A stretch of 64,000 nt of DNA, taken from Candidatus Parvarchaeota archaeon. Lineage in GTDB: Archaea; Nanobdellota; Nanobdellia; Parvarchaeales; Parvarchaeaceae. The stretch lies in contig JAMCRN010000009.1 of the NCBI GenBank assembly GCA_023380585.1, positions 2,524-66,523 of the forward strand, read 5' to 3'. The translations under genes were made by a program, and so were the position numbers. Within the stretch, counting starts at the first letter, position 1, and every line of letters starts with the position of its first letter. The notes under the pieces are model-generated. The model did not search any database. It had not been told where the DNA came from and saw only the letters and a program-made list of their open reading frames with translations. Below are positions 1 through 64,000 of the stretch, one piece after another.

Positions 1-652
1 ATTCCCATACTGTAGATGGGGCTTCTCCTATAGGATTCCTGCGTTTGTGTCCGGGGGGGTATATATAATTTTTAGGATAAGGCGTCCTAATTCCATCTAA
101 ATTCCATTTATATTTATTTGATTTTGAGAAGACTAGAAGATATTCAGATCTATTTTTTAATTTCCTTCCGAAATGGAATGGAACCCCAGTAAGTTTCTTG
201 TAGACATAAACATCTTTACACCCTATACCTATGCTTTCAAATTGATTCATTATATGAAAAGGTAGTGGGATTACGTTTCCTGTGGGAGTTTTAATTCTTA
301 TAATATCTACATTAACAAAAATTACACCATCGTCTTTTATAACTCTAGCGCATTCCTTCCAAACATTCATTAACTCATTTAAGTATTCATCATAACTTTT
401 TTTAGTTTGTTTTGGTGATGCAGGCAATTGACTAGATTGAGATTTAATAGGCGATGAATAATCTTTTAAATTAAAATAAGGTGGTGATGTTACTATAAGT
501 TGTACTGATTTATTTTTTATCTCATCCATGTTAGAACTATCTTTATAAAAAACGAAATAATCCATACGATTAAATGTAAATTTGCTTATCTCCGTACTAT
601 AATTTGGATTAGCAAGTATTTCTTTCTTTATGGCGTAAATGGATGTTTTCAT
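1..652 (-). CDS. DNA methyltransferase, N4-C/N6-A beta class (3' end outside window)
   Basis: Manual translation, absent from ORF track: MKTSIYAIKK...MDYFVFYKDSSNMDEIKNKSVQLIVTSPPYFNLKDY...ECARVIKDDG...EYLLVFSK. Contains the TSPPY catalytic motif; frame stays open to the window edge; alternative ATG at 565; very AT-rich. Confidence 0.9.
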   Translation of the reverse strand, partial: MKTSIYAIKKEILANPNYSTEISKFTFNRMDYFVFYKDSSNMDEIKNKSVQLIVTSPPYFNLKDYSSPIKSQSSQLPASPKQTKKSYDEYLNELMNVWKECARVIKDDGVIFVNVDIIRIKTPTGNVIPLPFHIMNQFESIGIGCKDVYVYKKLTGVPFHFGRKLKNRSEYLLVFSKSNKYKWNLDGIRTPYPKNYIYPPGHKRRNPIGEAPSTVWE

Positions 653-773
653 ATTTATTCTAGCATCATAATTAGATTTACACTTTTTATATTAAAACGA
701 TTTATTAAATATAAAAACGACTTCTTAATCTCCATACTGTACTATCGCCCTAAATTTAGCTTTTCCATTCCTA

Positions 774-1484
774 CTAAAAGGCTTTCCATAAAATTTTATT
801 CTTATCCTTGACCCTTTCCAATCTAGGCACATAATGCCTCAGTGCATTGAACAGGCTGCCGTCATTCCTCTTCGGCTCGTAGCAGCCTTTATTCAGTAAT
901 TCAACAACTGTGAGAAAATACCTCCCGCTGTACCTCTTCCTCCTGCTGACTATGCCCGCCGTCCACCTGCTTACAGTCCCTTCCGGCACGCCGAGCTGCC
1001 TCGCTATATCCACAACCATCATTCCCTGCCTTGCCATGATCACTGCCGCTCTCCTGACTTTCGGGGGATATTTCACGGGAGGGTTGGGGCTCGGTATGTT
1101 CCACTTGGACAGGGTGCCGATAGGCACGTTGAGCATCTTTGCGGCAGTGCTTTTTGACAGGCCGGACTTTATCATCCTCTCCGCTTCCTTCCTCACTTCA
1201 ACGGGATGGTACTGCCTGTTGCTGTTTATCCCGATAACCCACTTGGATACCGTCGTTATGGGAACGTTGAGCTGCCTGCTTATCTGCGATCTCGACAGTC
1301 CCTGCTCCGCCAGGCTTTTCGCCTTTTCCCTGACCTCTTTGGGATAGCCGGCTCTTTTGCAGTACCCTGTCACCCATGAAGCCGCAGTCCCTCTTTTAAC
1401 GCCGAGTTTTGCGGCTATCTGCATTATCGTCAGACCCTGCTTTGCCATCTCCCTTGCGGTTTCCTTCACGCTTTCCTGGTACAT
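774..1484 (-). CDS. Tandem 4x helix-turn-helix DNA-binding protein
   Basis: Four ~46-aa repeats, consensus YPxxVRxxAxxxxxxGLSxxxIAxxLxVPxxTVSxW; GC higher than flanks. Confidence 0.8.
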   Translation of the reverse strand: MYQESVKETAREMAKQGLTIMQIAAKLGVKRGTAASWVTGYCKRAGYPKEVREKAKSLAEQGLSRSQISRQLNVPITTVSKWVIGINSNRQYHPVEVRKEAERMIKSGLSKSTAAKMLNVPIGTLSKWNIPSPNPPVKYPPKVRRAAVIMARQGMMVVDIARQLGVPEGTVSRWTAGIVSRRKRYSGRYFLTVVELLNKGCYEPKRNDGSLFNALRHYVPRLERVKDKNKILWKAF

Positions 1485-1597
1485 AACAGGTTATGAAAAC
1501 CGATATAAAAAAGACTGCCTGTCATTTGCCAAAACGGCAGTAAAGGAATGCCTGGTTTGAAAGGGAGGAATCTGCGTAAACCTTGACTGCTGTGCTC

Positions 1598-2515
1598 TCA
1601 GAAGGCATCTGTGAGGCAGATTTGCCAAAAATTACATTCGGAAGTACTGCTATGAAAAAGCACCTCGACTACGCCTCCGCCGCCTCCGCCAGTATTCCCA
1701 CTATAATAACTATTCAGACCACCGCCACCATTCCCTCCGTTATTGGCTATCACTCCATTATTCTTGAATGAAAAGGAGAGTATTACCAGAGGAAAAACAC
1801 CGAAACCGCCTGGCGCGTATCCGCAACAATTGGGCACGTTTTCCACAGCACCGCCACTTGCGCTGTCTAACAGGCTAAAATTAAAGGAATAGCTAGGTAG
1901 TTTCTCTAAAGGCGTCCCGCCATTATAACCTTTTGTGTCCACTCCCGCCGCTCCGCCAGTAGCTAAAGTGTAACCTCCTGGCTCCTCCGCATTAGAAATA
2001 AAACCAGCGGCTCCACCACCACTTCCTGCAAAGGACAATCGGAAATTTGTGGCATTTCTTATAAAGTTATTATGCGTGATTATTCCTTTATTGTATATAG
2101 ATGTAAAATTCAAAAAATTCTGACTCCCTAATGAGACTGTCCCATTATTTGTTAGATTCTCTCCAGACACCAATAGGCCGGTGGTCTCGTTTATTGTCCC
2201 ATAATTTAACAAAATATTTGTTTGTATGCGACTGTTGTTTGTCATTAAAAGATCCGCACCTTTCTCTATGTATACACCAGCTGCACAGAGTGAAAACCCA
2301 TTGGTATTTAATGTATCATTTGGTTCTAATACAACCCAACCATTTGTAGTGATATTCTCGAAAAGCAAAGAAAGGCCAGAATCTATAGTTATATTATTAC
2401 TTGTTAAGTTATGGCTGCTGCAGTATGTAATAGTTTCTGCGTGTACTGTAGGTAATACAAAAAATAATATCAGTACAGCTAAAAATAAGATATTAAGATT
2501 TTCCATAAAGTTCAT
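1598..2515 (-). CDS. Secreted Asn/Gly-rich surface protein, probably C-terminally truncated
   Basis: Signal peptide ending VHA; many NxT/S sequons; GSGGG and GGGGGG motifs; aberrant tail after VVEVLFHSS. Confidence 0.6.
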   Translation of the reverse strand: MNFMENLNILFLAVLILFFVLPTVHAETITYCSSHNLTSNNITIDSGLSLLFENITTNGWVVLEPNDTLNTNGFSLCAAGVYIEKGADLLMTNNSRIQTNILLNYGTINETTGLLVSGENLTNNGTVSLGSQNFLNFTSIYNKGIITHNNFIRNATNFRLSFAGSGGGAAGFISNAEEPGGYTLATGGAAGVDTKGYNGGTPLEKLPSYSFNFSLLDSASGGAVENVPNCCGYAPGGFGVFPLVILSFSFKNNGVIANNGGNGGGGLNSYYSGNTGGGGGGVVEVLFHSSTSECNFWQICLTDAF

Positions 2516-2622
2516 ATAATACTAACCTTAACGTAATTGACATAGTAAAATACCGAGGTATGTTTCTTGGGCTTCTGAAAAAAATAAATGTAGAGAGAAG
2601 GTGTGCTTTTAGGGGGAAAGAG

Positions 2623-2988
2623 ACTCCTTTATTTCCACTGGAATACATTTTGTTTTTATCCTGCTTCATGATTTTCATATTATTTTTTATCATACGTAAC
2701 ACCGTGTATTACTATTATTATAAATATTATTTTTATAGGAAGCTAATACTATTTAAATCTTTCGTTTGTGAGACGCTCAAAATCAACAACGATTATTTCT
2801 CCATTGGAAATTTTGATGGGTTGTTTTTAATTCTTTAAGAGAAAGCATGTTTCCTATGGAATAGACCTATATTTCCACTGCAAGCTTATTTTATTATATT
2901 TATATTATTCTATATAGTATATATAATATAGGAGACTTTATTTTAAATTATTTAAACGACTTATTTTTTTCCATAGGAAATATAGGTG
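2623..2988. promoter_or_regulatory. Replication origin (oriC) with ORB/mini-ORB elements and AT-rich unwinding element
   Basis: TTCCAGTGGAAATAAAGGAG on - at 2624-2643 closely matches the archaeal ORB consensus. Related boxes at ~2799-2812, 2849-2863, 2865-2884 (-) and 2969-2988 (+); the last two are inverted around an AT-rich tract. Lies directly upstream of cdc6. Confidence 0.85.
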
Positions 2989-3106
2989 TGTCAGCATTCT
3001 TATATAAAAAAAGTTATATAACTAAAGTATATCAACTTTAGTTATAGTATCTATTTAAATAGAAATTGACTAAATAAAGTATAAAACTTAGTGAATTATT
3101 TTTGAT

Positions 3107-4366
3107 ATGGACATAAATATTTCAGATACACAAAAGTTAGAGAGACTGAAAACTGAAGGTAAAAATAAATCAAACCCAAAAGACATATTCAATGAATTTC
3201 TTTTAAAGAAAAAAATCTTTAAAGATAAGGAAGTGTTATCATCCTCATTCGTTCCTGACACTATACAGCATAGAGATGAAGAAATAGAATTTATTTCTAA
3301 TATATTCGCTCCGAGCCTTTTGTTAGAAAGAGTCTCGAATCTCCTGATATATGGTTTCTCTGGTACAGGAAAATCCTTAGTTACGCGTTACGTGGCAAAA
3401 CAACTTTCTTCTATATCTATGGAAAAGAATGTAAATGTACTCCCAATTTATGTTAATTGCCGCCTAGAAAACAACAACACAGAATACCGTCTAATATCGA
3501 ACTTATGTTCTATTTTTGGAGTAAAAGTACCGACAAGCGGCCTTTCTGTAAATGAATTGTATAAAAAAATGACAAAAGCGATAGATGTAGAAAATAAATC
3601 GATTATACTCATAATAGACGAAATAGAAAAGCTCATCCAAAGCGCAGGAGATAGCGTCCTGTATAGCTTATTAAGGCTAAACGAATCGATGGCGCATGCT
3701 AAAATATCGATAGTTGGAATATCAAATAACACAGATCTTAAATCATTGCTGGACCAGAGGGTGAGAAGCTCGTTGAGTCCGTTGGAATTGGTCTTTAGAC
3801 CTTATAACGCAGTTGAGATAGGGAATATCTTAAAAACAAGAGTACATGATTCCTTTTATGAAGGGACTGTGGATGAAAGTGTTATACAAAAATGCGCTGC
3901 CATGTCTGCGCAAGAGCACGGAGATATACGAAAGGCTTTGAACTTGTTATTAGTCGCAGGGGATATAGCACAAAAATCTAGAAAAAGCAGAATAGAGGAG
4001 GAAGATTTAGACAAAGCGGTTGACGTTCTGGAACAAAATATAACAGAAGCGGTCGTAAAATCAATGACAAAACAGAGCAAATTGGTGCTTTACTCTATAA
4101 TATCTATCTCTAAAGGAAAAAGGATGGGGAGGGTCTACAGCGGAGAAGTATACGATACATATGTTAAATTAGCAGACAGATACGGTATGAAAAGGCTTAC
4201 TTTCAGAAGAGTCTCGGATTTAATCGCTGACATGGACTACAATTCTATAATAATGTCAAAAATAAGAAGTCATGGGAGATACGGCAGAACAAGAGAGCTG
4301 AACCTTGCATTCGCGCCTACTTTGTCCGATAAGATAGAAAACATAATAAAAAATAATTTAGTATAG
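3107..4366 (+). CDS. cdc6: Orc1/Cdc6 replication initiator
   Basis: Walker A GFSGTGKS, Walker B IIDEIE, HGDIRKAL, C-terminal winged helix GRYGRTR. Confidence 0.96.
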   Translation: MDINISDTQKLERLKTEGKNKSNPKDIFNEFLLKKKIFKDKEVLSSSFVPDTIQHRDEEIEFISNIFAPSLLLERVSNLLIYGFSGTGKSLVTRYVAKQLSSISMEKNVNVLPIYVNCRLENNNTEYRLISNLCSIFGVKVPTSGLSVNELYKKMTKAIDVENKSIILIIDEIEKLIQSAGDSVLYSLLRLNESMAHAKISIVGISNNTDLKSLLDQRVRSSLSPLELVFRPYNAVEIGNILKTRVHDSFYEGTVDESVIQKCAAMSAQEHGDIRKALNLLLVAGDIAQKSRKSRIEEEDLDKAVDVLEQNITEAVVKSMTKQSKLVLYSIISISKGKRMGRVYSGEVYDTYVKLADRYGMKRLTFRRVSDLIADMDYNSIIMSKIRSHGRYGRTRELNLAFAPTLSDKIENIIKNNLV

Positions 4367-4414
4367 GTCCGTAGAACTAAATAAAGATAAATATCTACAA
4401 GTTTTACTTCTATA

Positions 4415-7400
4415 ATGAAGCGTTTTCTTTTGGGGAAGAGATCCCAATCAGCATTGGAGTATCTAACAACGTACGCCTGGGAGTTTGCTCTTATAATTTT
4501 AGTGGTTGTTGCGCTGTTTTATACAGGCGTGTTCAATACCTCCGGATTCTTCTCATCCGCACCCGTTTTTTCTGGATTCAGCGGTATTTCGATACAGAAT
4601 GTAGTAGCAAATTCCACTGTAGTTGAACTGTCAATGGTCAATGATGAGAACTTTGGAGTAAACATTACAAATATGGCGCTCGATTACAACGGTCAGAATT
4701 TCACTGTGTTCTCATGCACAGAGTATTCACTATATCCTGGTGAGAACACAATCTGCGCTTTTGTGGGATCTTTCCCCCAAAGACGTATATCTACACACTT
4801 GTACATAGACTACAGTACAAACTCAATAAACACTCTATCAGCAGGGAGTATACTATTCTCTCCATCTAACTCCGCTGTCAAGTTCCCATTCATAAAAACA
4901 GAATTAAACTTCACAATAACAAATCTACAGAGCACAGCGACGTCGGCGCCATTCCAGCAAGAGATAACTTTTGATCCGCAGTTCCTGCAGCAGTACGAAT
5001 CCAGCAACCTCGGCAATATACGATTCTATGAAGGAGCACAAGAGTTATACAGCTGGTGCCAAAGCGGATGCTCCTCCTCTTCAGATAATGTAACATTCTG
5101 GGTAAATTTACCGAACGGTGTAGGCGCAGATTCTTCCCTGAATTTAACAATAGTATTCTTACCTTTGGCAAATTACGATGGTGTCTACGCTGGAGAAGCG
5201 CCACAGCTCTCCCCGATATACGCCGAGTATGATAATGGGGCTGATGTGTTCCCGGAATTGTATAATAATTTCAAAGGGACTACATTGAATGGCTTTAGTG
5301 GCGGGACCTATAAAATCGATAATGGTCTTACTATATATGACAATGGCAATTTAGTTTCTACCTCAGCAATACCAGACGGAAACACTGCTGTAACCATTTT
5401 TGGTCTGTTTGACTCTGGCGGCGCAGTATACTCCGGCTCGGGTAGTACATATGCATTGGGTTATGATTTTTACGACGGCAGCGGAGGAACAGGGCTTAGT
5501 TATGCTTTGAACTCAAATTCCGGTGGCAATGTAAATTGCGAAAATTTCGACACAAATAAATCTTGGGGTGCGTCAGCCGTTCCTATAAATACAACAGGTT
5601 TTTATTCTCTTTATTCGATTTATAAATCAGGTAATTTAACGACAGAATTTTATTTCAACAATATTTTCGACTGCGCAGGGAGTTGGCTTTCTGGTAATCC
5701 TTTTTACAACTCATTCTCTTCAACGAGCGACTTTCAATTTTATACGCAGACAACCTCGAATGCCTATGAATATTGGCAGTATATATTTGCGAGAACATTG
5801 CCCCCCAACGGTGTTATGCCGACTGTCTCCGGGCCGCTAGTCACCAGAGTGCCTATAACTTTTACTAACTACCAAGGCACTTCTACGCCGTCTCCTTTCC
5901 AACAAATGGTAACCGTGAACTCCTCACATTTCTCTAAATATGAAGCTAATAATCTAGATAACGTTTTTTTCTTTTATTCTAATGGGACTATCGTGCCTTC
6001 ATGGCTTGAATCAGGCGATGTAGCTACGTTTAATGGCGAGACCACCTCTTATAATTTAGGCGGAACTTCGTCGTATATACAAGGGTCGTCCCCCTACGTT
6101 TTTCCTTTATCTGGCTTTGCTTGGGTCTATGATAAGAACTATGGTACTAGCAATTTTCAGGTAATATTTGAATTTGATGGTAACACTCAAGGGAGTAGTC
6201 AGTTCGAGCTAGCGCTCAGTACAAGCGGGCAATTGAGATTCTGGAACGGGTCAGAGAACTTTTTATCCTCCTTAACCGTACCATTGGATTCATGGAGCCT
6301 AGTTGGGTTTTCTGTGGATTCCAACAATATAAACCTATACGTAAACGGACAAATAGAGTCTTTCCCCACCTCTAACGCCCCTCAGGATCCAGGAGACGGA
6401 TATTGGATAATAGGATGGCAGAACTGCTGCGGTGATAGAGACTTTAACGGAAGCATATCAAACGTCCAGCTATACTCATCAGCACTGTCCAAAACCCAAG
6501 CTGATCAATTATATTTAAGCGGACCATCGGGGTCTCCTCTACAGAATGGAGAATTGGCGGGTTGGTGGCCTCTTCTTGGTAATGCGAATGACATGAGCGG
6601 GAACAACAATAATGGTGTAGTGAACAACGTTTCGTTTACTTTCACCAGTTCGGCAAGCACAAAAACCACATATTGGTTAAAGATAAGTTCTATTCCTGCA
6701 GACTCAACAAAAACAGTGTATATAGGATTCGCGCCTCCCTATATAAATTCCTTCAACAGACTTACTGGAGAAGCGCCACAGCTCTCCCCGATATACGCTG
6801 AATATGATAATGGAGCAAAACTGTTTAATGACTATTGGAATTTTAATGGAACGTCTATGCCCTCTGCTTTTAGCGTAGTGAACCCGAATAGCAAAAGTAC
6901 AATAAGTGTAGACAATGGATTATATATCGCACCATACCCCAATAATTACGCAGGGATAGAGTATAACAGTGTCTTTAACCCCGATTCTGTAGTAGAATAT
7001 TATGAGGTAAGCTCTTATTCAGTACCAAATTGCTGGGCCGTAGGAGAGGCAGTCGGCTCATTTAACAGCTCTGGCGGCTATCTTTATGTTTATGCGTATC
7101 CGCCTGGCAGCGTGTACGGCCAGCTCGGATGGAGTGCCGGTAATATCGTTTTAAGTGATGGGGTAATATATAACCAAATTTTTAGAAATATTACGCGCAG
7201 CAATGTCATAATAGGAGAGGCTTGGCCGTCGGAAAATTTACAGGTGTATTATGCGGATGGACAGGACAGACAGGTGTCGTCAACAAATGAGCTTCTAATA
7301 AAAAGTGGAATAAGCTTCAGCTTTGGGGGGTATTACTGTACAAACGGGTCCTCTATATATACACGTTGGATCAGGGTAAGAGCATATCCCCCAAACGGCA

Positions 7401-7435
7401 TTATGCCAGCCGCCAGCTTTGGAGGAGTGATATAA
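4415..7435 (+). CDS. Large pilin-like adhesin: class III signal peptide, two DUF2341-like domains, LamG domain
   Basis: KRSQSALEY plus hydrophobic helix; duplicated PFQQ..NL.N..F..SW..GEAPQLSPIYAEYDNGA..PPNG.MP units; LamG signature FNGSISNVQLYSSALS...GWWPL. Confidence 0.85.
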   Translation: MKRFLLGKRSQSALEYLTTYAWEFALIILVVVALFYTGVFNTSGFFSSAPVFSGFSGISIQNVVANSTVVELSMVNDENFGVNITNMALDYNGQNFTVFSCTEYSLYPGENTICAFVGSFPQRRISTHLYIDYSTNSINTLSAGSILFSPSNSAVKFPFIKTELNFTITNLQSTATSAPFQQEITFDPQFLQQYESSNLGNIRFYEGAQELYSWCQSGCSSSSDNVTFWVNLPNGVGADSSLNLTIVFLPLANYDGVYAGEAPQLSPIYAEYDNGADVFPELYNNFKGTTLNGFSGGTYKIDNGLTIYDNGNLVSTSAIPDGNTAVTIFGLFDSGGAVYSGSGSTYALGYDFYDGSGGTGLSYALNSNSGGNVNCENFDTNKSWGASAVPINTTGFYSLYSIYKSGNLTTEFYFNNIFDCAGSWLSGNPFYNSFSSTSDFQFYTQTTSNAYEYWQYIFARTLPPNGVMPTVSGPLVTRVPITFTNYQGTSTPSPFQQMVTVNSSHFSKYEANNLDNVFFFYSNGTIVPSWLESGDVATFNGETTSYNLGGTSSYIQGSSPYVFPLSGFAWVYDKNYGTSNFQVIFEFDGNTQGSSQFELALSTSGQLRFWNGSENFLSSLTVPLDSWSLVGFSVDSNNINLYVNGQIESFPTSNAPQDPGDGYWIIGWQNCCGDRDFNGSISNVQLYSSALSKTQADQLYLSGPSGSPLQNGELAGWWPLLGNANDMSGNNNNGVVNNVSFTFTSSASTKTTYWLKISSIPADSTKTVYIGFAPPYINSFNRLTGEAPQLSPIYAEYDNGAKLFNDYWNFNGTSMPSAFSVVNPNSKSTISVDNGLYIAPYPNNYAGIEYNSVFNPDSVVEYYEVSSYSVPNCWAVGEAVGSFNSSGGYLYVYAYPPGSVYGQLGWSAGNIVLSDGVIYNQIFRNITRSNVIIGEAWPSENLQVYYADGQDRQVSSTNELLIKSGISFSFGGYYCTNGSSIYTRWIRVRAYPPNGIMPAASFGGVI
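5190..5238 (+). repeat. Intragenic 49-bp direct repeat, copy 1
   Basis: ctggagaagcgccacagctctccccgatatacgc...tatgataatgg; 47/49 identical to 6765-6813. Confidence 0.9.
6765..6813 (+). repeat. Intragenic 49-bp direct repeat, copy 2
   Basis: Matches 5190-5238; first 34 nt exact. Confidence 0.9.
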
Positions 7436-7536
7436 ACAATGAAGAGTACTGGCTTTTATACCCAGAAGGCAGTTATTTAGAATACCTATTTTGCCTGCTT
7501 AACATGCATTTATACTAATTTGACAATACTATTTTA

Positions 7537-7872
7537 ATGGAAAAAGAAAAGACCGAGATTTTACCATTTTATCATATAGGGAGAGTCATAAAGTGTTTGA
7601 CGAAGATAAATTCAGACAGCGCTGATAAAAAATACAAAGCTGTAGTGGAGATGTGGGACAACAATATAATAACGTGCGAAACCGGTGGATTAAAAGTAGA
7701 AGACGGCGATTTCGTCGTTGTATTATTCGATGGTGTGGTACAGGGCAACAATGTTATAATGCATCCCTCCAAGATAACAGATAAGATATCAAAGCAGACT
7801 GGAGAAGAGCTCTGGGAAAATTTCAAAAAGTTTTTCGACAAAGCAAAACCTCCGCACCCCATGACAGGGTAA
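7537..7872 (+). CDS. Hypothetical protein (small, beta-rich)
   Basis: 111-aa ORF, TATA-like tract upstream, abuts next gene. Confidence 0.7.
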   Translation: MEKEKTEILPFYHIGRVIKCLTKINSDSADKKYKAVVEMWDNNIITCETGGLKVEDGDFVVVLFDGVVQGNNVIMHPSKITDKISKQTGEELWENFKKFFDKAKPPHPMTG

Positions 7873-7873
7873 T

Positions 7874-9010
7874 ATGAAGGAGTCCAAAGTAATCGAGGAC
7901 TTATTCAGACAGGAAAACAAACACCACCAAGTATACTCCACGCTACTGTTCACAGAGAATAACCGTGCGTTCAAGGCCAGGCTGTCAAAGATCGCAGACA
8001 TAGAGCGCAAGCATTGTGATATATGGGCAGAGATACTGAAAGAATATGGCAAAGAGGTTAAATACAAGAATTATTACCTTCTGCCCTACCTGTTCGTTTT
8101 AATCAGAAGGCTTTTTGGAAGGAGAATTCTGGCTGCCCTCCTTTCTGTATACGAGAAAAACTCCATAGACAAATTCCTTTCAGTGATAAGCTATATCCCC
8201 CGAAAAAGGTTGAAGAAAGTCGTGAACGTGATAAGCGATGAGCTATATAATGAAAGCATATATGGCCCAGAAGTAGACGGTGGCATCTTCTCTCATATCC
8301 GTGAAGTCGTATTCGGCATGAACGACGGCTTAGTGGAAGTATTAGCCGCAGTAGCCGGGATAGTCGGCATATATCATGATAATCTTATAACGGCTCTTGC
8401 AGGTCTGATAATAGGTATCTCAGGCACATTATCTATGGGGGTAGGGGCCTATCTCTCTTCTCGTTCAGCAAAAGACGTTTACACCGCAGAAAACAAGCGT
8501 ATATGGTTAGAATTAGAAGCTGCGAAGAGGCGCGTTCTAGAAAGGTCTAGCCTTTCGTTTGACCATTCAAAAAATATCTTGAGGGATCTCGACTTATTAA
8601 TAAAACGCTTAAGAGCTAAGAGAGACCCTTTCTATACTATCCTCGAAAAAGAGAAGACGAAATATCTCCTAAGAACTCTCGGAGAAAAGAACAGTCTAGA
8701 AGCGAATAAGGCGACAAATCCATTCAAGGACGGGTTATACGTCGGCGTGTTTTATTTGTTAGGGGCAGTAATTCCCCTGGTAAGTTTCTTTGCCGGTGTG
8801 ATACTTCATGATTCGGTCTTTCTGAACTTAATTATATCCGTCATAGCCACCTCACTAGCAATATCACTGGTCGCTACGATAATAGCAGTAGGCACAAGCG
8901 AAAACGTTTTAAAGAGGATATCACAGTCGCTTTTTCTTAGTCTCATGGCAGCCACTGCGACTTTTCTTATAGGCAGCATAGTATCGCATTATATCGGAGC
9001 GTTGTTTTAA
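7874..9010 (+). CDS. VIT1/CCC1 Fe/Mn transporter with N-terminal ferritin/rubrerythrin-like domain
   Basis: IREVVFGMNDGLVE and SMGVGAYLS motifs; N-terminal ExxH (IERKH). Confidence 0.9.
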   Translation: MKESKVIEDLFRQENKHHQVYSTLLFTENNRAFKARLSKIADIERKHCDIWAEILKEYGKEVKYKNYYLLPYLFVLIRRLFGRRILAALLSVYEKNSIDKFLSVISYIPRKRLKKVVNVISDELYNESIYGPEVDGGIFSHIREVVFGMNDGLVEVLAAVAGIVGIYHDNLITALAGLIIGISGTLSMGVGAYLSSRSAKDVYTAENKRIWLELEAAKRRVLERSSLSFDHSKNILRDLDLLIKRLRAKRDPFYTILEKEKTKYLLRTLGEKNSLEANKATNPFKDGLYVGVFYLLGAVIPLVSFFAGVILHDSVFLNLIISVIATSLAISLVATIIAVGTSENVLKRISQSLFLSLMAATATFLIGSIVSHYIGALF

Positions 9011-9089
9011 GGCCAGCGGTCTGCATATTCAAATTACTACTTTTAAGTAATAGAAAAGTATTAATACTAGTTATAATCATTGTACTTGC

Positions 9090-9425
9090 ATGGAAAACAA
9101 AAACGGAAAGAAAAGCAGACTTGAAGGCTTGCTAGGAGGCAAGAGGACTGCCGTGATCGCAGGTTCCTCAGCTGCAGCAGGTGCTGCCGTCGGCATATAC
9201 GCGACTCTCAAAGGAGCCACACAATATGCATATGGTGTACTAAAAGGCATCGGCTCATACCTTTCGACAGGGTACAAGGCTTTCATACACCAGCCACTGG
9301 TAGTAGCAGCCGGTGCGGTAATTGGCGGCTTTGCGACCTATGGTATAGCAGCACTTGTAGGTGGTCTTCTAGGCTACAAGGTAGCTAAGCGGCACAAGGC
9401 AAAAGCTAAGCCGGTAAGCGGGTAG
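9090..9425 (+). CDS. Small Gly/Ala-zipper membrane protein
   Basis: GxxxG/AxxxA-rich hydrophobic segments, basic termini. Confidence 0.7.
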   Translation: MENKNGKKSRLEGLLGGKRTAVIAGSSAAAGAAVGIYATLKGATQYAYGVLKGIGSYLSTGYKAFIHQPLVVAAGAVIGGFATYGIAALVGGLLGYKVAKRHKAKAKPVSG

Positions 9426-9595
9426 GCGTTCCGCAATTAAGCGGGCGTCCCCGCAGCTACGGCGAGCTAGACTGCCTTTTACTAGAACCTTTATTTTCTG
9501 TTTTGTGTTATTTTTGGTTCAACTATTTCTAAGAAGATGATATAAGAAGGTGCCCACCTAAGCGTATAAATACACTGGCATTTAACCATCAGTAA

Positions 9596-10216
9596 ATGGA
9601 ATTGCAGCCATATATAAAAGGCGAAGAAAAGTTTGGAGCAATAACTTCAAAATTATACTCAGCTTTTGCACATATCGCTCTAGACAGGATGTATAATCTT
9701 GTGGTAGACGATCTGGTAAAGTTACACCCAAAGAGCATACTTGAGGTTGGTTCCGGTCCGGGCGACCTTGCAATAAAGCTTTCAAAAAGAATGCCTTCGT
9801 CTATTATCTACTGTGTAGATCCCTCGGTTTACATGAGGAAGATAGCATTAAAAAAGATAGAAAAGCACACAGCTAAAAACATTATATATTTAACTGGCAG
9901 CAGTCGGCACGTCCCTCTAAAACGTAGATTCAATGTCATAATATCTACATTATCCTTCCATCACTGGATGAGAAAGAAGGAGAGCCTCCTATACCTTGCC
10001 AGTCTGCTGAATCAAAAAGGCAAGATACTAATATATGAATACGACCGGGAAAGATTACGATACCCCTTCAGGCTTTTTTTAGGGGGGCATTCACTCGACA
10101 TAGACGACATAAAAAACTTGAATATAAGCGGCTTAGCCTACAAAATAAACAAGCGGCCGCCTTTTTTGTCTGTTGAGTTCTACCAGAGAAACCAAGGTAA
10201 TCAACTAATGAAATGA
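9596..10216 (+). CDS. Class I SAM-dependent methyltransferase
   Basis: ILEVGSGPG motif I, VDPS, SFHHW. Confidence 0.9.
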   Translation: MELQPYIKGEEKFGAITSKLYSAFAHIALDRMYNLVVDDLVKLHPKSILEVGSGPGDLAIKLSKRMPSSIIYCVDPSVYMRKIALKKIEKHTAKNIIYLTGSSRHVPLKRRFNVIISTLSFHHWMRKKESLLYLASLLNQKGKILIYEYDRERLRYPFRLFLGGHSLDIDDIKNLNISGLAYKINKRPPFLSVEFYQRNQGNQLMK

Positions 10217-10219
10217 GTC

Positions 10220-10292
10220 TGGGCCCAGGGAGGTTCGAACTCCCGACCTTTTCCATGTGAAGGAAACGTCATAACCGCTAGACCATGGGCCC
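10220..10292 (-). tRNA. tRNA-Val(CAC)
   Basis: GGGCCCA/TGGGCCC acceptor; TTTCC-TT CAC AT-GGAAA anticodon arm; GTTCGAAC T-loop; discriminator A; no encoded CCA. Confidence 0.95.
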
Positions 10293-10303
10293 ATTTAGGT
10301 CTT

Positions 10304-11329
10304 TTAAAGGCCTCCGCCTCCACCCAGCTGAGAGCTAGCGAAGAAAGTGGAAACGCCGAACCTGACCACGAAAAATATCGCTATTCCTATCAAAGCGTAA
10401 ATAGGCGCTTTTTTCATTCCATCTTTTGCCTTTCCCGTGTTCAATATTCCCCCGAGTATGGCGCTCGAGCCAGTTGTTATTATGACATTTATAACCGAAA
10501 TGACCAGTATAAGAGTTACAGGCACGCTAGGAAGGCTAAATGATGAAAATATACCGACCCCAACAGAGGGAACGTTCGCCGTAGAGGCACCAGATACTTT
10601 GCTTATATTATCAAGTATACCTATAAGGAAGGATGCGACACCGTAGAGTAGTGGTGCAGCTATTGTAGAAGCCAAAAATATAAAAAGAGCATAACTCCTG
10701 ACCTGGGCTTTCATATCATTCCTTATTGACTCGTTTTGAAGCATGTTGTCGGCCAGGTTTTCCAGGATCAGATGTAATTCAGCCCCAGCACGTATTCCCT
10801 CAGATATTATCCGCATCGTATCCTTAAAGAACAGAGAACTCGTACGTCCTGACATATCCATTAAAGCCTCCGCGAAATTTCTACCACCTTGGACTTCAAT
10901 AGCGGCGCTGCTAAGCAGGTAGTTTAGTTTCCCGAATTCTGGCTTTATGGAAGCGAGAAAAGAATTCTCAGGTATCATCCCCGCGCGCAGGTTCGCCGCC
11001 ATCAACAGGAGCATATCTGGCAGGACCTTCTCTATGCTAGTCGCTACGGAGTCAGAGATGGCTGAGAACACAGAATCTATCAATACGCTCCCCCCGAAAT
11101 ACACAAGAGGCGCGCTCACAATAGAAAAGATTATACTTTTAGTGAATACAAAAAGGACTATCGGCACCAAAACCGTCATTATCAGAATAGCGAGCGTTAC
11201 AAGGCCTGTGAGTTCAGATATTCTATCAGTGTTTATCTGGGCCGTCATTATATTGTTTGCAATGGATTTCCTTACTTTACTAAAAAGAAGAAATTGTAAA
11301 TTGAACAGAAAGTTGTGCTTCTCGTCCAT
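10304..11329 (-). CDS. Type II secretion F / TadC-like pilus platform protein
   Basis: LPDMLLLMAANLRAG, multiple TM helices, downstream of pilus ATPase; start set to ATG 11329. Confidence 0.9.
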   Translation of the reverse strand: MDEKHNFLFNLQFLLFSKVRKSIANNIMTAQINTDRISELTGLVTLAILIMTVLVPIVLFVFTKSIIFSIVSAPLVYFGGSVLIDSVFSAISDSVATSIEKVLPDMLLLMAANLRAGMIPENSFLASIKPEFGKLNYLLSSAAIEVQGGRNFAEALMDMSGRTSSLFFKDTMRIISEGIRAGAELHLILENLADNMLQNESIRNDMKAQVRSYALFIFLASTIAAPLLYGVASFLIGILDNISKVSGASTANVPSVGVGIFSSFSLPSVPVTLILVISVINVIITTGSSAILGGILNTGKAKDGMKKAPIYALIGIAIFFVVRFGVSTFFASSQLGGGGGL

Positions 11330-11330
11330 C

Positions 11331-12233
11331 TCACACACCAACAGCAGGCCTTCTGCTCTTTACCATCCCCATAAAGAACACCTGGAAAAGAATTAAGAAT
11401 GCAGGCACCATATATATCAGTGCAACTATGTCAAAATGCGCAAGAGAACCGAGTATTATGAAAACAGACATGCCTAAGCTAGGCAATACCACCGAAACAA
11501 GCATATAACCCATTGACATAGGAGTAAGTTCTGCGGCATAAGAGCGCATATCAGACTGCTGTTTTTTCACAAGCATGTCGTTTATGAGGGTAAGCGTTCC
11601 GCGCATGTCGCTACCTGATTTCATCGAATTTACTATTATGTCTATCGCCCTCCTAAGCGATTGGGATGGCACGCGTTTTGAAAGATTAGTGAGAGCTGCA
11701 TCCTGTCTTTCCCCAGACTGGATCTCTTCGACGGTTTTTTTAAATTCTGTAGAAACAACACCATAATCCCCGTTTGAAACGTCCAACAGTGCGTTAAATA
11801 CAGGCACACCAGATCCGACCTTTATCATAAGCTCTCTGACAGCAAAGACAACTTTCTCGTCTATTTTTGCCCTTCTTTTTGATGCAGATAACTTAGGATA
11901 GTTTATAAAGTAGACGAAATATATCCCCGGTACAAGGAAGATCATAAGGACCAGTATGGCGGTAAGATTCATCGTAAGTATCCCTTTTTTAATCGCTATC
12001 AGCAGTAATGAGACAGCTATTACAAGAAGCAATGCCATCAATGCCAGCGCTACGAATATACCGGCCGATACGTAATCCAATGGGTCTATATCTATCCCGC
12101 CTTCTATTAGAGACATTTTCAGGCCCTTCGTCGAATTTATAATTACATAGGCCAGCCCTTTGAACTTTCTACCAAAATACAAAGCCTTGTCTTGGCTTAC
12201 TATTATACTCGGCATTACCCTCTCTTTCATCAT
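11331..12233 (-). CDS. Type II secretion F / TadB-TadC-like pilus platform protein
   Basis: KVGSGVPVFNAL...YGVVSTEF...SGSDM T2SSF pattern; TM helices. Confidence 0.9.
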   Translation of the reverse strand: MMKERVMPSIIVSQDKALYFGRKFKGLAYVIINSTKGLKMSLIEGGIDIDPLDYVSAGIFVALALMALLLVIAVSLLLIAIKKGILTMNLTAILVLMIFLVPGIYFVYFINYPKLSASKRRAKIDEKVVFAVRELMIKVGSGVPVFNALLDVSNGDYGVVSTEFKKTVEEIQSGERQDAALTNLSKRVPSQSLRRAIDIIVNSMKSGSDMRGTLTLINDMLVKKQQSDMRSYAAELTPMSMGYMLVSVVLPSLGMSVFIILGSLAHFDIVALIYMVPAFLILFQVFFMGMVKSRRPAVGV

Positions 12234-12237
12234 ATCG

Positions 12238-13755
12238 CTAAGTCTCCAAAACTTCAGGCTCTTCGTCGGCGGCTACCACTCCCATTAACTTTTCTTTATT
12301 GATGTAATAATTACTCGTTATAAGTCCTATTTTATTTACAGAAGCCACTTTTTTATGGGACATCCATTTGAGGATTGACACTTTCTCGCTTATATCTTTT
12401 TTCATCTCTTCCGCGGTCATACCGGAATAAAGCTCCAGCTTGTTAGCGATCTTCTGTGATATGTTTATAGTCCTCTCTATCGTGTCTGTCCTTGGCTTCC
12501 ACTCGAATAGATTATTTGTTTTTATCTCCGTCTTTCCAACTACAGAACGTTCGGCGACTTCAGCAAGTTCAAGTACACGACGCAGCCCACTTCTTCTCTG
12601 CCTGAACGCTGTTATTACCAAGTCTAGGGTGGACACTTCTATCTCAGGAAGATTTATAGGCTCAGAAAGAAGCCTTTTAATAACCTGTTGGGCTGTTTCA
12701 GCATGAAGAGTAGCATAAACAGAGTGTCCAGTCATAAGCGCTTCAAAAAGAGTTTCCGCGTCTTCTTTCCTTCTTATCTCACCGACGACTAGTCTGTCGG
12801 GCCTCATCCTAAGCGAATTCAGAAGAAGATCAAGCATGGTTATCTCTCCTTTGCCTTCGGAATTAGGCTGCCTTGTAACCATCGGCACCCAGTGCAGGAA
12901 TCTAGGCAGAACAAGCTCATTTGTATCCTCTATCGTTATTATTCTCTGGTTCGGAGGTATGAAAGGTAAGAACACGTTCAGAAGGCTAGTTTTACCAGAT
13001 GCTGTACCTCCTGTTACAATCATAGACAGCTCGTACTGCATCGCTTGCCATACAAACGCGGTCAATTCTGGGGTTATAGTGCCCTTAGTGATAAAATCGA
13101 CGATTGTCCATGGTTCTTCTCTAAATTTTCTTATGTCGAAAGTGTTGCCGTGTACAGATATAGGATATAAGGTCGCGTTTACACGGTCGCCGTTGGGTAG
13201 CCTTGCGTCAAGCAAAGGAGATAGAGTGGTTATCTGCCTACCCACCTTCCTTGCGACTTGCTGTGCGAAGTTTTCTATCATCTTCTCTGTTTCTATCCTT
13301 ATAGTGGTCTCAAGCCAGCCATATTTTATGTGGTATACCATAACGTTGGTTTTGGAGTCGTTTACTACTATCTCTTCCAGATTCTTGTCATTGTCCAATA
13401 TCTCTAAGACCCCAAGTCCGAACATCTCATGGAGAAGCGTGGCGGATAACTCTATGTAAACTCTCTCCTCCATACCCGGAAGTATCGTCTTCAGCTTATC
13501 AGACGTAAGATCCAGAAAATCCGTCCTCAAAGTAGGGGAGTAGCTCTCAGACAGGGTCTGTATTTTAAGAGGGTACTCCTTTATCAATTCTGTCCTTATC
13601 TCTGTCAGCACCGCTCTGATTCCAGGGTCTATAGCCGGCACTTTTATATTATACACAGATGTAAATTTACCAGGCACTCTCTCGATGCTTACCCTAGCTA
13701 ATACACCGTCAGAAATAACGTCATAGCTTTCAAGCACTTCGACGCGCTGCTCCAT
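12238..13755 (-). CDS. Type IV pilus assembly ATPase (CpaF/VirB11/ArlI family)
   Basis: GGTASGKTS, TIEDTNEL, LRMRPDRLVVGEIR, TGH...TLHA. Confidence 0.95.
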   Translation of the reverse strand: MEQRVEVLESYDVISDGVLARVSIERVPGKFTSVYNIKVPAIDPGIRAVLTEIRTELIKEYPLKIQTLSESYSPTLRTDFLDLTSDKLKTILPGMEERVYIELSATLLHEMFGLGVLEILDNDKNLEEIVVNDSKTNVMVYHIKYGWLETTIRIETEKMIENFAQQVARKVGRQITTLSPLLDARLPNGDRVNATLYPISVHGNTFDIRKFREEPWTIVDFITKGTITPELTAFVWQAMQYELSMIVTGGTASGKTSLLNVFLPFIPPNQRIITIEDTNELVLPRFLHWVPMVTRQPNSEGKGEITMLDLLLNSLRMRPDRLVVGEIRRKEDAETLFEALMTGHSVYATLHAETAQQVIKRLLSEPINLPEIEVSTLDLVITAFRQRRSGLRRVLELAEVAERSVVGKTEIKTNNLFEWKPRTDTIERTINISQKIANKLELYSGMTAEEMKKDISEKVSILKWMSHKKVASVNKIGLITSNYYINKEKLMGVVAADEEPEVLET

Positions 13756-13782
13756 TTCAATATTTAGAAATTTTACATTATA

Positions 13783-13895
13783 TACTTTAAAGGGGCAACG
13801 GATGCTCTACCTGGTTGAGCTACGAGCGCATGCGCTCGAGGGGATTTGAACCCCCAACCAACCGGTTAAAAGCTTCATCTGCCCCCTTTAAAGTA
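13783..13895 (-). tRNA. Circularly permuted tRNA-Lys(TTT): 3' half 13831-13873, 5' half 13799-13829, break at 30/31
   Basis: Minus strand reads leader - GCTTTTAACCGGTTGGTTGGGGGTTCAAATCCCCTCGAGCGCA - T - GCGCTCGTAGCTCAACCAGGTAGAGCATCCG - trailer. Rejoined halves give a full cloverleaf; leader and trailer are complementary and form a strict BHB. Confidence 0.92.
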
Positions 13896-14045
13896 ATATT
13901 AGTCAGATGCATTATAGTTATTTATGTATTTTAGTGCATGAAAACGATATCTGCGTTTAAAGTGATAATTATGTGTTTTTTGGTTTCTGAAGGTAAATCA
14001 TCCATCCTACATACTGTTTATAAGTTTTGAAAAACTCCTTATGAC

Positions 14046-15290
14046 ATGATAAATTCGCTGTCTGTGAGCTTTTTTCTCTTAGGAGCAGCTGCTGTCTTGT
14101 TTATAGGGTTCGTAGGAAGGGCCATGGCTAGGAAGACGTCCATCCCGCATATAGTATGGCTTATGCTCTTTGGGATAGCCATAGGCCCGGTATTCGGCCT
14201 CTTAAAAAGGCCAGTTTTGCTGGAATTTCTTCCTTTTGTTACCAGCATAGTCATAATAATAGTACTTTTCAACGCAGGACTCAGCATAAACATAAAAAAG
14301 ATAATAAAAGGCGTATCCAAAAGCGTAGTGCTGGCGATAACAAACCTAACGCTTGCTGCAGCGGCTACCGTAACCATATTATATTTTCTTGGGTACCCTC
14401 TTACCACGTCTGTGCTTATTGGATTGATAGTCGGAGGCCTTAGCGCTTCGATAATACCCGGATTTGGGAGTCTCTCTGCTTACAGCGACAAGATAAAGAC
14501 GATAATAAACCTAGAATCCATAATAGCAGAGCCATTGGCGATAATATTTGTCCTAGTTTTTGTAAGCGCGTTCTTGCTACATGATTATTCCCCAGGATTT
14601 ATAGCGAGTAAGCTGATATCAGAATTTTCTATAGGGATAGTCATAGGAGCGGTATTCGGGCTCGGGTGGGTACCAGTCATGAGCCATTTTCAAAGGTATA
14701 AATATGAGTATTCCTATGCCGGCTCTCTTGCGATAGTATTCTTTCTATACATAATAGTACAGGGTATGCAAGGAAGCGGCCCAATGTCAGCATTGGTATT
14801 CGGAATGTTCCTCGCAAATGGGGAAGACATATTCAAAGCGCTAAAATATAGGCACGGGGTGTCGTTTACATTAAGTAAGGAGTCTAGGTCGTTTAACGAC
14901 CTAGTGGCGTTCCTTACTGCTTCTTTCTTCTTTGTTTACTTCGGCGCTCTCATATTCCTGCAAGATTATTATGCATTTGCTATAGGCGTGGCTATAGCCG
15001 TGTCCCTGCTCATAGCCAGGCAGATAGGTACAAGACTTGCCCTTTTGAAGTCCCAATTCGTATCGAAAGATAAAGCCGTGATCTCATCCATGCTAACACG
15101 TGGGACAGGCGCAGCCGTCGCGGCAGCTATCCCTGTGGGTTTAGGAATAGCTGGAAGTGGAGACTTTATAGACATAGCAGCAAGCACGATAATAACGACT
15201 ATAATCCTAACAGTAATAATGGGCAAGGTCTTCAAACAGAATCAGCCCCAAAAAACAGTTAAACAAACTCTTAGAAAAAGTAGCGTATGA
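14046..15290 (+). CDS. CPA1 (NhaP-like) cation/H+ antiporter
   Basis: Many TM helices; LFNAG, LES, SGPMSALVFG, TRG motifs. Confidence 0.88.
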   Translation: MINSLSVSFFLLGAAAVLFIGFVGRAMARKTSIPHIVWLMLFGIAIGPVFGLLKRPVLLEFLPFVTSIVIIIVLFNAGLSINIKKIIKGVSKSVVLAITNLTLAAAATVTILYFLGYPLTTSVLIGLIVGGLSASIIPGFGSLSAYSDKIKTIINLESIIAEPLAIIFVLVFVSAFLLHDYSPGFIASKLISEFSIGIVIGAVFGLGWVPVMSHFQRYKYEYSYAGSLAIVFFLYIIVQGMQGSGPMSALVFGMFLANGEDIFKALKYRHGVSFTLSKESRSFNDLVAFLTASFFFVYFGALIFLQDYYAFAIGVAIAVSLLIARQIGTRLALLKSQFVSKDKAVISSMLTRGTGAAVAAAIPVGLGIAGSGDFIDIAASTIITTIILTVIMGKVFKQNQPQKTVKQTLRKSSV

Positions 15291-16486
15291 CAATAGGTGC
15301 TGAATCGATATTTGTTTTTGCAGGGTTCATAATACTGGTCGGGTTTATAGGCGAGCAAATATTCAGAAAAACCAATGTGCCTTCTTTCCTTTTTCTAATA
15401 TTGATAGGGGTCGTAATAGGACCTGTTCTAAGACTTATAACAAGGAATGTTCTAACGCCGATATTGGGTACCGTGGCAGAGTTTACGCTTATAATGGTCC
15501 TTTTTTACGGCGGTATGGAGATAAATTTCAAAGCTCTTTTGGACAGCAGCGGACGCGCAATAGCCCAAGTGTTCTTTTATGTTTCCATAGCGATATCGCT
15601 AATAACTATCTTTGTAAATGTATTTCTTGGGTGGTCGCTGATACAGTCGCTAATATTCGGGGCGATTGTGGGCGGAGAAACTACCACTATAGTGGTCTTT
15701 AAATTAGCGGACTACATAGGTATAAAGGAAAAGACCGCAGTTTTTCTCAAACTTGAGGCTGCCCTCAACTCTATAGTGCTTGTTGTCCTTTTCGTTACTT
15801 TTGTAGGGCTTTATCAGACCGGCAGCGCGAATATCTACAGCGCAATGTTAGGGCTATCTTCGAATTTTTCTATAGGAGTCGTTGTAGGACTGATACTATC
15901 TATAATCTGGCTTTCGATATTAAACAAGGTAAAAAAGTACAAATATACATATGTCCTTACTCTCGGCTTCCTTCTTCTGACATACTCCTTTACTCAAATC
16001 GTTAACGGAAGCGGCATACTAGCTGCATTGATATTCGGGGTAGTCGTGGGTAACAATAAATTCATAGCTTCTCTGTTAAAGAGGAGGACGAATCTTAAAA
16101 ATCTGGAAAAGCAACTGCATACACTCCAAGGAGAGATAACTTTCTTATTGAGCACTTTTTTCTTTGTGTTCTTAGGCATAGTATTCAGCATCTCGTTGTC
16201 TAGTCTGGAATTCGGAGCGATTGTAGGGGCGATAATATTGCTGATACTGCTCTTCTCAAGGTACCTCGCAACTTCTATATCAACAATAAGATCAGAAATT
16301 TCTGCAGATAAAAAGTATATAATAATGTTATTGCCGCAGGGTCTTACTCCGGCAACTCTAGCCATCCTGGCCCTGAGTTACGGCATACCCCTCGCCAGCA
16401 CCTTTTTAGTCCTTGTGACATATGTTATAATATTCACAAATGTAGTAGCTACAGTCGGCGTGTTCGCAGCTAGAAGAGGAGCATAA
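15287..16486 (+). CDS. CPA1 (NhaP-like) cation/H+ antiporter, tandem paralog
   Basis: LFYGG, LEAALN, GSGILAALIFG, FFFVFLG; ATGA overlap with previous gene. Confidence 0.88.
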   Translation: MTIGAESIFVFAGFIILVGFIGEQIFRKTNVPSFLFLILIGVVIGPVLRLITRNVLTPILGTVAEFTLIMVLFYGGMEINFKALLDSSGRAIAQVFFYVSIAISLITIFVNVFLGWSLIQSLIFGAIVGGETTTIVVFKLADYIGIKEKTAVFLKLEAALNSIVLVVLFVTFVGLYQTGSANIYSAMLGLSSNFSIGVVVGLILSIIWLSILNKVKKYKYTYVLTLGFLLLTYSFTQIVNGSGILAALIFGVVVGNNKFIASLLKRRTNLKNLEKQLHTLQGEITFLLSTFFFVFLGIVFSISLSSLEFGAIVGAIILLILLFSRYLATSISTIRSEISADKKYIIMLLPQGLTPATLAILALSYGIPLASTFLVLVTYVIIFTNVVATVGVFAARRGA

Positions 16487-16558
16487 ACTGCCGGTTCGCT
16501 GACAAAGTATATTAATCAAGAACTGCGTAGATTGTTTATAGGGAAAAATCTTCAGAAT

Positions 16559-17935
16559 ATGGGCTTTAGAAAAGAACATGACTACTTAGGCGATGTCAGA
16601 GTGCCAGACGATGCTTACTGGGGGGCGCAGACACAGAGGGCAGTAGATAACTTCCCGATATCCGGTTTGAAGCTCGATAAAGATTATATAAAGTCGATAG
16701 TCTTGATAAAAAAGGCGGCCGTTATATCCAACATGAAAATAGGTCTTATCGAGAAAAATAAAGCCAATGCCATAAAAAAGGCCGCTGATGAGATACTATC
16801 CGGCAGATTAGCCGATCAATTCGTTGTGGACGTGTTCCAAGCAGGCGCCGGCACGTCTACGAATATGAATGTTAACGAAGTAATAACGAACAGGGCGATT
16901 GAGATTCTAAAAGGCAAGAAGGGAGATTACTCCATAATACACCCGAATGACGATGTTAACATGGGCCAGTCTACAAACGACGTAATACCGACTGCGATAA
17001 AATTAACATCGATGACTCTGTCCAAGAAGCTCATAGAGAGCTTAGACACTTTAATAAAAATTCTTCGGATAAAGGCCAAAGAATTCAACCCCGTAATAAA
17101 AAGCGGAAGGACGCATCTGATGGATGCAGCACCTATACGGTTAGGGGCAGAATTCAAAGCATGGGCGGACATGATAGAATTAGACGTAAGAAGAATAAAA
17201 GAAGCGGCAGAAAAACTAAGATATATAAATATAGGAGCTACGGCTGTCGGGACAGGTGTAAACGCAAACCCTAAGTATGTAAAGTTCACTATCGAGACGC
17301 TTAGTTTATATTCTAACATAAAGCTTAAACAAGCTCATGACCTTCCAGAGGCTACAGAGTCGATGACAGATATAGTGGAGTTGTCATCTTCTTTGAAGAG
17401 TTTATCAGTCGACCTTATAAAAATATCAAACGATATACGTTTAATGAACTCAGGACCAGTCACCGGGCTGGAAGAAATAATACTGCCGGCAGTCCAACCC
17501 GGCTCGTCGATAATGCCTGGTAAAGTAAATCCAAGCGTACCTGAGATGGTGGATATGGTCTGCTTCCAAGTAATAGGCAACGACGAAGCCATAACTATGG
17601 CGGCACAGGCCGGCCAGTTTGAGTTAAACGTCATGATGCCGTTGATTGCTTATGATATCATCTACAGTCTAAGGATCCTCACAAATGCAGTCACCGTCTT
17701 CGCAGAGAAGGCTATAATGAAGATAAAAGCCAACTCTGTCAGGATACATGAGTTGGTCCTAAAAACGCCGGGGGTCGCTCTGGCCCTAAACCCATATATA
17801 GGCTATGAAAAGACGGCAGAGGTCGTGAAGAAAGCGATAAACGAGGGAAAGAGCATCGCCCAAGCAGCCAAGGATATGAAGGTATTACCACCAAAGAAAA
17901 TAGACGAGATACTTGACCTGTATAAATTAGCATGA
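16559..17935 (+). CDS. Aspartate ammonia-lyase / class II fumarase family
   Basis: WGAQTQRA, QAGAGTSTNMN (aspartase-like), GRTHLMDA, GSSIMPGKVNP; start set to ATG 16559. Confidence 0.92.
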   Translation: MGFRKEHDYLGDVRVPDDAYWGAQTQRAVDNFPISGLKLDKDYIKSIVLIKKAAVISNMKIGLIEKNKANAIKKAADEILSGRLADQFVVDVFQAGAGTSTNMNVNEVITNRAIEILKGKKGDYSIIHPNDDVNMGQSTNDVIPTAIKLTSMTLSKKLIESLDTLIKILRIKAKEFNPVIKSGRTHLMDAAPIRLGAEFKAWADMIELDVRRIKEAAEKLRYINIGATAVGTGVNANPKYVKFTIETLSLYSNIKLKQAHDLPEATESMTDIVELSSSLKSLSVDLIKISNDIRLMNSGPVTGLEEIILPAVQPGSSIMPGKVNPSVPEMVDMVCFQVIGNDEAITMAAQAGQFELNVMMPLIAYDIIYSLRILTNAVTVFAEKAIMKIKANSVRIHELVLKTPGVALALNPYIGYEKTAEVVKKAINEGKSIAQAAKDMKVLPPKKIDEILDLYKLA

Positions 17936-17987
17936 ATGGCTTTTAGTCGACAGACAAGTATATATTAAAGTAATTTTTAGTTTATAT

Positions 17988-18830
17988 ATGAGAGATAAGA
18001 TGTTCGATTTTGTAAGCACGTACAGACCGGCGCCGAAACCGCATAAGACTGGAGTTATAGAAATAAGAGGCCCATATTATTCTACAGTCACTTCGGCTTA
18101 TCTGAAAGCAGTCCTTGATGACTGGGGAGAATACGTCGATGGTGTAAAATTCGCGGGAGGTTCGTTCAGCCTTCTCAAAGCAGACAAGATAAAAGAATTC
18201 ATAAAGATATGTCACTCGCATGACGTTTTCGTGGACACTGGTGGATGGATAGAGAGGGTACTTGTAGATGGAAAGACGGCCGTTGACAAGTATATAGACA
18301 CGTGCAAAAAGCTTGGTTTTGACATAATAGAAGTATCCAGCGGCATGGCCCCAGAGATAATAAGCATGCCACTCGAGGATAAACTGGCAATAGTAAAGAA
18401 GATAAAGAAAGCCGGCCTAAAACCAAAACCAGAAGTCTCTTTAATGATAGGCGCAGGCGCCGGAACCCATATAACAGAATACGAAGAGGAGATGAGATAC
18501 AGAGACATGGAAGACTTCATAAAAGAGACTAGAGCTTATCTTGATATCGGGGCGCATATGATAATGGTCGAATCAGAAGGGATAACAGAAGACCTGCCGC
18601 CAGAAAAATGGAGAGTCGACGTTATAAAGAGGCTTCTGTCCGAGTTCGGATACGAAAAACTGATGTTCGAATCCTCCGACCCGCCTGTTTTCAAATGGTA
18701 TCTGAAAAACGTAAGTAGGGACGTAAATCTATTCATTGATCATTCTCAAGTTGTAGAATTCACAGCATGGAAACTCGGCCTTTGGGGAGACAAAGACATC
18801 TGGAAAGGCAAGAAAATAAGATATAGCTAA
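17988..18830 (+). CDS. Phosphosulfolactate synthase (ComA/Hsa32-like) family protein
   Basis: EIRGPYY, VDGVKFAGGSF, TGGWIE, IEVSSG, IMVESEGITE, VNLFIDHSQ. Confidence 0.88.
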   Translation: MRDKMFDFVSTYRPAPKPHKTGVIEIRGPYYSTVTSAYLKAVLDDWGEYVDGVKFAGGSFSLLKADKIKEFIKICHSHDVFVDTGGWIERVLVDGKTAVDKYIDTCKKLGFDIIEVSSGMAPEIISMPLEDKLAIVKKIKKAGLKPKPEVSLMIGAGAGTHITEYEEEMRYRDMEDFIKETRAYLDIGAHMIMVESEGITEDLPPEKWRVDVIKRLLSEFGYEKLMFESSDPPVFKWYLKNVSRDVNLFIDHSQVVEFTAWKLGLWGDKDIWKGKKIRYS

Positions 18831-18890
18831 GCCGCTCCAACAAAGAACTACAGCCATTGCAGATAAATATTCTTTCTGCCGTTTGCGGTT

Positions 18891-20264
18891 CTATAGTATT
18901 TTTACGATATCGAATAGCTGGGAGATGTCGCTCTCTTTGTCTATACCCCATAAGAACTTAAGCACAGTCTCAGTCTTCTCTGCTCCGAGATTTTTACCGG
19001 CCAGATGCCTGAATTTTTCCTCGACTTCCCTGTCGCTCATAGGGTTATTGGGATGGCCCCTCTGGAAATATTCCTCTTCTGATAGGGTCCTGCCGTCCTT
19101 GAGCTTTAAAATAACCTTATTTGGTATGCCTTTGTATGGGTAGGCCATAGTAAACTCTTTATTCTCCTTCACCTTTACTTTTTTAAGGAATCTCAGAGTT
19201 TTATTATCTCTAAACCGTTTCCTAACAAACTGGTCTTCTGTTACGTCCCCGTCCATCAATGCAACTGTCGTTATGTAAGCTATGCTGTGATCTGCTGTCT
19301 CTTTGGTCTGCGGGTCCCATTTTTCAGGCTCCCTCTTTCTGTCCCCTATTATGGAAAAGCCTGCCTCTTGCGTTTCTATCGTCATAGAGTCAATGTCATC
19401 TATACTATCTATTTTACCCCTCAGTTTAAGGGCGGCGTCTATTGCAGTTTGAGAATGTATCTCTCCATCATGCTTCTTTATGTATGTCTTTTCTATCATA
19501 AACGGTGTTCTTTTCCCTCCAAAATCGCCAGTGTTTATAGAAAACTTTCCTGAAACTTCTTTCTGGAATCCATATTTGCCCTCAAATGTCTCTGATGGGC
19601 CTGTGAACCCCTTTTTTGCGATTATAGCGGAAAATACCGAATTTCTTACTGCATTAGACGCGGCTGCAGCTTTCCAGTTAGAAAGTTCCCCGACTCTGTT
19701 TTGTCTTGTGGAGAGGTTGTTAAGAGCGATGTTCACAGCTTGCGCAGACTGTTCAACGGAAGACTCCAACAATTTCGAAGCCGCAAGTGCATTGCCGGCC
19801 AATAAATAATTCACATGGTCCCACCCTCTTGCTCTAAGACTGGAAGCATCGCACAATCTGCATTGTATCTCATATCCTATAACGATCGACAATATCAAGT
19901 CCTTTCCGCTTTTATGCAGCATATCCGCAACTGCTAAAGCGCCAGCTATATTATCGCTTGGGTGTGCCGGCTCTTTAGATAGATAAGTGTCATTCCAATC
20001 CAGATATCTTATCGCGTATCCATTGCTGAAAGCCGCATGGTCAGGAGGAGCCTTGTACGCTGACCCTAGCAGAGTAGACGACCCTGGCCCATCGGTGTGG
20101 TAAACTGTATCTCTTATTGTCTTCACAGAATCATTATAGAAAGTATTTAGCCCGCAGCCCAAAGAGTCTATCAATCTCCTCTTGGTTTCTCTTATAGCGT
20201 TGGGAGAAAGGTCTTCGTATCTTAACTTGTAAGCATATTCTGCTAACGAATGTGATATGTCCAT
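18891..20264 (-). CDS. prpD: MmgE/PrpD family 2-methylcitrate dehydratase
   Basis: RYLDWNDTYL, HPSDN, GWDH, WKAAA, ETADHS, GHPNNP. Confidence 0.9.
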   Translation of the reverse strand: MDISHSLAEYAYKLRYEDLSPNAIRETKRRLIDSLGCGLNTFYNDSVKTIRDTVYHTDGPGSSTLLGSAYKAPPDHAAFSNGYAIRYLDWNDTYLSKEPAHPSDNIAGALAVADMLHKSGKDLILSIVIGYEIQCRLCDASSLRARGWDHVNYLLAGNALAASKLLESSVEQSAQAVNIALNNLSTRQNRVGELSNWKAAAASNAVRNSVFSAIIAKKGFTGPSETFEGKYGFQKEVSGKFSINTGDFGGKRTPFMIEKTYIKKHDGEIHSQTAIDAALKLRGKIDSIDDIDSMTIETQEAGFSIIGDRKREPEKWDPQTKETADHSIAYITTVALMDGDVTEDQFVRKRFRDNKTLRFLKKVKVKENKEFTMAYPYKGIPNKVILKLKDGRTLSEEEYFQRGHPNNPMSDREVEEKFRHLAGKNLGAEKTETVLKFLWGIDKESDISQLFDIVKIL

Positions 20265-20404
20265 CCTGACAATATAATAATCTCTTAAAATATAAAACCA
20301 TGCGGAGACGGGTATTTTTATAGTTTTACAGACACCTCAGTTAAAATCCCGGCAGACCAGCATAAGAAAAGTTTTATATTTTGTAGATGTATGTCATATT
20401 GCAT

Positions 20405-21040
20405 ATGGAAAATGCTTCAAGACCAAAATACTCCGCCGTGCCTTTAAAATACAAAGAAGTCCAGGGCATATCTGCAAAAACTTTTTCAGAGCATTTCAAG
20501 CTTTATGAGGGTTACGTAAACAAGACAAATGAAATATACGAAAAGATAGCAAGCGGGTTCGCAGACCCCTCGAAATCAGCAGGTACGTACAGCGAATATG
20601 GAGAAGCCAAAAGGCAGCTGTCATTCAATCTTGGAGGAATGTGGAATCACAAACTGTATTTCCATGATTTCGAGAACGGGGCGGGTACCAAACCTTCAGA
20701 ATCTCTAAGCAGAGCCATAACAAATGATTTTGGCTCATATGAAAAATGGAAAGAAGATTTTGTAGCCACAGGTATGGCTGCCCGTGGCTGGGCTATGCTG
20801 TGCTTTGGACTGGACGACGGACGGCTCCACAATATAGTCCTTGACGCACAAAATGCCGGGTTTCCGGCCACAGTCGTGCCTCTGATATTAATGGACGTTT
20901 ATGAACATGCGTATGTTATGGATTACGGCGTAGCGAGGAAACCGTACATAGATTCATTCTTCAACGCTATAAACTGGACTTACATATCAAAGCGATATGA
21001 CATCTCTGTAGAGATGCACAAACTTTGGTCAGCTCAATGA
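20405..21040 (+). CDS. sod: Fe/Mn superoxide dismutase
   Basis: H..LYEGYV, FNLGG..NH, DVYEHAY; start set to second ATG based on TATA spacing. Confidence 0.95.
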   Translation: MENASRPKYSAVPLKYKEVQGISAKTFSEHFKLYEGYVNKTNEIYEKIASGFADPSKSAGTYSEYGEAKRQLSFNLGGMWNHKLYFHDFENGAGTKPSESLSRAITNDFGSYEKWKEDFVATGMAARGWAMLCFGLDDGRLHNIVLDAQNAGFPATVVPLILMDVYEHAYVMDYGVARKPYIDSFFNAINWTYISKRYDISVEMHKLWSAQ

Positions 21041-21703
21041 ATGGTCATAAAAGCAGTCATATTCGACCTCAACGGGACTTTGATAGACGATTCAGAAATA
21101 ATCAATGAAGCATGGAGATCAGCTGCCGGTTCTATCGGTATAAGACTACCGGTAGATTTCGATTTTATCCGACGCGGATTGACATCCAGCGACATAATAA
21201 CAAAGATTCTAAAAGTCACTAATGCAGAGGAGATGTATGCGCTGCTAAAAAGGCGGAGCTATGAGATAAACAAGAATATAGACAGGTCCTTGCTTTTCCC
21301 GGACGTAATACCTGCTCTGGATAAATTAAAACAAAAACATAAGAATATTGCGATTGCAAGCAGCATGGAGCCGAATCTGATAGAGAGATTATTGGAGCTA
21401 ACAGGACTCAAGTCTTATGTAGATGGAGTAGCCTCATCCAAAGAGGTAAAAAATGGCAAGCCGGCACCAGATGTTTTCCTGCTAGCCGCAGATAGGCTTG
21501 GTCTGGGGCCGGGAGAGTGCATGGCCGTAGGAGACAGTCCAAACGATATCTTAGCCGGAAAAGCAGCTGGGATGATTAGCATATTCCTCAGCAGGAAAAA
21601 TGAAAAGTTCGAGGGAGCCTATACCAACATAAAAAGCATGGAAGAACTTGTGGAGAACGGGATAGGCGATCTTTTATTCCGCCAAGCGCCCGATAGTGAT
21701 TAA
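21041..21703 (+). CDS. HAD-superfamily phosphatase
   Basis: FDLNGTL, KPAPD, GDSPND. Confidence 0.9.
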   Translation: MVIKAVIFDLNGTLIDDSEIINEAWRSAAGSIGIRLPVDFDFIRRGLTSSDIITKILKVTNAEEMYALLKRRSYEINKNIDRSLLFPDVIPALDKLKQKHKNIAIASSMEPNLIERLLELTGLKSYVDGVASSKEVKNGKPAPDVFLLAADRLGLGPGECMAVGDSPNDILAGKAAGMISIFLSRKNEKFEGAYTNIKSMEELVENGIGDLLFRQAPDSD

Positions 21704-21726
21704 TAATAACAATTATTACTAATATA

Positions 21727-22263
21727 ATGGCCGAGGAATCCGATTTTCAAATAGGCAGCTTTTCTTACCCAGGATTAGCAGATGTTTTTTTGACAAGAGC
21801 GCAGAAATTTATAGATTACGTACTGGACTGGGGCCGTAAGAATTCATTATGGCCATTGACTTTTGGCACATCATGCTGTGCCATTGAGATGATGACGTTC
21901 GGGGCTACCAAGGTGGACGCTGACCGAATGGGTACGCTGTTTATGGCTGACAGTCCTAGGTTATCTGATCTGATACTAGTCAGCGGTACTATAACGAAAA
22001 AGATGGCTAGGAGGCTCCTGAACATGTACGAGCAGATGCTCTACCCAAAATATGTGATCGCTGTCGGAGCATGCAACGTCAGCGGAGGCCTGTATCACGA
22101 CAGCTACAACACTATAGAGGGAGTCGATAGGATAATACCTGTCGATGTTTATATCCCTGGATGCCCTCCGAGACCAGAGCAGTTCATGGACGCCGTTCGT
22201 GTGCTTCAGAGACTTATAAAAGAGAATGAGACGAAGGTCCAGAAATATGGCAGATATTATTGA
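21727..22263 (+). CDS. nuoB: Complex I-like subunit B
   Basis: GTSCCAIEM, SPR, GAC, PGCPPRPE. Confidence 0.95.
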   Translation: MAEESDFQIGSFSYPGLADVFLTRAQKFIDYVLDWGRKNSLWPLTFGTSCCAIEMMTFGATKVDADRMGTLFMADSPRLSDLILVSGTITKKMARRLLNMYEQMLYPKYVIAVGACNVSGGLYHDSYNTIEGVDRIIPVDVYIPGCPPRPEQFMDAVRVLQRLIKENETKVQKYGRYY

Positions 22264-22714
22264 CGATTTAAAGCTTAAACTAAAGGATAAAATCTCCGTC
22301 TTATATAGTGACCCTAAGGAACCAGTGGTGGCATTAGCTGACAAGACTGCAATAAAGCCGGTCGCTTCTATAATAAGCAAAAGCTTTGATATACTCTTCA
22401 TGCTGGTCGTGGTAGACAGAGCACCAAAATTTGAGCTAAATTACCTCTTTTCAAGGTACTCTGATGACAAGACCATAACGCTTAGGGTCGTAGTAGACGA
22501 AAAAGACTATGCGATAGATTCTATCTGCAGTGTCTTCGACTCTGCTAATTGGGAGGAGAGGGAAGCTTATGACCTTTTCGGTATAAAATTTACAGGCCAT
22601 CCTGACATGAGAAGAATACTGCTGCCAGAGGACTGGCCTGGATTCCCTCTGCGTAAGGACTTCAAAGTCACCGATGAGATAAGAAATTGGACCGGTTTGG
22701 ACCTTAAATTCTGA
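22247..22714 (+). CDS. nuoC: Complex I-like subunit C
   Basis: EREAYDLFGIKFTGHPDMRRILLP...PLRKDF. Confidence 0.95.
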   Translation: MADIIDDLKLKLKDKISVLYSDPKEPVVALADKTAIKPVASIISKSFDILFMLVVVDRAPKFELNYLFSRYSDDKTITLRVVVDEKDYAIDSICSVFDSANWEEREAYDLFGIKFTGHPDMRRILLPEDWPGFPLRKDFKVTDEIRNWTGLDLKF

Positions 22715-22717
22715 ATT

Positions 22718-23818
22718 ATGGAAAAACGTCACGGAATAGTATTGAATATGGGGCCAGTCCATCCTTCCACACATGGCGTCTTGAAAGTCGTAGTAGATAT
22801 AGAGGGGGACACTATAAAAAAGGCCGTAACTGAGATAGGTTTCCTGCACAGAGGAAAAGAAAAATTAGCAGAGATAAGGTACTTCTCAAATTATTACCCG
22901 ATAGTCGATAAACTAGATTACCTATCCGCGTTAAGCATGGAGACTCTTTATGCAAGTCTTATAGAAAAAGCCGCAGATATAAAGATACCAGAGAGAGCGG
23001 TTTATCTTAGGACTATTTTTGTGGAGATACAGAGAATAATGAGCCATCTTCTCTTTATAGGCGCCTTCGGACAGGATGTAGGCAATATCACAGGCCTTAT
23101 ATGGGGGCTTAGGGAGAGAGAATTGCTTATGACGCTTGTAGAAGAGGTCAGCGGCGGCCGTCTGGCCCCGATGTATATGACCAATGGAGGAATGTTCTAT
23201 GACGTGCCTAAAGACTTCGGCGACAAATTAGTCGATATACTCGACAAGATAGAGAAGAAACTGGAAAAAGACTATGTCGCAATGTTCCAAAACAACGAGC
23301 TTTTCAAGATAAGGACCAAAGGCGTCGGTGTAATAGACTCTCAAACGGTAAAGAGACTTGGTATAACCGGCCCAAACATGCGCGCAAGCGGAATAACACG
23401 TGACCTTAGGAAAGATCAGCCCTATCTTGCTTACGACAAACTTGAATTTGATATAGCCAGCGAGAAAGAAGGAGACTCATATGCCAGATTCATGGTAAGG
23501 GTAGAGGAGGTATTTCAGTCAATAAAGATAATAAAACAGGCGCTAAGGCTCCTTCCAGACGGCCCGGTAGTGACAAAGACTCCATGGCTACTTAAGATAC
23601 CTCCAAAGTACACTTTTGTAAGGCATGAAACGCCTCGTGGAGAGATGTCCTTCTATCTGGTGACAGACGGCAGCGAAAAAGCTTACAGACTTAAGATAAG
23701 AAGCCCGACATTCTTCTCAATAAGAGCCCTTGAAGAAGTTCTTGTGGGTTCCAAAGTTGCCGATGCGGTGGTAATCATAGCAAGCATAGACCCAGTTATG
23801 GGGGAAGTGGACAGATGA
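22718..23818 (+). CDS. nuoD: Complex I-like subunit D
   Basis: NMGPVHPSTHGVL, GFLHRG.EK, C-terminal DPVMGEVDR; no NiFe cysteines. Confidence 0.95.
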   Translation: MEKRHGIVLNMGPVHPSTHGVLKVVVDIEGDTIKKAVTEIGFLHRGKEKLAEIRYFSNYYPIVDKLDYLSALSMETLYASLIEKAADIKIPERAVYLRTIFVEIQRIMSHLLFIGAFGQDVGNITGLIWGLRERELLMTLVEEVSGGRLAPMYMTNGGMFYDVPKDFGDKLVDILDKIEKKLEKDYVAMFQNNELFKIRTKGVGVIDSQTVKRLGITGPNMRASGITRDLRKDQPYLAYDKLEFDIASEKEGDSYARFMVRVEEVFQSIKIIKQALRLLPDGPVVTKTPWLLKIPPKYTFVRHETPRGEMSFYLVTDGSEKAYRLKIRSPTFFSIRALEEVLVGSKVADAVVIIASIDPVMGEVDR

Positions 23819-24816
23819 TAGTCGACATATTTCTAGGTTACGTGTCAATGTTCGTCGGCGAGCCGATAGCTTACATAATATCGCTTCTGCTCGCTTTTAT
23901 CGCTGCTCTCATACTTACCGGATTTATACCGATATTCGTAGGATGGGTGGACAGGAAGCTTTCAGCCAGGATACAGTCCAGGTACGGACCTGTCTATGTA
24001 GGTCCATTCGGGCTTTTACAAAACGTGGCAGACGCGATAAAGCTGCTGGGAAAAAGCTTTCTGACAACGGACGTCGACTGGCTCGTATTCAATTTCGTCC
24101 CGATAGCGATGACGACGGCATCTTTTTTGATGATTAGTATAATACCTCTTGGCCTTCCAGGGTTCTCTTTCATTTCTGTACCTTTCGACGCTATATTCAT
24201 ATATGTGCTGGTAGCAGTCACACCACTTTTTGTGCTTTTGGCCGGATGGGGGTCAAATAACAAGTATTCAATGATAGGTGGGTTTCGAGGAGCTGCACAG
24301 ATAGCGACATACGAGCTTACTTTTCTTCTCTCCATAATAAGCATATCAATGCTTGCAGGAGGCTATAATTTCAGCACGATCGTAACAGGCCAGAGCAAAT
24401 TATGGTATATAGCGTACTTCCCTCTAACGTTTTTAGCGTTTGTGGTAGCCAGTCAAGCCACTATAGAAAGAGAGCCTTTTGACCTCCCGGAAGCGTCTCA
24501 GGAGTTACAGGCTGGGTGGGAGATAGAATATGGCGGGATTAAATACGGGCTTTTCTTCGTTTCGGACTATGTAAGGCTAACAGTGATCTCCATGCTTATA
24601 GTGTATTTTTTCTTAGGAGGATGGCTTGGTCCTTCTATCTTACCTGCGATAGTTTGGTTCTGGCTAAAGACCGCAGTTGTACTTTTCCTTTTGATGGTGC
24701 CTAGATGGGTGCTAGGCCGCCCCCGCATAGACCAGCTGCTGAGATTTGGGTGGAATTGGCTCCTGCCATTAGCAGTATTTAATTTATTAATCGTAGGGGC
24801 GCTTATATTTGTATGA
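23815..24816 (+). CDS. nuoH: Complex I-like subunit H
   Basis: RK..ARIQSRYGP, GLLQ..ADAIKL, SNNKYS, PFDLPEA, RPRIDQ. Confidence 0.95.
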   Translation: MIVDIFLGYVSMFVGEPIAYIISLLLAFIAALILTGFIPIFVGWVDRKLSARIQSRYGPVYVGPFGLLQNVADAIKLLGKSFLTTDVDWLVFNFVPIAMTTASFLMISIIPLGLPGFSFISVPFDAIFIYVLVAVTPLFVLLAGWGSNNKYSMIGGFRGAAQIATYELTFLLSIISISMLAGGYNFSTIVTGQSKLWYIAYFPLTFLAFVVASQATIEREPFDLPEASQELQAGWEIEYGGIKYGLFFVSDYVRLTVISMLIVYFFLGGWLGPSILPAIVWFWLKTAVVLFLLMVPRWVLGRPRIDQLLRFGWNWLLPLAVFNLLIVGALIFV

Positions 24817-25313
24817 GCCTGAAAGACACGGTCAAAGTGATAGGTTATGGGCTAAAGAACGTATCTGAGAAGCCAGTAACAGTGATGTATCCCGACGTTC
24901 CGCTGCCGATACAGACCAGAAGCCGGGGCATGCTGAGTCTGGATCTGGACAATTGTATAGGCTGCGAGCTATGTTTTCGCATATGCCCTGCGGATGCGAT
25001 AAGGATGGAAAAAATAAACCTGCATATGCCCAGGAACCCAAGAGACGAAGCACCAGCAATAGATTTTAATAAATGCATATTCTGCGGCCTATGCAGCGAG
25101 ATTTGTCCGCCGAACGTTCTGCACCATACGCATAAGTATGATATATCGACAGAGAATAGGGAAGACCTTGTTTATTCTCCATTTAAACTCAAGAAGGTAT
25201 ATCTTGATCTTGTAGCGCCACATAAAGATGAATATGAATTTAGGATAAAGAAAGAAGAACCGAAACAGCAGGATAAGACTGAGAAAGTTCCCGGGGCGGA
25301 CAACTCTAAGTAA
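24813..25313 (+). CDS. nuoI: Complex I-like subunit I (2x 4Fe-4S)
   Basis: Two CxxCxxCxxxCP motifs. Confidence 0.95.
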   Translation: MSLKDTVKVIGYGLKNVSEKPVTVMYPDVPLPIQTRSRGMLSLDLDNCIGCELCFRICPADAIRMEKINLHMPRNPRDEAPAIDFNKCIFCGLCSEICPPNVLHHTHKYDISTENREDLVYSPFKLKKVYLDLVAPHKDEYEFRIKKEEPKQQDKTEKVPGADNSK

Positions 25314-25989
25314 CTCTTTGGAACTTAGATATAACTCTAGAATATATACCGTATATCAGAGAATACAGCTTTAGGAAGTATCTGGACGAAAATACGAAAT
25401 ATACGAATAAAAACGCTATGCTAACTCCAAGAGCGGCTCCGGCCAATACATCAGTGGGGTAATGCACTCCTACATAGACCCTAGAGAAAGAGACCAAAAG
25501 TGCTTCGAATAAGAGCGGAATAGAATAACGCTTTTTAAGAAAGAGCAATGCTACCGCGGCCCCTCCGAATACAATCAGTGCATGACCAGATGGAAAAGAG
25601 GAATCGCTATCCCTTGGTACGAGAACATGAGCCACCTGCATAACATCGAAAGGCCTCGGCCTATAGTATACGGTCTTCAATAACAAACCGACTACGATTA
25701 TAATTACAAACACTAATGCCATAGCCAAAGCTGCCTTTTTTTCGTTTTCTTTCCCGAGTATCCATACAAGGGCGACTACCGGCACCCAAAAATAGGACCT
25801 TCCATACAAAGAGACCAAAGAGAAGAAACCATCAAGCGCCGGAACATTCAGACCGGAATTTATAAAGTTAAACGCAGAGACATCAAAGCTGTAGATTACT
25901 TTGTAGTTGACGAGAATGAATATCAATATAAATGCAGCTAGAGATATGATTCCAGATATAAAAAGCCGGTTTTTATCCATCTTAAACAT
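25306..25989 (-). CDS. PAP2-family membrane phosphatase
   Basis: K.....RPRP, SFPSGH, SRVYVGVHYPTD; start set to ATG 25989. Confidence 0.92.
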   Translation of the reverse strand: MFKMDKNRLFISGIISLAAFILIFILVNYKVIYSFDVSAFNFINSGLNVPALDGFFSLVSLYGRSYFWVPVVALVWILGKENEKKAALAMALVFVIIIVVGLLLKTVYYRPRPFDVMQVAHVLVPRDSDSSFPSGHALIVFGGAAVALLFLKKRYSIPLLFEALLVSFSRVYVGVHYPTDVLAGAALGVSIAFLFVYFVFSSRYFLKLYSLIYGIYSRVISKFQRVT

Positions 25990-26032
25990 TATAAAGAATA
26001 AGTTTAAATCCTTTTGTTTCGCTTGATAAGCT

Positions 26033-26761
26033 ATGGAGGAAAAGAAGCTCGATATCGCCGCGTTCCAGCTCCAAGATTCCGACGCAGAGATAAACATAGG
26101 CGATATAATAGACGAGTATCTGAATGAGGAGACGCGTCCAAAAAGGATAGGCTCATACTACCCGAGTGAAATAGGGATGTGTATCAGGCGGAGCTACTAC
26201 TCCTATTTCATATCAAAACCTACTGAACCGAAAGCGCTTAGGATATTTGCACTCGGCAATAACGTGCATGAGTTTATAGCCAGAGCTTTAAAAGACTCGG
26301 ACAGGTTCGAGGTAGTGGAGGAAGAAAAGCCGATAAAGATAAACTATGTCGATGGCGAGACAAGTTTCTCTATCTATGGCAGGATAGACGACTATGTGGT
26401 CTCTAAAGGAAACACAAAGAAGGTCATAATAGAGGCAAAATCTACTAGCGACGTAGACAAGATAACCGTGCCCGAGGATAAGCATGTCATGCAGATAATG
26501 CTGTATCTAGCCGCTGAGAAGACGGATTACGGGATAATAGTGTATGCTGACAAGAAGAATTTGCAGATAAAGCAGTTCAAGGTAGAGTACAACGAAAGCG
26601 TATACAACAAAGTGATCCAAAGGTTCAAAGATCTGGACTATCATCTAAAGAAGAAGAAGTTGCCTCCAGCAGAGTACTATTTTGACAATAAAAAAGTGTG
26701 GGAATGCAAATACTGCCCTTACTACAATGAGTGCATGCAGGCCATAGCCAACGGAGATTGA
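26033..26761 (+). CDS. Solo Cas4-like / PD-(D/E)XK exonuclease with Fe-S cluster
   Basis: PSEIGMC.R, GRID, IIEAKS, Q..LY, CKYCPYYNEC. Confidence 0.88.
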   Translation: MEEKKLDIAAFQLQDSDAEINIGDIIDEYLNEETRPKRIGSYYPSEIGMCIRRSYYSYFISKPTEPKALRIFALGNNVHEFIARALKDSDRFEVVEEEKPIKINYVDGETSFSIYGRIDDYVVSKGNTKKVIIEAKSTSDVDKITVPEDKHVMQIMLYLAAEKTDYGIIVYADKKNLQIKQFKVEYNESVYNKVIQRFKDLDYHLKKKKLPPAEYYFDNKKVWECKYCPYYNECMQAIANGD

Positions 26762-26766
26762 GCTGA

Positions 26767-28143
26767 TCAGGGAGTTATTTCTATATCGTCGTACGGCCCG
26801 ATATCGTCCGTTATATTATTTATCATTTGATACAAAGGAGGGGATAAAACTGCTATATGGCCTGGGTTAGACCTGTATGAAACGTATACATACCCATTCG
26901 GAGTAACTGCGACGCCAGGTACCTGGTCGCCAAAAAAATTAGGCAATGTTATATTATCTTCTATGGCATACGTTTTCGGATTTATGATTAAAAGCGAAGA
27001 ATTTGGCGATTTAACCTCTGTTAAATAGACATTTCCATTGGAATAAGTGATTGCTTGCGGATTAGGCCCGGTGGATATGTTTATTATATACGAATTTGTT
27101 GTGGAATTAAAAACAGAAACTGTATCCCCTTCCCAATTCCCTACCCAGACGGTGCCATTAACAGCCTGTACAAAAACAGGATAACTTAAACCAGTTATAT
27201 TCTTGATTATCTTGCCTGCTGATGGGGAAACAACGAACACGTAATTTTGTCCCGACAGCCCGCAAGTCGGCCATCCATTCTCATTAGTTATATAAACATC
27301 TCCAGTATCGCTTACGCCTAAAGTAGAGATACAATTTGTAGGGATAGGGATAATTTGGGTTACACTATTTTTATCTAAACTGTAAGCCACCAAATCTCCA
27401 GCCTTTCCAGTCCCATTGAACAGGTATAAGAAACTCCCATTTAAACTGTAAACGCCCTGTCCAGCGTTTGGTATGTTTACAATTTTTGCAGGAGCCAGGG
27501 TATTTATGTTAACAATAGAGAATGAATCGGTAGAGTTTCTGAACAAGATGTAACTAGAATTAGGGGATTTCATAACAAAATAAGGTTCGAAAGCACCGAA
27601 GCGTTTTATTACTGTATCCGTGAACGTTGATGCTATATCAGTATAATTTGAATCCGCCATAGCTATTATTATGTAAGAATTCTTACTGCTGGTTTTGCCG
27701 AAGACTGAACCTGTTGAGATGTAAGGCCCAGAGAAAACCTGGCCCGGCTCTGTATAATTTATGTATACAGAATATGAATATACAGAGCCAATAACGGAAG
27801 GACAAACTCCGGGGACTAGAAAAGTGCTCATGGTATTTGGTGGTACCAAGGTATTAACGTCTGGGTAGTCCAAGTATTTTTTAGATCCGGATATTAACTC
27901 TATTTGTGAGATGTTTATAAGATTTCCAGTAGAGTCCCCAAGTGTCAAATAAAGGCCTTGATTCTGCACACAGGAAGCAGAAACGGTTCCTAAACCGGCG
28001 AAGCCTGTGACTGTGGCTGATATACTTGAGGATGGGGAGAAGATACCTAGGGAGTATAGGACTGCGGCTACGATGACTATTATGAGAATGGCCCAGCCAT
28101 AGGTCATCATGTACTCTAGGGCTGACTGGGATTTGGTTCTCAT
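26767..28143 (-). CDS. Pilin-like adhesin: class III signal peptide plus YVTN/YncE-like beta-propeller
   Basis: KSQSALEYMMTYGWAILII N-terminus; repeated VYIT/VWVG/VYLT/VYVS blades with 'TVSVF..T...I..I..G..P'. Confidence 0.85.
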   Translation of the reverse strand: MRTKSQSALEYMMTYGWAILIIVIVAAVLYSLGIFSPSSSISATVTGFAGLGTVSASCVQNQGLYLTLGDSTGNLINISQIELISGSKKYLDYPDVNTLVPPNTMSTFLVPGVCPSVIGSVYSYSVYINYTEPGQVFSGPYISTGSVFGKTSSKNSYIIIAMADSNYTDIASTFTDTVIKRFGAFEPYFVMKSPNSSYILFRNSTDSFSIVNINTLAPAKIVNIPNAGQGVYSLNGSFLYLFNGTGKAGDLVAYSLDKNSVTQIIPIPTNCISTLGVSDTGDVYITNENGWPTCGLSGQNYVFVVSPSAGKIIKNITGLSYPVFVQAVNGTVWVGNWEGDTVSVFNSTTNSYIINISTGPNPQAITYSNGNVYLTEVKSPNSSLLIINPKTYAIEDNITLPNFFGDQVPGVAVTPNGYVYVSYRSNPGHIAVLSPPLYQMINNITDDIGPYDDIEITP

Positions 28144-28283
28144 ACATTGATAGGTAGTATTGTCTTCTTCAAAGAAGAGTTTTACACACCGCCTTACAAG
28201 TTTTATAGACTAGAAGTATTTAAGTATTTAAAATAAAAGTACTGTATATCTTCACACCGTAATTAAATATCCGGCAAATATAA

Positions 28284-28742
28284 TTATTTTCGCAATATCT
28301 TGCAAGTCCAAGACTCCGGGACAGATACCTTATCAAGTTCTGATAATATAAGCTGTCTCTTCTTTTTGTCAGGTAGGCTTTCGAAAGTCAGATAAATAGT
28401 CTCTTCTTCTGTTTTATCATGTAGTAAAAGAACGTTTATGAGCGCAGTCGTCCTCTTGTAGCATTCCTCAAGTCGGTTATCTTTAATAAGAGAGCTTATA
28501 GCCGTAAGTAGGTTCCAGATCCCTCCATGGTCTCCTTCCAGTCTTTTTATTAATCCTTCCGTTTCTCCGTTTCTTACTGCTGGGAAAAGGACTTCCTCCT
28601 CCCAAAATATGTGGTTTTTTAGTTCTTTTTCTGCCGTCAAAAAACCTGCTGTGTCTACTCTCCCTGTCTTAAGGCCGTCCCAAAAATTATTCAGACTAAT
28701 CGCAATCCTTGCGTGGTCATCCTGCAAAATATCATTGAGCAT
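28284..28742 (-). CDS. Hemerythrin-domain protein
   Basis: L..DH, HIFWEEEVLFP, DH, H...EE..IY. Confidence 0.88.
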   Translation of the reverse strand: MLNDILQDDHARIAISLNNFWDGLKTGRVDTAGFLTAEKELKNHIFWEEEVLFPAVRNGETEGLIKRLEGDHGGIWNLLTAISSLIKDNRLEECYKRTTALINVLLLHDKTEEETIYLTFESLPDKKKRQLILSELDKVSVPESWTCKILRK

Positions 28743-29640
28743 TTTTAGCCTCGCGTCTGATATACAGTCTTAAGAGCTTTAAAGCCTTTTCCTTATCATT
28801 TATTTTGCCGTTTATAGTGCGCTGCCTAGCCTCTCCTACAAAACCTATTCTTTTCATCTCTTCTGATAATCTTTTTATGTCAAGTCCGCTTTTTTCCCCT
28901 GCAAGGACGAATATCTGGGAGCTAGAAACGACAGCTATGTCTTTTCCAGGGCTTTCTTTTATGAATTTATTAAATACACGATAAAAATCTGAGATTCGCA
29001 TATTCCCCATGTCCAATGGCATATTAGAAGCGTTAAGTAGTGACTCTAGCAGGAATATATCATTATCCTTCTCTTCCTTGAGGGCGCCTTTAAGTCGTGA
29101 ATACTCATCGGATAATCTTTCAGGGTCGAACCCATTTTGCAGAGACAAGCGTAGGATGTCGTTTTTTTTATCTATAGCGAAAAGAATCGCGTCCAACCCA
29201 GATAAAAAACGTATCTCCGTCTCGCCACGTAAGTGGGATATATTGCAAATAGAGAACGCTAATATCTCTTTGGTAGTTTTTACATGTTTGTGTATGCAAG
29301 CAGAGAAATCAAAATCGCCTATAGAGATTACTCGTACCGTTTTTTCTTTTTCAAGCCGCTCTTCGTTGAATCTCAGTTTAGGGAAGCGCTTTATAGCCTT
29401 GTTTAAATCATCGAACATCGTTTCATTTACCTTCAGATTAGAATTTATTACTTTATTTGTATCTGCCTCTGCCACGAATACCTTTTCTGCGTCTAAGTTC
29501 TCCTTTATGAAAATCTTGCCCAGCTTTTCTTCAGAGAAAGTGTCAGCTTTCCTGACGTGTATTTCTTCCCCAAGGTTTTGCAATGACCTGGCGAATATGT
29601 GTTCTGCGGAGTGTAATCCCTCGTTCTCTGATACCGACAT
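28732..29640 (-). CDS. AlaX-like tRNA editing domain protein
   Basis: HSAEH and C...H (ACIHKHV) metal ligands; VRVISIG. Confidence 0.8.
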   Translation of the reverse strand: MSVSENEGLHSAEHIFARSLQNLGEEIHVRKADTFSEEKLGKIFIKENLDAEKVFVAEADTNKVINSNLKVNETMFDDLNKAIKRFPKLRFNEERLEKEKTVRVISIGDFDFSACIHKHVKTTKEILAFSICNISHLRGETEIRFLSGLDAILFAIDKKNDILRLSLQNGFDPERLSDEYSRLKGALKEEKDNDIFLLESLLNASNMPLDMGNMRISDFYRVFNKFIKESPGKDIAVVSSSQIFVLAGEKSGLDIKRLSEEMKRIGFVGEARQRTINGKINDKEKALKLLRLYIRREAKNAQ

Positions 29641-29702
29641 TAGATAAAAAAGATTGCATAATATATAAATCTCAAACAGCTCAGATTCTATATGTCTAAT
29701 CT

Positions 29703-30596
29703 ATGGCAGGTATAGATTTACTTGGAGTTCCTTCATGTCTAGGCGCTAATCGAGAAGGGTGTGAGAAAGGTCCAAAAGCGGTAAGAGAGGCAGGGTTGTT
29801 GGATAAGAACAATGTACCATACATCGATATCCGAGACCTAGGAGACATAGAGGTGCCGCAGGAATCAAGCAAAGACAAAAATCCTAAAAATATAGATGCT
29901 ATAAAAGCGCTTTGCCTGAGAATAAGAAAATCTGTAAAAGACAGCCTCTCCAGCAATAGATTGCCACTAGTTATAGGAGGGGATCATTCCCTGTCAATAG
30001 GTACCCTGGCCGGGGTCAGCGATTATCTTTCGGAGCAGGTAGGTCTTATCTGGTTTGATGCGCACCCCGACTTTAATACACCAGAAACGTCGATCACAGG
30101 GAACATGCATGGGATGTCTTTGGCTGTTGCCTGCGGCCTAGCCAAAAAGTGGTTCGCTCCTCCGGAATGGCCAAGCGAGGCAGTGGATCTTTCGAGAGTC
30201 GTTATAATAGGAGCAAGGAGTTTTGATGAGGAGGAAGCCAAAATACTGCATGATTTGGATATCAGAGTATTTACGATTCAAGATATAGACTTGGTCGGGA
30301 TAAAAGATATCATAAAAAACGCTATAGATATCGCATCAGGTCCGCTTGGGAAGCCTATCCACGTAAGTTTCGATATGGATGTGATCGACCCATTAATATC
30401 TCCTGGCGTTTCTACACCAGTTGATGGAGGAATCACTTTCAGAGAAGCAAGGCTAGCCATGGAGCTGCTTCATGATTCTACCACTCTTACATCGGCAGAG
30501 TTCGTGGAAACGAACCCATTATTTGATTATAAAGGTTCTACCATCAACACGGAGCGCAGCCTTATAACTTCACTTTTTGGAAAGAGGGCATACTGA
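29703..30596 (+). CDS. rocF: Arginase
   Basis: GGDHS, DAHPDFNTPETS.TGNMHGM, SFDMDVIDP, VETNP. Confidence 0.92.
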   Translation: MAGIDLLGVPSCLGANREGCEKGPKAVREAGLLDKNNVPYIDIRDLGDIEVPQESSKDKNPKNIDAIKALCLRIRKSVKDSLSSNRLPLVIGGDHSLSIGTLAGVSDYLSEQVGLIWFDAHPDFNTPETSITGNMHGMSLAVACGLAKKWFAPPEWPSEAVDLSRVVIIGARSFDEEEAKILHDLDIRVFTIQDIDLVGIKDIIKNAIDIASGPLGKPIHVSFDMDVIDPLISPGVSTPVDGGITFREARLAMELLHDSTTLTSAEFVETNPLFDYKGSTINTERSLITSLFGKRAY

Positions 30597-30646
30597 CGTA
30601 CGATGGTAGAAATAAGTAATATAAAACACAAATGATGGGCATATAG

Positions 30647-31930
30647 ATGAAAGAAGAAAACAGGGATACTATAAAATTATGCGGGTGGGTCGAAAATCTC
30701 CGTGATTTGGGCAAGATACTTTTCATAAAGGTCAGAGACGACAGCGGATATTACCAGGTAACAATAATAAGAGAAGAAAGCAGCAAGATATTCGAGGAAG
30801 CCAAAAAAATAAAACCGGAATCGGTTATATCATTAAACGGCATAAAAAGGGCGAATAAGAAGGTAATAAATGGCTATGAGATAATCCCTCAGCAGATAGA
30901 GCTGATGTCAGAAGCAGAGCAGCCCGTGCCTCTTAATCTGAATGAGAACGTTAAATCCTCCCTCGACAAGGAGATAGATTATAGATTTCTCAGCCTTAGA
31001 AAGCCAAGTGTAGCATCAATATTCAAGATACAAAGCACAGTAAGTAACGCTATAGTAGAGTTTTTTCAAAAGAATGGCTTCTACCAGATACACTCTTCCA
31101 AAATAGTTTCACAGGCGACGGAAGGAGGGGCAAACGTTTTTCCAGTCATATACTTCGATAGGACCGCTTATTTAGCGCAGTCACCACAATTTTACAAACA
31201 AATGATGATGTCCGCAGGGCTAGAGAAGGTTTTCGAGATAGGGCCCGTGTTCAGGGCAGAACCGCACCATACCTCCAGGCACCTCACAGAATATACAAGT
31301 GTCGATATTGAGATGAGTTTTATCAAGTCATATGAAGACGTAATGGACATAATGGAGGATATGATGATATACCTATTCAAGAAGGTAAGAAAGACAAACG
31401 TTCGAGAGCTTAAATCAACTGGCGCTAGTCTCAAGGTTCCGCGGAAGCCATTTCCAAGGATAAATATGGCAGATGCCGCAAAAATATTGGAAAAATACGG
31501 GAATAGACCAAAAGATGACGGAGACATAGATCCAGAAGGAGAGCGCATCCTCGGAGAGTATGTTAAGGAGCGGTATGGAGCCGAAATTTTCTTCCTTACA
31601 GAATTCCCATGGACTATCGCCCAGTTTTACCACATGAGGAGCAAGGAAAATCCAAACATAACGTATCGCGCTGATATGATATACAAAGGGCTTGAGATAA
31701 CAACACTTGCACAAAGGGAGCACAGGTATGATGTGCTTGTAAAGCAGTTAAAGGAAAAAGGACTTGACCAAGAAAAATTCCAGTTCTACTTGGATTTCTT
31801 CAGATACGGTGTCCCTCCCCATGGAGGGTCCGGCACTGGTTTAGAAAGAATAGTAAAGCAGATGTTGAACCTGGAAAATGTGGCGGAGGCGACACTATTA
31901 CCAAGAACACCGGACAGACTGACTCCTTAA
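30647..31930 (+). CDS. aspS: Aspartyl-tRNA synthetase (short archaeal type, likely non-discriminating)
   Basis: N-terminal OB fold, TEGGA, LAQSPQFYKQ, FRAE, PPHGG.G.GLER. Confidence 0.95.
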   Translation: MKEENRDTIKLCGWVENLRDLGKILFIKVRDDSGYYQVTIIREESSKIFEEAKKIKPESVISLNGIKRANKKVINGYEIIPQQIELMSEAEQPVPLNLNENVKSSLDKEIDYRFLSLRKPSVASIFKIQSTVSNAIVEFFQKNGFYQIHSSKIVSQATEGGANVFPVIYFDRTAYLAQSPQFYKQMMMSAGLEKVFEIGPVFRAEPHHTSRHLTEYTSVDIEMSFIKSYEDVMDIMEDMMIYLFKKVRKTNVRELKSTGASLKVPRKPFPRINMADAAKILEKYGNRPKDDGDIDPEGERILGEYVKERYGAEIFFLTEFPWTIAQFYHMRSKENPNITYRADMIYKGLEITTLAQREHRYDVLVKQLKEKGLDQEKFQFYLDFFRYGVPPHGGSGTGLERIVKQMLNLENVAEATLLPRTPDRLTP

Positions 31931-32833
31931 GCGTACATGGTGTCGGTTTCTTTATCGTAATTAAGGTTTTCGCCTAACTGCATACGTATCATGGAAACAA
32001 CTAACGATGTTTTCGAAGCCATATCCTTTTTGGTCATCTCGGCTTTCAATGTATCCGGATTGAGTCTAAACGAGTACAGTTCATCTTTATCTTTGTCCCA
32101 TATATATAAGTCGTACCCTAAACGGTGCAGCGTATACTCAAGTATAAGTTTGTGGGAATCAGGTGTAGGTTCTTGTGCGCTTGTAATATAAGGAAATAGA
32201 CCTGGGTTTACTTTGTACAGCTCTTCCTTCGTCGTCATATAAGCGAATGAGTTTATTTCTTGGGGATCATCTTCGTTTTCTTCATCATATGAGTAGTTAA
32301 TAAAAAAAGAATTGTTTTTTATATCAGCAGATATTTTAGCACCTATCGAGTCATACCTTAAATCCGATACATCGAGTTTTCTTCTTTTGATGGAGAGTTC
32401 TTTTTTTAGCTTCCTTTTTACTCCAGGGTATTTTTTGCCAAATTTATTTATGGTATCTATTTTTGGTCCCGTATGATCGGTGGCTATGTCATAACCTACA
32501 GTCGTAAGTCTGTCTTCTTCATTATTGTATATCCAGGTAGGTGCTCCCATTGTATTGTATAAAAGAAAAAGCGAGTAAGAATCGAGAGATTTTAAGGTTT
32601 TTATAGTTTCTAACCCGTTCTTCATGGCTTTTTTTTTCATCTATAAGGTATACGCCGCCAGCGTGCATGTCTTTCAAAGGGTGAAATACCACTGCAGTTC
32701 CTATCATGTCTGCCGCCAGTCCGAGTATCCCGCTGTCCAGCTCATCTTCGTCTCCTGGTTTTTGTGTATCTGATATTATCTGCTCTAAGCCGGGCTTACG
32801 ATAAGAAAGACCAGTAACGTTGTCTTCAGGCAT
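31927..32833 (-). pseudogene. Hypothetical protein split by a frameshift at an A9 tract; paralog of 32826-33704; ends MYA
   Basis: ORFs from ATG 32833 and 32640 fuse into ~301 aa if one A of the A9 run (32629-32637) is removed; fused product aligns by eye with the upstream gene. Confidence 0.65.
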
Positions 32834-33704
32834 ACATCTCACCGGAATTCGAATTGTCTTTAGCTTTAGGTTTTATCCTGCTGTCAAAAGAAAGGTCTTT
32901 TTCTAATCTGCAAAGTTCAGGAAAGTTTTCAGATGCCTTGACCGGGGGAAGAAAATTCGTGACAGGAGAGCCGTTTGGTTTTATATCGATAATGAACATA
33001 GAATCATTTTTTTTGTCTAAAACATACATCGACGCTCCCAAAGATAGGCCAAAAAAATCCAGTGATTCCTTGTCCAATACCAGTATCTTGTCTAACAGGT
33101 TATCTTCTTTCTTTTCCACCCTATCATACGTTGTGAACAGTATCTGCTTGATATCAATAGGGGATGCTCCATACAAGACAAATTCTGACACGTCTTTTAG
33201 GTCTGCTACCAAATATGATATGTATTCACGTTTTTTGTCTATCTTTATAGAATCTTCATCCTTTACTTTGTCATGATCCGGAATATCCAGAATATAAAGA
33301 CATTTTTTAAACTCGGGCCTCTCTTTGCTGAGTCCAGATGTCCTATACTCTATAGAATCTATAAGTCCCTGGTGTCCTTCTGCTATATAAGCCACAGTGT
33401 CTTTTTTCCTGTCTATGATGTAAACGTCGAAGCGCAGAATATTCTTGAGAAAGCGCAGAGCCCTCTCATTCATGGATGACAGTATCTCGTCTACTTCAGG
33501 GATGCTTTTTGATAGCACATCATAATCTACGATATAAAACGGGTTAAAAAGCCCGTTTTCGTCTCTGACGATAGAAGACGCGGATTTTATCTTTGCGGCT
33601 AAACCGTGGATACGCGAAAATATCCTACTCGCGTCCCCTTTTTTTGCTTCTTCACTCGCCAGGCAGTCTTCTAAATTATAAAGTGTTTTTATTTTGCTTT
33701 TCAT
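32826..33704 (-). CDS. Hypothetical protein with internal duplication; ends MYA
   Basis: 292 aa; repeated motif FDVYIIDRKKD / ASMYVLDKKND. Confidence 0.75.
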   Translation of the reverse strand: MKSKIKTLYNLEDCLASEEAKKGDASRIFSRIHGLAAKIKSASSIVRDENGLFNPFYIVDYDVLSKSIPEVDEILSSMNERALRFLKNILRFDVYIIDRKKDTVAYIAEGHQGLIDSIEYRTSGLSKERPEFKKCLYILDIPDHDKVKDEDSIKIDKKREYISYLVADLKDVSEFVLYGASPIDIKQILFTTYDRVEKKEDNLLDKILVLDKESLDFFGLSLGASMYVLDKKNDSMFIIDIKPNGSPVTNFLPPVKASENFPELCRLEKDLSFDSRIKPKAKDNSNSGEMYA

Positions 33705-33761
33705 ATCCTATCTTAGATGGGGTAGGATATTTATAGATTGAGAACGTCCAGCAAGTACTTT

Positions 33762-34415
33762 CTAAGGCTGTTTGTTTTGGGAGGAGGATTTAAGACCTTC
33801 TATAAGGTCCCTGAGCTCTTTTATGCTGTCGCTTATAGTCGGTACCAATCTATCTATAACTTTTTCAAACGCTTGCAGCTCTATGTTTACGTCTGATAAG
33901 GTCTTGTTATACTCTTCGGTTTTACCTACCATAGTATTCTGGATGCGGTCTATACGTTCGTTAAGACTGTTTACTTTTTCCTCGAGACTCTGAGTTGAAA
34001 GCGCATTCGCCTTTACCTCATTTTTTATAGCGGACATGTCGGCTGCAGCGGACTCCCATTTCTCTTGTATTATCTGTTCCAATACCTGCTGCATGGCATC
34101 AAGGGTTTTATCGCTTATATTCGTCTGCGCAGTCTGAGACTGTTGCGGTCTTTTCGGCGCCGGTGGCTCATCTTGTACGTCCTCAGTCATCTGCATAGTG
34201 TCATAAGACGGCATTTTGAACCCGGAAGGCGGTTCTGTGTCCTGGTCTTTGTTTATTGACGCTTTTATAAGCGCGTTTTTTATCGCTGTGCTGTCATACC
34301 CCTGTTGTCTTAGGCTTTCTATTATATCCTGGTCACTCATGCCGTTTTTAACCATATCTGACACGTCCGGTACGTCTGCCGGTTCCTTTTTCCTGAAAGC
34401 GTCTATCAAACTCAT
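33762..34415 (-). CDS. Hypothetical protein: small helical domain, low-complexity linker, coiled coil
   Basis: GMSDQDIIESLRQQGY domain; heptad-rich C-terminal half; start set to ATG 34415. Confidence 0.75.
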   Translation of the reverse strand: MSLIDAFRKKEPADVPDVSDMVKNGMSDQDIIESLRQQGYDSTAIKNALIKASINKDQDTEPPSGFKMPSYDTMQMTEDVQDEPPAPKRPQQSQTAQTNISDKTLDAMQQVLEQIIQEKWESAAADMSAIKNEVKANALSTQSLEEKVNSLNERIDRIQNTMVGKTEEYNKTLSDVNIELQAFEKVIDRLVPTISDSIKELRDLIEGLKSSSQNKQP

Positions 34416-34416
34416 A

Positions 34417-34785
34417 TCAGCTCCATTTTTTGCCACTCATATAGTTGTCTACAATTTTTATAACGTCTTCCTTACTTAAAAACCTTGATGGGTCTATGAA
34501 ATTGAGGTACTTTTCTATTACTTTTATGTCCTGGAGCCTGGCAGCTTTTTGCACCTCTCTCTCCAATCTGCTTACGCTATCCTTCACTTCCAGAAGCTCT
34601 GTCTTGTAAGTGGACAAAGAAAGAGAGACAGCCCTTATCTGGTCGCTTATTTCTTTGTATTTGTCATTCTGATTCTGGTCAAGCATCTTTATTGTATCTC
34701 TGAGCTGCGACAGCCTTTGATCAAAGATCTTTATAGACTCTCTTAGCTCTACGATGTTCTTTGCAGTATCACCAACCGGCTCCAT
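34417..34785 (-). CDS. Hypothetical coiled-coil protein
   Basis: Heptad pattern; operon-like with next gene. Confidence 0.75.
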   Translation of the reverse strand: MEPVGDTAKNIVELRESIKIFDQRLSQLRDTIKMLDQNQNDKYKEISDQIRAVSLSLSTYKTELLEVKDSVSRLEREVQKAARLQDIKVIEKYLNFIDPSRFLSKEDVIKIVDNYMSGKKWS

Positions 34786-34951
34786 TCTAATCTATAAAAG
34801 CCTATGTTTTTATGTCTTTCCAAAATCTAGGAGCTAATGAATCGATAAGCAGGTAGAAAATGTCTTAACAAGTCTACGAGAATACAAATTTCTTAAGACT
34901 TAGTATGAAAGTCGATAAAATATAGATACGGAACAATAAAATATTACACGT

Positions 34952-35072
34952 AAAAGGCGGATCCCGACGGAAGCCGAAAGTGCTACACCTAGTGTGGTCC
35001 AGTAAAGCCTCTTTCGCACAGAACGATCCTATGTGATGTAAAACCGGAGGAGAAGTTAGTATGCCGCCTTTT
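34952..35072 (+). ncRNA. Structured 121-nt RNA, candidate divergent 5S rRNA
   Basis: AAAAGGCGG/CCGCCTTTT terminal helix; CGAAAG/CTTTCG helix; 5S-like words ACACC, AGTAAAGC and GAGAAGT..GCCGCC; GC-rich island in AT-rich spacer; ends in a T run. Confidence 0.5.
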
Positions 35073-35150
35073 TCAAAGAAGTGTGATCTATATGCGTAAT
35101 CTTAGTGTACTTCGCACGTATATATATTAGTTTATAATAAGATACAGATA

Positions 35151-35465
35151 ATGGGAAAAAATATCAGAAGAGGAAGAACATCAAGTGTGCATTGTGCTTC
35201 ATGTGGCCAAACAACAAGAAGAGACAGGGCTGTATATCTCTTCAGAGATGGTATAAAAGCGTATTACTGCCCAGACTGCGCCAAGAAGATACACGGTTCT
35301 AGATTGTACAAGGGGATGCCGAAGTTCATAAAGAAGAGACAAGAGGCCAAGACGAAGAGAAAATTTGTGATGTACACAAAGGACTACAGTACGGAGGAGC
35401 CTGCCCAGCTCGATTCAAAAATCGATGAAACAGATTCAACAAAAGACGAGATACAATCGCCTTAA
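35151..35465 (+). CDS. rps26e: Ribosomal protein eS26-like zinc-binding protein
   Basis: Basic N-terminus; CASCG...DRAV...YCPDCA matches the eS26 CxxC..DKA..YCxxCA pattern with a shortened middle. Confidence 0.65.
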   Translation: MGKNIRRGRTSSVHCASCGQTTRRDRAVYLFRDGIKAYYCPDCAKKIHGSRLYKGMPKFIKKRQEAKTKRKFVMYTKDYSTEEPAQLDSKIDETDSTKDEIQSP

Positions 35466-35470
35466 GGGAT

Positions 35471-36247
35471 ATGATAATCAGGTTTAGTGTTAGACGTATA
35501 CTATTAGTAGTAGTCGTTATAGTTTTAGCTGCATTTGCGTATTATTTTTTCTTATCTGGGCATATATCTGCGGCCCCGCAAACACCAGCAGATGTAAGGT
35601 ACGCCTTGGAATATTTCAATGCGGTGGAGTCAAATAAAACAATAATCGTGCCGCCGTCATATTATAAAATTGCGTCTGAACTTGCTATAAATGGCAATAA
35701 AGTGGTAAGCGATGCAGCAGAGTATGCAGGTATCCTATTTGGGAACAAGTCTCTCCCTAAAGGAGATTTCATCCTTGTAGACATGGCGCAATTGGATCAA
35801 TTAGGAAGCCTGTCGAAGGCATCAGGACTGAATCTGTCCTATGATATAGTCTCTTTCCCGCCGTCTTACTACCAGGCTAATCTAAGCAATTCAGAGAGAA
35901 ACTGTCTCGTTTATAAGAACGTTTCATCTTACTTCGCTTTTTGTGGCGTATATCTAGACAACGTTAAAATAGCCTATATAGGGATGATTAAATTTCCGGG
36001 GAGCAGCACTGAATACGAGATAAATTCGACAGTCTTCTACAATGGCATCCATAGATATTTGTTCAAGTCAATAGCGACTAATAATTCGAATGAAAAGCAC
36101 GGGATCGCATTAGTTTATCAGAATATCACGACGCTTTATTTCCCTCAAAACATTACCAAGACATTCTTTGGCAAAGAGATGCTTCTCCCCTCGTCAGAAT
36201 TAAACAACGTTTTTGACAACTATGGGGAAGCGAGGATAATATCTTAA
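35471..36247 (+). CDS. Membrane-anchored exported protein
   Basis: N-terminal TM, N-glycosylation sequons. Confidence 0.7.
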   Translation: MIIRFSVRRILLVVVVIVLAAFAYYFFLSGHISAAPQTPADVRYALEYFNAVESNKTIIVPPSYYKIASELAINGNKVVSDAAEYAGILFGNKSLPKGDFILVDMAQLDQLGSLSKASGLNLSYDIVSFPPSYYQANLSNSERNCLVYKNVSSYFAFCGVYLDNVKIAYIGMIKFPGSSTEYEINSTVFYNGIHRYLFKSIATNNSNEKHGIALVYQNITTLYFPQNITKTFFGKEMLLPSSELNNVFDNYGEARIIS

Positions 36248-36250
36248 AGT

Positions 36251-36586
36251 CTATACCGGAATAAAAACATACTTTTTTGCCTTCAAAAAGAGAAGGCACG
36301 CTATAAATATCGATATTACCAACAAAATAGAGAACAAGGAGGCAAAAACATCACATTTGAGCATAAACGGGCCGCTCCCTCCGGCTGAGCCAATGCTTAA
36401 AAAGTATGCAGACGTCGTGCAAGAGTTATAATTGTCAAAGATCTCCAAAGCCCCCGGGATACCCATAATAATGGCTATCAAAAGGAATATCTCTCGCGTC
36501 TTTCTCTTAGGCGCCGATGCCTTTTGGGGTTTAAAATCAGTATTCTCTCTACCTATCTGCTCTATATATCTTTTAGCCAGGCTCAT
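36251..36586 (-). CDS. Small two-TM membrane protein
   Basis: Two hydrophobic helices; coupled to Lrp gene. Confidence 0.6.
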   Translation of the reverse strand: MSLAKRYIEQIGRENTDFKPQKASAPKRKTREIFLLIAIIMGIPGALEIFDNYNSCTTSAYFLSIGSAGGSGPFMLKCDVFASLFSILLVISIFIACLLFLKAKKYVFIPV

Positions 36587-37017
36587 TATAACTCTAAGTG
36601 CTCCACAATAAATAAAGAATGTGTCCTGTTTATGTTCTTGTTCGTGTTGAGTTCTTTCATCAACATTCCTGCTACGTCTTCCTTGGTGCCGTTGACGACT
36701 AGCACCAGGTCCCAGTCGCCGGTGACGCTATATATATCAGATATCAGCTTGTTCTGTTTTATGCTATCCAAAAAGGATGCAGTGCTTTTAGTGTTTGTTT
36801 TAGTCAGGGAGACTAGTATAAGCGCAGACTTGTAGTTTTTCGTATCCGCATAATTAAGCGATACTTTGAAGCCCGTTATCACACCATTCTTCTTCAGCTT
36901 CTCCACGTGATAGTAAACAGTCGATTTCGGTATCTTCAGTTTCTCAGCTATGGAATTGATGTCCTTTCCTTCTCTTAGAAGATTGAGTATCTCGATGTCC
37001 TTCTGTTTTATTCCCAT
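36586..37017 (-). CDS. Lrp/AsnC family transcriptional regulator
   Basis: IAEKLKIPKSTVYYHVEKL..GVI HTH; VTGDWDL RAM domain. Confidence 0.92.
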   Translation of the reverse strand: MGIKQKDIEILNLLREGKDINSIAEKLKIPKSTVYYHVEKLKKNGVITGFKVSLNYADTKNYKSALILVSLTKTNTKSTASFLDSIKQNKLISDIYSVTGDWDLVLVVNGTKEDVAGMLMKELNTNKNINRTHSLFIVEHLEL

Positions 37018-37151
37018 AATTATGATAAAAATATAGATAATGTTGTAATTTTTACAATAGTATAATCTAATCCTCTGCCTTTAAAAGCTTTTACAAGAGC
37101 ATATCGCCTCTTTGGTAACGCTCTTTTATATTATTATGATATTAAATTGAA

Positions 37152-37766
37152 ATGGCGAGGATAGCGTTATTCTCGGATTTGGAAGGGGTTTTTGTACCTG
37201 AGATATGGCCAGCGATAGGAAACCGGCTTTCAATACCTGAATTGTCATTGACTACTCGCGACACACCAGATTTCAAGAGACTCATGAAAATGAGGCTAGA
37301 TGCTTTAAATAAACACCATATAAGCTTTAGCATGGTCATGTCCGCTTTGGACGGGGTAAGGCCGTTTAATAATGCGGTGGATACGATGCGGGAGATAAGC
37401 GAAATAGACGGGATAGATCCGATAATCATCTCCGACTCATTCAAGGAATTTATCGACAAGATATTGGGCAAGCTGCATGGCTGGACCGTCTTCGCGAATA
37501 AGTTTCATGTAGAAGATGACATAATAAGAGATTGCGTATTCACAGTGGGAGGTGACAAGGCAAGAATTTTTGAAGATAACATGCACAGGGGAGACAAAAC
37601 TATAGCCATAGGCGATTCTTTCAATGATGTAGGCATGCTGAAAAAAGCTAATTCCAAAATACTCTTCAACCCAATATGGGAGCTCAGGACAGTACTTACA
37701 GATGCAGTGGTATGCGACAGTATGGATTCTCTGCTGTCTGTCATAAAGCGGCTGGCCAATACATAA
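37152..37766 (+). CDS. thrH: Phosphoserine phosphatase / homoserine phosphotransferase (ThrH-like HAD)
   Basis: DLEGVFVPEIW, LTTRD.PD..LM..R, SDSF, GDSFND..ML. Confidence 0.88.
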   Translation: MARIALFSDLEGVFVPEIWPAIGNRLSIPELSLTTRDTPDFKRLMKMRLDALNKHHISFSMVMSALDGVRPFNNAVDTMREISEIDGIDPIIISDSFKEFIDKILGKLHGWTVFANKFHVEDDIIRDCVFTVGGDKARIFEDNMHRGDKTIAIGDSFNDVGMLKKANSKILFNPIWELRTVLTDAVVCDSMDSLLSVIKRLANT

Positions 37767-37779
37767 ACCGGGCTATACT

Positions 37780-38154
37780 TCAGTCTATCAGGTTAGGCTG
37801 GTTCTTCATCAGATAACGGATAAGCAGGACCATGTAAACGAAGGCAATGCCGACCCCCAGAAATACAATTACTCCGAGAGACTTTGAGTACTCTGCCCAC
37901 AAGAATAGCAGTACGAAAAGGGCTTCGAATACTACGAACATTATTGCGTAGAAAAAATACTGGAAACCGACTGTCCTCGCCTTAAACAACGGCCTTTCTG
38001 CGCTTTCGACCGCAACGTGCGCCATGCCACCATATTTTATTCTGGGGCTTACCGCCTTCGCTATGACCATAGTGAAGACCCAGACGAGGGAGCTGGCTAC
38101 CAAAAATATGCCTAAAAGCACGAAACCGTTTTGGATCATATTATTACTATACAT
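37780..38154 (-). CDS. nuoA: Complex I-like subunit A (divergent)
   Basis: Three TMs; K......ES..P loop; QYFFYAIMFVVFE..F..LFLWA. Confidence 0.82.
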   Translation of the reverse strand: MYSNNMIQNGFVLLGIFLVASSLVWVFTMVIAKAVSPRIKYGGMAHVAVESAERPLFKARTVGFQYFFYAIMFVVFEALFVLLFLWAEYSKSLGVIVFLGVGIAFVYMVLLIRYLMKNQPNLID

Positions 38155-38198
38155 TAAACGGATTAAAAGTTAATATTATTGAAACAAGCATTAATTTT

Positions 38199-39293
38199 AT
38201 GGAAAGGACTGGTCCGCTTATCCTTGTTTTGGCCATGATAGTCCTATTTTTTACTTTCAGTGCTTCCAATGCGACTTCTCTACAGTTCTCCTTCTCTGTC
38301 ATGAACAGGACAGTACAGATGAATCAAAATCTGTTTTTCAACGTATCTGTATCGTCTCCGGCAAGCGTAAACTATACTATATACCTCAATTCCACGCCTG
38401 TGCACAGCGGCACAATACCTGCTAACAGCACAGGGTACGCGATAATAAAATACAACGTATCAAATAGGCTTTATGGAGAGTATTCTTCGTCCGCCGTCTT
38501 CTCCGGCGTCTCCTATCCGATAAAAAGTGATTTTGATACATACATAGCGCCCCATCCATCATTTTCATTTTTTAACCCTTCCAATATAACGCCTTTCTTC
38601 AATGGTTCAGCCAAGCTAAACATAACTCTTTTAGACACAGGGAATACGCCCCTGGAGATGACATGGTCGATACCTTCCATCTCCGGCATCGACTTCAGTC
38701 TGGATTACCATCAGTCTTTCTCTATATCCCCTTCGGAGATTTACAGCATCCCTATAAATCTTTCCCTATCCCAAAATTTCCAAAAGAGCCTAAACTTCTC
38801 TTTCTATGGGAGATTCAAAAACAGCACTATAGAGGGAACATATTCGACGGAATTGTTTGTTCCGGCGGTTAATCTGACTTTTCTCAACAGCACAATAAGA
38901 AGACTAAGCGATACGACTTTATTGTACGCGATTTCCTTGGATAATAGAGACAATTCTCCCCTGCCGATAACGATTAACTTCCTGCTGTCTATAAACGGAA
39001 GCTCTTTCTACTATAATAGGTCTTACACTCTTTACCCTGAGAATAAGACGATAGCGGTAGAAGTCCCTTACAGTAAAATAGTTTCCGTTTCAGTCTCTTT
39101 CCTTAACCAATACGGCAAACCGGTAAACGAGGTTGTTTACTCTTATAAACCAGCATATAGCAGTGTTTCGGGCTTTTTTGCGGTTTTTGGGTATCTTATA
39201 TTGACAGGTGCCGTCATAGGGATAATCGTGTTCATGCACTACAATTTCAATAAAAAAGGGGGGAGAAAACGAAGGATATGGAAAAGGCTCTAA
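38199..39293 (+). CDS. Secreted Ig-like surface glycoprotein with C-terminal membrane anchor
   Basis: Signal peptide, many sequons, DTGNTP motif, C-terminal TM plus basic tail. Confidence 0.75.
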   Translation: MERTGPLILVLAMIVLFFTFSASNATSLQFSFSVMNRTVQMNQNLFFNVSVSSPASVNYTIYLNSTPVHSGTIPANSTGYAIIKYNVSNRLYGEYSSSAVFSGVSYPIKSDFDTYIAPHPSFSFFNPSNITPFFNGSAKLNITLLDTGNTPLEMTWSIPSISGIDFSLDYHQSFSISPSEIYSIPINLSLSQNFQKSLNFSFYGRFKNSTIEGTYSTELFVPAVNLTFLNSTIRRLSDTTLLYAISLDNRDNSPLPITINFLLSINGSSFYYNRSYTLYPENKTIAVEVPYSKIVSVSVSFLNQYGKPVNEVVYSYKPAYSSVSGFFAVFGYLILTGAVIGIIVFMHYNFNKKGGRKRRIWKRL

Positions 39294-40000
39294 AGACTTA
39301 CAAGCTTAAGGCATACTTGGTAAAGGCCTTCGGTTTTGATAAAGAGGATATCCGCACCTTCCTGTATATACTGCTACTGATGAGCATCCTTTTCGCAGTG
39401 GACTTTTATTACTTTGCTTTAACCAGCATACTTACGTATGCTATAATAATAGTGTTATCTGCGGGAGCGATAACATGGGCAAGGTCATTCCTTGGTAAGA
39501 TGATGGATATAAAGGCCACAGTGTCTCCCTGGATAAGCGGTTTTGTGATCTCCGCAGTTGTCACCGTCTTATTCTCAATCGCAGGGATGCCTATACTGGT
39601 GCCTGTCATAAGCTCTAGTGAGCATAGAAGGGCTCTTACACTAAAAGGCATGAAAAAAGGAGAAGTCAATATACACGAAAGCTGGTCGTTTTCCATGTTT
39701 TCTTCGATGGTCATAGTGCTTTTCGGGCTTCTTTTCGTCTCATTATGGGTAAAATTTCACAATCCTGGCTTTATGGCAGCGGGGTCGTTTTTATTGTTCT
39801 ATGTCCTCATTAGCTTTCTGCCACAGAACCGCTTTGACGGGGCCTTTCTGGCGTACCATAACCTGCCAATGTATATTATAATCTTTGTGTTTCTGCTCAT
39901 CATAACGTTTACTGCCATATTTTATTTCCTTGCGGCGTTTATAGCCTTCCTTGTCTTCGCATCCTTCTCCTTTATTTCCCTTAAAATGAAACTTTGGTAA
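39278..40000 (+). CDS. Polytopic membrane protein
   Basis: About 7 TMs; LP...FDG resembles an M50-like motif but HExxH is absent. Confidence 0.7.
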   Translation: MEKALKTYKLKAYLVKAFGFDKEDIRTFLYILLLMSILFAVDFYYFALTSILTYAIIIVLSAGAITWARSFLGKMMDIKATVSPWISGFVISAVVTVLFSIAGMPILVPVISSSEHRRALTLKGMKKGEVNIHESWSFSMFSSMVIVLFGLLFVSLWVKFHNPGFMAAGSFLLFYVLISFLPQNRFDGAFLAYHNLPMYIIIFVFLLIITFTAIFYFLAAFIAFLVFASFSFISLKMKLW

Positions 40001-40138
40001 AGCTGAAAGACTGCTGGTTTTTGCCGGAAAAATGGTGTTATAACGCTGATAACACGTTTTCAGTAAGTTTTTCGAGAACCGATAACCATTTATATAACGA
40101 CGTTATATTTATATCTGAAGTCAAATACTTTGATTTGT

Positions 40139-40504
40139 ATGGCAGATTTGTTTTGCAGCAAGACCATCGGTGAGATACTACCGTCTGTGAGGTCACTTGT
40201 CGCTAACAGGCTTCTCGAGGCAGGGTTGACGCAGAAGGAAGTATCATCCAAATTGGGTATAACCCAGCCTGCTATTTCCCAGTACAAGAAAGGGTTGCGC
40301 GGGAGCATGGTAAGGGACATGGCAGGAAGCGAGACCATGTTAAAGTACATAGATACTTTAGTAAAGCAGACAATCGAAGGCAAAATCGATCTTAATACAA
40401 AGATATGCGAAATGTGCAAAGTGACCAGGGAAAGCGGCATAATAAAGCTTGAAGAAATGGACCCATTCCTGTGCATACTCGAGATAGCAAAAAAGGCGAT
40501 ATGA
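40139..40504 (+). CDS. HTH transcriptional regulator upstream of suf operon
   Basis: LTQKEVSSKLGITQPAISQYKKGLRG; Cys residues (CEMC). Confidence 0.85.
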   Translation: MADLFCSKTIGEILPSVRSLVANRLLEAGLTQKEVSSKLGITQPAISQYKKGLRGSMVRDMAGSETMLKYIDTLVKQTIEGKIDLNTKICEMCKVTRESGIIKLEEMDPFLCILEIAKKAI

Positions 40505-41244
40505 CGTCGGAATTGGGCATAAACGGATTGAATGTCAGTGTAAACGGGAACCTTATACTCAAAGGCATAAATCTAGCTGTAAAAACAGGAGAACTGCACA
40601 TAGTGATGGGACCGAATGGCAGTGGCAAGAGTACGCTATCAAACACTATACTCGGCAGTCCTAAATTCAAGGTCGAATCCGGCAGCATCAAGCTGGACGG
40701 CGGAGAGATAAGCGGGTTAAAACCAGACGAGAGGGCCAGATTAGGGCTTTTCCTGGCGTTTCAGGAACCAGTCAGCATCTCAGGTGTCAACGTGCTAAGC
40801 TTTCTTAGGACCGCATATACTAAACTCAATCCGTCTGATAAGAATATTGATGATTTAAAGGTAAAAGTATCAAAGGTAATAAGTAAACTCGGACTTTCCG
40901 AAGAATTCCTTAAGAGGAGCCTGAATGAAGGGTTCTCAGGCGGAGAGAAGAAACGCCTTGAGATAGCGCAGCTGATTTTATTTAGGCCCAAAATAGCTAT
41001 ACTGGATGAAGTCGACTCCGGCCTCGACATGGACAGCCTGAGGATCCTCGGCGATGCAATAAACTCTCTTAAAAAAGAGAGCGGCGTGCTTCTCGTCACA
41101 CACTACGAGCGGATATTCGATTACATAAAACCAGATTTCATACACGTTTTGATGGATGGGAAAATAGTAGGGTCAGGAGGTATGGAGGTTCTACAAAACA
41201 TAAAAGAAAAAACTTATTCCTTCTACAAAAACGAGGCCGCATGA
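40501..41244 (+). CDS. sufC: Fe-S assembly ATPase SufC
   Basis: GPNGSGKST, GFSGGEKKR, LDEVDSGLD, VTHY. Confidence 0.95.
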   Translation: MTSELGINGLNVSVNGNLILKGINLAVKTGELHIVMGPNGSGKSTLSNTILGSPKFKVESGSIKLDGGEISGLKPDERARLGLFLAFQEPVSISGVNVLSFLRTAYTKLNPSDKNIDDLKVKVSKVISKLGLSEEFLKRSLNEGFSGGEKKRLEIAQLILFRPKIAILDEVDSGLDMDSLRILGDAINSLKKESGVLLVTHYERIFDYIKPDFIHVLMDGKIVGSGGMEVLQNIKEKTYSFYKNEAA

Positions 41245-42632
41245 AAGAGAAATTTGAAGTCGATTACACAAAATACGAGTTCAAGAACCCCGTTAACTAC
41301 GAGGTGGTCTTCGAGAAAGGTTTGTCCGAGTCGACAGTAACGGCGATATCAGAGCTTAAAAAAGAGCCGGATTGGATGAGAGAGTTCAGATTAAACGCAT
41401 ACAAGTTCTTTATAAGAAGACCAATGCCGAAATGGGGGGCCGATCTATCAAGTATAGACTTCAATGAGATACGCTATTATATGAAACCGACAGAAAAGGC
41501 CACAAACTGGGAGGATCTGCCAAGTGACATAAGGATGACATATGAAAGGCTGGGAATACCTGAGGCCGAAAAGAAGGTCTTGTCTGGGGTGGAGGTAATG
41601 TACGAGAGCGAAGTAGTCTATAATCGTGTCAGGAAGGACTTGGAGGAGCTCGGAGTCATCTTCTGCGACACGGACACCGCCCTCAGAGAGCATCCCGATC
41701 TGGTTAAAAAATATATAGGACATGTGATATCTCCCAATGACAACAAATTCGCCGCCTTGAATTCTGCGGTCTGGTCCGGCGGTTCTTTCATATACGTGCC
41801 AAAGGGGGTAAAAGTCCCTATGCCACTGCAGGCGTACTTCCGGATAAACGCAGCCAACGTCGGGCAGTTCGAAAGGACATTGATAATCGCAGACGAGGGA
41901 GCGGATGTAGTTTATATAGAGGGATGCTCTGCGCCGATATATTCCAAAGAGTCTCTGCATGCTGCGGTAGTAGAGATAGTCGCGCATAAGAATTCCCACG
42001 TCAAGTACATAACAATACAAAACTGGTCAAGCGACGTATACAATCTAGTCACAAAAAGGGCATTCGCATACGAGAACGCTTTTGTCGAATGGATAGACGC
42101 GAATATAGGCTCTAGGATAACGGAAAAGTATCCGTCCGTTTATATGTTGGAGCCAGGCGCAAAAGCGAATGTGCTGTCAATCGCATTCGCTAATAAAGGC
42201 CAGCACCAAGACACAGGGTCAAAAGCTGTCCATCTGTCAAGGGACACAAGCTCGACTATAACGTCCAAATCAATATGCGTGAACGGTGGAAGGACCACGT
42301 ACAGGGGGCTGGTGAAAGTCATAAAGGGAGCCAAGGATGTGAAATCTGCAGTCCGCTGCGACGCACTCATCTTAGATGATAAGTCGAGGACTGACACTTA
42401 TCCGTATATGGAGGTTGACGAGGAAGAGTCGACTATAACGCACGAAGCTTCGGTGGGGAAGATAGGCGAGGAGCAATTGTTCTACTTGACTTCTAGGGGC
42501 ATACCAGAACAGGAAGCGATAAACATGATAGTCCTCGGTTTTCTGGGAGAATTTATAAAAGAGCTGCCGCTAGAATTCGCTTTAGAGTTCAATAGGCTCG
42601 TCAAATTAAACATGGAGGGCTCCGTAGGATGA
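41241..42632 (+). CDS. sufB: Fe-S assembly protein SufB
   Basis: DNKFAALNSAVWSGGSF, PLQAYFRIN, GQFERTLI, CDAL, HEASVGK. Confidence 0.96.
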   Translation: MKEKFEVDYTKYEFKNPVNYEVVFEKGLSESTVTAISELKKEPDWMREFRLNAYKFFIRRPMPKWGADLSSIDFNEIRYYMKPTEKATNWEDLPSDIRMTYERLGIPEAEKKVLSGVEVMYESEVVYNRVRKDLEELGVIFCDTDTALREHPDLVKKYIGHVISPNDNKFAALNSAVWSGGSFIYVPKGVKVPMPLQAYFRINAANVGQFERTLIIADEGADVVYIEGCSAPIYSKESLHAAVVEIVAHKNSHVKYITIQNWSSDVYNLVTKRAFAYENAFVEWIDANIGSRITEKYPSVYMLEPGAKANVLSIAFANKGQHQDTGSKAVHLSRDTSSTITSKSICVNGGRTTYRGLVKVIKGAKDVKSAVRCDALILDDKSRTDTYPYMEVDEEESTITHEASVGKIGEEQLFYLTSRGIPEQEAINMIVLGFLGEFIKELPLEFALEFNRLVKLNMEGSVG

Positions 42633-43942
42633 CTGTAGACGATTTTACGGAAGACAGATTAGTAAGACTTTCTCAAGAGAGATCGGAAGAGGCTTGGCTT
42701 AAAAATTTCCGTGTTAATGCTCTGAGAAGTTACAAGGCCACTCCCGAAGAAAAAAACGAGATGCTAAAGAAGTACTCTGATGGAATAGATTATAGCGGTA
42801 TAGTAGAGGGTGCTTCCCAGATGCAGCGTTCCGATAAAATCATAGCACCAGAGATTAAAAATTGTGTGTTCATAGATGGGCACTCTTATTACAAGAATAT
42901 AGATTCTGTCGGCATAGACATAGACGATGACTTCGACTTTTCTTCCTATGAGAAAATGGATTACAATAACCAAGACCGCTCTTCTTATCTTATAGACGCG
43001 TTCTTCAACAGTCTAACGATAATCCGCGTAAAAAAAGAGTATAACGGTGGGCCAGTAAGACAGATATTCAGCCTAGACGGCAAAAACACAGTCTTGAACA
43101 AGACTGTGATAATCACAGATGAGGATAGCAGCATAGACCTGATACAAGAGATATACTCAAAAGGAGAAACCAGAAACCATTTCGGCAATAACATCTCCAT
43201 ATATTCAGAGAAGGGTTCAAAAGTTAGGTTTACATCCATACAAAACCTGAAGGGATCAGAACATATAATACTGAACAAGAAAATATACACGCATGGTTCC
43301 GCAGAACTTACGGCATTGAACCTAGGAGGGGAGAGGATACGAAGCAGAGCGAGCATAAATCTTCTGTCAGAGGGCTCGTCCTTCGCAGCTGGCGACGGAT
43401 TTTTCGGGTCTGGTTCGCAGTATATGGATTCTTTTATACTACTAAGGCATATGGCCAAGTCAACGAACAGCACTTTCCATTCAAGATCCGTACTGGACGG
43501 CCGCTCGAAAGCGGTCTCCAAAGGGATAATAAAATTGGAAAAGCCGGCAGCGAAGTCGAACGCTTTTTTGGTTGAGCATTCGCTACTGCTGAACAAGGAG
43601 GCCAGGACTAATGCAGTGCCAAGCCTCGAAATAGAGACGGACGATGTAAAGGCCACCCATTCTGCATCTTCTCATCCTCTTGACAAGGACCAGGTCTTCT
43701 ACCTGATGTCTAGGGGATTGGATAGAGAGGAGGCAGAAAACGAGATAGCGATGGGTTTTATCTGGCCGGTCATCAGTCATATAAAGAGTAAAAACTTGAT
43801 AACTCACATATACAATCTGTTGAGGGATAAAAGAAAAGGCACTGGCACTGCAGAAGGGTTCGCTGACATTACAGATTATCTTGGAAACCAGGGCGATTCA
43901 CTGGAAAGCGGGATATTCGTCGGGCATTATAAATACCGCTGA
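42629..43942 (+). CDS. sufD: Fe-S assembly protein SufD
   Basis: PSLEIETDDVKATHSAS, FYLMSRG. Confidence 0.92.
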   Translation: MTVDDFTEDRLVRLSQERSEEAWLKNFRVNALRSYKATPEEKNEMLKKYSDGIDYSGIVEGASQMQRSDKIIAPEIKNCVFIDGHSYYKNIDSVGIDIDDDFDFSSYEKMDYNNQDRSSYLIDAFFNSLTIIRVKKEYNGGPVRQIFSLDGKNTVLNKTVIITDEDSSIDLIQEIYSKGETRNHFGNNISIYSEKGSKVRFTSIQNLKGSEHIILNKKIYTHGSAELTALNLGGERIRSRASINLLSEGSSFAAGDGFFGSGSQYMDSFILLRHMAKSTNSTFHSRSVLDGRSKAVSKGIIKLEKPAAKSNAFLVEHSLLLNKEARTNAVPSLEIETDDVKATHSASSHPLDKDQVFYLMSRGLDREEAENEIAMGFIWPVISHIKSKNLITHIYNLLRDKRKGTGTAEGFADITDYLGNQGDSLESGIFVGHYKYR

Positions 43943-43977
43943 TATTAAGTAAACAGGAGGAAGTCAGAGTCCGCATC

Positions 43978-44634
43978 ATGGGAGTGATATTCGATTTAGA
44001 CGGTACATTGATAGACAGTCTAAGCTTGCACGCAAGGCTTCTGAAGAAAGGGCTTGATTCAGTCTTGGGTCAGGATATAGTGGAGTACAACACAGTCGAA
44101 AAGTTCATATGTTACCCGACTTCCTTCTTTTTCAGAATACTCCGTACGAAGTACGGCATAGACATATCCAGTAAAAAAACGGCAGAGATAATGCAGATAA
44201 AAGACGACGCGTTTAGAAGAAGAGACATAGAAAAAGTAAAGGTGTTCCCATACGTAAGGGATACTTTTAAGTTCCTCAAATCAAAAAATGTTAAGTTATG
44301 CATAGCCACTTCCATGAACACTAGAGCCTTGAAAAAATTCTCCCCAATACTGAAGCTCAGGTCGCTGTCGAAAGTAATAATAAACTCCCCTTCCTTCTTC
44401 TACGAGAAACCCAACCCATACATATTAAACAAGGCTATAAGGGAATTAAAGATGGATAGAGCGAAGACGGCATACGTAGGCGACAGCCCTGCAGACAGAG
44501 AGGCTGCGTCCAATGCAGGGATAAGTTTCATAGGAGTATTCAATAGTGCACTCGCCGGGCATGGACGTTTTTTCGAGGATTTCAATGGATTGCTTTCTTA
44601 TTTAAGAGAAACATATAAGGATTTTTTGGATTAG
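43978..44634 (+). CDS. HAD-superfamily hydrolase
   Basis: FDLDGTL, KPNP, GDS..D. Confidence 0.9.
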   Translation: MGVIFDLDGTLIDSLSLHARLLKKGLDSVLGQDIVEYNTVEKFICYPTSFFFRILRTKYGIDISSKKTAEIMQIKDDAFRRRDIEKVKVFPYVRDTFKFLKSKNVKLCIATSMNTRALKKFSPILKLRSLSKVIINSPSFFYEKPNPYILNKAIRELKMDRAKTAYVGDSPADREAASNAGISFIGVFNSALAGHGRFFEDFNGLLSYLRETYKDFLD

Positions 44635-44683
44635 CGACCGGCTCCAAAGAAGATATTTAAACTACAAGAAATTATCGATATGG

Positions 44684-45619
44684 ATGTTAGGCGAGAAAGT
44701 ACAAAATATAAACATAGAAGGCGGCGAAACAGTAAAATCTCTTTTCAAAAAATTTTCTGTATCTGGCGGATTTTCGTCTAAAAAGCTTGCCCAGGCTTCT
44801 GAGATACTCATGGATATGGGCAAAGACAAAGAATGTGTTAAGTTCCTGTCTTTCCCAGCGGACATAGTGTCTACTGGCACACGTGGCGTCATAAAGGATA
44901 TGGTAAAGAACAGGATGGTAGACATCATAATAACTACATGCGGAACGCTCGACCACGACCTCGCTAGGATCTGGAAGGACTACTACAGCGGCAACGAATA
45001 TGCAGATGATGTGCATCTGCACAATGCCGGCATAAACCGTCTTTACAATATTTTCATACCGAATGAAAGTTATGGCCTCATCCTGGAGGAGAAATTGCTG
45101 CCGATATTAAAGGCGGCGTCAGAAAATAAGAAGGAATATTCTACGCACGAACTTATAAGTTTCGTCGGGGAGAGTATAAGCAGAGAAGAGCACGCGGAGG
45201 ATTCAATAATCTATTGGGCCTGGAAAAATAAGGTGCCAGTTATAGTACCTGGGATAATGGATGGCAGTTTCGGATCACAATTGTGGTTCTTTGCCCAGAG
45301 AGAAAAAGAATTTAGAGTGGACCTGATCGCCGATGAAAACATGCTGTCAGACACAGTTTTCAAGGCAAAGAAGAGCGGGGCGCTGATGATTGGCGGAGGG
45401 ATATCAAAACACCACACTATATGGTGGAACCAGTTTAAGAACGGGCTCGATTACGCCGTCTACATAACCACAGCGGTAGACTGGGATGGTAGCCTGTCAG
45501 GTGCTAAATTGAACGAGGCCGTCTCTTGGGGCAAAGTAAAACCAAAGGCAAAACAAGTGACTGTGGAAGGCGACGCAACGGTTCTTCTGCCGCTACTGTA
45601 TGCGTCTGTAATAAATTGA
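44684..45619 (+). CDS. dys: Deoxyhypusine synthase
   Basis: GINRL.NI, GGGISKHH, DGSLSGA...EAVSWGKV, GDAT. Confidence 0.95.
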   Translation: MLGEKVQNINIEGGETVKSLFKKFSVSGGFSSKKLAQASEILMDMGKDKECVKFLSFPADIVSTGTRGVIKDMVKNRMVDIIITTCGTLDHDLARIWKDYYSGNEYADDVHLHNAGINRLYNIFIPNESYGLILEEKLLPILKAASENKKEYSTHELISFVGESISREEHAEDSIIYWAWKNKVPVIVPGIMDGSFGSQLWFFAQREKEFRVDLIADENMLSDTVFKAKKSGALMIGGGISKHHTIWWNQFKNGLDYAVYITTAVDWDGSLSGAKLNEAVSWGKVKPKAKQVTVEGDATVLLPLLYASVIN

Positions 45620-45629
45620 GGAGGAGAAT

Positions 45630-45920
45630 ATGAAAATAAGTGAAGTAAAGGAAGGAATGAATGACGTAAGCATTTCTGGAGAAATAACAGAGATTTCAGA
45701 GCCCAGGGAGGTGCTAACCAGGTTCGGTAACAGCTCCGTCGCTACTGCAAAAGTAAAAGACGAGGATGGTGTTATATCATTGTCCTTGTGGGGCAAGCAG
45801 ATATCCATGTTCAAGGTAGGGGACCGTATAGAAATAACGGGCGGGTACACCAAATCGTTCAGAGGAGAAGTACAGATAAATGTAGGAAAATCAGGCTCGA
45901 TAAAGAAAATAGAAAACTGA
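45630..45920 (+). CDS. ssb: Single OB-fold ssDNA-binding protein
   Basis: MKISEVK.G, D..G.I.LSLW, FRGEVQINVG; purine-rich SD-like leader. Confidence 0.9.
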   Translation: MKISEVKEGMNDVSISGEITEISEPREVLTRFGNSSVATAKVKDEDGVISLSLWGKQISMFKVGDRIEITGGYTKSFRGEVQINVGKSGSIKKIEN

Positions 45921-46820
45921 TCAAAGAGCGTATACAAACGGCTTTATATCCTTTGCGTTTATAGATAGATTGTCATTAAATTTGTTAGCCGAACCTGTAA
46001 TCTCAACATGGATGAGGCCATAGCTTATATCATTTATTTTTCTGATCGTGTCTTCTTCTCCTGACATGTCAAGAAGTTTCCTAGCCGATCTATCAAAAAA
46101 AGAAACCCTTATGCTAGACAGCCCATCATCCAATATCCCGCTTATCATCAATATTTTTGATATCGCCTTATCCCCATGTAAATCGCACACTCTGTCGACT
46201 TTCTTTTTACATATATCACATCGCACAAGGTATACGTTATTGGAGAAAAGTCTCGTTATAAACCCCCTCAAGCGATAAAGTTTTTCACTATCCTTTACAT
46301 CTTTTATAGCGACGAAAGAATCTACCGGCTTGTTATCAACCTTCTTTTTTATCGCAATGGCGCTTCCGTTCCCTAGGTTTAGCTCTATTTCATTGTTGAA
46401 TTTATTAACCCTTGAATAAGCATTTGCTATTGAAATCTCGTCTCCTTCCGCAGATTCGTTTATAATCTTGTTTATTATGTTTTCGTCCCAGATTGTAATT
46501 CCGATAGAGCCAGTATCATCCTCTATGTTTATCCTCAAGACCTTTGCATTTCTACCGTGAACAATAACTGTTCTAGGCTCGAACTTTCTCTTCATTATAG
46601 CAGTCAGGTTTATGTGTTTTATCTCTTCGGCTATATCCTTTATCTTGTATTCTCTTCTGATCGGCAGGACACCCATTTCAGTTGCGATCATCCTCTCAGC
46701 TGCATTCTTTGTCAATGAAGGGAATTCGTTCATCTTCTTCTCTACCAAAAAAAGCACCTTTTCTCTATCCATCCCGGTTTTCTTCTCTATGCTTTCAAGC
46801 AGCCAGCCATCATCTTCCAT
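45921..46820 (-). CDS. Replication protein A-like (OB folds plus Zn ribbon)
   Basis: EDDTGSIGITIWD, CDICKKK...CDLHG, DDG...IRVSFF. Confidence 0.85.
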   Translation of the reverse strand: MEDDGWLLESIEKKTGMDREKVLFLVEKKMNEFPSLTKNAAERMIATEMGVLPIRREYKIKDIAEEIKHINLTAIMKRKFEPRTVIVHGRNAKVLRINIEDDTGSIGITIWDENIINKIINESAEGDEISIANAYSRVNKFNNEIELNLGNGSAIAIKKKVDNKPVDSFVAIKDVKDSEKLYRLRGFITRLFSNNVYLVRCDICKKKVDRVCDLHGDKAISKILMISGILDDGLSSIRVSFFDRSARKLLDMSGEEDTIRKINDISYGLIHVEITGSANKFNDNLSINAKDIKPFVYAL

Positions 46821-48090
46821 ACTTTAGGACCTTATTCATCAATTTCTTGAGTCTTGCCATAGACTTATAATTATTGCCTTCGTAGTACGCACGTATAATC
46901 GGCTCCGTGTTGGACTTTCTGAAGAGCATAAAGCCGTCTTCTGTATCTATTCTTATGCCATCTAATTTGTTGACTTTGCCAAGCTTGGAAGAGGATTTTA
47001 TTATCCGTTTCATGCTTGCTTCCCTGATTTTTTCTGAACCGTATTTTAAATTATAATTCCCATAATATATTTTTGGTATCTCTTCTGCCAGTTCGCTTAA
47101 TTTCACGCCACTATCTCTTACTATTTTTAGCATCAGTAGCGATGCTAGAAGTCCGTCAGAAAATGGGTAATAAGATCCAAAATAGAAATGCGATGAGGTT
47201 TCTACGCCAAAATCATGGCCCTTTCTGCCCAACGGTACCTCTATGAAAGGCCTGCCGACTTTCGTATATGTGACCTTAGCATACTTTTCAAGCATAGGCG
47301 AGCAGGAAACCGTCGCGAGTATCTTTTTGAATTTAAGATTCTTTACAAAAATCGCAGCTGTGGTCATTGGGTCTATAAACCTGCCGCGTTCATCTCTGAC
47401 TATCATCCTATCACCATCTCCATCTAGTTGGAACCCCAAGTCTAATTTTTCTTTTCTTATCAATCTGCCAAGGCTATCAGAATTTGTTTTTGTTGGTTCA
47501 GGTGTCTTCCCGAAGAAATTCTGACTGACTTTATCATGCACGGAAAATACCTTTGAGTGTAAGTCTGTCAGCATTCTCGGGAAAATGAACGTGGTTGCGC
47601 CGCCCATCCCATCAAATCCCACTTTTAAATCAAGTTTCCCTACATCTTTTGTTATATAATCTATATATTCTTGCTGGTAATTTGAAGGTATCAGCCTGCC
47701 CAATTTTTCTTTAAAACCGCCACTGAGAAATGCCTTCTTCGTCTGCGTCGGGGAAACTCCAATGCCTTTGTGATATACGAGTATCCCTGTATATTCCGGC
47801 GGATTATGAGACGCTGTTATAGAAACACCATAACATTTTTCCGAAAAGGAAGCAAATGCAGCTACAGTTATCGGATTCATACCAAGCTCAAAGACCGCAG
47901 CACCAGAAAGCATTAATCCACTGACAAATTCATTTCTGATTCTAATGCTTCCAAGTCGGGTGTCGTGATTTACGAATATTTTCTCTCCATGAAGATACGA
48001 GCCTATCGCCCGCCCTATTTTAAATGCTTTGTCCTCATCTATCTCCTCTGGATAGACACCACGTATGTCGTACTCTTTGAATATGTCCAT
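46810..48090 (-). CDS. Phosphomannomutase / phosphoglucomutase
   Basis: YDIRG, TASHNP, DGDGDR, RKSNTEP. Confidence 0.93.
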   Translation of the reverse strand: MDIFKEYDIRGVYPEEIDEDKAFKIGRAIGSYLHGEKIFVNHDTRLGSIRIRNEFVSGLMLSGAAVFELGMNPITVAAFASFSEKCYGVSITASHNPPEYTGILVYHKGIGVSPTQTKKAFLSGGFKEKLGRLIPSNYQQEYIDYITKDVGKLDLKVGFDGMGGATTFIFPRMLTDLHSKVFSVHDKVSQNFFGKTPEPTKTNSDSLGRLIRKEKLDLGFQLDGDGDRMIVRDERGRFIDPMTTAAIFVKNLKFKKILATVSCSPMLEKYAKVTYTKVGRPFIEVPLGRKGHDFGVETSSHFYFGSYYPFSDGLLASLLMLKIVRDSGVKLSELAEEIPKIYYGNYNLKYGSEKIREASMKRIIKSSSKLGKVNKLDGIRIDTEDGFMLFRKSNTEPIIRAYYEGNNYKSMARLKKLMNKVLKYGR

Positions 48091-48147
48091 ATAGATTAAC
48101 AGAATACATATTTATTTAAATTACGGTTGATTTATAGATTTAAAGAT

Positions 48148-48498
48148 ATGGAGCAAAAAGGGGTTTTTCCTTTCCCTTTCACAAGAGAAAGTATAACTAA
48201 AAAAGAAGAACCGAAAAAAGTGACGGACCTTTCGAGTATATCAGCATCGAAGGGAAAAGAATTTATATTTAGGCTCAGAAACGGAAAAGAGGTCGGTAGA
48301 GCCGGCAACCTAGCAGAGTTCGCTTCTAAGATTAGGACAGTTCCTTTGGAATCAATAGAATACCACTTCTCAGGGCGCCATTTCACGCCGTGGTTAAACG
48401 ACCTAAAACAAATAAAAGTAGCGCACGAGATAGAACAAATCAAACTCAGCGGCGAAAAATTGAGACAGAGTATACTTGACATACTTAGCAGAATATAA
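48148..48498 (+). CDS. DUF5752-like protein
   Basis: F.F.......A.NL.EF...I..VP.ESIEYH....HF..W. Confidence 0.75.
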   Translation: MEQKGVFPFPFTRESITKKEEPKKVTDLSSISASKGKEFIFRLRNGKEVGRAGNLAEFASKIRTVPLESIEYHFSGRHFTPWLNDLKQIKVAHEIEQIKLSGEKLRQSILDILSRI

Positions 48499-48501
48499 AA
48501 G

Positions 48502-49380
48502 ATGATATACAAAGAACTAGGAAAAACCAAGGAGAAAGTATCTGCTATAGGTCTTGGCACATGGCAACTTGGCGAGATTACTGAAAGCAAGGTAGACGCC
48601 ATAAGGGCGGGACTTGACAACGGGATAGACTTCATAGACACCGCTGAAATCTACGGTACGGAGGACCTTGTCGGCGAGGCAATAAAAAACAGGAAAAAGC
48701 CTTTTATCGCTACTAAGGTCTGGCCATCTAATTTCAAGTATGATTCTGTTATAAAAGCGTGCGAATCCAGCCTTAAGAGGCTTGGTGTACCTCAAATAGA
48801 CCTTTACCAGCTGCACTGGCCGAATAAATCCATCCCTATAAAAGAAACCATGTCCGCCATGGAGAGATTAGTGGAGGAGGGGAAGATAAGGTACATCGGC
48901 GTAAGCAATTTTAGACCAGAAGAGGTGGATGAGGCCAATAAAGCGCTGAAAAAAAGCGAAATAGTTTCGGACCAAGTAGAATACAGTCTGATAGTAAGAG
49001 GCGCGGAAAAGAAGATTCTCCCATACTGCAAGAAAAAAGGTTTAAGCCTCATAGCATACAGTCCTTTAGGTCATAAGAAGTTAGTATCGAATAAGCATCC
49101 GGAACTTACGGAGACTCTCAAAGAGATAGGAGAAAAATACGGAAGAAGTCCGGTGCAGGTAGCTTTAAATTGGCTCATATCAATGGACAATGTAATAGCT
49201 ATACCAAAGGCTAGCAGCAAAGAACACGTTTTGGAAGATGCGGGAGCAGCAGATTTTGTGATGACAAAGGGAGACATCGCAAAATTAAATGAAGTGTCAG
49301 CAAAGTTCCAGTCAAAATCGCTTTACCAGATGGTCGGTCCTTTAGTTTCTGTCTATTTAAAGTTTAAAAGAATATTTTGA
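48502..49380 (+). CDS. Aldo/keto reductase
   Basis: IGLGTW, IDTAEIY, DLYQLHWP, IGVSNF, AYSPL, IPK. Confidence 0.95.
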   Translation: MIYKELGKTKEKVSAIGLGTWQLGEITESKVDAIRAGLDNGIDFIDTAEIYGTEDLVGEAIKNRKKPFIATKVWPSNFKYDSVIKACESSLKRLGVPQIDLYQLHWPNKSIPIKETMSAMERLVEEGKIRYIGVSNFRPEEVDEANKALKKSEIVSDQVEYSLIVRGAEKKILPYCKKKGLSLIAYSPLGHKKLVSNKHPELTETLKEIGEKYGRSPVQVALNWLISMDNVIAIPKASSKEHVLEDAGAADFVMTKGDIAKLNEVSAKFQSKSLYQMVGPLVSVYLKFKRIF

Positions 49381-49460
49381 AATTCTGTCATCTTTTTAAT
49401 CAGCTAAAATTTACTTTTATTTTTTATAATTTTATATATCTAACAATAAATCATAAAATC

Positions 49461-50588
49461 ATGAGTAGGTCACAGTCAGCCCTGGAGTACATGATGACCT
49501 ATGGCTGGGCTATCCTGATCATTGTCATCGTAGCCGCAGTCTTATACTCCTTAGGTATCTTCTCCCCATCCTCAAGCATATCAGCAACAGTAACGGGCTT
49601 CTCCAATCTAGGCTCAGTAGCAGCACAATGCACATCCAACGGAGTATTAAGATTAAGTCTTGGAGACTCGACAGGTTACCCTATAAACGTCACCAGTATA
49701 ACAGCAAAAGACTCCTCTACAAGCCAGACATCCACCTTCAAACCAAACTCCACAGTAGATCCTAATCCTATAATAGATGTGGGAGGCAGTTACATCTTCT
49801 CGGTTCCAAATGTATGTCCTCCGGCTGGCTCACATTACTCGATATCGACGACAGTGAACTACACCGAACCCGGACAGCCACTTCCAGGTCCGTATTTTTC
49901 TGTAGGGACTATAACAGGGATTACAATTCCTATAGATTTGCCTGAATATGTAGCTACTTTTAGCAGCAGCTCATCTAGAATTAATACCTCGGCAATTCCG
50001 TTTAGAAACCAGTCTTTTTCGATAACATTTTGGGTTTATCTAAAAACATACAATTCATCATGCCCATACGGTTGTGAATCAAAAGCTTTTACTCTTTCGT
50101 CCTTTCAAGGATGCACTGGTTCTTCTTGTCAGATTTTGGGCTTTGATACAAGAGGTAATAACTTCCATTATTTTGTATGGGACGCAGATCTTTATGAGCC
50201 GTCTACTGCCGGTAAATGGTATTTTATAAGCTGGACATTTAGTAACCCATCTAAGACACAAACAGGTTATATAGACGGAGCTTCGCCGGTTGGAAACGGT
50301 GTATATATAAGTAACCCCACCTACTTGTTCATAGGAGACGGGCCAGTTTTAGGAGGAGGATCTTTAGACGGGTTCATAACAAATTTTCAGATATACAATT
50401 CAACTTTAACACAGTCACAGATAGCTTCCTTGTACCAAGAAGGGCTGGATTATACACCAGTACCTAGCACAGGTTTGGCTCAGTGGTGGCCTCTTAATGG
50501 GACCATAAAGAACTATGCGCAAAATATAATCCCAGCAAACAATGGTGTAGTTTTCACAAGTAATTATCCTTCGACAGGTCTGCCTTAA
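49461..50588 (+). CDS. Pilin-like adhesin: class III signal peptide plus LamG domain
   Basis: RSQSALEYMMTYGW; G.ITNFQIYN..L...QI...WWPLNG; start set to ATG 49461. Confidence 0.88.
   Translation: MSRSQSALEYMMTYGWAILIIVIVAAVLYSLGIFSPSSSISATVTGFSNLGSVAAQCTSNGVLRLSLGDSTGYPINVTSITAKDSSTSQTSTFKPNSTVDPNPIIDVGGSYIFSVPNVCPPAGSHYSISTTVNYTEPGQPLPGPYFSVGTITGITIPIDLPEYVATFSSSSSRINTSAIPFRNQSFSITFWVYLKTYNSSCPYGCESKAFTLSSFQGCTGSSCQILGFDTRGNNFHYFVWDADLYEPSTAGKWYFISWTFSNPSKTQTGYIDGASPVGNGVYISNPTYLFIGDGPVLGGGSLDGFITNFQIYNSTLTQSQIASLYQEGLDYTPVPSTGLAQWWPLNGTIKNYAQNIIPANNGVVFTSNYPSTGLP
49470..49891 (+). repeat. Shared pilin 5' segment, copy A
   Basis: Roughly 90% nucleotide identity by eye to 60268-60689; first ~140 bp also match ~28000-28135 (-). 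Confidence 0.9.
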
Positions 50589-50665
50589 TCGCGTCATTTT
50601 AGGAATGCAAGAAAAATGGCCAGCCAGGATTTTAATGATTTAAACCCGGAACTCTTTAAGCAAAA

Positions 50666-51229
50666 ATGGCTGAGACACTAGAAGCAATATCAGAAAGAGT
50701 GGTAAAGTGCACTTTATGTGACCTTTCCAACGGCAGAAAAAACGCCGTGCCTGGCGAGGGAATGGCAAATGCAAAACTCATGATAATAGGAGAAGCCCCC
50801 GGAAAGTATGAAGACATACTTGGAAAACCTTTCGTCGGGATGTCTGGAAAGTTTTTAAATAAATATTTAGAATTAGCTGGCATAGACAGATCGAGTACTT
50901 TTATAACAAATTCTGTCAAGTGCAGGCCCCCGAACAATAGGAAGCCCGTTATCGAGGAGATAAGCGCATGCAGGTCATATCTGATATCACAGATATCCCT
51001 GATAAAACCCAAACTCTTGCTGTGTTTAGGCACTTCCGCGTGCAATTCCATGGAAATAAGATACCAGCACCTTTCTGAAGTCAGAGGAAGACCGATGCAT
51101 CTAAAGTTTTATGGATTAGAAATAGAATGTTTTGTTACCTTTCATCCCTCCTTCCCGATGCGCTTTCCAAAAGCCAGGGAAACTTTCCTTGCGGACCTGA
51201 AAGAAGCTAAAAAAATAGTAGGGATGTAA
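50666..51229 (+). CDS. udg: Family 4 uracil-DNA glycosylase
   Basis: CTLC.L, GEAPG..E...G.PFVG, KCRPPNNR.P, FHPS. Confidence 0.93.
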   Translation: MAETLEAISERVVKCTLCDLSNGRKNAVPGEGMANAKLMIIGEAPGKYEDILGKPFVGMSGKFLNKYLELAGIDRSSTFITNSVKCRPPNNRKPVIEEISACRSYLISQISLIKPKLLLCLGTSACNSMEIRYQHLSEVRGRPMHLKFYGLEIECFVTFHPSFPMRFPKARETFLADLKEAKKIVGM

Positions 51230-51358
51230 CTGTGTTGTTGTGCATGCGCCAATCGAATATTTTATTAAAAATTACTATTCACTTTATAATAGTAAAGTAT
51301 TTATAGTAGTTAATCTCTTAAAACTTTAGATGCATCGGTCTTCCGGAGGAAAACAGTT

Positions 51359-52255
51359 ATGCAAAACGCAGGAAACACAAGCAAGACGAAACAATCACCG
51401 AAAGCCGGGAATGCGCCGGCGAAACCAGTGGTACAGACAACTGCTCCGGTAGTAAAACAGTCGTTAGACGATTTATTGTCTCATACAAATTCTCAGCCTT
51501 ATATGCAGCTCGCCACGGCGATGCAGATATATGACAGGCATAAAGATAAACCGAAGTTCAATGTAAACCAGGTCGGCACGGCCCTTTACAACTCTTTAGG
51601 CTCTATAATACAGCAGCATCCTGGCATGGACAGGCAGCCAGAAAACGCACTTCTTTTGAGCAGCATAAAGAACAACATCGATTACGGCACTTTTGACAAC
51701 GCCAAATTCGAAGCAGTAAGGTCGCATGCAATGAAGTTCATAGCGCCTTACTGGGAGGACGTAAAGAACGCCCTTTCAGACGGTGAATATAAGAGGATGG
51801 CGGAAATAGCTTTCGTAAGGAAGAAAGATTTCCCGAATCTGCACAATGAATTGGCTTCGCATGATACAGCAAAGAATGCCGCGTTCTTCGGCGTGATGCT
51901 TAACCAAATGTCGGAAGACGCGAGCGCAAGGAACACTTCCAACATGCTGCAATACTACAATAGTATGGTGGATAACATAGATCTCTCCGTATACAAGAAA
52001 GCGGGATTCACAGATGCACAGGCATCGGACCTGGCTAAATCTGCAAAAGACACTTACACGAAGTTAGTGAACGGCATGACCGAACAGGCGAGAGAAGCCC
52101 ATATGAAAGACATGATGGGTATAGCCTCGTACAAGTTCTCACAGCATGTGAAGAACGTGGACGTAGGCCACATAAAGAGCAAGATAGGCGCAGCGGCTCC
52201 TTACGAGGGACTGCTGCTAGCTCTTCAGTCAAAGAGCCAGCCGAACGAGGCATAA
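51359..52255 (+). CDS. Hypothetical alpha-helical protein
   Basis: 298 aa; GGAGG SD upstream; low-complexity N-terminus. Confidence 0.75.
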   Translation: MQNAGNTSKTKQSPKAGNAPAKPVVQTTAPVVKQSLDDLLSHTNSQPYMQLATAMQIYDRHKDKPKFNVNQVGTALYNSLGSIIQQHPGMDRQPENALLLSSIKNNIDYGTFDNAKFEAVRSHAMKFIAPYWEDVKNALSDGEYKRMAEIAFVRKKDFPNLHNELASHDTAKNAAFFGVMLNQMSEDASARNTSNMLQYYNSMVDNIDLSVYKKAGFTDAQASDLAKSAKDTYTKLVNGMTEQAREAHMKDMMGIASYKFSQHVKNVDVGHIKSKIGAAAPYEGLLLALQSKSQPNEA

Positions 52256-52349
52256 GGCCTCGACGGCTGGATATCTTGTTTTTAGGCCTTGAGACCTCCC
52301 TCTCATGAGGCCTTTCAATATTTAAATCGCAACAGTATCTTTGATAAAG

Positions 52350-53264
52350 ATGGAAATCGCAGGGATGTATCCTGAAACGGCAGAAACGGCACCGAGTAGT
52401 GCCTCTAAAGAGACAGGAGAACCGCCGGTCAAGGAGCAGAGTCCTACAGAACAGCAATCCCAACCATCTCAGGCAGCCAATGACACTTCCGTCCAATCTG
52501 CGCCTTCCACTAAGGTAGGCAGGAGCGGTACAGCAAGACGGCTCTCCTCTTTCGCTTCTCAGTTGGAAACAGAGCTTGACAAAGGAGGAATAGGCTCTAT
52601 ATATTCCAATCAGGCCGTAGGCAACGTTTTCGAGGCGGCAGAGATGCCGAAAGCAGAGGTAGTCGGCACAGAAGAGAAACTTAGAGAGATAAAAGAGCTT
52701 AACATACTCGAGCAGGGCGCAATAGAAGCCCCGCCTGAACTTTTTAATCTAGGCCTTCTCGATTTCCAGTTGACCCCATACAAAGACAATAAGGGAAAAC
52801 AGCTAACGAACAAGAACGGGGAAAAGATCTATATAATGAGGGCCAAATGGGGGTACAGGTTTTACAATAACAAACCGAACTACCGCATGAACATATATTC
52901 AGCAGCCAAGAACCTATGGCAGCATTCAGTCAATCTTCGAATGCATTTAGGAAACTTTAAGAGGAACCTGATAAACCCAGAGATATCCGGTGCTGATGTA
53001 TCTGTACGTTTCCTTTCCCCTTACAGGATAGACGGAGGATATAGATATCATTATCCAGGCAGCCCATACGCTGATGACACCCGCTCACGCAGTCTAATTT
53101 CGAGAGTTTTTTCCGCCCCATATGAGCTGCTGAAAGGCGTGATTGTAGGACCTAGAGTAGCAGTTTCTACAGGTCCTATAACAGAGCCTAAGGCCAAGTC
53201 ATTGATAGCGATACTTTCCCAGACAGATGCGAAAGCAAGACTGGAAGCGGAGGAAAACGCATGA
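52350..53264 (+). CDS. Hypothetical protein
   Basis: Disordered S/Q/E/P-rich N-terminus followed by globular part; start set to ATG 52350. Confidence 0.72.
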   Translation: MEIAGMYPETAETAPSSASKETGEPPVKEQSPTEQQSQPSQAANDTSVQSAPSTKVGRSGTARRLSSFASQLETELDKGGIGSIYSNQAVGNVFEAAEMPKAEVVGTEEKLREIKELNILEQGAIEAPPELFNLGLLDFQLTPYKDNKGKQLTNKNGEKIYIMRAKWGYRFYNNKPNYRMNIYSAAKNLWQHSVNLRMHLGNFKRNLINPEISGADVSVRFLSPYRIDGGYRYHYPGSPYADDTRSRSLISRVFSAPYELLKGVIVGPRVAVSTGPITEPKAKSLIAILSQTDAKARLEAEENA

Positions 53265-54007
53265 GTCTTAATAAGTATTTCAGCGATGACAAGGGCGTAC
53301 AGAACCTCGTCAGGCATGGATTCTCACAGATGCCGTTTCATATAGAAAGTGAAGATACGGAAGAAGCTATAGCCGACGGAGTTTGCTGGGCGAGGAAAGG
53401 ACTGGAAAAAATATTAGGAGATACGATAGTAGTCGTAGAAAAATTGGGCAGAGGCAGGAAGACGCATTACAATCTTGTAGGGCCTCTTTCTTTAGAAACA
53501 TATTCCAAAGAAGAGATAAGCGACGATGAAAGGATACAAGATAAATTCAAACCAGGAGTATTATATATAAGCAAATACAATGCTCCGAGAGAAGGAGGTT
53601 CATTTGTAGGGGCTATGAACCCCGAGCATATAATAGGCGCCTACGGGATAGTAAGAGGATACTTAATGAAGAAAGAGGACCATGGGCAGACAACCCGTCC
53701 GATACCTGAGATAGACAGGATATCAACAGGGCCGTATGGGATGGTGCCGAAGAAGGTAACAGACATAATAGCGGACAGTTACGGTTTTCCTAGGCCTAAA
53801 GAGGGAGACATAGTCCCGGTCATATCACATTACGATTTCAACCTAACTTCTTTCAATGAGGAAAACCCCCAGAAGATATTCAGCGCAGTGGTCTACGATG
53901 GTCCGGTATTCCAGGTAACTCCACAGGCAGACGCGGACCGTGTAAAAGTACTGGAAGTCGTCCTGGGTATAGACAAACATCTTTCCTCGTTTCTATTCAA
54001 GAATTAG
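53261..54007 (+). CDS. Hypothetical protein
   Basis: 248 aa; ATGA-coupled to previous gene. Confidence 0.72.
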   Translation: MSLNKYFSDDKGVQNLVRHGFSQMPFHIESEDTEEAIADGVCWARKGLEKILGDTIVVVEKLGRGRKTHYNLVGPLSLETYSKEEISDDERIQDKFKPGVLYISKYNAPREGGSFVGAMNPEHIIGAYGIVRGYLMKKEDHGQTTRPIPEIDRISTGPYGMVPKKVTDIIADSYGFPRPKEGDIVPVISHYDFNLTSFNEENPQKIFSAVVYDGPVFQVTPQADADRVKVLEVVLGIDKHLSSFLFKN

Positions 54008-54054
54008 ATGTTATCTCTGCAAAGTTTAAATAATTGCGGTTACAATCCATAAAA

Positions 54055-55014
54055 ATGAAGGTTTTATCTTTTGATACAGTAATATTCTTAGTGATAGGTA
54101 TAGTCGTAATCCTGCTGGCAAGCACTTACAACATATCACAGGCACTGGCGGCTTTTTCTAACATAAATCTTTTTTACATATTCCTGGCCGCAGTGGCTTG
54201 GGTCCTATTCATATTTTCAAGGTTCATGCCATGGTCGTTTGTACTACGGAGACTGAAGATGAAGGTGCCGTTCATAAAGAGCATGTCCATGATGATACCC
54301 TTCTTTGGGCTCGCTTTCATACCTTCCAGCGTCGGACAGCTCCTACCTCTGCAACATTTAGAAGAGTTCAAGAAGGAATCCCGTTTTTTGTCTCTTGGGA
54401 TACTGCTGTCTCTTAACTCAACATACCTACTTAGCATCATAGCCATGGCCATGATAACCGCTATCTTCGTATCGAATCTTGTTCTGTATATCGTGGCGAT
54501 ATTTGCTATATTATATTTCTTTGTCTCGATGCTAAAGCTAAGCCTGTTCTATAAAGCAATAGACAGATATGTAGTCAAGCCGTTTAAGCTGAAGAAAAGA
54601 AGGTTTATAAAGAACGTCACAAAATACCTTAAACAGCTGGAAAAGAATAAGAGCATATTCTCTCAAAAGGACATAATAACACAGATTCTGCTCTTTCTTC
54701 CGCCCCTGCTCTTGGAAGCGAGCATCCTTTACTTCGCGTTGGTAGCGCTGAACCAGAGCATATCCTTCTTGTCTGCAGTTTTCATCTTCTCCTTCTCTTT
54801 CTCAATCGGAGTATTGCTCTTTTTCTTCCCAGGGGCGATAGGACCGGCCGACGCTTCTATAATAACCCTGCTTATCATTTCCGGAGTGCCAGGGGCAATA
54901 GCCGTCTCAGCAGACATAATACTGCGTTTTTTCAATACTTTTCTGACAATACTGGCCTCATACGGAGTATTCTTGTTTTCAAGGCGTTACATGTGGTCAA
55001 AGAAGACGGTTTGA
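54055..55014 (+). CDS. UPF0104 / lysylphosphatidylglycerol synthase TM (flippase-like) protein
   Basis: R..PW, P..VG, PGAIG..D, ILRF pattern; about 8 TMs. Confidence 0.85.
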   Translation: MKVLSFDTVIFLVIGIVVILLASTYNISQALAAFSNINLFYIFLAAVAWVLFIFSRFMPWSFVLRRLKMKVPFIKSMSMMIPFFGLAFIPSSVGQLLPLQHLEEFKKESRFLSLGILLSLNSTYLLSIIAMAMITAIFVSNLVLYIVAIFAILYFFVSMLKLSLFYKAIDRYVVKPFKLKKRRFIKNVTKYLKQLEKNKSIFSQKDIITQILLFLPPLLLEASILYFALVALNQSISFLSAVFIFSFSFSIGVLLFFFPGAIGPADASIITLLIISGVPGAIAVSADIILRFFNTFLTILASYGVFLFSRRYMWSKKTV

Positions 55015-55087
55015 CGGATTTATTGACCAGTTTTCAGTCGCCAAGCCAGAAGGAGATTTATTTATTCAAAAATCTGTTTTTATAGAC

Positions 55088-56251
55088 ATGGATAACGATA
55101 GAAGCCTGAAAATCGCTATTTTTACGGATACTTATCATCCTGCAGTGGATGGCGTCGTCAAGTATATAGACAACATCAGGAACGAACTTGAAAGCCGCGG
55201 TCATGAAGTTTACGTGTTCGCGGCAGGCAATAGAGCAACCAGGGAGTTATCGAATGCAGACAAAAAGCTATTTGTCTTTTATGGGATAAATTTCCGCAAG
55301 TACAAACAATATACCTTAGCGGCTAATCCGATCTTGACAAGGATAGTAGGCAAGATAAAACCGGACCTGATACATTCACAGACACCGTTTTCTATGGGGT
55401 TACTCGGCCTTATCGCAAGCAGAAGATACAAGATAAAGATGCTAAGCACATTCCATACCTTCATAAACTCCGATGAACTTATCGAGAAATATCTGAATAA
55501 AAACAAAGCACTTCTTAGGATATCTAAAAGGCTGCTGGTACAGTACATGCGATATTTTTACTCCAGGAATAGTATTGTGATAGCGCCAAGCGAATACTCA
55601 AAAAGAATCCTCTCCAGAATCGGCGTAAAAAATGTCGTAGTAGTACCTAATGGAGTAAATCCCCCTTCCGAAATAAGCAAGTCATATGCAAGGAGGAAGC
55701 TCGGGATAAGACCGAAGGAAAGGATAATATTGTACATGGGAAGGATAGGGCATGAAAAGAACCTAAACTTTCTGGTCTCTGTATCCGACAAGATTGCGGA
55801 ATTAGGCGCGACATTGGTGATCGGAGGATCCGGACCGGCTTTATCCGGACTCGAAGACTATGTTTCAAAGAACAGGCTGCCGAATATAAAATTCCTTGGA
55901 TTCGTCAGCGAGTCAGAGAAAAATGCCTACTACAAAGCTGCCGATGTTTTCGTAAACCCCTCGAATATAGAAATCTTAAGCACGGTGGACATAGAAGCCA
56001 TGGTAAACGGGACGCCTATACTAGTGCCGGCTATGACTTCTCAGGAAGAGTTCCTGAGAAAAGGAAAATGCGGCGAAAAGTTCAATCAAAACGACCCGGA
56101 TGATTTCATAAGAAAGCTTAAAATAATGTTTAGAAATCTGGATAAATACAATCCTCAGCGGTGTGCGAAAGAGTACTCTATAAAAAATTCCGTGGACAGG
56201 CTCTTAGAGGTCTATTATTCGCTTTTAAAGGAAGATGTACGAACCTCCTAG
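55088..56251 (+). CDS. Glycosyltransferase family 4 (glycolipid synthase-like)
   Basis: FTDTYHPAVDGV, HSQTPF, TFHT, GRIGHEKN, E.......EAM. Confidence 0.93.
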   Translation: MDNDRSLKIAIFTDTYHPAVDGVVKYIDNIRNELESRGHEVYVFAAGNRATRELSNADKKLFVFYGINFRKYKQYTLAANPILTRIVGKIKPDLIHSQTPFSMGLLGLIASRRYKIKMLSTFHTFINSDELIEKYLNKNKALLRISKRLLVQYMRYFYSRNSIVIAPSEYSKRILSRIGVKNVVVVPNGVNPPSEISKSYARRKLGIRPKERIILYMGRIGHEKNLNFLVSVSDKIAELGATLVIGGSGPALSGLEDYVSKNRLPNIKFLGFVSESEKNAYYKAADVFVNPSNIEILSTVDIEAMVNGTPILVPAMTSQEEFLRKGKCGEKFNQNDPDDFIRKLKIMFRNLDKYNPQRCAKEYSIKNSVDRLLEVYYSLLKEDVRTS

Positions 56252-56343
56252 GAGGCCGTTGCCGGCGTCCCTTTTTCAAGGCTTACGTATAGCTAAAGCC
56301 GACGGCTGGATAGTTTTATTAATAAGCTTCGTTCGGTATTAGA

Positions 56344-57069
56344 ATGGACGAGTATCCATTGATATCAGTATTGATACCGACTAGAAACGAAGAAAAATAC
56401 CTGCCTTTTTTGCTTAAGTCGATAAAAGCCCAGACCTACAAGAATTACGAAATAATCATTGGAGATTATATGTCCGTTGACAACACGATACCCATAGCCC
56501 GTAAATACGGCGCAAAAGTCATAAAATGCCATAAAAAAGGAATGGCAGCCGGAAAAAACGCAGCGCTAAATATCGCTAAAGGAGAAATAATATTATTCGT
56601 AGACGCAGATTTCATCTTGTCCAAACGCTTGTTTGAATCTGTCGTAAAGATGTTCAGAAAAGAAAAGGACGTTGTTGGAATAGAGCCAAGGTCGGCACTC
56701 AACCCACGAAGCATCAGAAAGGACAGGCTCCCCTACTTTAGGATGGCTGTAAGGATAATCAACATATTAAAACGATTTTCTTACCATACCAAGGCGCCAT
56801 TCGCTTTTGGTTGTGTTTTTTGCAGGGCGTCGGCCATGAAACGTGCAGGCAGATTCAAAGAACATCTTTTGATCATTGAAGATAAGGACTTCTATTCGAG
56901 ACTCAGGAAATATGGACGTTTCAAAATGGTAAATGCGACCGCGATGATCTCCTTCAGGCGACAGGTCGGTAAAGGTTTTCTGCGTTCGACAATTACTTAC
57001 ATAAAGGCCGAGATAGGGTGGGCCACGACCGGGAAAGTAAAGGGAGAACTGGAGCCCGTCCGTTTGTAG
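56344..57069 (+). CDS. Glycosyltransferase family 2
   Basis: SVLIPTRNEE, FVDAD, ED..F..R. Confidence 0.92.
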   Translation: MDEYPLISVLIPTRNEEKYLPFLLKSIKAQTYKNYEIIIGDYMSVDNTIPIARKYGAKVIKCHKKGMAAGKNAALNIAKGEIILFVDADFILSKRLFESVVKMFRKEKDVVGIEPRSALNPRSIRKDRLPYFRMAVRIINILKRFSYHTKAPFAFGCVFCRASAMKRAGRFKEHLLIIEDKDFYSRLRKYGRFKMVNATAMISFRRQVGKGFLRSTITYIKAEIGWATTGKVKGELEPVRL

Positions 57070-57196
57070 TCAAAATGTCCCGATCGTTGGCTGGATGGCA
57101 AACGCTACATGGTCCATGGAATATATATGGTATTATTATAAGAGTTTCTAAGAATCATATGGATATTATCTCATCGGACGTCTACGGGAGCAAAAC

Positions 57197-58312
57197 ATGC
57201 TAGTAGGGACATCTACTTCTGCGCACCAGGTGGAGGGCAACAATAAGAGCAGCGACTGGTGGCATTTCGAGCAGACAAACAGGCTGAAGCATAAATCCGG
57301 CTCCGGATGCGACCAGTACAGGCTTTACAAGAAAGACATAGACCTAATGAAATCTCTAGGATACAATGCCTATAGATTCTCTATAGAATTCGCCAGAGTC
57401 ATGCCCCACGAGAGGAGTATAGACCAGGGGGCCGTAAAACATTACAAAGACATGATAGAATACATGAAGCAGAAGGATATAGAGCCTATCCCGACGCTGT
57501 GGCATTATACACTGCCGCTCTGGTTCTCCAGGAAGGGCGGGTTCGAAAAGAGGAAAAATTTCAAATACTTTTTTGACTACGTAAACGCGCTCCTAGAGGC
57601 AGGGTTGGACGTAAGGTACATACTTACCATAAACGAACCGGTAATATTCTCCACAGCCGCATACTTGTCGGGCCTGTATCCTCCGTTCGTTAGATCATTC
57701 ATCAAGTGGAACAGGGTAATGCTGAACCTTTTTGCCCTGCACAATGAAGTTTATGATATACTGAAATCTTACGGTTACAGGGTCTCTTTTGCGAATAACT
57801 TCGTAGACATGAAGAGCGACTTGATATTCTCTCCAGTGACAAAGCTCATAGACTACCTTATGAATCAGAGGCCGCTTCTATTCACAAGGTTCGATTTCAT
57901 TGCGATAAACTACTATCATAGCATAGACGCAATAAGGTACCTTGTATACAAGATATACAAGGGCAGGAAAAGGGTAGAATTCCTTGATGCTAAAGGCTTA
58001 TACAACATAATACGCAGGGAGTATTCCCTGTTCAAAAAGCCGATAATGATAACCGAAAACGGCCTGGACACTTTGGACGACGATTTCAGGTGCAGATTCA
58101 TAAAGGACCATTTTGAGTCCGTGTTGTCTGCCAGGCGATCCGGCGTGCCAGTACTAGGATACCTGCACTGGTCTTTCATAGACAATTTTGAGTGGACCTA
58201 TGGTTATAATAAAAACTTCGGAGTCGTTGGTTTCGACATGAAGACAAAGAGAAGGATACCAAAAAAGAGCGCCTACGTCCTAGGTGAATTAGCAAGGGAG
58301 AACAGGGGCTAA
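57197..58312 (+). CDS. Glycoside hydrolase family 1
   Basis: TSAHQVEG, YRFSIE, INEP acid/base, ITENG nucleophile, DNFEW. Confidence 0.95.
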   Translation: MLVGTSTSAHQVEGNNKSSDWWHFEQTNRLKHKSGSGCDQYRLYKKDIDLMKSLGYNAYRFSIEFARVMPHERSIDQGAVKHYKDMIEYMKQKDIEPIPTLWHYTLPLWFSRKGGFEKRKNFKYFFDYVNALLEAGLDVRYILTINEPVIFSTAAYLSGLYPPFVRSFIKWNRVMLNLFALHNEVYDILKSYGYRVSFANNFVDMKSDLIFSPVTKLIDYLMNQRPLLFTRFDFIAINYYHSIDAIRYLVYKIYKGRKRVEFLDAKGLYNIIRREYSLFKKPIMITENGLDTLDDDFRCRFIKDHFESVLSARRSGVPVLGYLHWSFIDNFEWTYGYNKNFGVVGFDMKTKRRIPKKSAYVLGELARENRG

Positions 58313-59040
58313 CCCTTCTTTTTTCTTCTTATCGCCTTGAACCTGAATTTAAATCGTCGCGCAAGCAATGCGGACAAAGCCGCCATAAAATAGATAAGCC
58401 CGGTCTTTATGACCCCTTCTTTTGCATGCCTGCGGTAGGAGACTCTTACCGTCTTCCTTATCAGCTTGAACCTTCCGTACAGCCTTAATCTGGAAAAGAA
58501 CTCCTTGTCCTCGCACACGTCTATGTTCTCGTTGAACAGGCCTGCTTTCTTTATGGCGCTACTAAGGCAGAAATCGCACCCGTATGCTGCAGGCAGAGGC
58601 CCGAAGAAACTTATCGTCTTGTTGAGGGTGACGAAAGCATTCACTACCCTGAATTTAAGCCTGTCCTTGAACCGCAGGTCTTTCAGGCCTATCCTCGGCG
58701 AGGGCTCCACGCACACCAGCTTTTTATTCTTGTCGAAAGCCGCTACTACTCTCCTGAATACGTCCTTTGAGAGGATGTAATCTGCGTCTATAAGGGCGAT
58801 TATATCACCGTCCGCTTTCTTTATACCGGCATTTCGTGCAGTCGCTATGTTAGTCTTAGGTACCTTGATTACCCTGGCACCATATTTTTTGGCTATGCTT
58901 GGCGTAGAATCATTGGAAGAATCAGCCACTATTATGTCGTATTTATTGTAAGTCTGTGCTTTTATCGACTTTAGAAGGTCCTCTATATAGTTTTCTTCAT
59001 TGTAAGTCGGTATGACAACCGAGATAAGCCGATCACCCAT
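58309..59040 (-). CDS. Glycosyltransferase family 2 (paralog of 56344-57069)
   Basis: SVVIPTYNEE, LIDAD, EDKEFFSRLR.YGRFK shared with the paralog. Confidence 0.92.
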   Translation of the reverse strand: MGDRLISVVIPTYNEENYIEDLLKSIKAQTYNKYDIIVADSSNDSTPSIAKKYGARVIKVPKTNIATARNAGIKKADGDIIALIDADYILSKDVFRRVVAAFDKNKKLVCVEPSPRIGLKDLRFKDRLKFRVVNAFVTLNKTISFFGPLPAAYGCDFCLSSAIKKAGLFNENIDVCEDKEFFSRLRLYGRFKLIRKTVRVSYRRHAKEGVIKTGLIYFMAALSALLARRFKFRFKAIRRKKKG

Positions 59041-59122
59041 ATTTTTATCCTTAGAATAGTATAGGATCGCTTAATAACTTTTCCATTCAAAATATTTAAA
59101 CCCCGTCTTTTCTTATAATATC

Positions 59123-60121
59123 ATGGACAAAAATAACATCGTTATAACTAGGACCCCTCTGAGGATAACTTTCTGCGGAGGCGGCACGGACATACCTGAA
59201 TACTATAAAAACAACTCTTACGGCTGTGCCGTCAACTCAGCCATAAACAAATACATTTACGTTACGGTAAACAAAAGGTTCGAGAACAATTTAAGGATAA
59301 AATACTCTTTGACGGAAAACGTTGACAGTGTAGAGGACATAAAGCACCCTTCTATAAGAGAATCCCTTAAATTCCTAGGGATAAAGAATTCAATTGAGAT
59401 AGACAGCATATCCGATATCCCTTCCAAGGGCACTGGCCTCGGCTCAAGCAGCACTTTTCTGGTAGGGTTATTGAACGGCCTGCATAATTGGCTCGGGGAA
59501 GAGCCGGGACCGAGACAGCTGGCAGAGGAAGCCGTAAAGATAGAGCGCGAAATACTTAAGGAAGCGGGCGGAAAACAAGACCAATATGTTGCGGCATACG
59601 GCGGCCTTAACTATATGAGGTTCAAAAGCGACGAGAGCGTGGAAGTCCGTCCTATACGCATGAACAAGAGGGACTTGAAGTCCTTAGAAGCAAGCCTTCT
59701 TTTGCTGTATACTGGCGGGGACAGGAGCTCCTCGGCCATCTTGGAAAAACAGAAGAAGGCCATATCTGATAAGACGGAACAGTACACAAAGATGAGGACT
59801 TTGACCGACAGCCTTTATGTTGATTTAGAAATGGGCAACTGGAAATCCACTGGTAAATACCTGGATGAGAACTGGAAGATAAAAAGGAGTTTTGAGGACA
59901 GCATCTCCAACGGTTTTATCGACAATGCTTACAATACTGCTATTTCAAAGGGAGCGGAAGGCGGTAAATTGGTCGGTGCGGGCGGCAGCGGCTTTCTTCT
60001 GTTGTTCGCCGATAAAAGCAGGCACGATGCAATAATGTCCGCTTTGCCATCTCTCAGGCAGGAGGACTTCCGCTTTGAAGACTCCGGCAGCAGCGTCTTA
60101 TACAAGTCTGCTACGACATAG
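59123..60121 (+). CDS. GHMP sugar kinase, HddA-like (heptose-7-phosphate kinase family)
   Basis: TPLRITFCGGGTD, GLGSSS, GKQDQY, GGKLVGAGGSGF. Confidence 0.9.
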   Translation: MDKNNIVITRTPLRITFCGGGTDIPEYYKNNSYGCAVNSAINKYIYVTVNKRFENNLRIKYSLTENVDSVEDIKHPSIRESLKFLGIKNSIEIDSISDIPSKGTGLGSSSTFLVGLLNGLHNWLGEEPGPRQLAEEAVKIEREILKEAGGKQDQYVAAYGGLNYMRFKSDESVEVRPIRMNKRDLKSLEASLLLLYTGGDRSSSAILEKQKKAISDKTEQYTKMRTLTDSLYVDLEMGNWKSTGKYLDENWKIKRSFEDSISNGFIDNAYNTAISKGAEGGKLVGAGGSGFLLLFADKSRHDAIMSALPSLRQEDFRFEDSGSSVLYKSATT

Positions 60122-60249
60122 GATCAACGAATTGGCTTCCATCGATGACTGCAAGTTTTAAGTAAGTATCATAGCAGATTATAAATTTTCCTCTTTTTCG
60201 TAGTACGTTTCCCATAAAACTATTTATTCACTATATATCTATCTCTTAT

Positions 60250-61422
60250 ATGAGCCTGACGCATAGATCTCAGTCAGCATTGGAGTACATGATGACCTAT
60301 GGCTGGGCCATCCTGATCATAGTCATCGTAGCCGCAGTCTTATACTCCTTAGGTATCTTCTCCCCATCCTCAAGCATATCAGCAACAGTAACGGGATTCT
60401 CCAATCTAGGTTCAGTAGCAGCACAATGCACAGCCAACGGAGTCTTAAGGATAAACCTAGGAGACTCGACAGGTTACCCTATAAACGTCACCGGTATAAC
60501 AGCAAAAGACTCCTCCACAGGACAGATATCAACATTCAAATCAAATTCCACGGTAGATCCTAATCCTATAATAGATGTGGGAGGCAGTTACATCTTCTCA
60601 GTTCCAAATGTATGTCCCCCTGCCGGCACTCATTACTCCATATCGACGACAGTAAACTACACCGAACCCGGACAGCCACTCCCAGGTCCATACACATCCA
60701 GTGGAACTATCTCTGGAACGGTATCGGCTACAAATCTGCCACCAAGTGTCCCCTACTTTAATGGCGTTAACGCCTATCTTTACTCATCAGGAACGCTTAA
60801 CGGTTTGCCGGTCGGCCGTAGTGCAAGAACGGTTACCGCGTGGTTTTACGCCACTAACCTAACTTCAAGCGGTGGCGGCCGTTCAAATGTTTTTGTGTAT
60901 GGCACAACTAACTGTAATCCAGATAGTATGTTTCATGTGTATATCAATTACGGCAGCGCGCCAAATATAGTTATGAATGCTTGGTGCACTGATACTTCGA
61001 TTAGTGGTGTTGTAGCCGGAAAGTGGTATTTTGTTTCATATGCAATTAATGGTTCCAGCACTCCAAATGGAGATACTTTCCAAACCGGTTATACAGCTTC
61101 GTATGGTGGTAATCTAGTGTTAGCAAAGGACGGTCCATACAATATAAGTACTAGTTCTGTTTCTGGAATAGACATAGCGAATCCTTACGGATCAAACTAT
61201 TATTTTCAAGGTTATATAACAAACATTCAAATATACAACTTTGAACTTTCTCAGGCTCAAATACAAACATTAGTAAATGAGGGTATTTACGGTGCGCCAG
61301 TAACAACTAGCGGTTTAGTTGCGTGGTATCCTCTAAACGGTAGCCTTTCATCGTATCTGGTAAGCAACACAGCATTCTCAAGTGCAAATGCAGTATTCAC
61401 TAGCGATTATCCCACGCCATAG
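60250..61422 (+). CDS. Pilin-like adhesin: class III signal peptide plus LamG domain
   Basis: RSQSALEYMMTYGW; FQGYITNIQIYN..LS...WYPLNG. Confidence 0.88.
   Translation: MSLTHRSQSALEYMMTYGWAILIIVIVAAVLYSLGIFSPSSSISATVTGFSNLGSVAAQCTANGVLRINLGDSTGYPINVTGITAKDSSTGQISTFKSNSTVDPNPIIDVGGSYIFSVPNVCPPAGTHYSISTTVNYTEPGQPLPGPYTSSGTISGTVSATNLPPSVPYFNGVNAYLYSSGTLNGLPVGRSARTVTAWFYATNLTSSGGGRSNVFVYGTTNCNPDSMFHVYINYGSAPNIVMNAWCTDTSISGVVAGKWYFVSYAINGSSTPNGDTFQTGYTASYGGNLVLAKDGPYNISTSSVSGIDIANPYGSNYYFQGYITNIQIYNFELSQAQIQTLVNEGIYGAPVTTSGLVAWYPLNGSLSSYLVSNTAFSSANAVFTSDYPTP
60268..60689 (+). repeat. Shared pilin 5' segment, copy B
   Basis: Near-identical to 49470-49891; similarity stops just after the NYTEPGQPLPGP codons. 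Confidence 0.9.
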
Positions 61423-61556
61423 TCTTAAATATTATCCTGCTCAGAATATTCTCAAGGAAGGCAAAATAGGCTAACATTTTTCTACGTTTTTGTGCTATTT
61501 TAAGTATTGAATCGATGCGCATCTAATTTAAAAGTATTAACATCTACTTTTATGTA

Positions 61557-62297
61557 ATGGACGTAGAAACGGCGAGGGCTAGATTTGTCCGCGGAGTAAA
61601 ACGCTGGCCATGGCTGCGTTATAGACTTGTCGCTCTCAGGCGCATTTTATACCGAATCATTTTCCACTTTCATTGGAAGAAATTGGAAAGAGATTATCTT
61701 TTGTCTCCCGGTTTGAAGAAGCTACAGGTCGGCAGCTGGACTAATCTACTTGATGGGTGGCTAAACACAGACTACTACCCACGAAAAAATGTTCCTTTTC
61801 TAGATGTTTTGAAACCTCTTCCGTTTCCTGATAATTCGTTCGACTATGTATTTTCAGAACATATGGTTGAGCATCTCCCTTTTGATGGCACATTTGGTTT
61901 TTTTGTCGAGTGTAATAGACTATTGAAAAAAAACGGAAAAATAAGGATAGCGACTCCTGGTCTGGAACTGCTTTTCAAGGTTTTCACGGAGAAGAACGAT
62001 GCTACAGTCAAAAGTTTTATATCCGCCAATGGAAGGCCACCTTCCCCAAAACTGAAAAAGCCGCTTGCTGCGTATGCGATAAATAGAACTTTCTATGGGC
62101 ATGGTCACAAGTTCATATACGATTTTAAGTCTTTGAAAGCATCTCTCGAGGCTGCAGGCTTCAGGAATGTTGTCAGATGCGTGCCTGGCAAGAGCAAAGA
62201 CAAAAATCTAAACAATATAGATAGACGTGAAATCGAGCCTCGTAATAGGAAAGGTTTCAATAGATTAGAAACCATAGTCGTGGAAGCAATCAAATAA
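61557..62297 (+). CDS. SAM-dependent methyltransferase (glycan-cluster type)
   Basis: KLQVGS, GWLNTD, LPFPDNSFD..FSEHMVEHL, RIATP. Confidence 0.88.
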   Translation: MDVETARARFVRGVKRWPWLRYRLVALRRILYRIIFHFHWKKLERDYLLSPGLKKLQVGSWTNLLDGWLNTDYYPRKNVPFLDVLKPLPFPDNSFDYVFSEHMVEHLPFDGTFGFFVECNRLLKKNGKIRIATPGLELLFKVFTEKNDATVKSFISANGRPPSPKLKKPLAAYAINRTFYGHGHKFIYDFKSLKASLEAAGFRNVVRCVPGKSKDKNLNNIDRREIEPRNRKGFNRLETIVVEAIK

Positions 62298-62308
62298 CGA
62301 GTATGATT

Positions 62309-62383
62309 TGGGGCAGCCGGGATTTGAACCCGGAACAACCTGAGCCCAAGTCAGGTATCATAGCCAAGTTAGATCACCACCCC
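62309..62383 (-). tRNA. tRNA-Pro(TGG)
   Basis: GGGGTGG/CTGCCCC acceptor; CCTGA-CT TGG GC-TCAGG anticodon arm; CCGGG-TTCAAAT-CCCGG T arm. Confidence 0.93.
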
Positions 62384-62436
62384 ACATCGATAGATATAAT
62401 TATCAAGTATAAAAAGTAATAGTTGTTAATCTTAAA

Positions 62437-63420
62437 ATGAAAGGAAAGCAACCGTTAGTGAGCATATATTCTACGGTTTTTAATAATTCAAAAATAATCA
62501 GGAAATCGATCGATTCTATAATCAGGCAGTTGCCGGACTTCTCCAGAAATTTTGAGTTGGTGATTGTCGACAATTTTTCAACGGACGGAACGTGGGATAT
62601 AATTAAAGAATATATGCTAAAACACGATAATATAGTAGCATTACAACTTCACTGTAATAGGGGAGAAGGCAGAGCCGTCGCTTATAATAATAGCACTGGC
62701 AAATTCATATTAAGCATCGATTTGGACCAGGTCTACGAGCCGATTTTTTCTAAATTTATTTATGGTTGCATTAAGTTTTACAAAACAGACACCATAATAA
62801 ATAATTTTATGGATAGGAAAACCATGGACAAAATTGGCAACTGGGGGCCGTTCTCAGGAGCAGAAGACTGGGAACTTTATGGCAGGGCTTTGTCAAAACA
62901 TGTTAAATTACGCTTTCTTCCGATTAATCTGTTTAAGAACGTCGTCGTTAAAGGCAGTAGAGAAAGGCGTTACTACACGAATCAGCTCAATGGAATAAAA
63001 AGGCGGTATTCTATTGTTAAGGACAGAATAATGGCTTTGGGCTTCCATCGACTTAAAGACGTGTTTGGTGTAAGAACGAGCGGCACCGTTGCCGCCAAGC
63101 TGGCATACATTCAATTGAAAATTCTTAATAAAAGAACTTATTCCTACTCCGATTACCGCTCAAATGAGGAATATTTTCACGCAAATATGGATTTTTTAGA
63201 CCCAGAGAAATTCGGAATACCTAAAGAGTATTGGGTTTGGAATGTGGCGTTAAGGCCAATTAGTTTAGATATTATAAACAAACTTCTCGACGCCCTTTTT
63301 AGATTAGGATTTAATAGAGTTAAGCTTGGAAGTAACCGCCATCTTATAGTTTTTACCGACAGAACAAAGCAAGACATACTGAAATTTTATTATAGTTTCT
63401 GGGAAAATTTCATCTTATGA
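62437..63420 (+). CDS. Glycosyltransferase family 2
   Basis: VIVDNFSTDGT, IDLD, AEDWE; AT-rich. Confidence 0.88.
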   Translation: MKGKQPLVSIYSTVFNNSKIIRKSIDSIIRQLPDFSRNFELVIVDNFSTDGTWDIIKEYMLKHDNIVALQLHCNRGEGRAVAYNNSTGKFILSIDLDQVYEPIFSKFIYGCIKFYKTDTIINNFMDRKTMDKIGNWGPFSGAEDWELYGRALSKHVKLRFLPINLFKNVVVKGSRERRYYTNQLNGIKRRYSIVKDRIMALGFHRLKDVFGVRTSGTVAAKLAYIQLKILNKRTYSYSDYRSNEEYFHANMDFLDPEKFGIPKEYWVWNVALRPISLDIINKLLDALFRLGFNRVKLGSNRHLIVFTDRTKQDILKFYYSFWENFIL

Positions 63421-63457
63421 AAGCTAAAATAGCAAAGAGCATATAAAAAGCATAAAA

Positions 63458-63895
63458 ATGTCGATAGCTAAACTAAATATTCTAAGGAAAAATGGACCCG
63501 TCACTAAAGTGACGATATATAGCAATTCAAACCAAAAACCCTGCGTAAGCTGTATAATTCTGTGTTACAACTCAGAACGCTTTCTTGGAGACGCTATTCG
63601 CTCTCTTTTCCTGCAGGACTTTAAAGAACCCTTTGAAATAGTTGTTGCATACGGCAGAGGCACGACCGACGGAACATTATCCAAGCTGATATCTGTGCTT
63701 AAGGAGAATCTAGGGGCATCAAAGAAAATAGCACTGTCCATCCTATTCCACAATAACACCACTGAATTCAGGGCCAGAGCCTTGGCTTTAAAATACGCAC
63801 GCGGAGAGTATATGTGCTTTTTAGACTACTATTCCGTTGCACAACTGTTTAATAGAATCGGCGCTTCTACCATTACATGGCTTCTAATAGGCTAA
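63458..63895 (+). pseudogene. Truncated GT2 glycosyltransferase
   Basis: CYNSE.F...AI.S...Q, TDGT, ARGEY..FLDY, then unrelated tail where the DxD motif should finish. Confidence 0.7.
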
Positions 63896-64000
63896 AAGAA
63901 GGACGAATTGTGTGGGGGCGTCCTTTAACAAAGGTGAGACCAATGGAAAAAGACGCCCTCCAACGAAAATCAGAGGCAGTGATAACTAAAATAGATGATG
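63830..64000 (+). mobile_element. Possible left end of an insertion element interrupting the GT2 gene
   Basis: Junction at TATTCCGTTGCACAACT; aaggacg/cgtcctt hairpin; GGTGA SD then ORF from 63943 (MEKDALQRKSEAVITKIDD...) running off the window. Confidence 0.4.

Follow-up and report, generated by a model that had tools for sequence, protein, structure and literature searches.

Bulge-helix-bulge (BHB) motifs are substrates of the archaeal splicing endonuclease (EndA). Among archaea, circularly permuted tRNA genes, in which the 3' part precedes the 5' part, are described from Thermofilum pendens, where the genes are single copy, the BHB is formed by the flanks, the spacers are short (7 and 1 nt), and one promoter lies upstream; the 1-nt spacer is that of tRNA-Tyr, in which CCA is encoded (PMC3218864). 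The same layout is described for Cyanidioschyzon, green algae, and the Bigelowiella nucleomorph, with a circle detected by RT-PCR, CCA added later, and one tRNA-Lys(UUU) among the genes (PMC3978253). Published permuted junctions are classified as types I to V, located at 15/16, 20/21, 37/38, 50/51, and 59/60 (PMC3978253, Table 1). Two other kinds of element are related in part. The split tRNA-Lys(CUU) genes of Nanoarchaeum equitans and Staphylothermus are broken at 30/31 into halves of 31 to 32 nt and 43 nt that are joined through a BHB (PMC3218864), and the YrlA Y RNAs (RF02553) have the order T arm, closed acceptor stem, and D arm (PMC4201824; 10.1101/312249).

The gene described here shares with those of T. 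pendens the single-copy, 3'-part-first arrangement, the flank-formed BHB, and the short spacer. It lies at positions 13783 to 13895 on the minus strand of the window (the whole stretch of 64,000 nucleotides that was analyzed) and is a circularly permuted tRNA-Lys(UUU) gene (Table 1). A sequence-only reading had proposed reversed halves with a break at 30/31 and a 1-nt spacer, and all of its coordinates proved exact, with the leader, tRNA positions 31 to 73, one U, positions 1 to 30, and the trailer following one another on that strand. After in silico rejoining (74 nt), ARAGORN called tRNA-Lys(UUU); on the window itself, ARAGORN and Rfam model RF00005 at its gathering score gave no match, as had been expected of standard scans. 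The rejoined cloverleaf is canonical, but the anticodon arm is not restored exactly as had been claimed, since its stem consists of 4 bp plus a U27·U43 mismatch. The gene has four defining features of circularly permuted tRNA genes, namely, the order of the parts, the canonical cloverleaf, a junction-restoring BHB, and no normal back-up gene found in the 83%-complete genome. With the halves 1 nt apart in reversed order, it does not have the separate transcripts that define a trans-spliced split tRNA. The TATA-like box upstream of the 3' part is suggestive of a single promoter, and a spacer of only 1 nt could not accommodate another promoter apart from the tRNA itself. TATA-like words before the normal tRNA genes of the host peak at -31 to -34, in an AT-rich background.

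Table 1. Features of the permuted tRNA-Lys(UUU) locus (window positions)
Feature	Position	Strand	Details
TATA-like box ATAAATA, candidate sole promoter before the 3' part	13919..13925	-	From the sequence; 30 nt upstream of the leader start
Leader	13874..13895	-	Outer-stem strand 13895-13880; central-helix strand GAUG 13879-13876; bulge AA 13875-13874
Predicted EndA cut, leader side	after 13874	-	Second bulge base
3' part, G31-A73, 43 nt	13831..13873	-	Anticodon UUU 13870-13868, T arm, acceptor 3' strand, discriminator A73; without CCA
Spacer U, 1 nt, linking A73 to G1	13830..13830	-	Acceptor hairpin G71-(C72 A73 U G1)-C2
5' part, G1-G30, 31 nt because of 17a	13799..13829	-	Central-helix strand C25-C28 13804-13801; bulge C29 G30
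Predicted EndA cut, 5'-part side	after 13799	-	Second bulge base
Trailer	13783..13798	-	Third bulge base at 13798, followed by the outer-stem strand that pairs with the leader
Type IV pilus/archaellum-type ATPase gene	12238..13755	-	Directly downstream; context that marks the orthologous locus; best FlaI-like, below all curated cut-offs

The host, which we take to be a tiny acid-mine archaeon, is represented by an assembly of 702 kb in 31 contigs that is 83% complete. No 16S rRNA was found in the assembly, and the lineage was assigned from protein matches; the best relatives of the adjacent ATPase, including those from Parvarchaeum/Parvarchaeota, share about 70 to 76% identity with it. The earlier reading had suggested checking whether the genome lacks another Lys(UUU) gene, and ARAGORN, pattern, and BLAST searches of this 83%-complete genome found neither a second gene nor a further half. 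ARAGORN predicted 45 tRNA genes, among them Lys(CUU) and not Lys(UUU), and CCA is encoded in only 1 of the 45. In a crude ORF set, 5973 of the 160,557 codons are AAA, which tRNA-Lys(CUU) is unable to read under the established wobble rules. The permuted gene is the only known AAA reader of the cell, although a second gene could be missing at 83% completeness. The other tRNA genes of the host (G000) include, on contigs C6, C21, and C23, two A34 tRNAs, Pro(AGG) and Leu(AAG), as well as a tRNA-Ile(UAU) gene that contains an intron and is mislabelled by ARAGORN; several further intron-bearing tRNA genes appear to be mislabelled as well. A34 tRNAs and such Ile(UAU) traits have been published for ARMAN-4/5 (PMC3239211).

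The flanks and the two parts of the tRNA form a strict BHB of the geometry proposed earlier, with helix h CUUU/AGAG, central helix H GAUG/CAUC, bulges CG^U and AA^G, and then h'. The leader and trailer pair in the outer stem, as had been stated, but their complementarity is imperfect in that the leader carries one extra G (5 G versus 4 C). The predicted folding energy of the 113-nt strand is -52.9 kcal/mol (z -5.9), a value reached by 0 of 200 shuffles, and none of 2000 trailer shuffles matched the leader-trailer duplex. The strict BHB is not the minimum-energy fold (MFE); it lies 3.9 kcal/mol above the MFE and makes up about 0.1% of the ensemble. This is no objection, because by the same measure the BHBs of intron-bearing tRNAs of the same genome lie 4.1 to 16.2 kcal/mol above their own MFE (7 of 11 genes gave a register, some of them doubtful). 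In the predicted precursor, the T arm and acceptor hairpin are already formed and the D arm is paired elsewhere. The central helix and bulges are invariant in relatives, with GATGAA and CATCCG each present in all 10 permuted genes found; the CATCCG positions vary in normal-order Lys genes. The outer stem covaries, and each of its 10 pair columns shows two-sided changes. Among nine genes, 93% of cells pair, against 42 to 51% in slid controls, and two-sided changes occur at 15 of 30 pairs. Between lineages, leader identity is 12 to 69% versus 84 to 100% for the 3' part. Three genomes of one sister genus (G167, G098, and G111 of g18) have a short outer stem that is no better than shuffles (171 to 191 of 2000 as good) and an acceptor stem with a C5·A68 mismatch.

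The survey of related genomes that the sequence-only reading had suggested was carried out with a covariance model trained on five naturally occurring permuted genes. A permuted gene was found in 10 of 40 genomes of the family at 105 to 129 bits, the next score being 42; 4 of the 10 are training sequences of the model and 6 are not. All three genera are represented (4 of 33 genomes in g1, 4 of 5 in g18, and 2 of 2 in g100). Of the 40 genomes, 26 have a normal-order Lys(UUU) gene, in most cases at the same locus, and 5 yielded neither form. In G042, which is 98% complete, model and pattern searches found no Lys(UUU) of either form, nor one beside NusG; its gene may be unassembled or otherwise disrupted. 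The spacers of the permuted genes in relatives are 1, 2, 3, or 4 nt long. Both forms occur only in G017, and its standing as a two-form genome was set aside: its permuted contig (L205, G017:C20) is 98.7% identical to G167:C39, from another genus (g18), while the EF-2 genes of the two genomes are 72.8% identical, so the contig is probably mis-binned. In the other nine genomes with a permuted gene, no normal copy was seen.

Beyond the family, the model gave 7 matches above 100 bits in 151 genomes of the class (6 from the family and one from G039), and two weak matches were tandem tRNAs. A pattern search of 401 genomes of the class, which sees only some tRNA types, matched in 52, and 11 of the matches were permuted genes (10 in the family and one in G039). 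For the remaining matches, ARAGORN identified ordinary tRNA genes at 19 loci, 18 of these being tandem arrangements, and 23 places were judged by eye only. The gene of G039 (C7; L031:985-1098), from another family of the class, is a permuted tRNA-Ile(GAU) with a 30/31 junction, a 2-nt spacer, and an outer stem of 11 bp, and its central helix shows a compensatory change; it was not found in G062, of the same genus. Metagenome contigs yielded at least 118 permuted-pattern loci (the script was run on 118 of 118 and the model on 80 of 118). Among the metagenome matches listed, only L248 is a clear 30/31 permuted gene, and it matches the G039 Ile gene in the printed stretch. A further metagenome locus, L271, is cut by a contig end. 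Viral contigs yielded 29 permuted-pattern loci, none above 43 bits on the model, most of which are tandem tRNA arrays and some YrlA-like. When Rfam was applied to 18 metagenome and 2 viral loci, 17 of the 20 matched YrlA, one above the gathering score. Two viral loci (L238:278-378 and L227:276-377) are tRNA-like in permuted order without a clear anticodon and have weak YrlA scores. L251 and L311 (196-266, minus strand) score as YrlA (45.4 bits for L251), yet their Ile(UAU) anticodon loop looks intact and 5 bp of stem span a break at 29/30; an element of this kind may be intermediate between permuted tRNAs and YrlA.

The acceptor strands of the host gene are joined by only A73 and one further base, that is, by a 2-nt loop. 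All eight permuted Lys genes with 1- to 2-nt spacers have C2:G71, both of those with 3- to 4-nt spacers have G2:C71, and G2:C71 is also found in all 41 normal Lys genes examined (25 UUU and 16 CUU). The link between C2:G71 and short spacers is probably a single evolutionary event and hence not a statistical result; the permuted Ile gene of G039 keeps G2:C71 with its 2-nt spacer. In the predicted fold, C2:G71 would yield G-(C A N G)-C, which has the framework of the gCUUGc hairpin, where C and G of the loop pair with each other and enclose two bases (PMC10401711); CNNG loops are likewise favoured (PMC11773311). The loop bases between C and G are A-U or A-A in the permuted Lys genes. Pairing of a retained spacer base with A73 was considered and ruled out, as the base that ends the spacer varies among the 10 genes (4 with U, 6 with A). 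Tandem tRNA genes only 1 nt apart (counted after the discriminator) occur in 3 of the 401 class genomes (G161 at L385, G164:C20, and G324:C69), which indicates that linkers of this length are resolvable in linear precursors. Tandem spacers of 2 to 3 nt are common in the class. Opening of a 2-nt loop by RNase P or RNase Z has no precedent in the portions of the literature that were covered.

Permuted and normal genes share a NusG-Lys-ATPase synteny, with divergent NusG-L11 on one side and the pilus-type ATPase on the other; it is carried by the permuted genes of G169, G170, G006, and G020 and by the normal genes of most g1 genomes. In the window, NusG has moved away, and the neighbours are the pilus-type ATPase and an antiporter. 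The gene block at window positions 10219 to 13755 is conserved throughout the genus and comprises the ATPase gene, two platform-like genes, and tRNA-Val(CAC). Relative to the ATPase, the normal Lys(UUU) gene has an inverted orientation in G017, G045, and G009.

The history of the locus was examined with two single-gene trees, one of EF-2 (23 of 41 rows, LG+G4, two outgroups) and one of the ATPase (27 rows). The genus topology is (g100,(g18,g1)), EF-2 proteins across the three genera being 63 to 83% identical to that of the host; the three presumably correspond to the three Parvarchaeales genera treated in PMC10134863. In the EF-2 tree, permuted g100 branches first, followed by permuted g18 and then by g1, within which the permuted host, G006, and G020 stand among normal clades. 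Monophyly of the normal set (plus two unscored genomes) was rejected (p-AU 0.007), as was that of the permuted set (p-AU 0.003), and at least 3 changes are needed. The permuted state is ancestral for the family, because the EF-2 and ATPase trees share a backbone on which g100 and g18 are permuted. It appears on balance to have arisen once, on the family stem, the probable source being a Lys(UUU) gene interrupted by an intron at 30/31, after which most g1 species reverted at the same locus, probably on two or more occasions. The EF-2 tree fits one gain with two reversions and a sequence of gain, loss, and regain equally (3 changes each), and the former is modestly preferred.

Regain would mean that g1 was ancestrally normal and that the host lineage and G006/G020 recovered a permuted gene through a transfer that involved only the tRNA gene. 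This is doubtful, even though it is equally parsimonious on the EF-2 tree and the host leader is 69% identical to that of G128 of the sister genus. The ATPase follows the EF-2 tree, so the transfer would have been confined to about 110 bp, and the flanks of G006/G020 differ from those of all possible donors seen. That the tRNA-ATPase locus was transferred as a whole from the sister genus was ruled out by the ATPase tree, in which grouping of the host gene with that of G128 (g18) was rejected (p-AU 0.0002). Returning to reversion, simple unscrambling of a permuted copy does not explain the normal g1 genes, because these have G2:C71 and C50:G64. They differ from the Lys(CUU) gene of their own genome by 6 to 20 changes in five genomes, similar to their distances from permuted copies. 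Reversal of a tmRNA gene permutation was reportedly described by Williams in 2004, to judge by the title, and would be a precedent for a return to normal order, in tmRNA rather than in tRNA.

An intron-bearing 30/31 intermediate was not found in the five family genomes searched. Elsewhere in the class, normal-order Lys genes with a break at 30/31 were seen. Lys(UUU) genes with a 30/31 cis-intron occur in G036 (136 nt; L206:8629-8839) and G087 (45 nt; L414:1430-1549), and in G177 (L416) about 135 nt separate the G+C-clamped halves of a Lys(CUU) gene broken at 30/31, which are possibly adjacent split halves. Intron-bearing Lys genes of this kind fit the published models of origin by duplication or reverse transcription. 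In G031:C7 (L207), the two halves of a Lys(CUU) gene are on the same strand, about 640 nt from each other, and have a 13-bp G+C clamp, a break near 22/23, and an N gap just upstream; this gene is probably trans-spliced.

The genome encodes one EndA of 172 aa, residues 5 to 171 of which align with a single gap to PDB 1a79, which we take to be the alpha4 EndA of M. jannaschii. From this alignment, the host enzyme appears to be a loop-less alpha4 type with no specificity-loop insert. Relaxed EndA recognition has been tied to specificity loops, and ARMAN-4 is without L3 (PMC5829648); an EndA without such a loop fits the invariant strict BHB. The same EndA type cut a permuted-mimic transcript in vitro (as cited in PMC3978253). 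RtcB, RNase P RNA, Rpp29, a CCA enzyme, and an RNase Z-like protein (first 60 residues scanned) are also encoded. In the RNase P RNA (G000:C10; L044:1501-1777), a short hairpin replaces a 36-position segment of the model (by reading, the P15/L15 region), and an insertion of about 33 nt precedes the 3' strand of the last helix.

With this enzyme set, maturation would begin from a single transcript starting near 13895, whose leader and trailer would zip up and hold the strict BHB, as its sequence and covariation suggest. By the established chemistry of the two enzymes, EndA would then cut behind the second base of both bulges, and the joining of G30 to G31 by RtcB would give a 75-nt circle. The circle would refold into the cloverleaf, with the acceptor stem capped by C72-A73-U-G1 on G71-C2 in a compact gCUUGc-like loop. 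RNase Z might finally cut after A73 and RNase P before G1, so that one U is lost, and the CCA enzyme would complete the tRNA.

The reading as a permuted tRNA-Lys(UUU) is supported by the conserved and covarying structure, by the near-exclusivity of permuted and normal genes, and by the enzymes encoded, and the gene very probably yields a functional, BHB-processed tRNA. An assembly artefact, a natural concern given that tRNA genes are frequent mis-assembly points, is refuted at the DNA level and has next to no probability left. Contigs from two other studies span the gene, one (X4 record 8) covering 13626 to 14400 with 0 differences and the other (X5 record 11) covering 13300 to 14072 with 1 difference, outside the gene, and the gene recurs in nine other genomes with different, self-complementary flanks. 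That the element is instead dead, left over from an integration or a tandem duplication, and that the real Lys(UUU) gene lies in sequence missing from the assembly, is very improbable. The incomplete genome, the two forms in G017, and the acceptor mismatch in three sister-genus genomes could be cited for it, but the element is kept across three genera with compensatory changes in flanks and tRNA stems, no normal copy was seen in the other nine genomes with a permuted gene, and the G017 contig looks mis-binned. A YrlA-type Y RNA, that is, an unspliced tRNA mimic whose closed acceptor stem tethers Ro60, would have the same topology, and the element scores 44.3 bits (E 1e-8) against RF02553, which is also the family to which metagenome matches to the permuted pattern often score (among the matches listed). 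The score falls below the gathering score of 69, with the 3' strand of the Ro-binding module deleted in the alignment; no TROVE/Ro60 (PF05731) match was found in the 83%-complete genome or among the neighbouring ORFs; and the complete Lys anticodon loop, the invariant BHB, and the near-exclusivity with the normal gene speak against a Y RNA, which is rejected as extremely improbable.

Given a functional permuted tRNA, a circle-first order is fairly probable. The converse order, in which the acceptor hairpin is opened by RNase P and/or RNase Z before EndA and RtcB join paired halves as in a split tRNA, with no circle, seems less likely. In its favour, RNase P can cut the closed 7-bp acceptor hairpin in the unspliced YrlA of M. 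smegmatis (PMC4201824), the T arm and acceptor hairpin are present in the predicted precursor, and the archaeal processing order is described as unknown by Soma 2014 (PMC3978253). A circle has been detected in algae, however (PMC3978253), and the D arm is mispaired in the predicted precursor, so that the elbow usually needed for end processing should form only after splicing.

A wider view can be offered tentatively. A permuted gene that arose once at the family root may have been squeezed to a minimum, with a two-base cap obtained through the 2:71 swap (a gCNNGc di-loop) and a circle opened by RNase P and RNase Z, or another nuclease, without real leader or trailer. Most species of one genus would then have reverted in place at least twice, and Lys 30/31 would be a hotspot of interconverting intron, split, permuted, and normal forms in one archaeal class. 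The occurrence of the 30/31 break as cis-intron, split, and permuted gene in one class bears on the debate about tRNA gene origins, and permutation appears to be reversible. The locus offers a natural spacer series of 4, 3, 2, and 1 nt at one orthologous position, beside normal-order relatives. Two questions left open in Soma 2014, namely, whether a circle forms in archaea and how a minimal loop is opened, become testable in vitro with five small identified components. Since ARAGORN and Rfam miss such genes, some of the "missing tRNAs" in DPANN genomes may be permuted.

No permuted tRNA in DPANN archaea and no permuted 30/31 junction is reported in the open-licence PubMed Central and bioRxiv literature covered, including PMC3218864, PMC3978253, PMC3239211, PMC5829648, PMC12397907, and PMC13718433, together with PMC10134863, PMC4201824, PMC10401711, PMC11773311, 10.1101/312249, and 10.64898/2026.05.13.725050. 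Relative to that literature, the 30/31 permuted junction, which matches none of the published types I to V, the DPANN host, and the 2-nt acceptor loop are new; a 1-nt spacer in itself has a precedent in T. pendens tRNA-Tyr. The earlier remark that unusual tRNA-Lys genes are known from Nanoarchaeum and ARMAN lineages holds for the split Lys(CUU) of N. equitans, broken at 30/31 (PMC3218864), but the tRNA section of PMC3239211 describes no split or permuted Lys gene in ARMAN. The split Lys(CUU) genes differ from the permuted gene in having two transcripts joined in trans, the anticodon CUU, and no covalent link in the acceptor stem (PMC3218864). YrlA is encoded beside Ro60, with no BHB or decoding role described in the sources cited above, whereas the Parvarchaeota gene has a subthreshold YrlA score, no Ro60 found, and an intact anticodon. 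In algae, spacers are 5 to 74 nt long, Lys(UUU) is broken at 59/60, and none of the listed junctions lies in the anticodon stem (PMC3978253). In T. pendens, the junction is at 59/60 and encoded CCA makes the loop about 5 nt long with a 1-nt spacer; the corresponding values for the Parvarchaeota gene, which lacks CCA, are 30/31 and 2 nt. The archaeal permuted tRNAs published in the open-licence literature thus comprise two genes from one species, to which Parvarchaeota adds a family-wide case in a host with a loop-less alpha4-like EndA.
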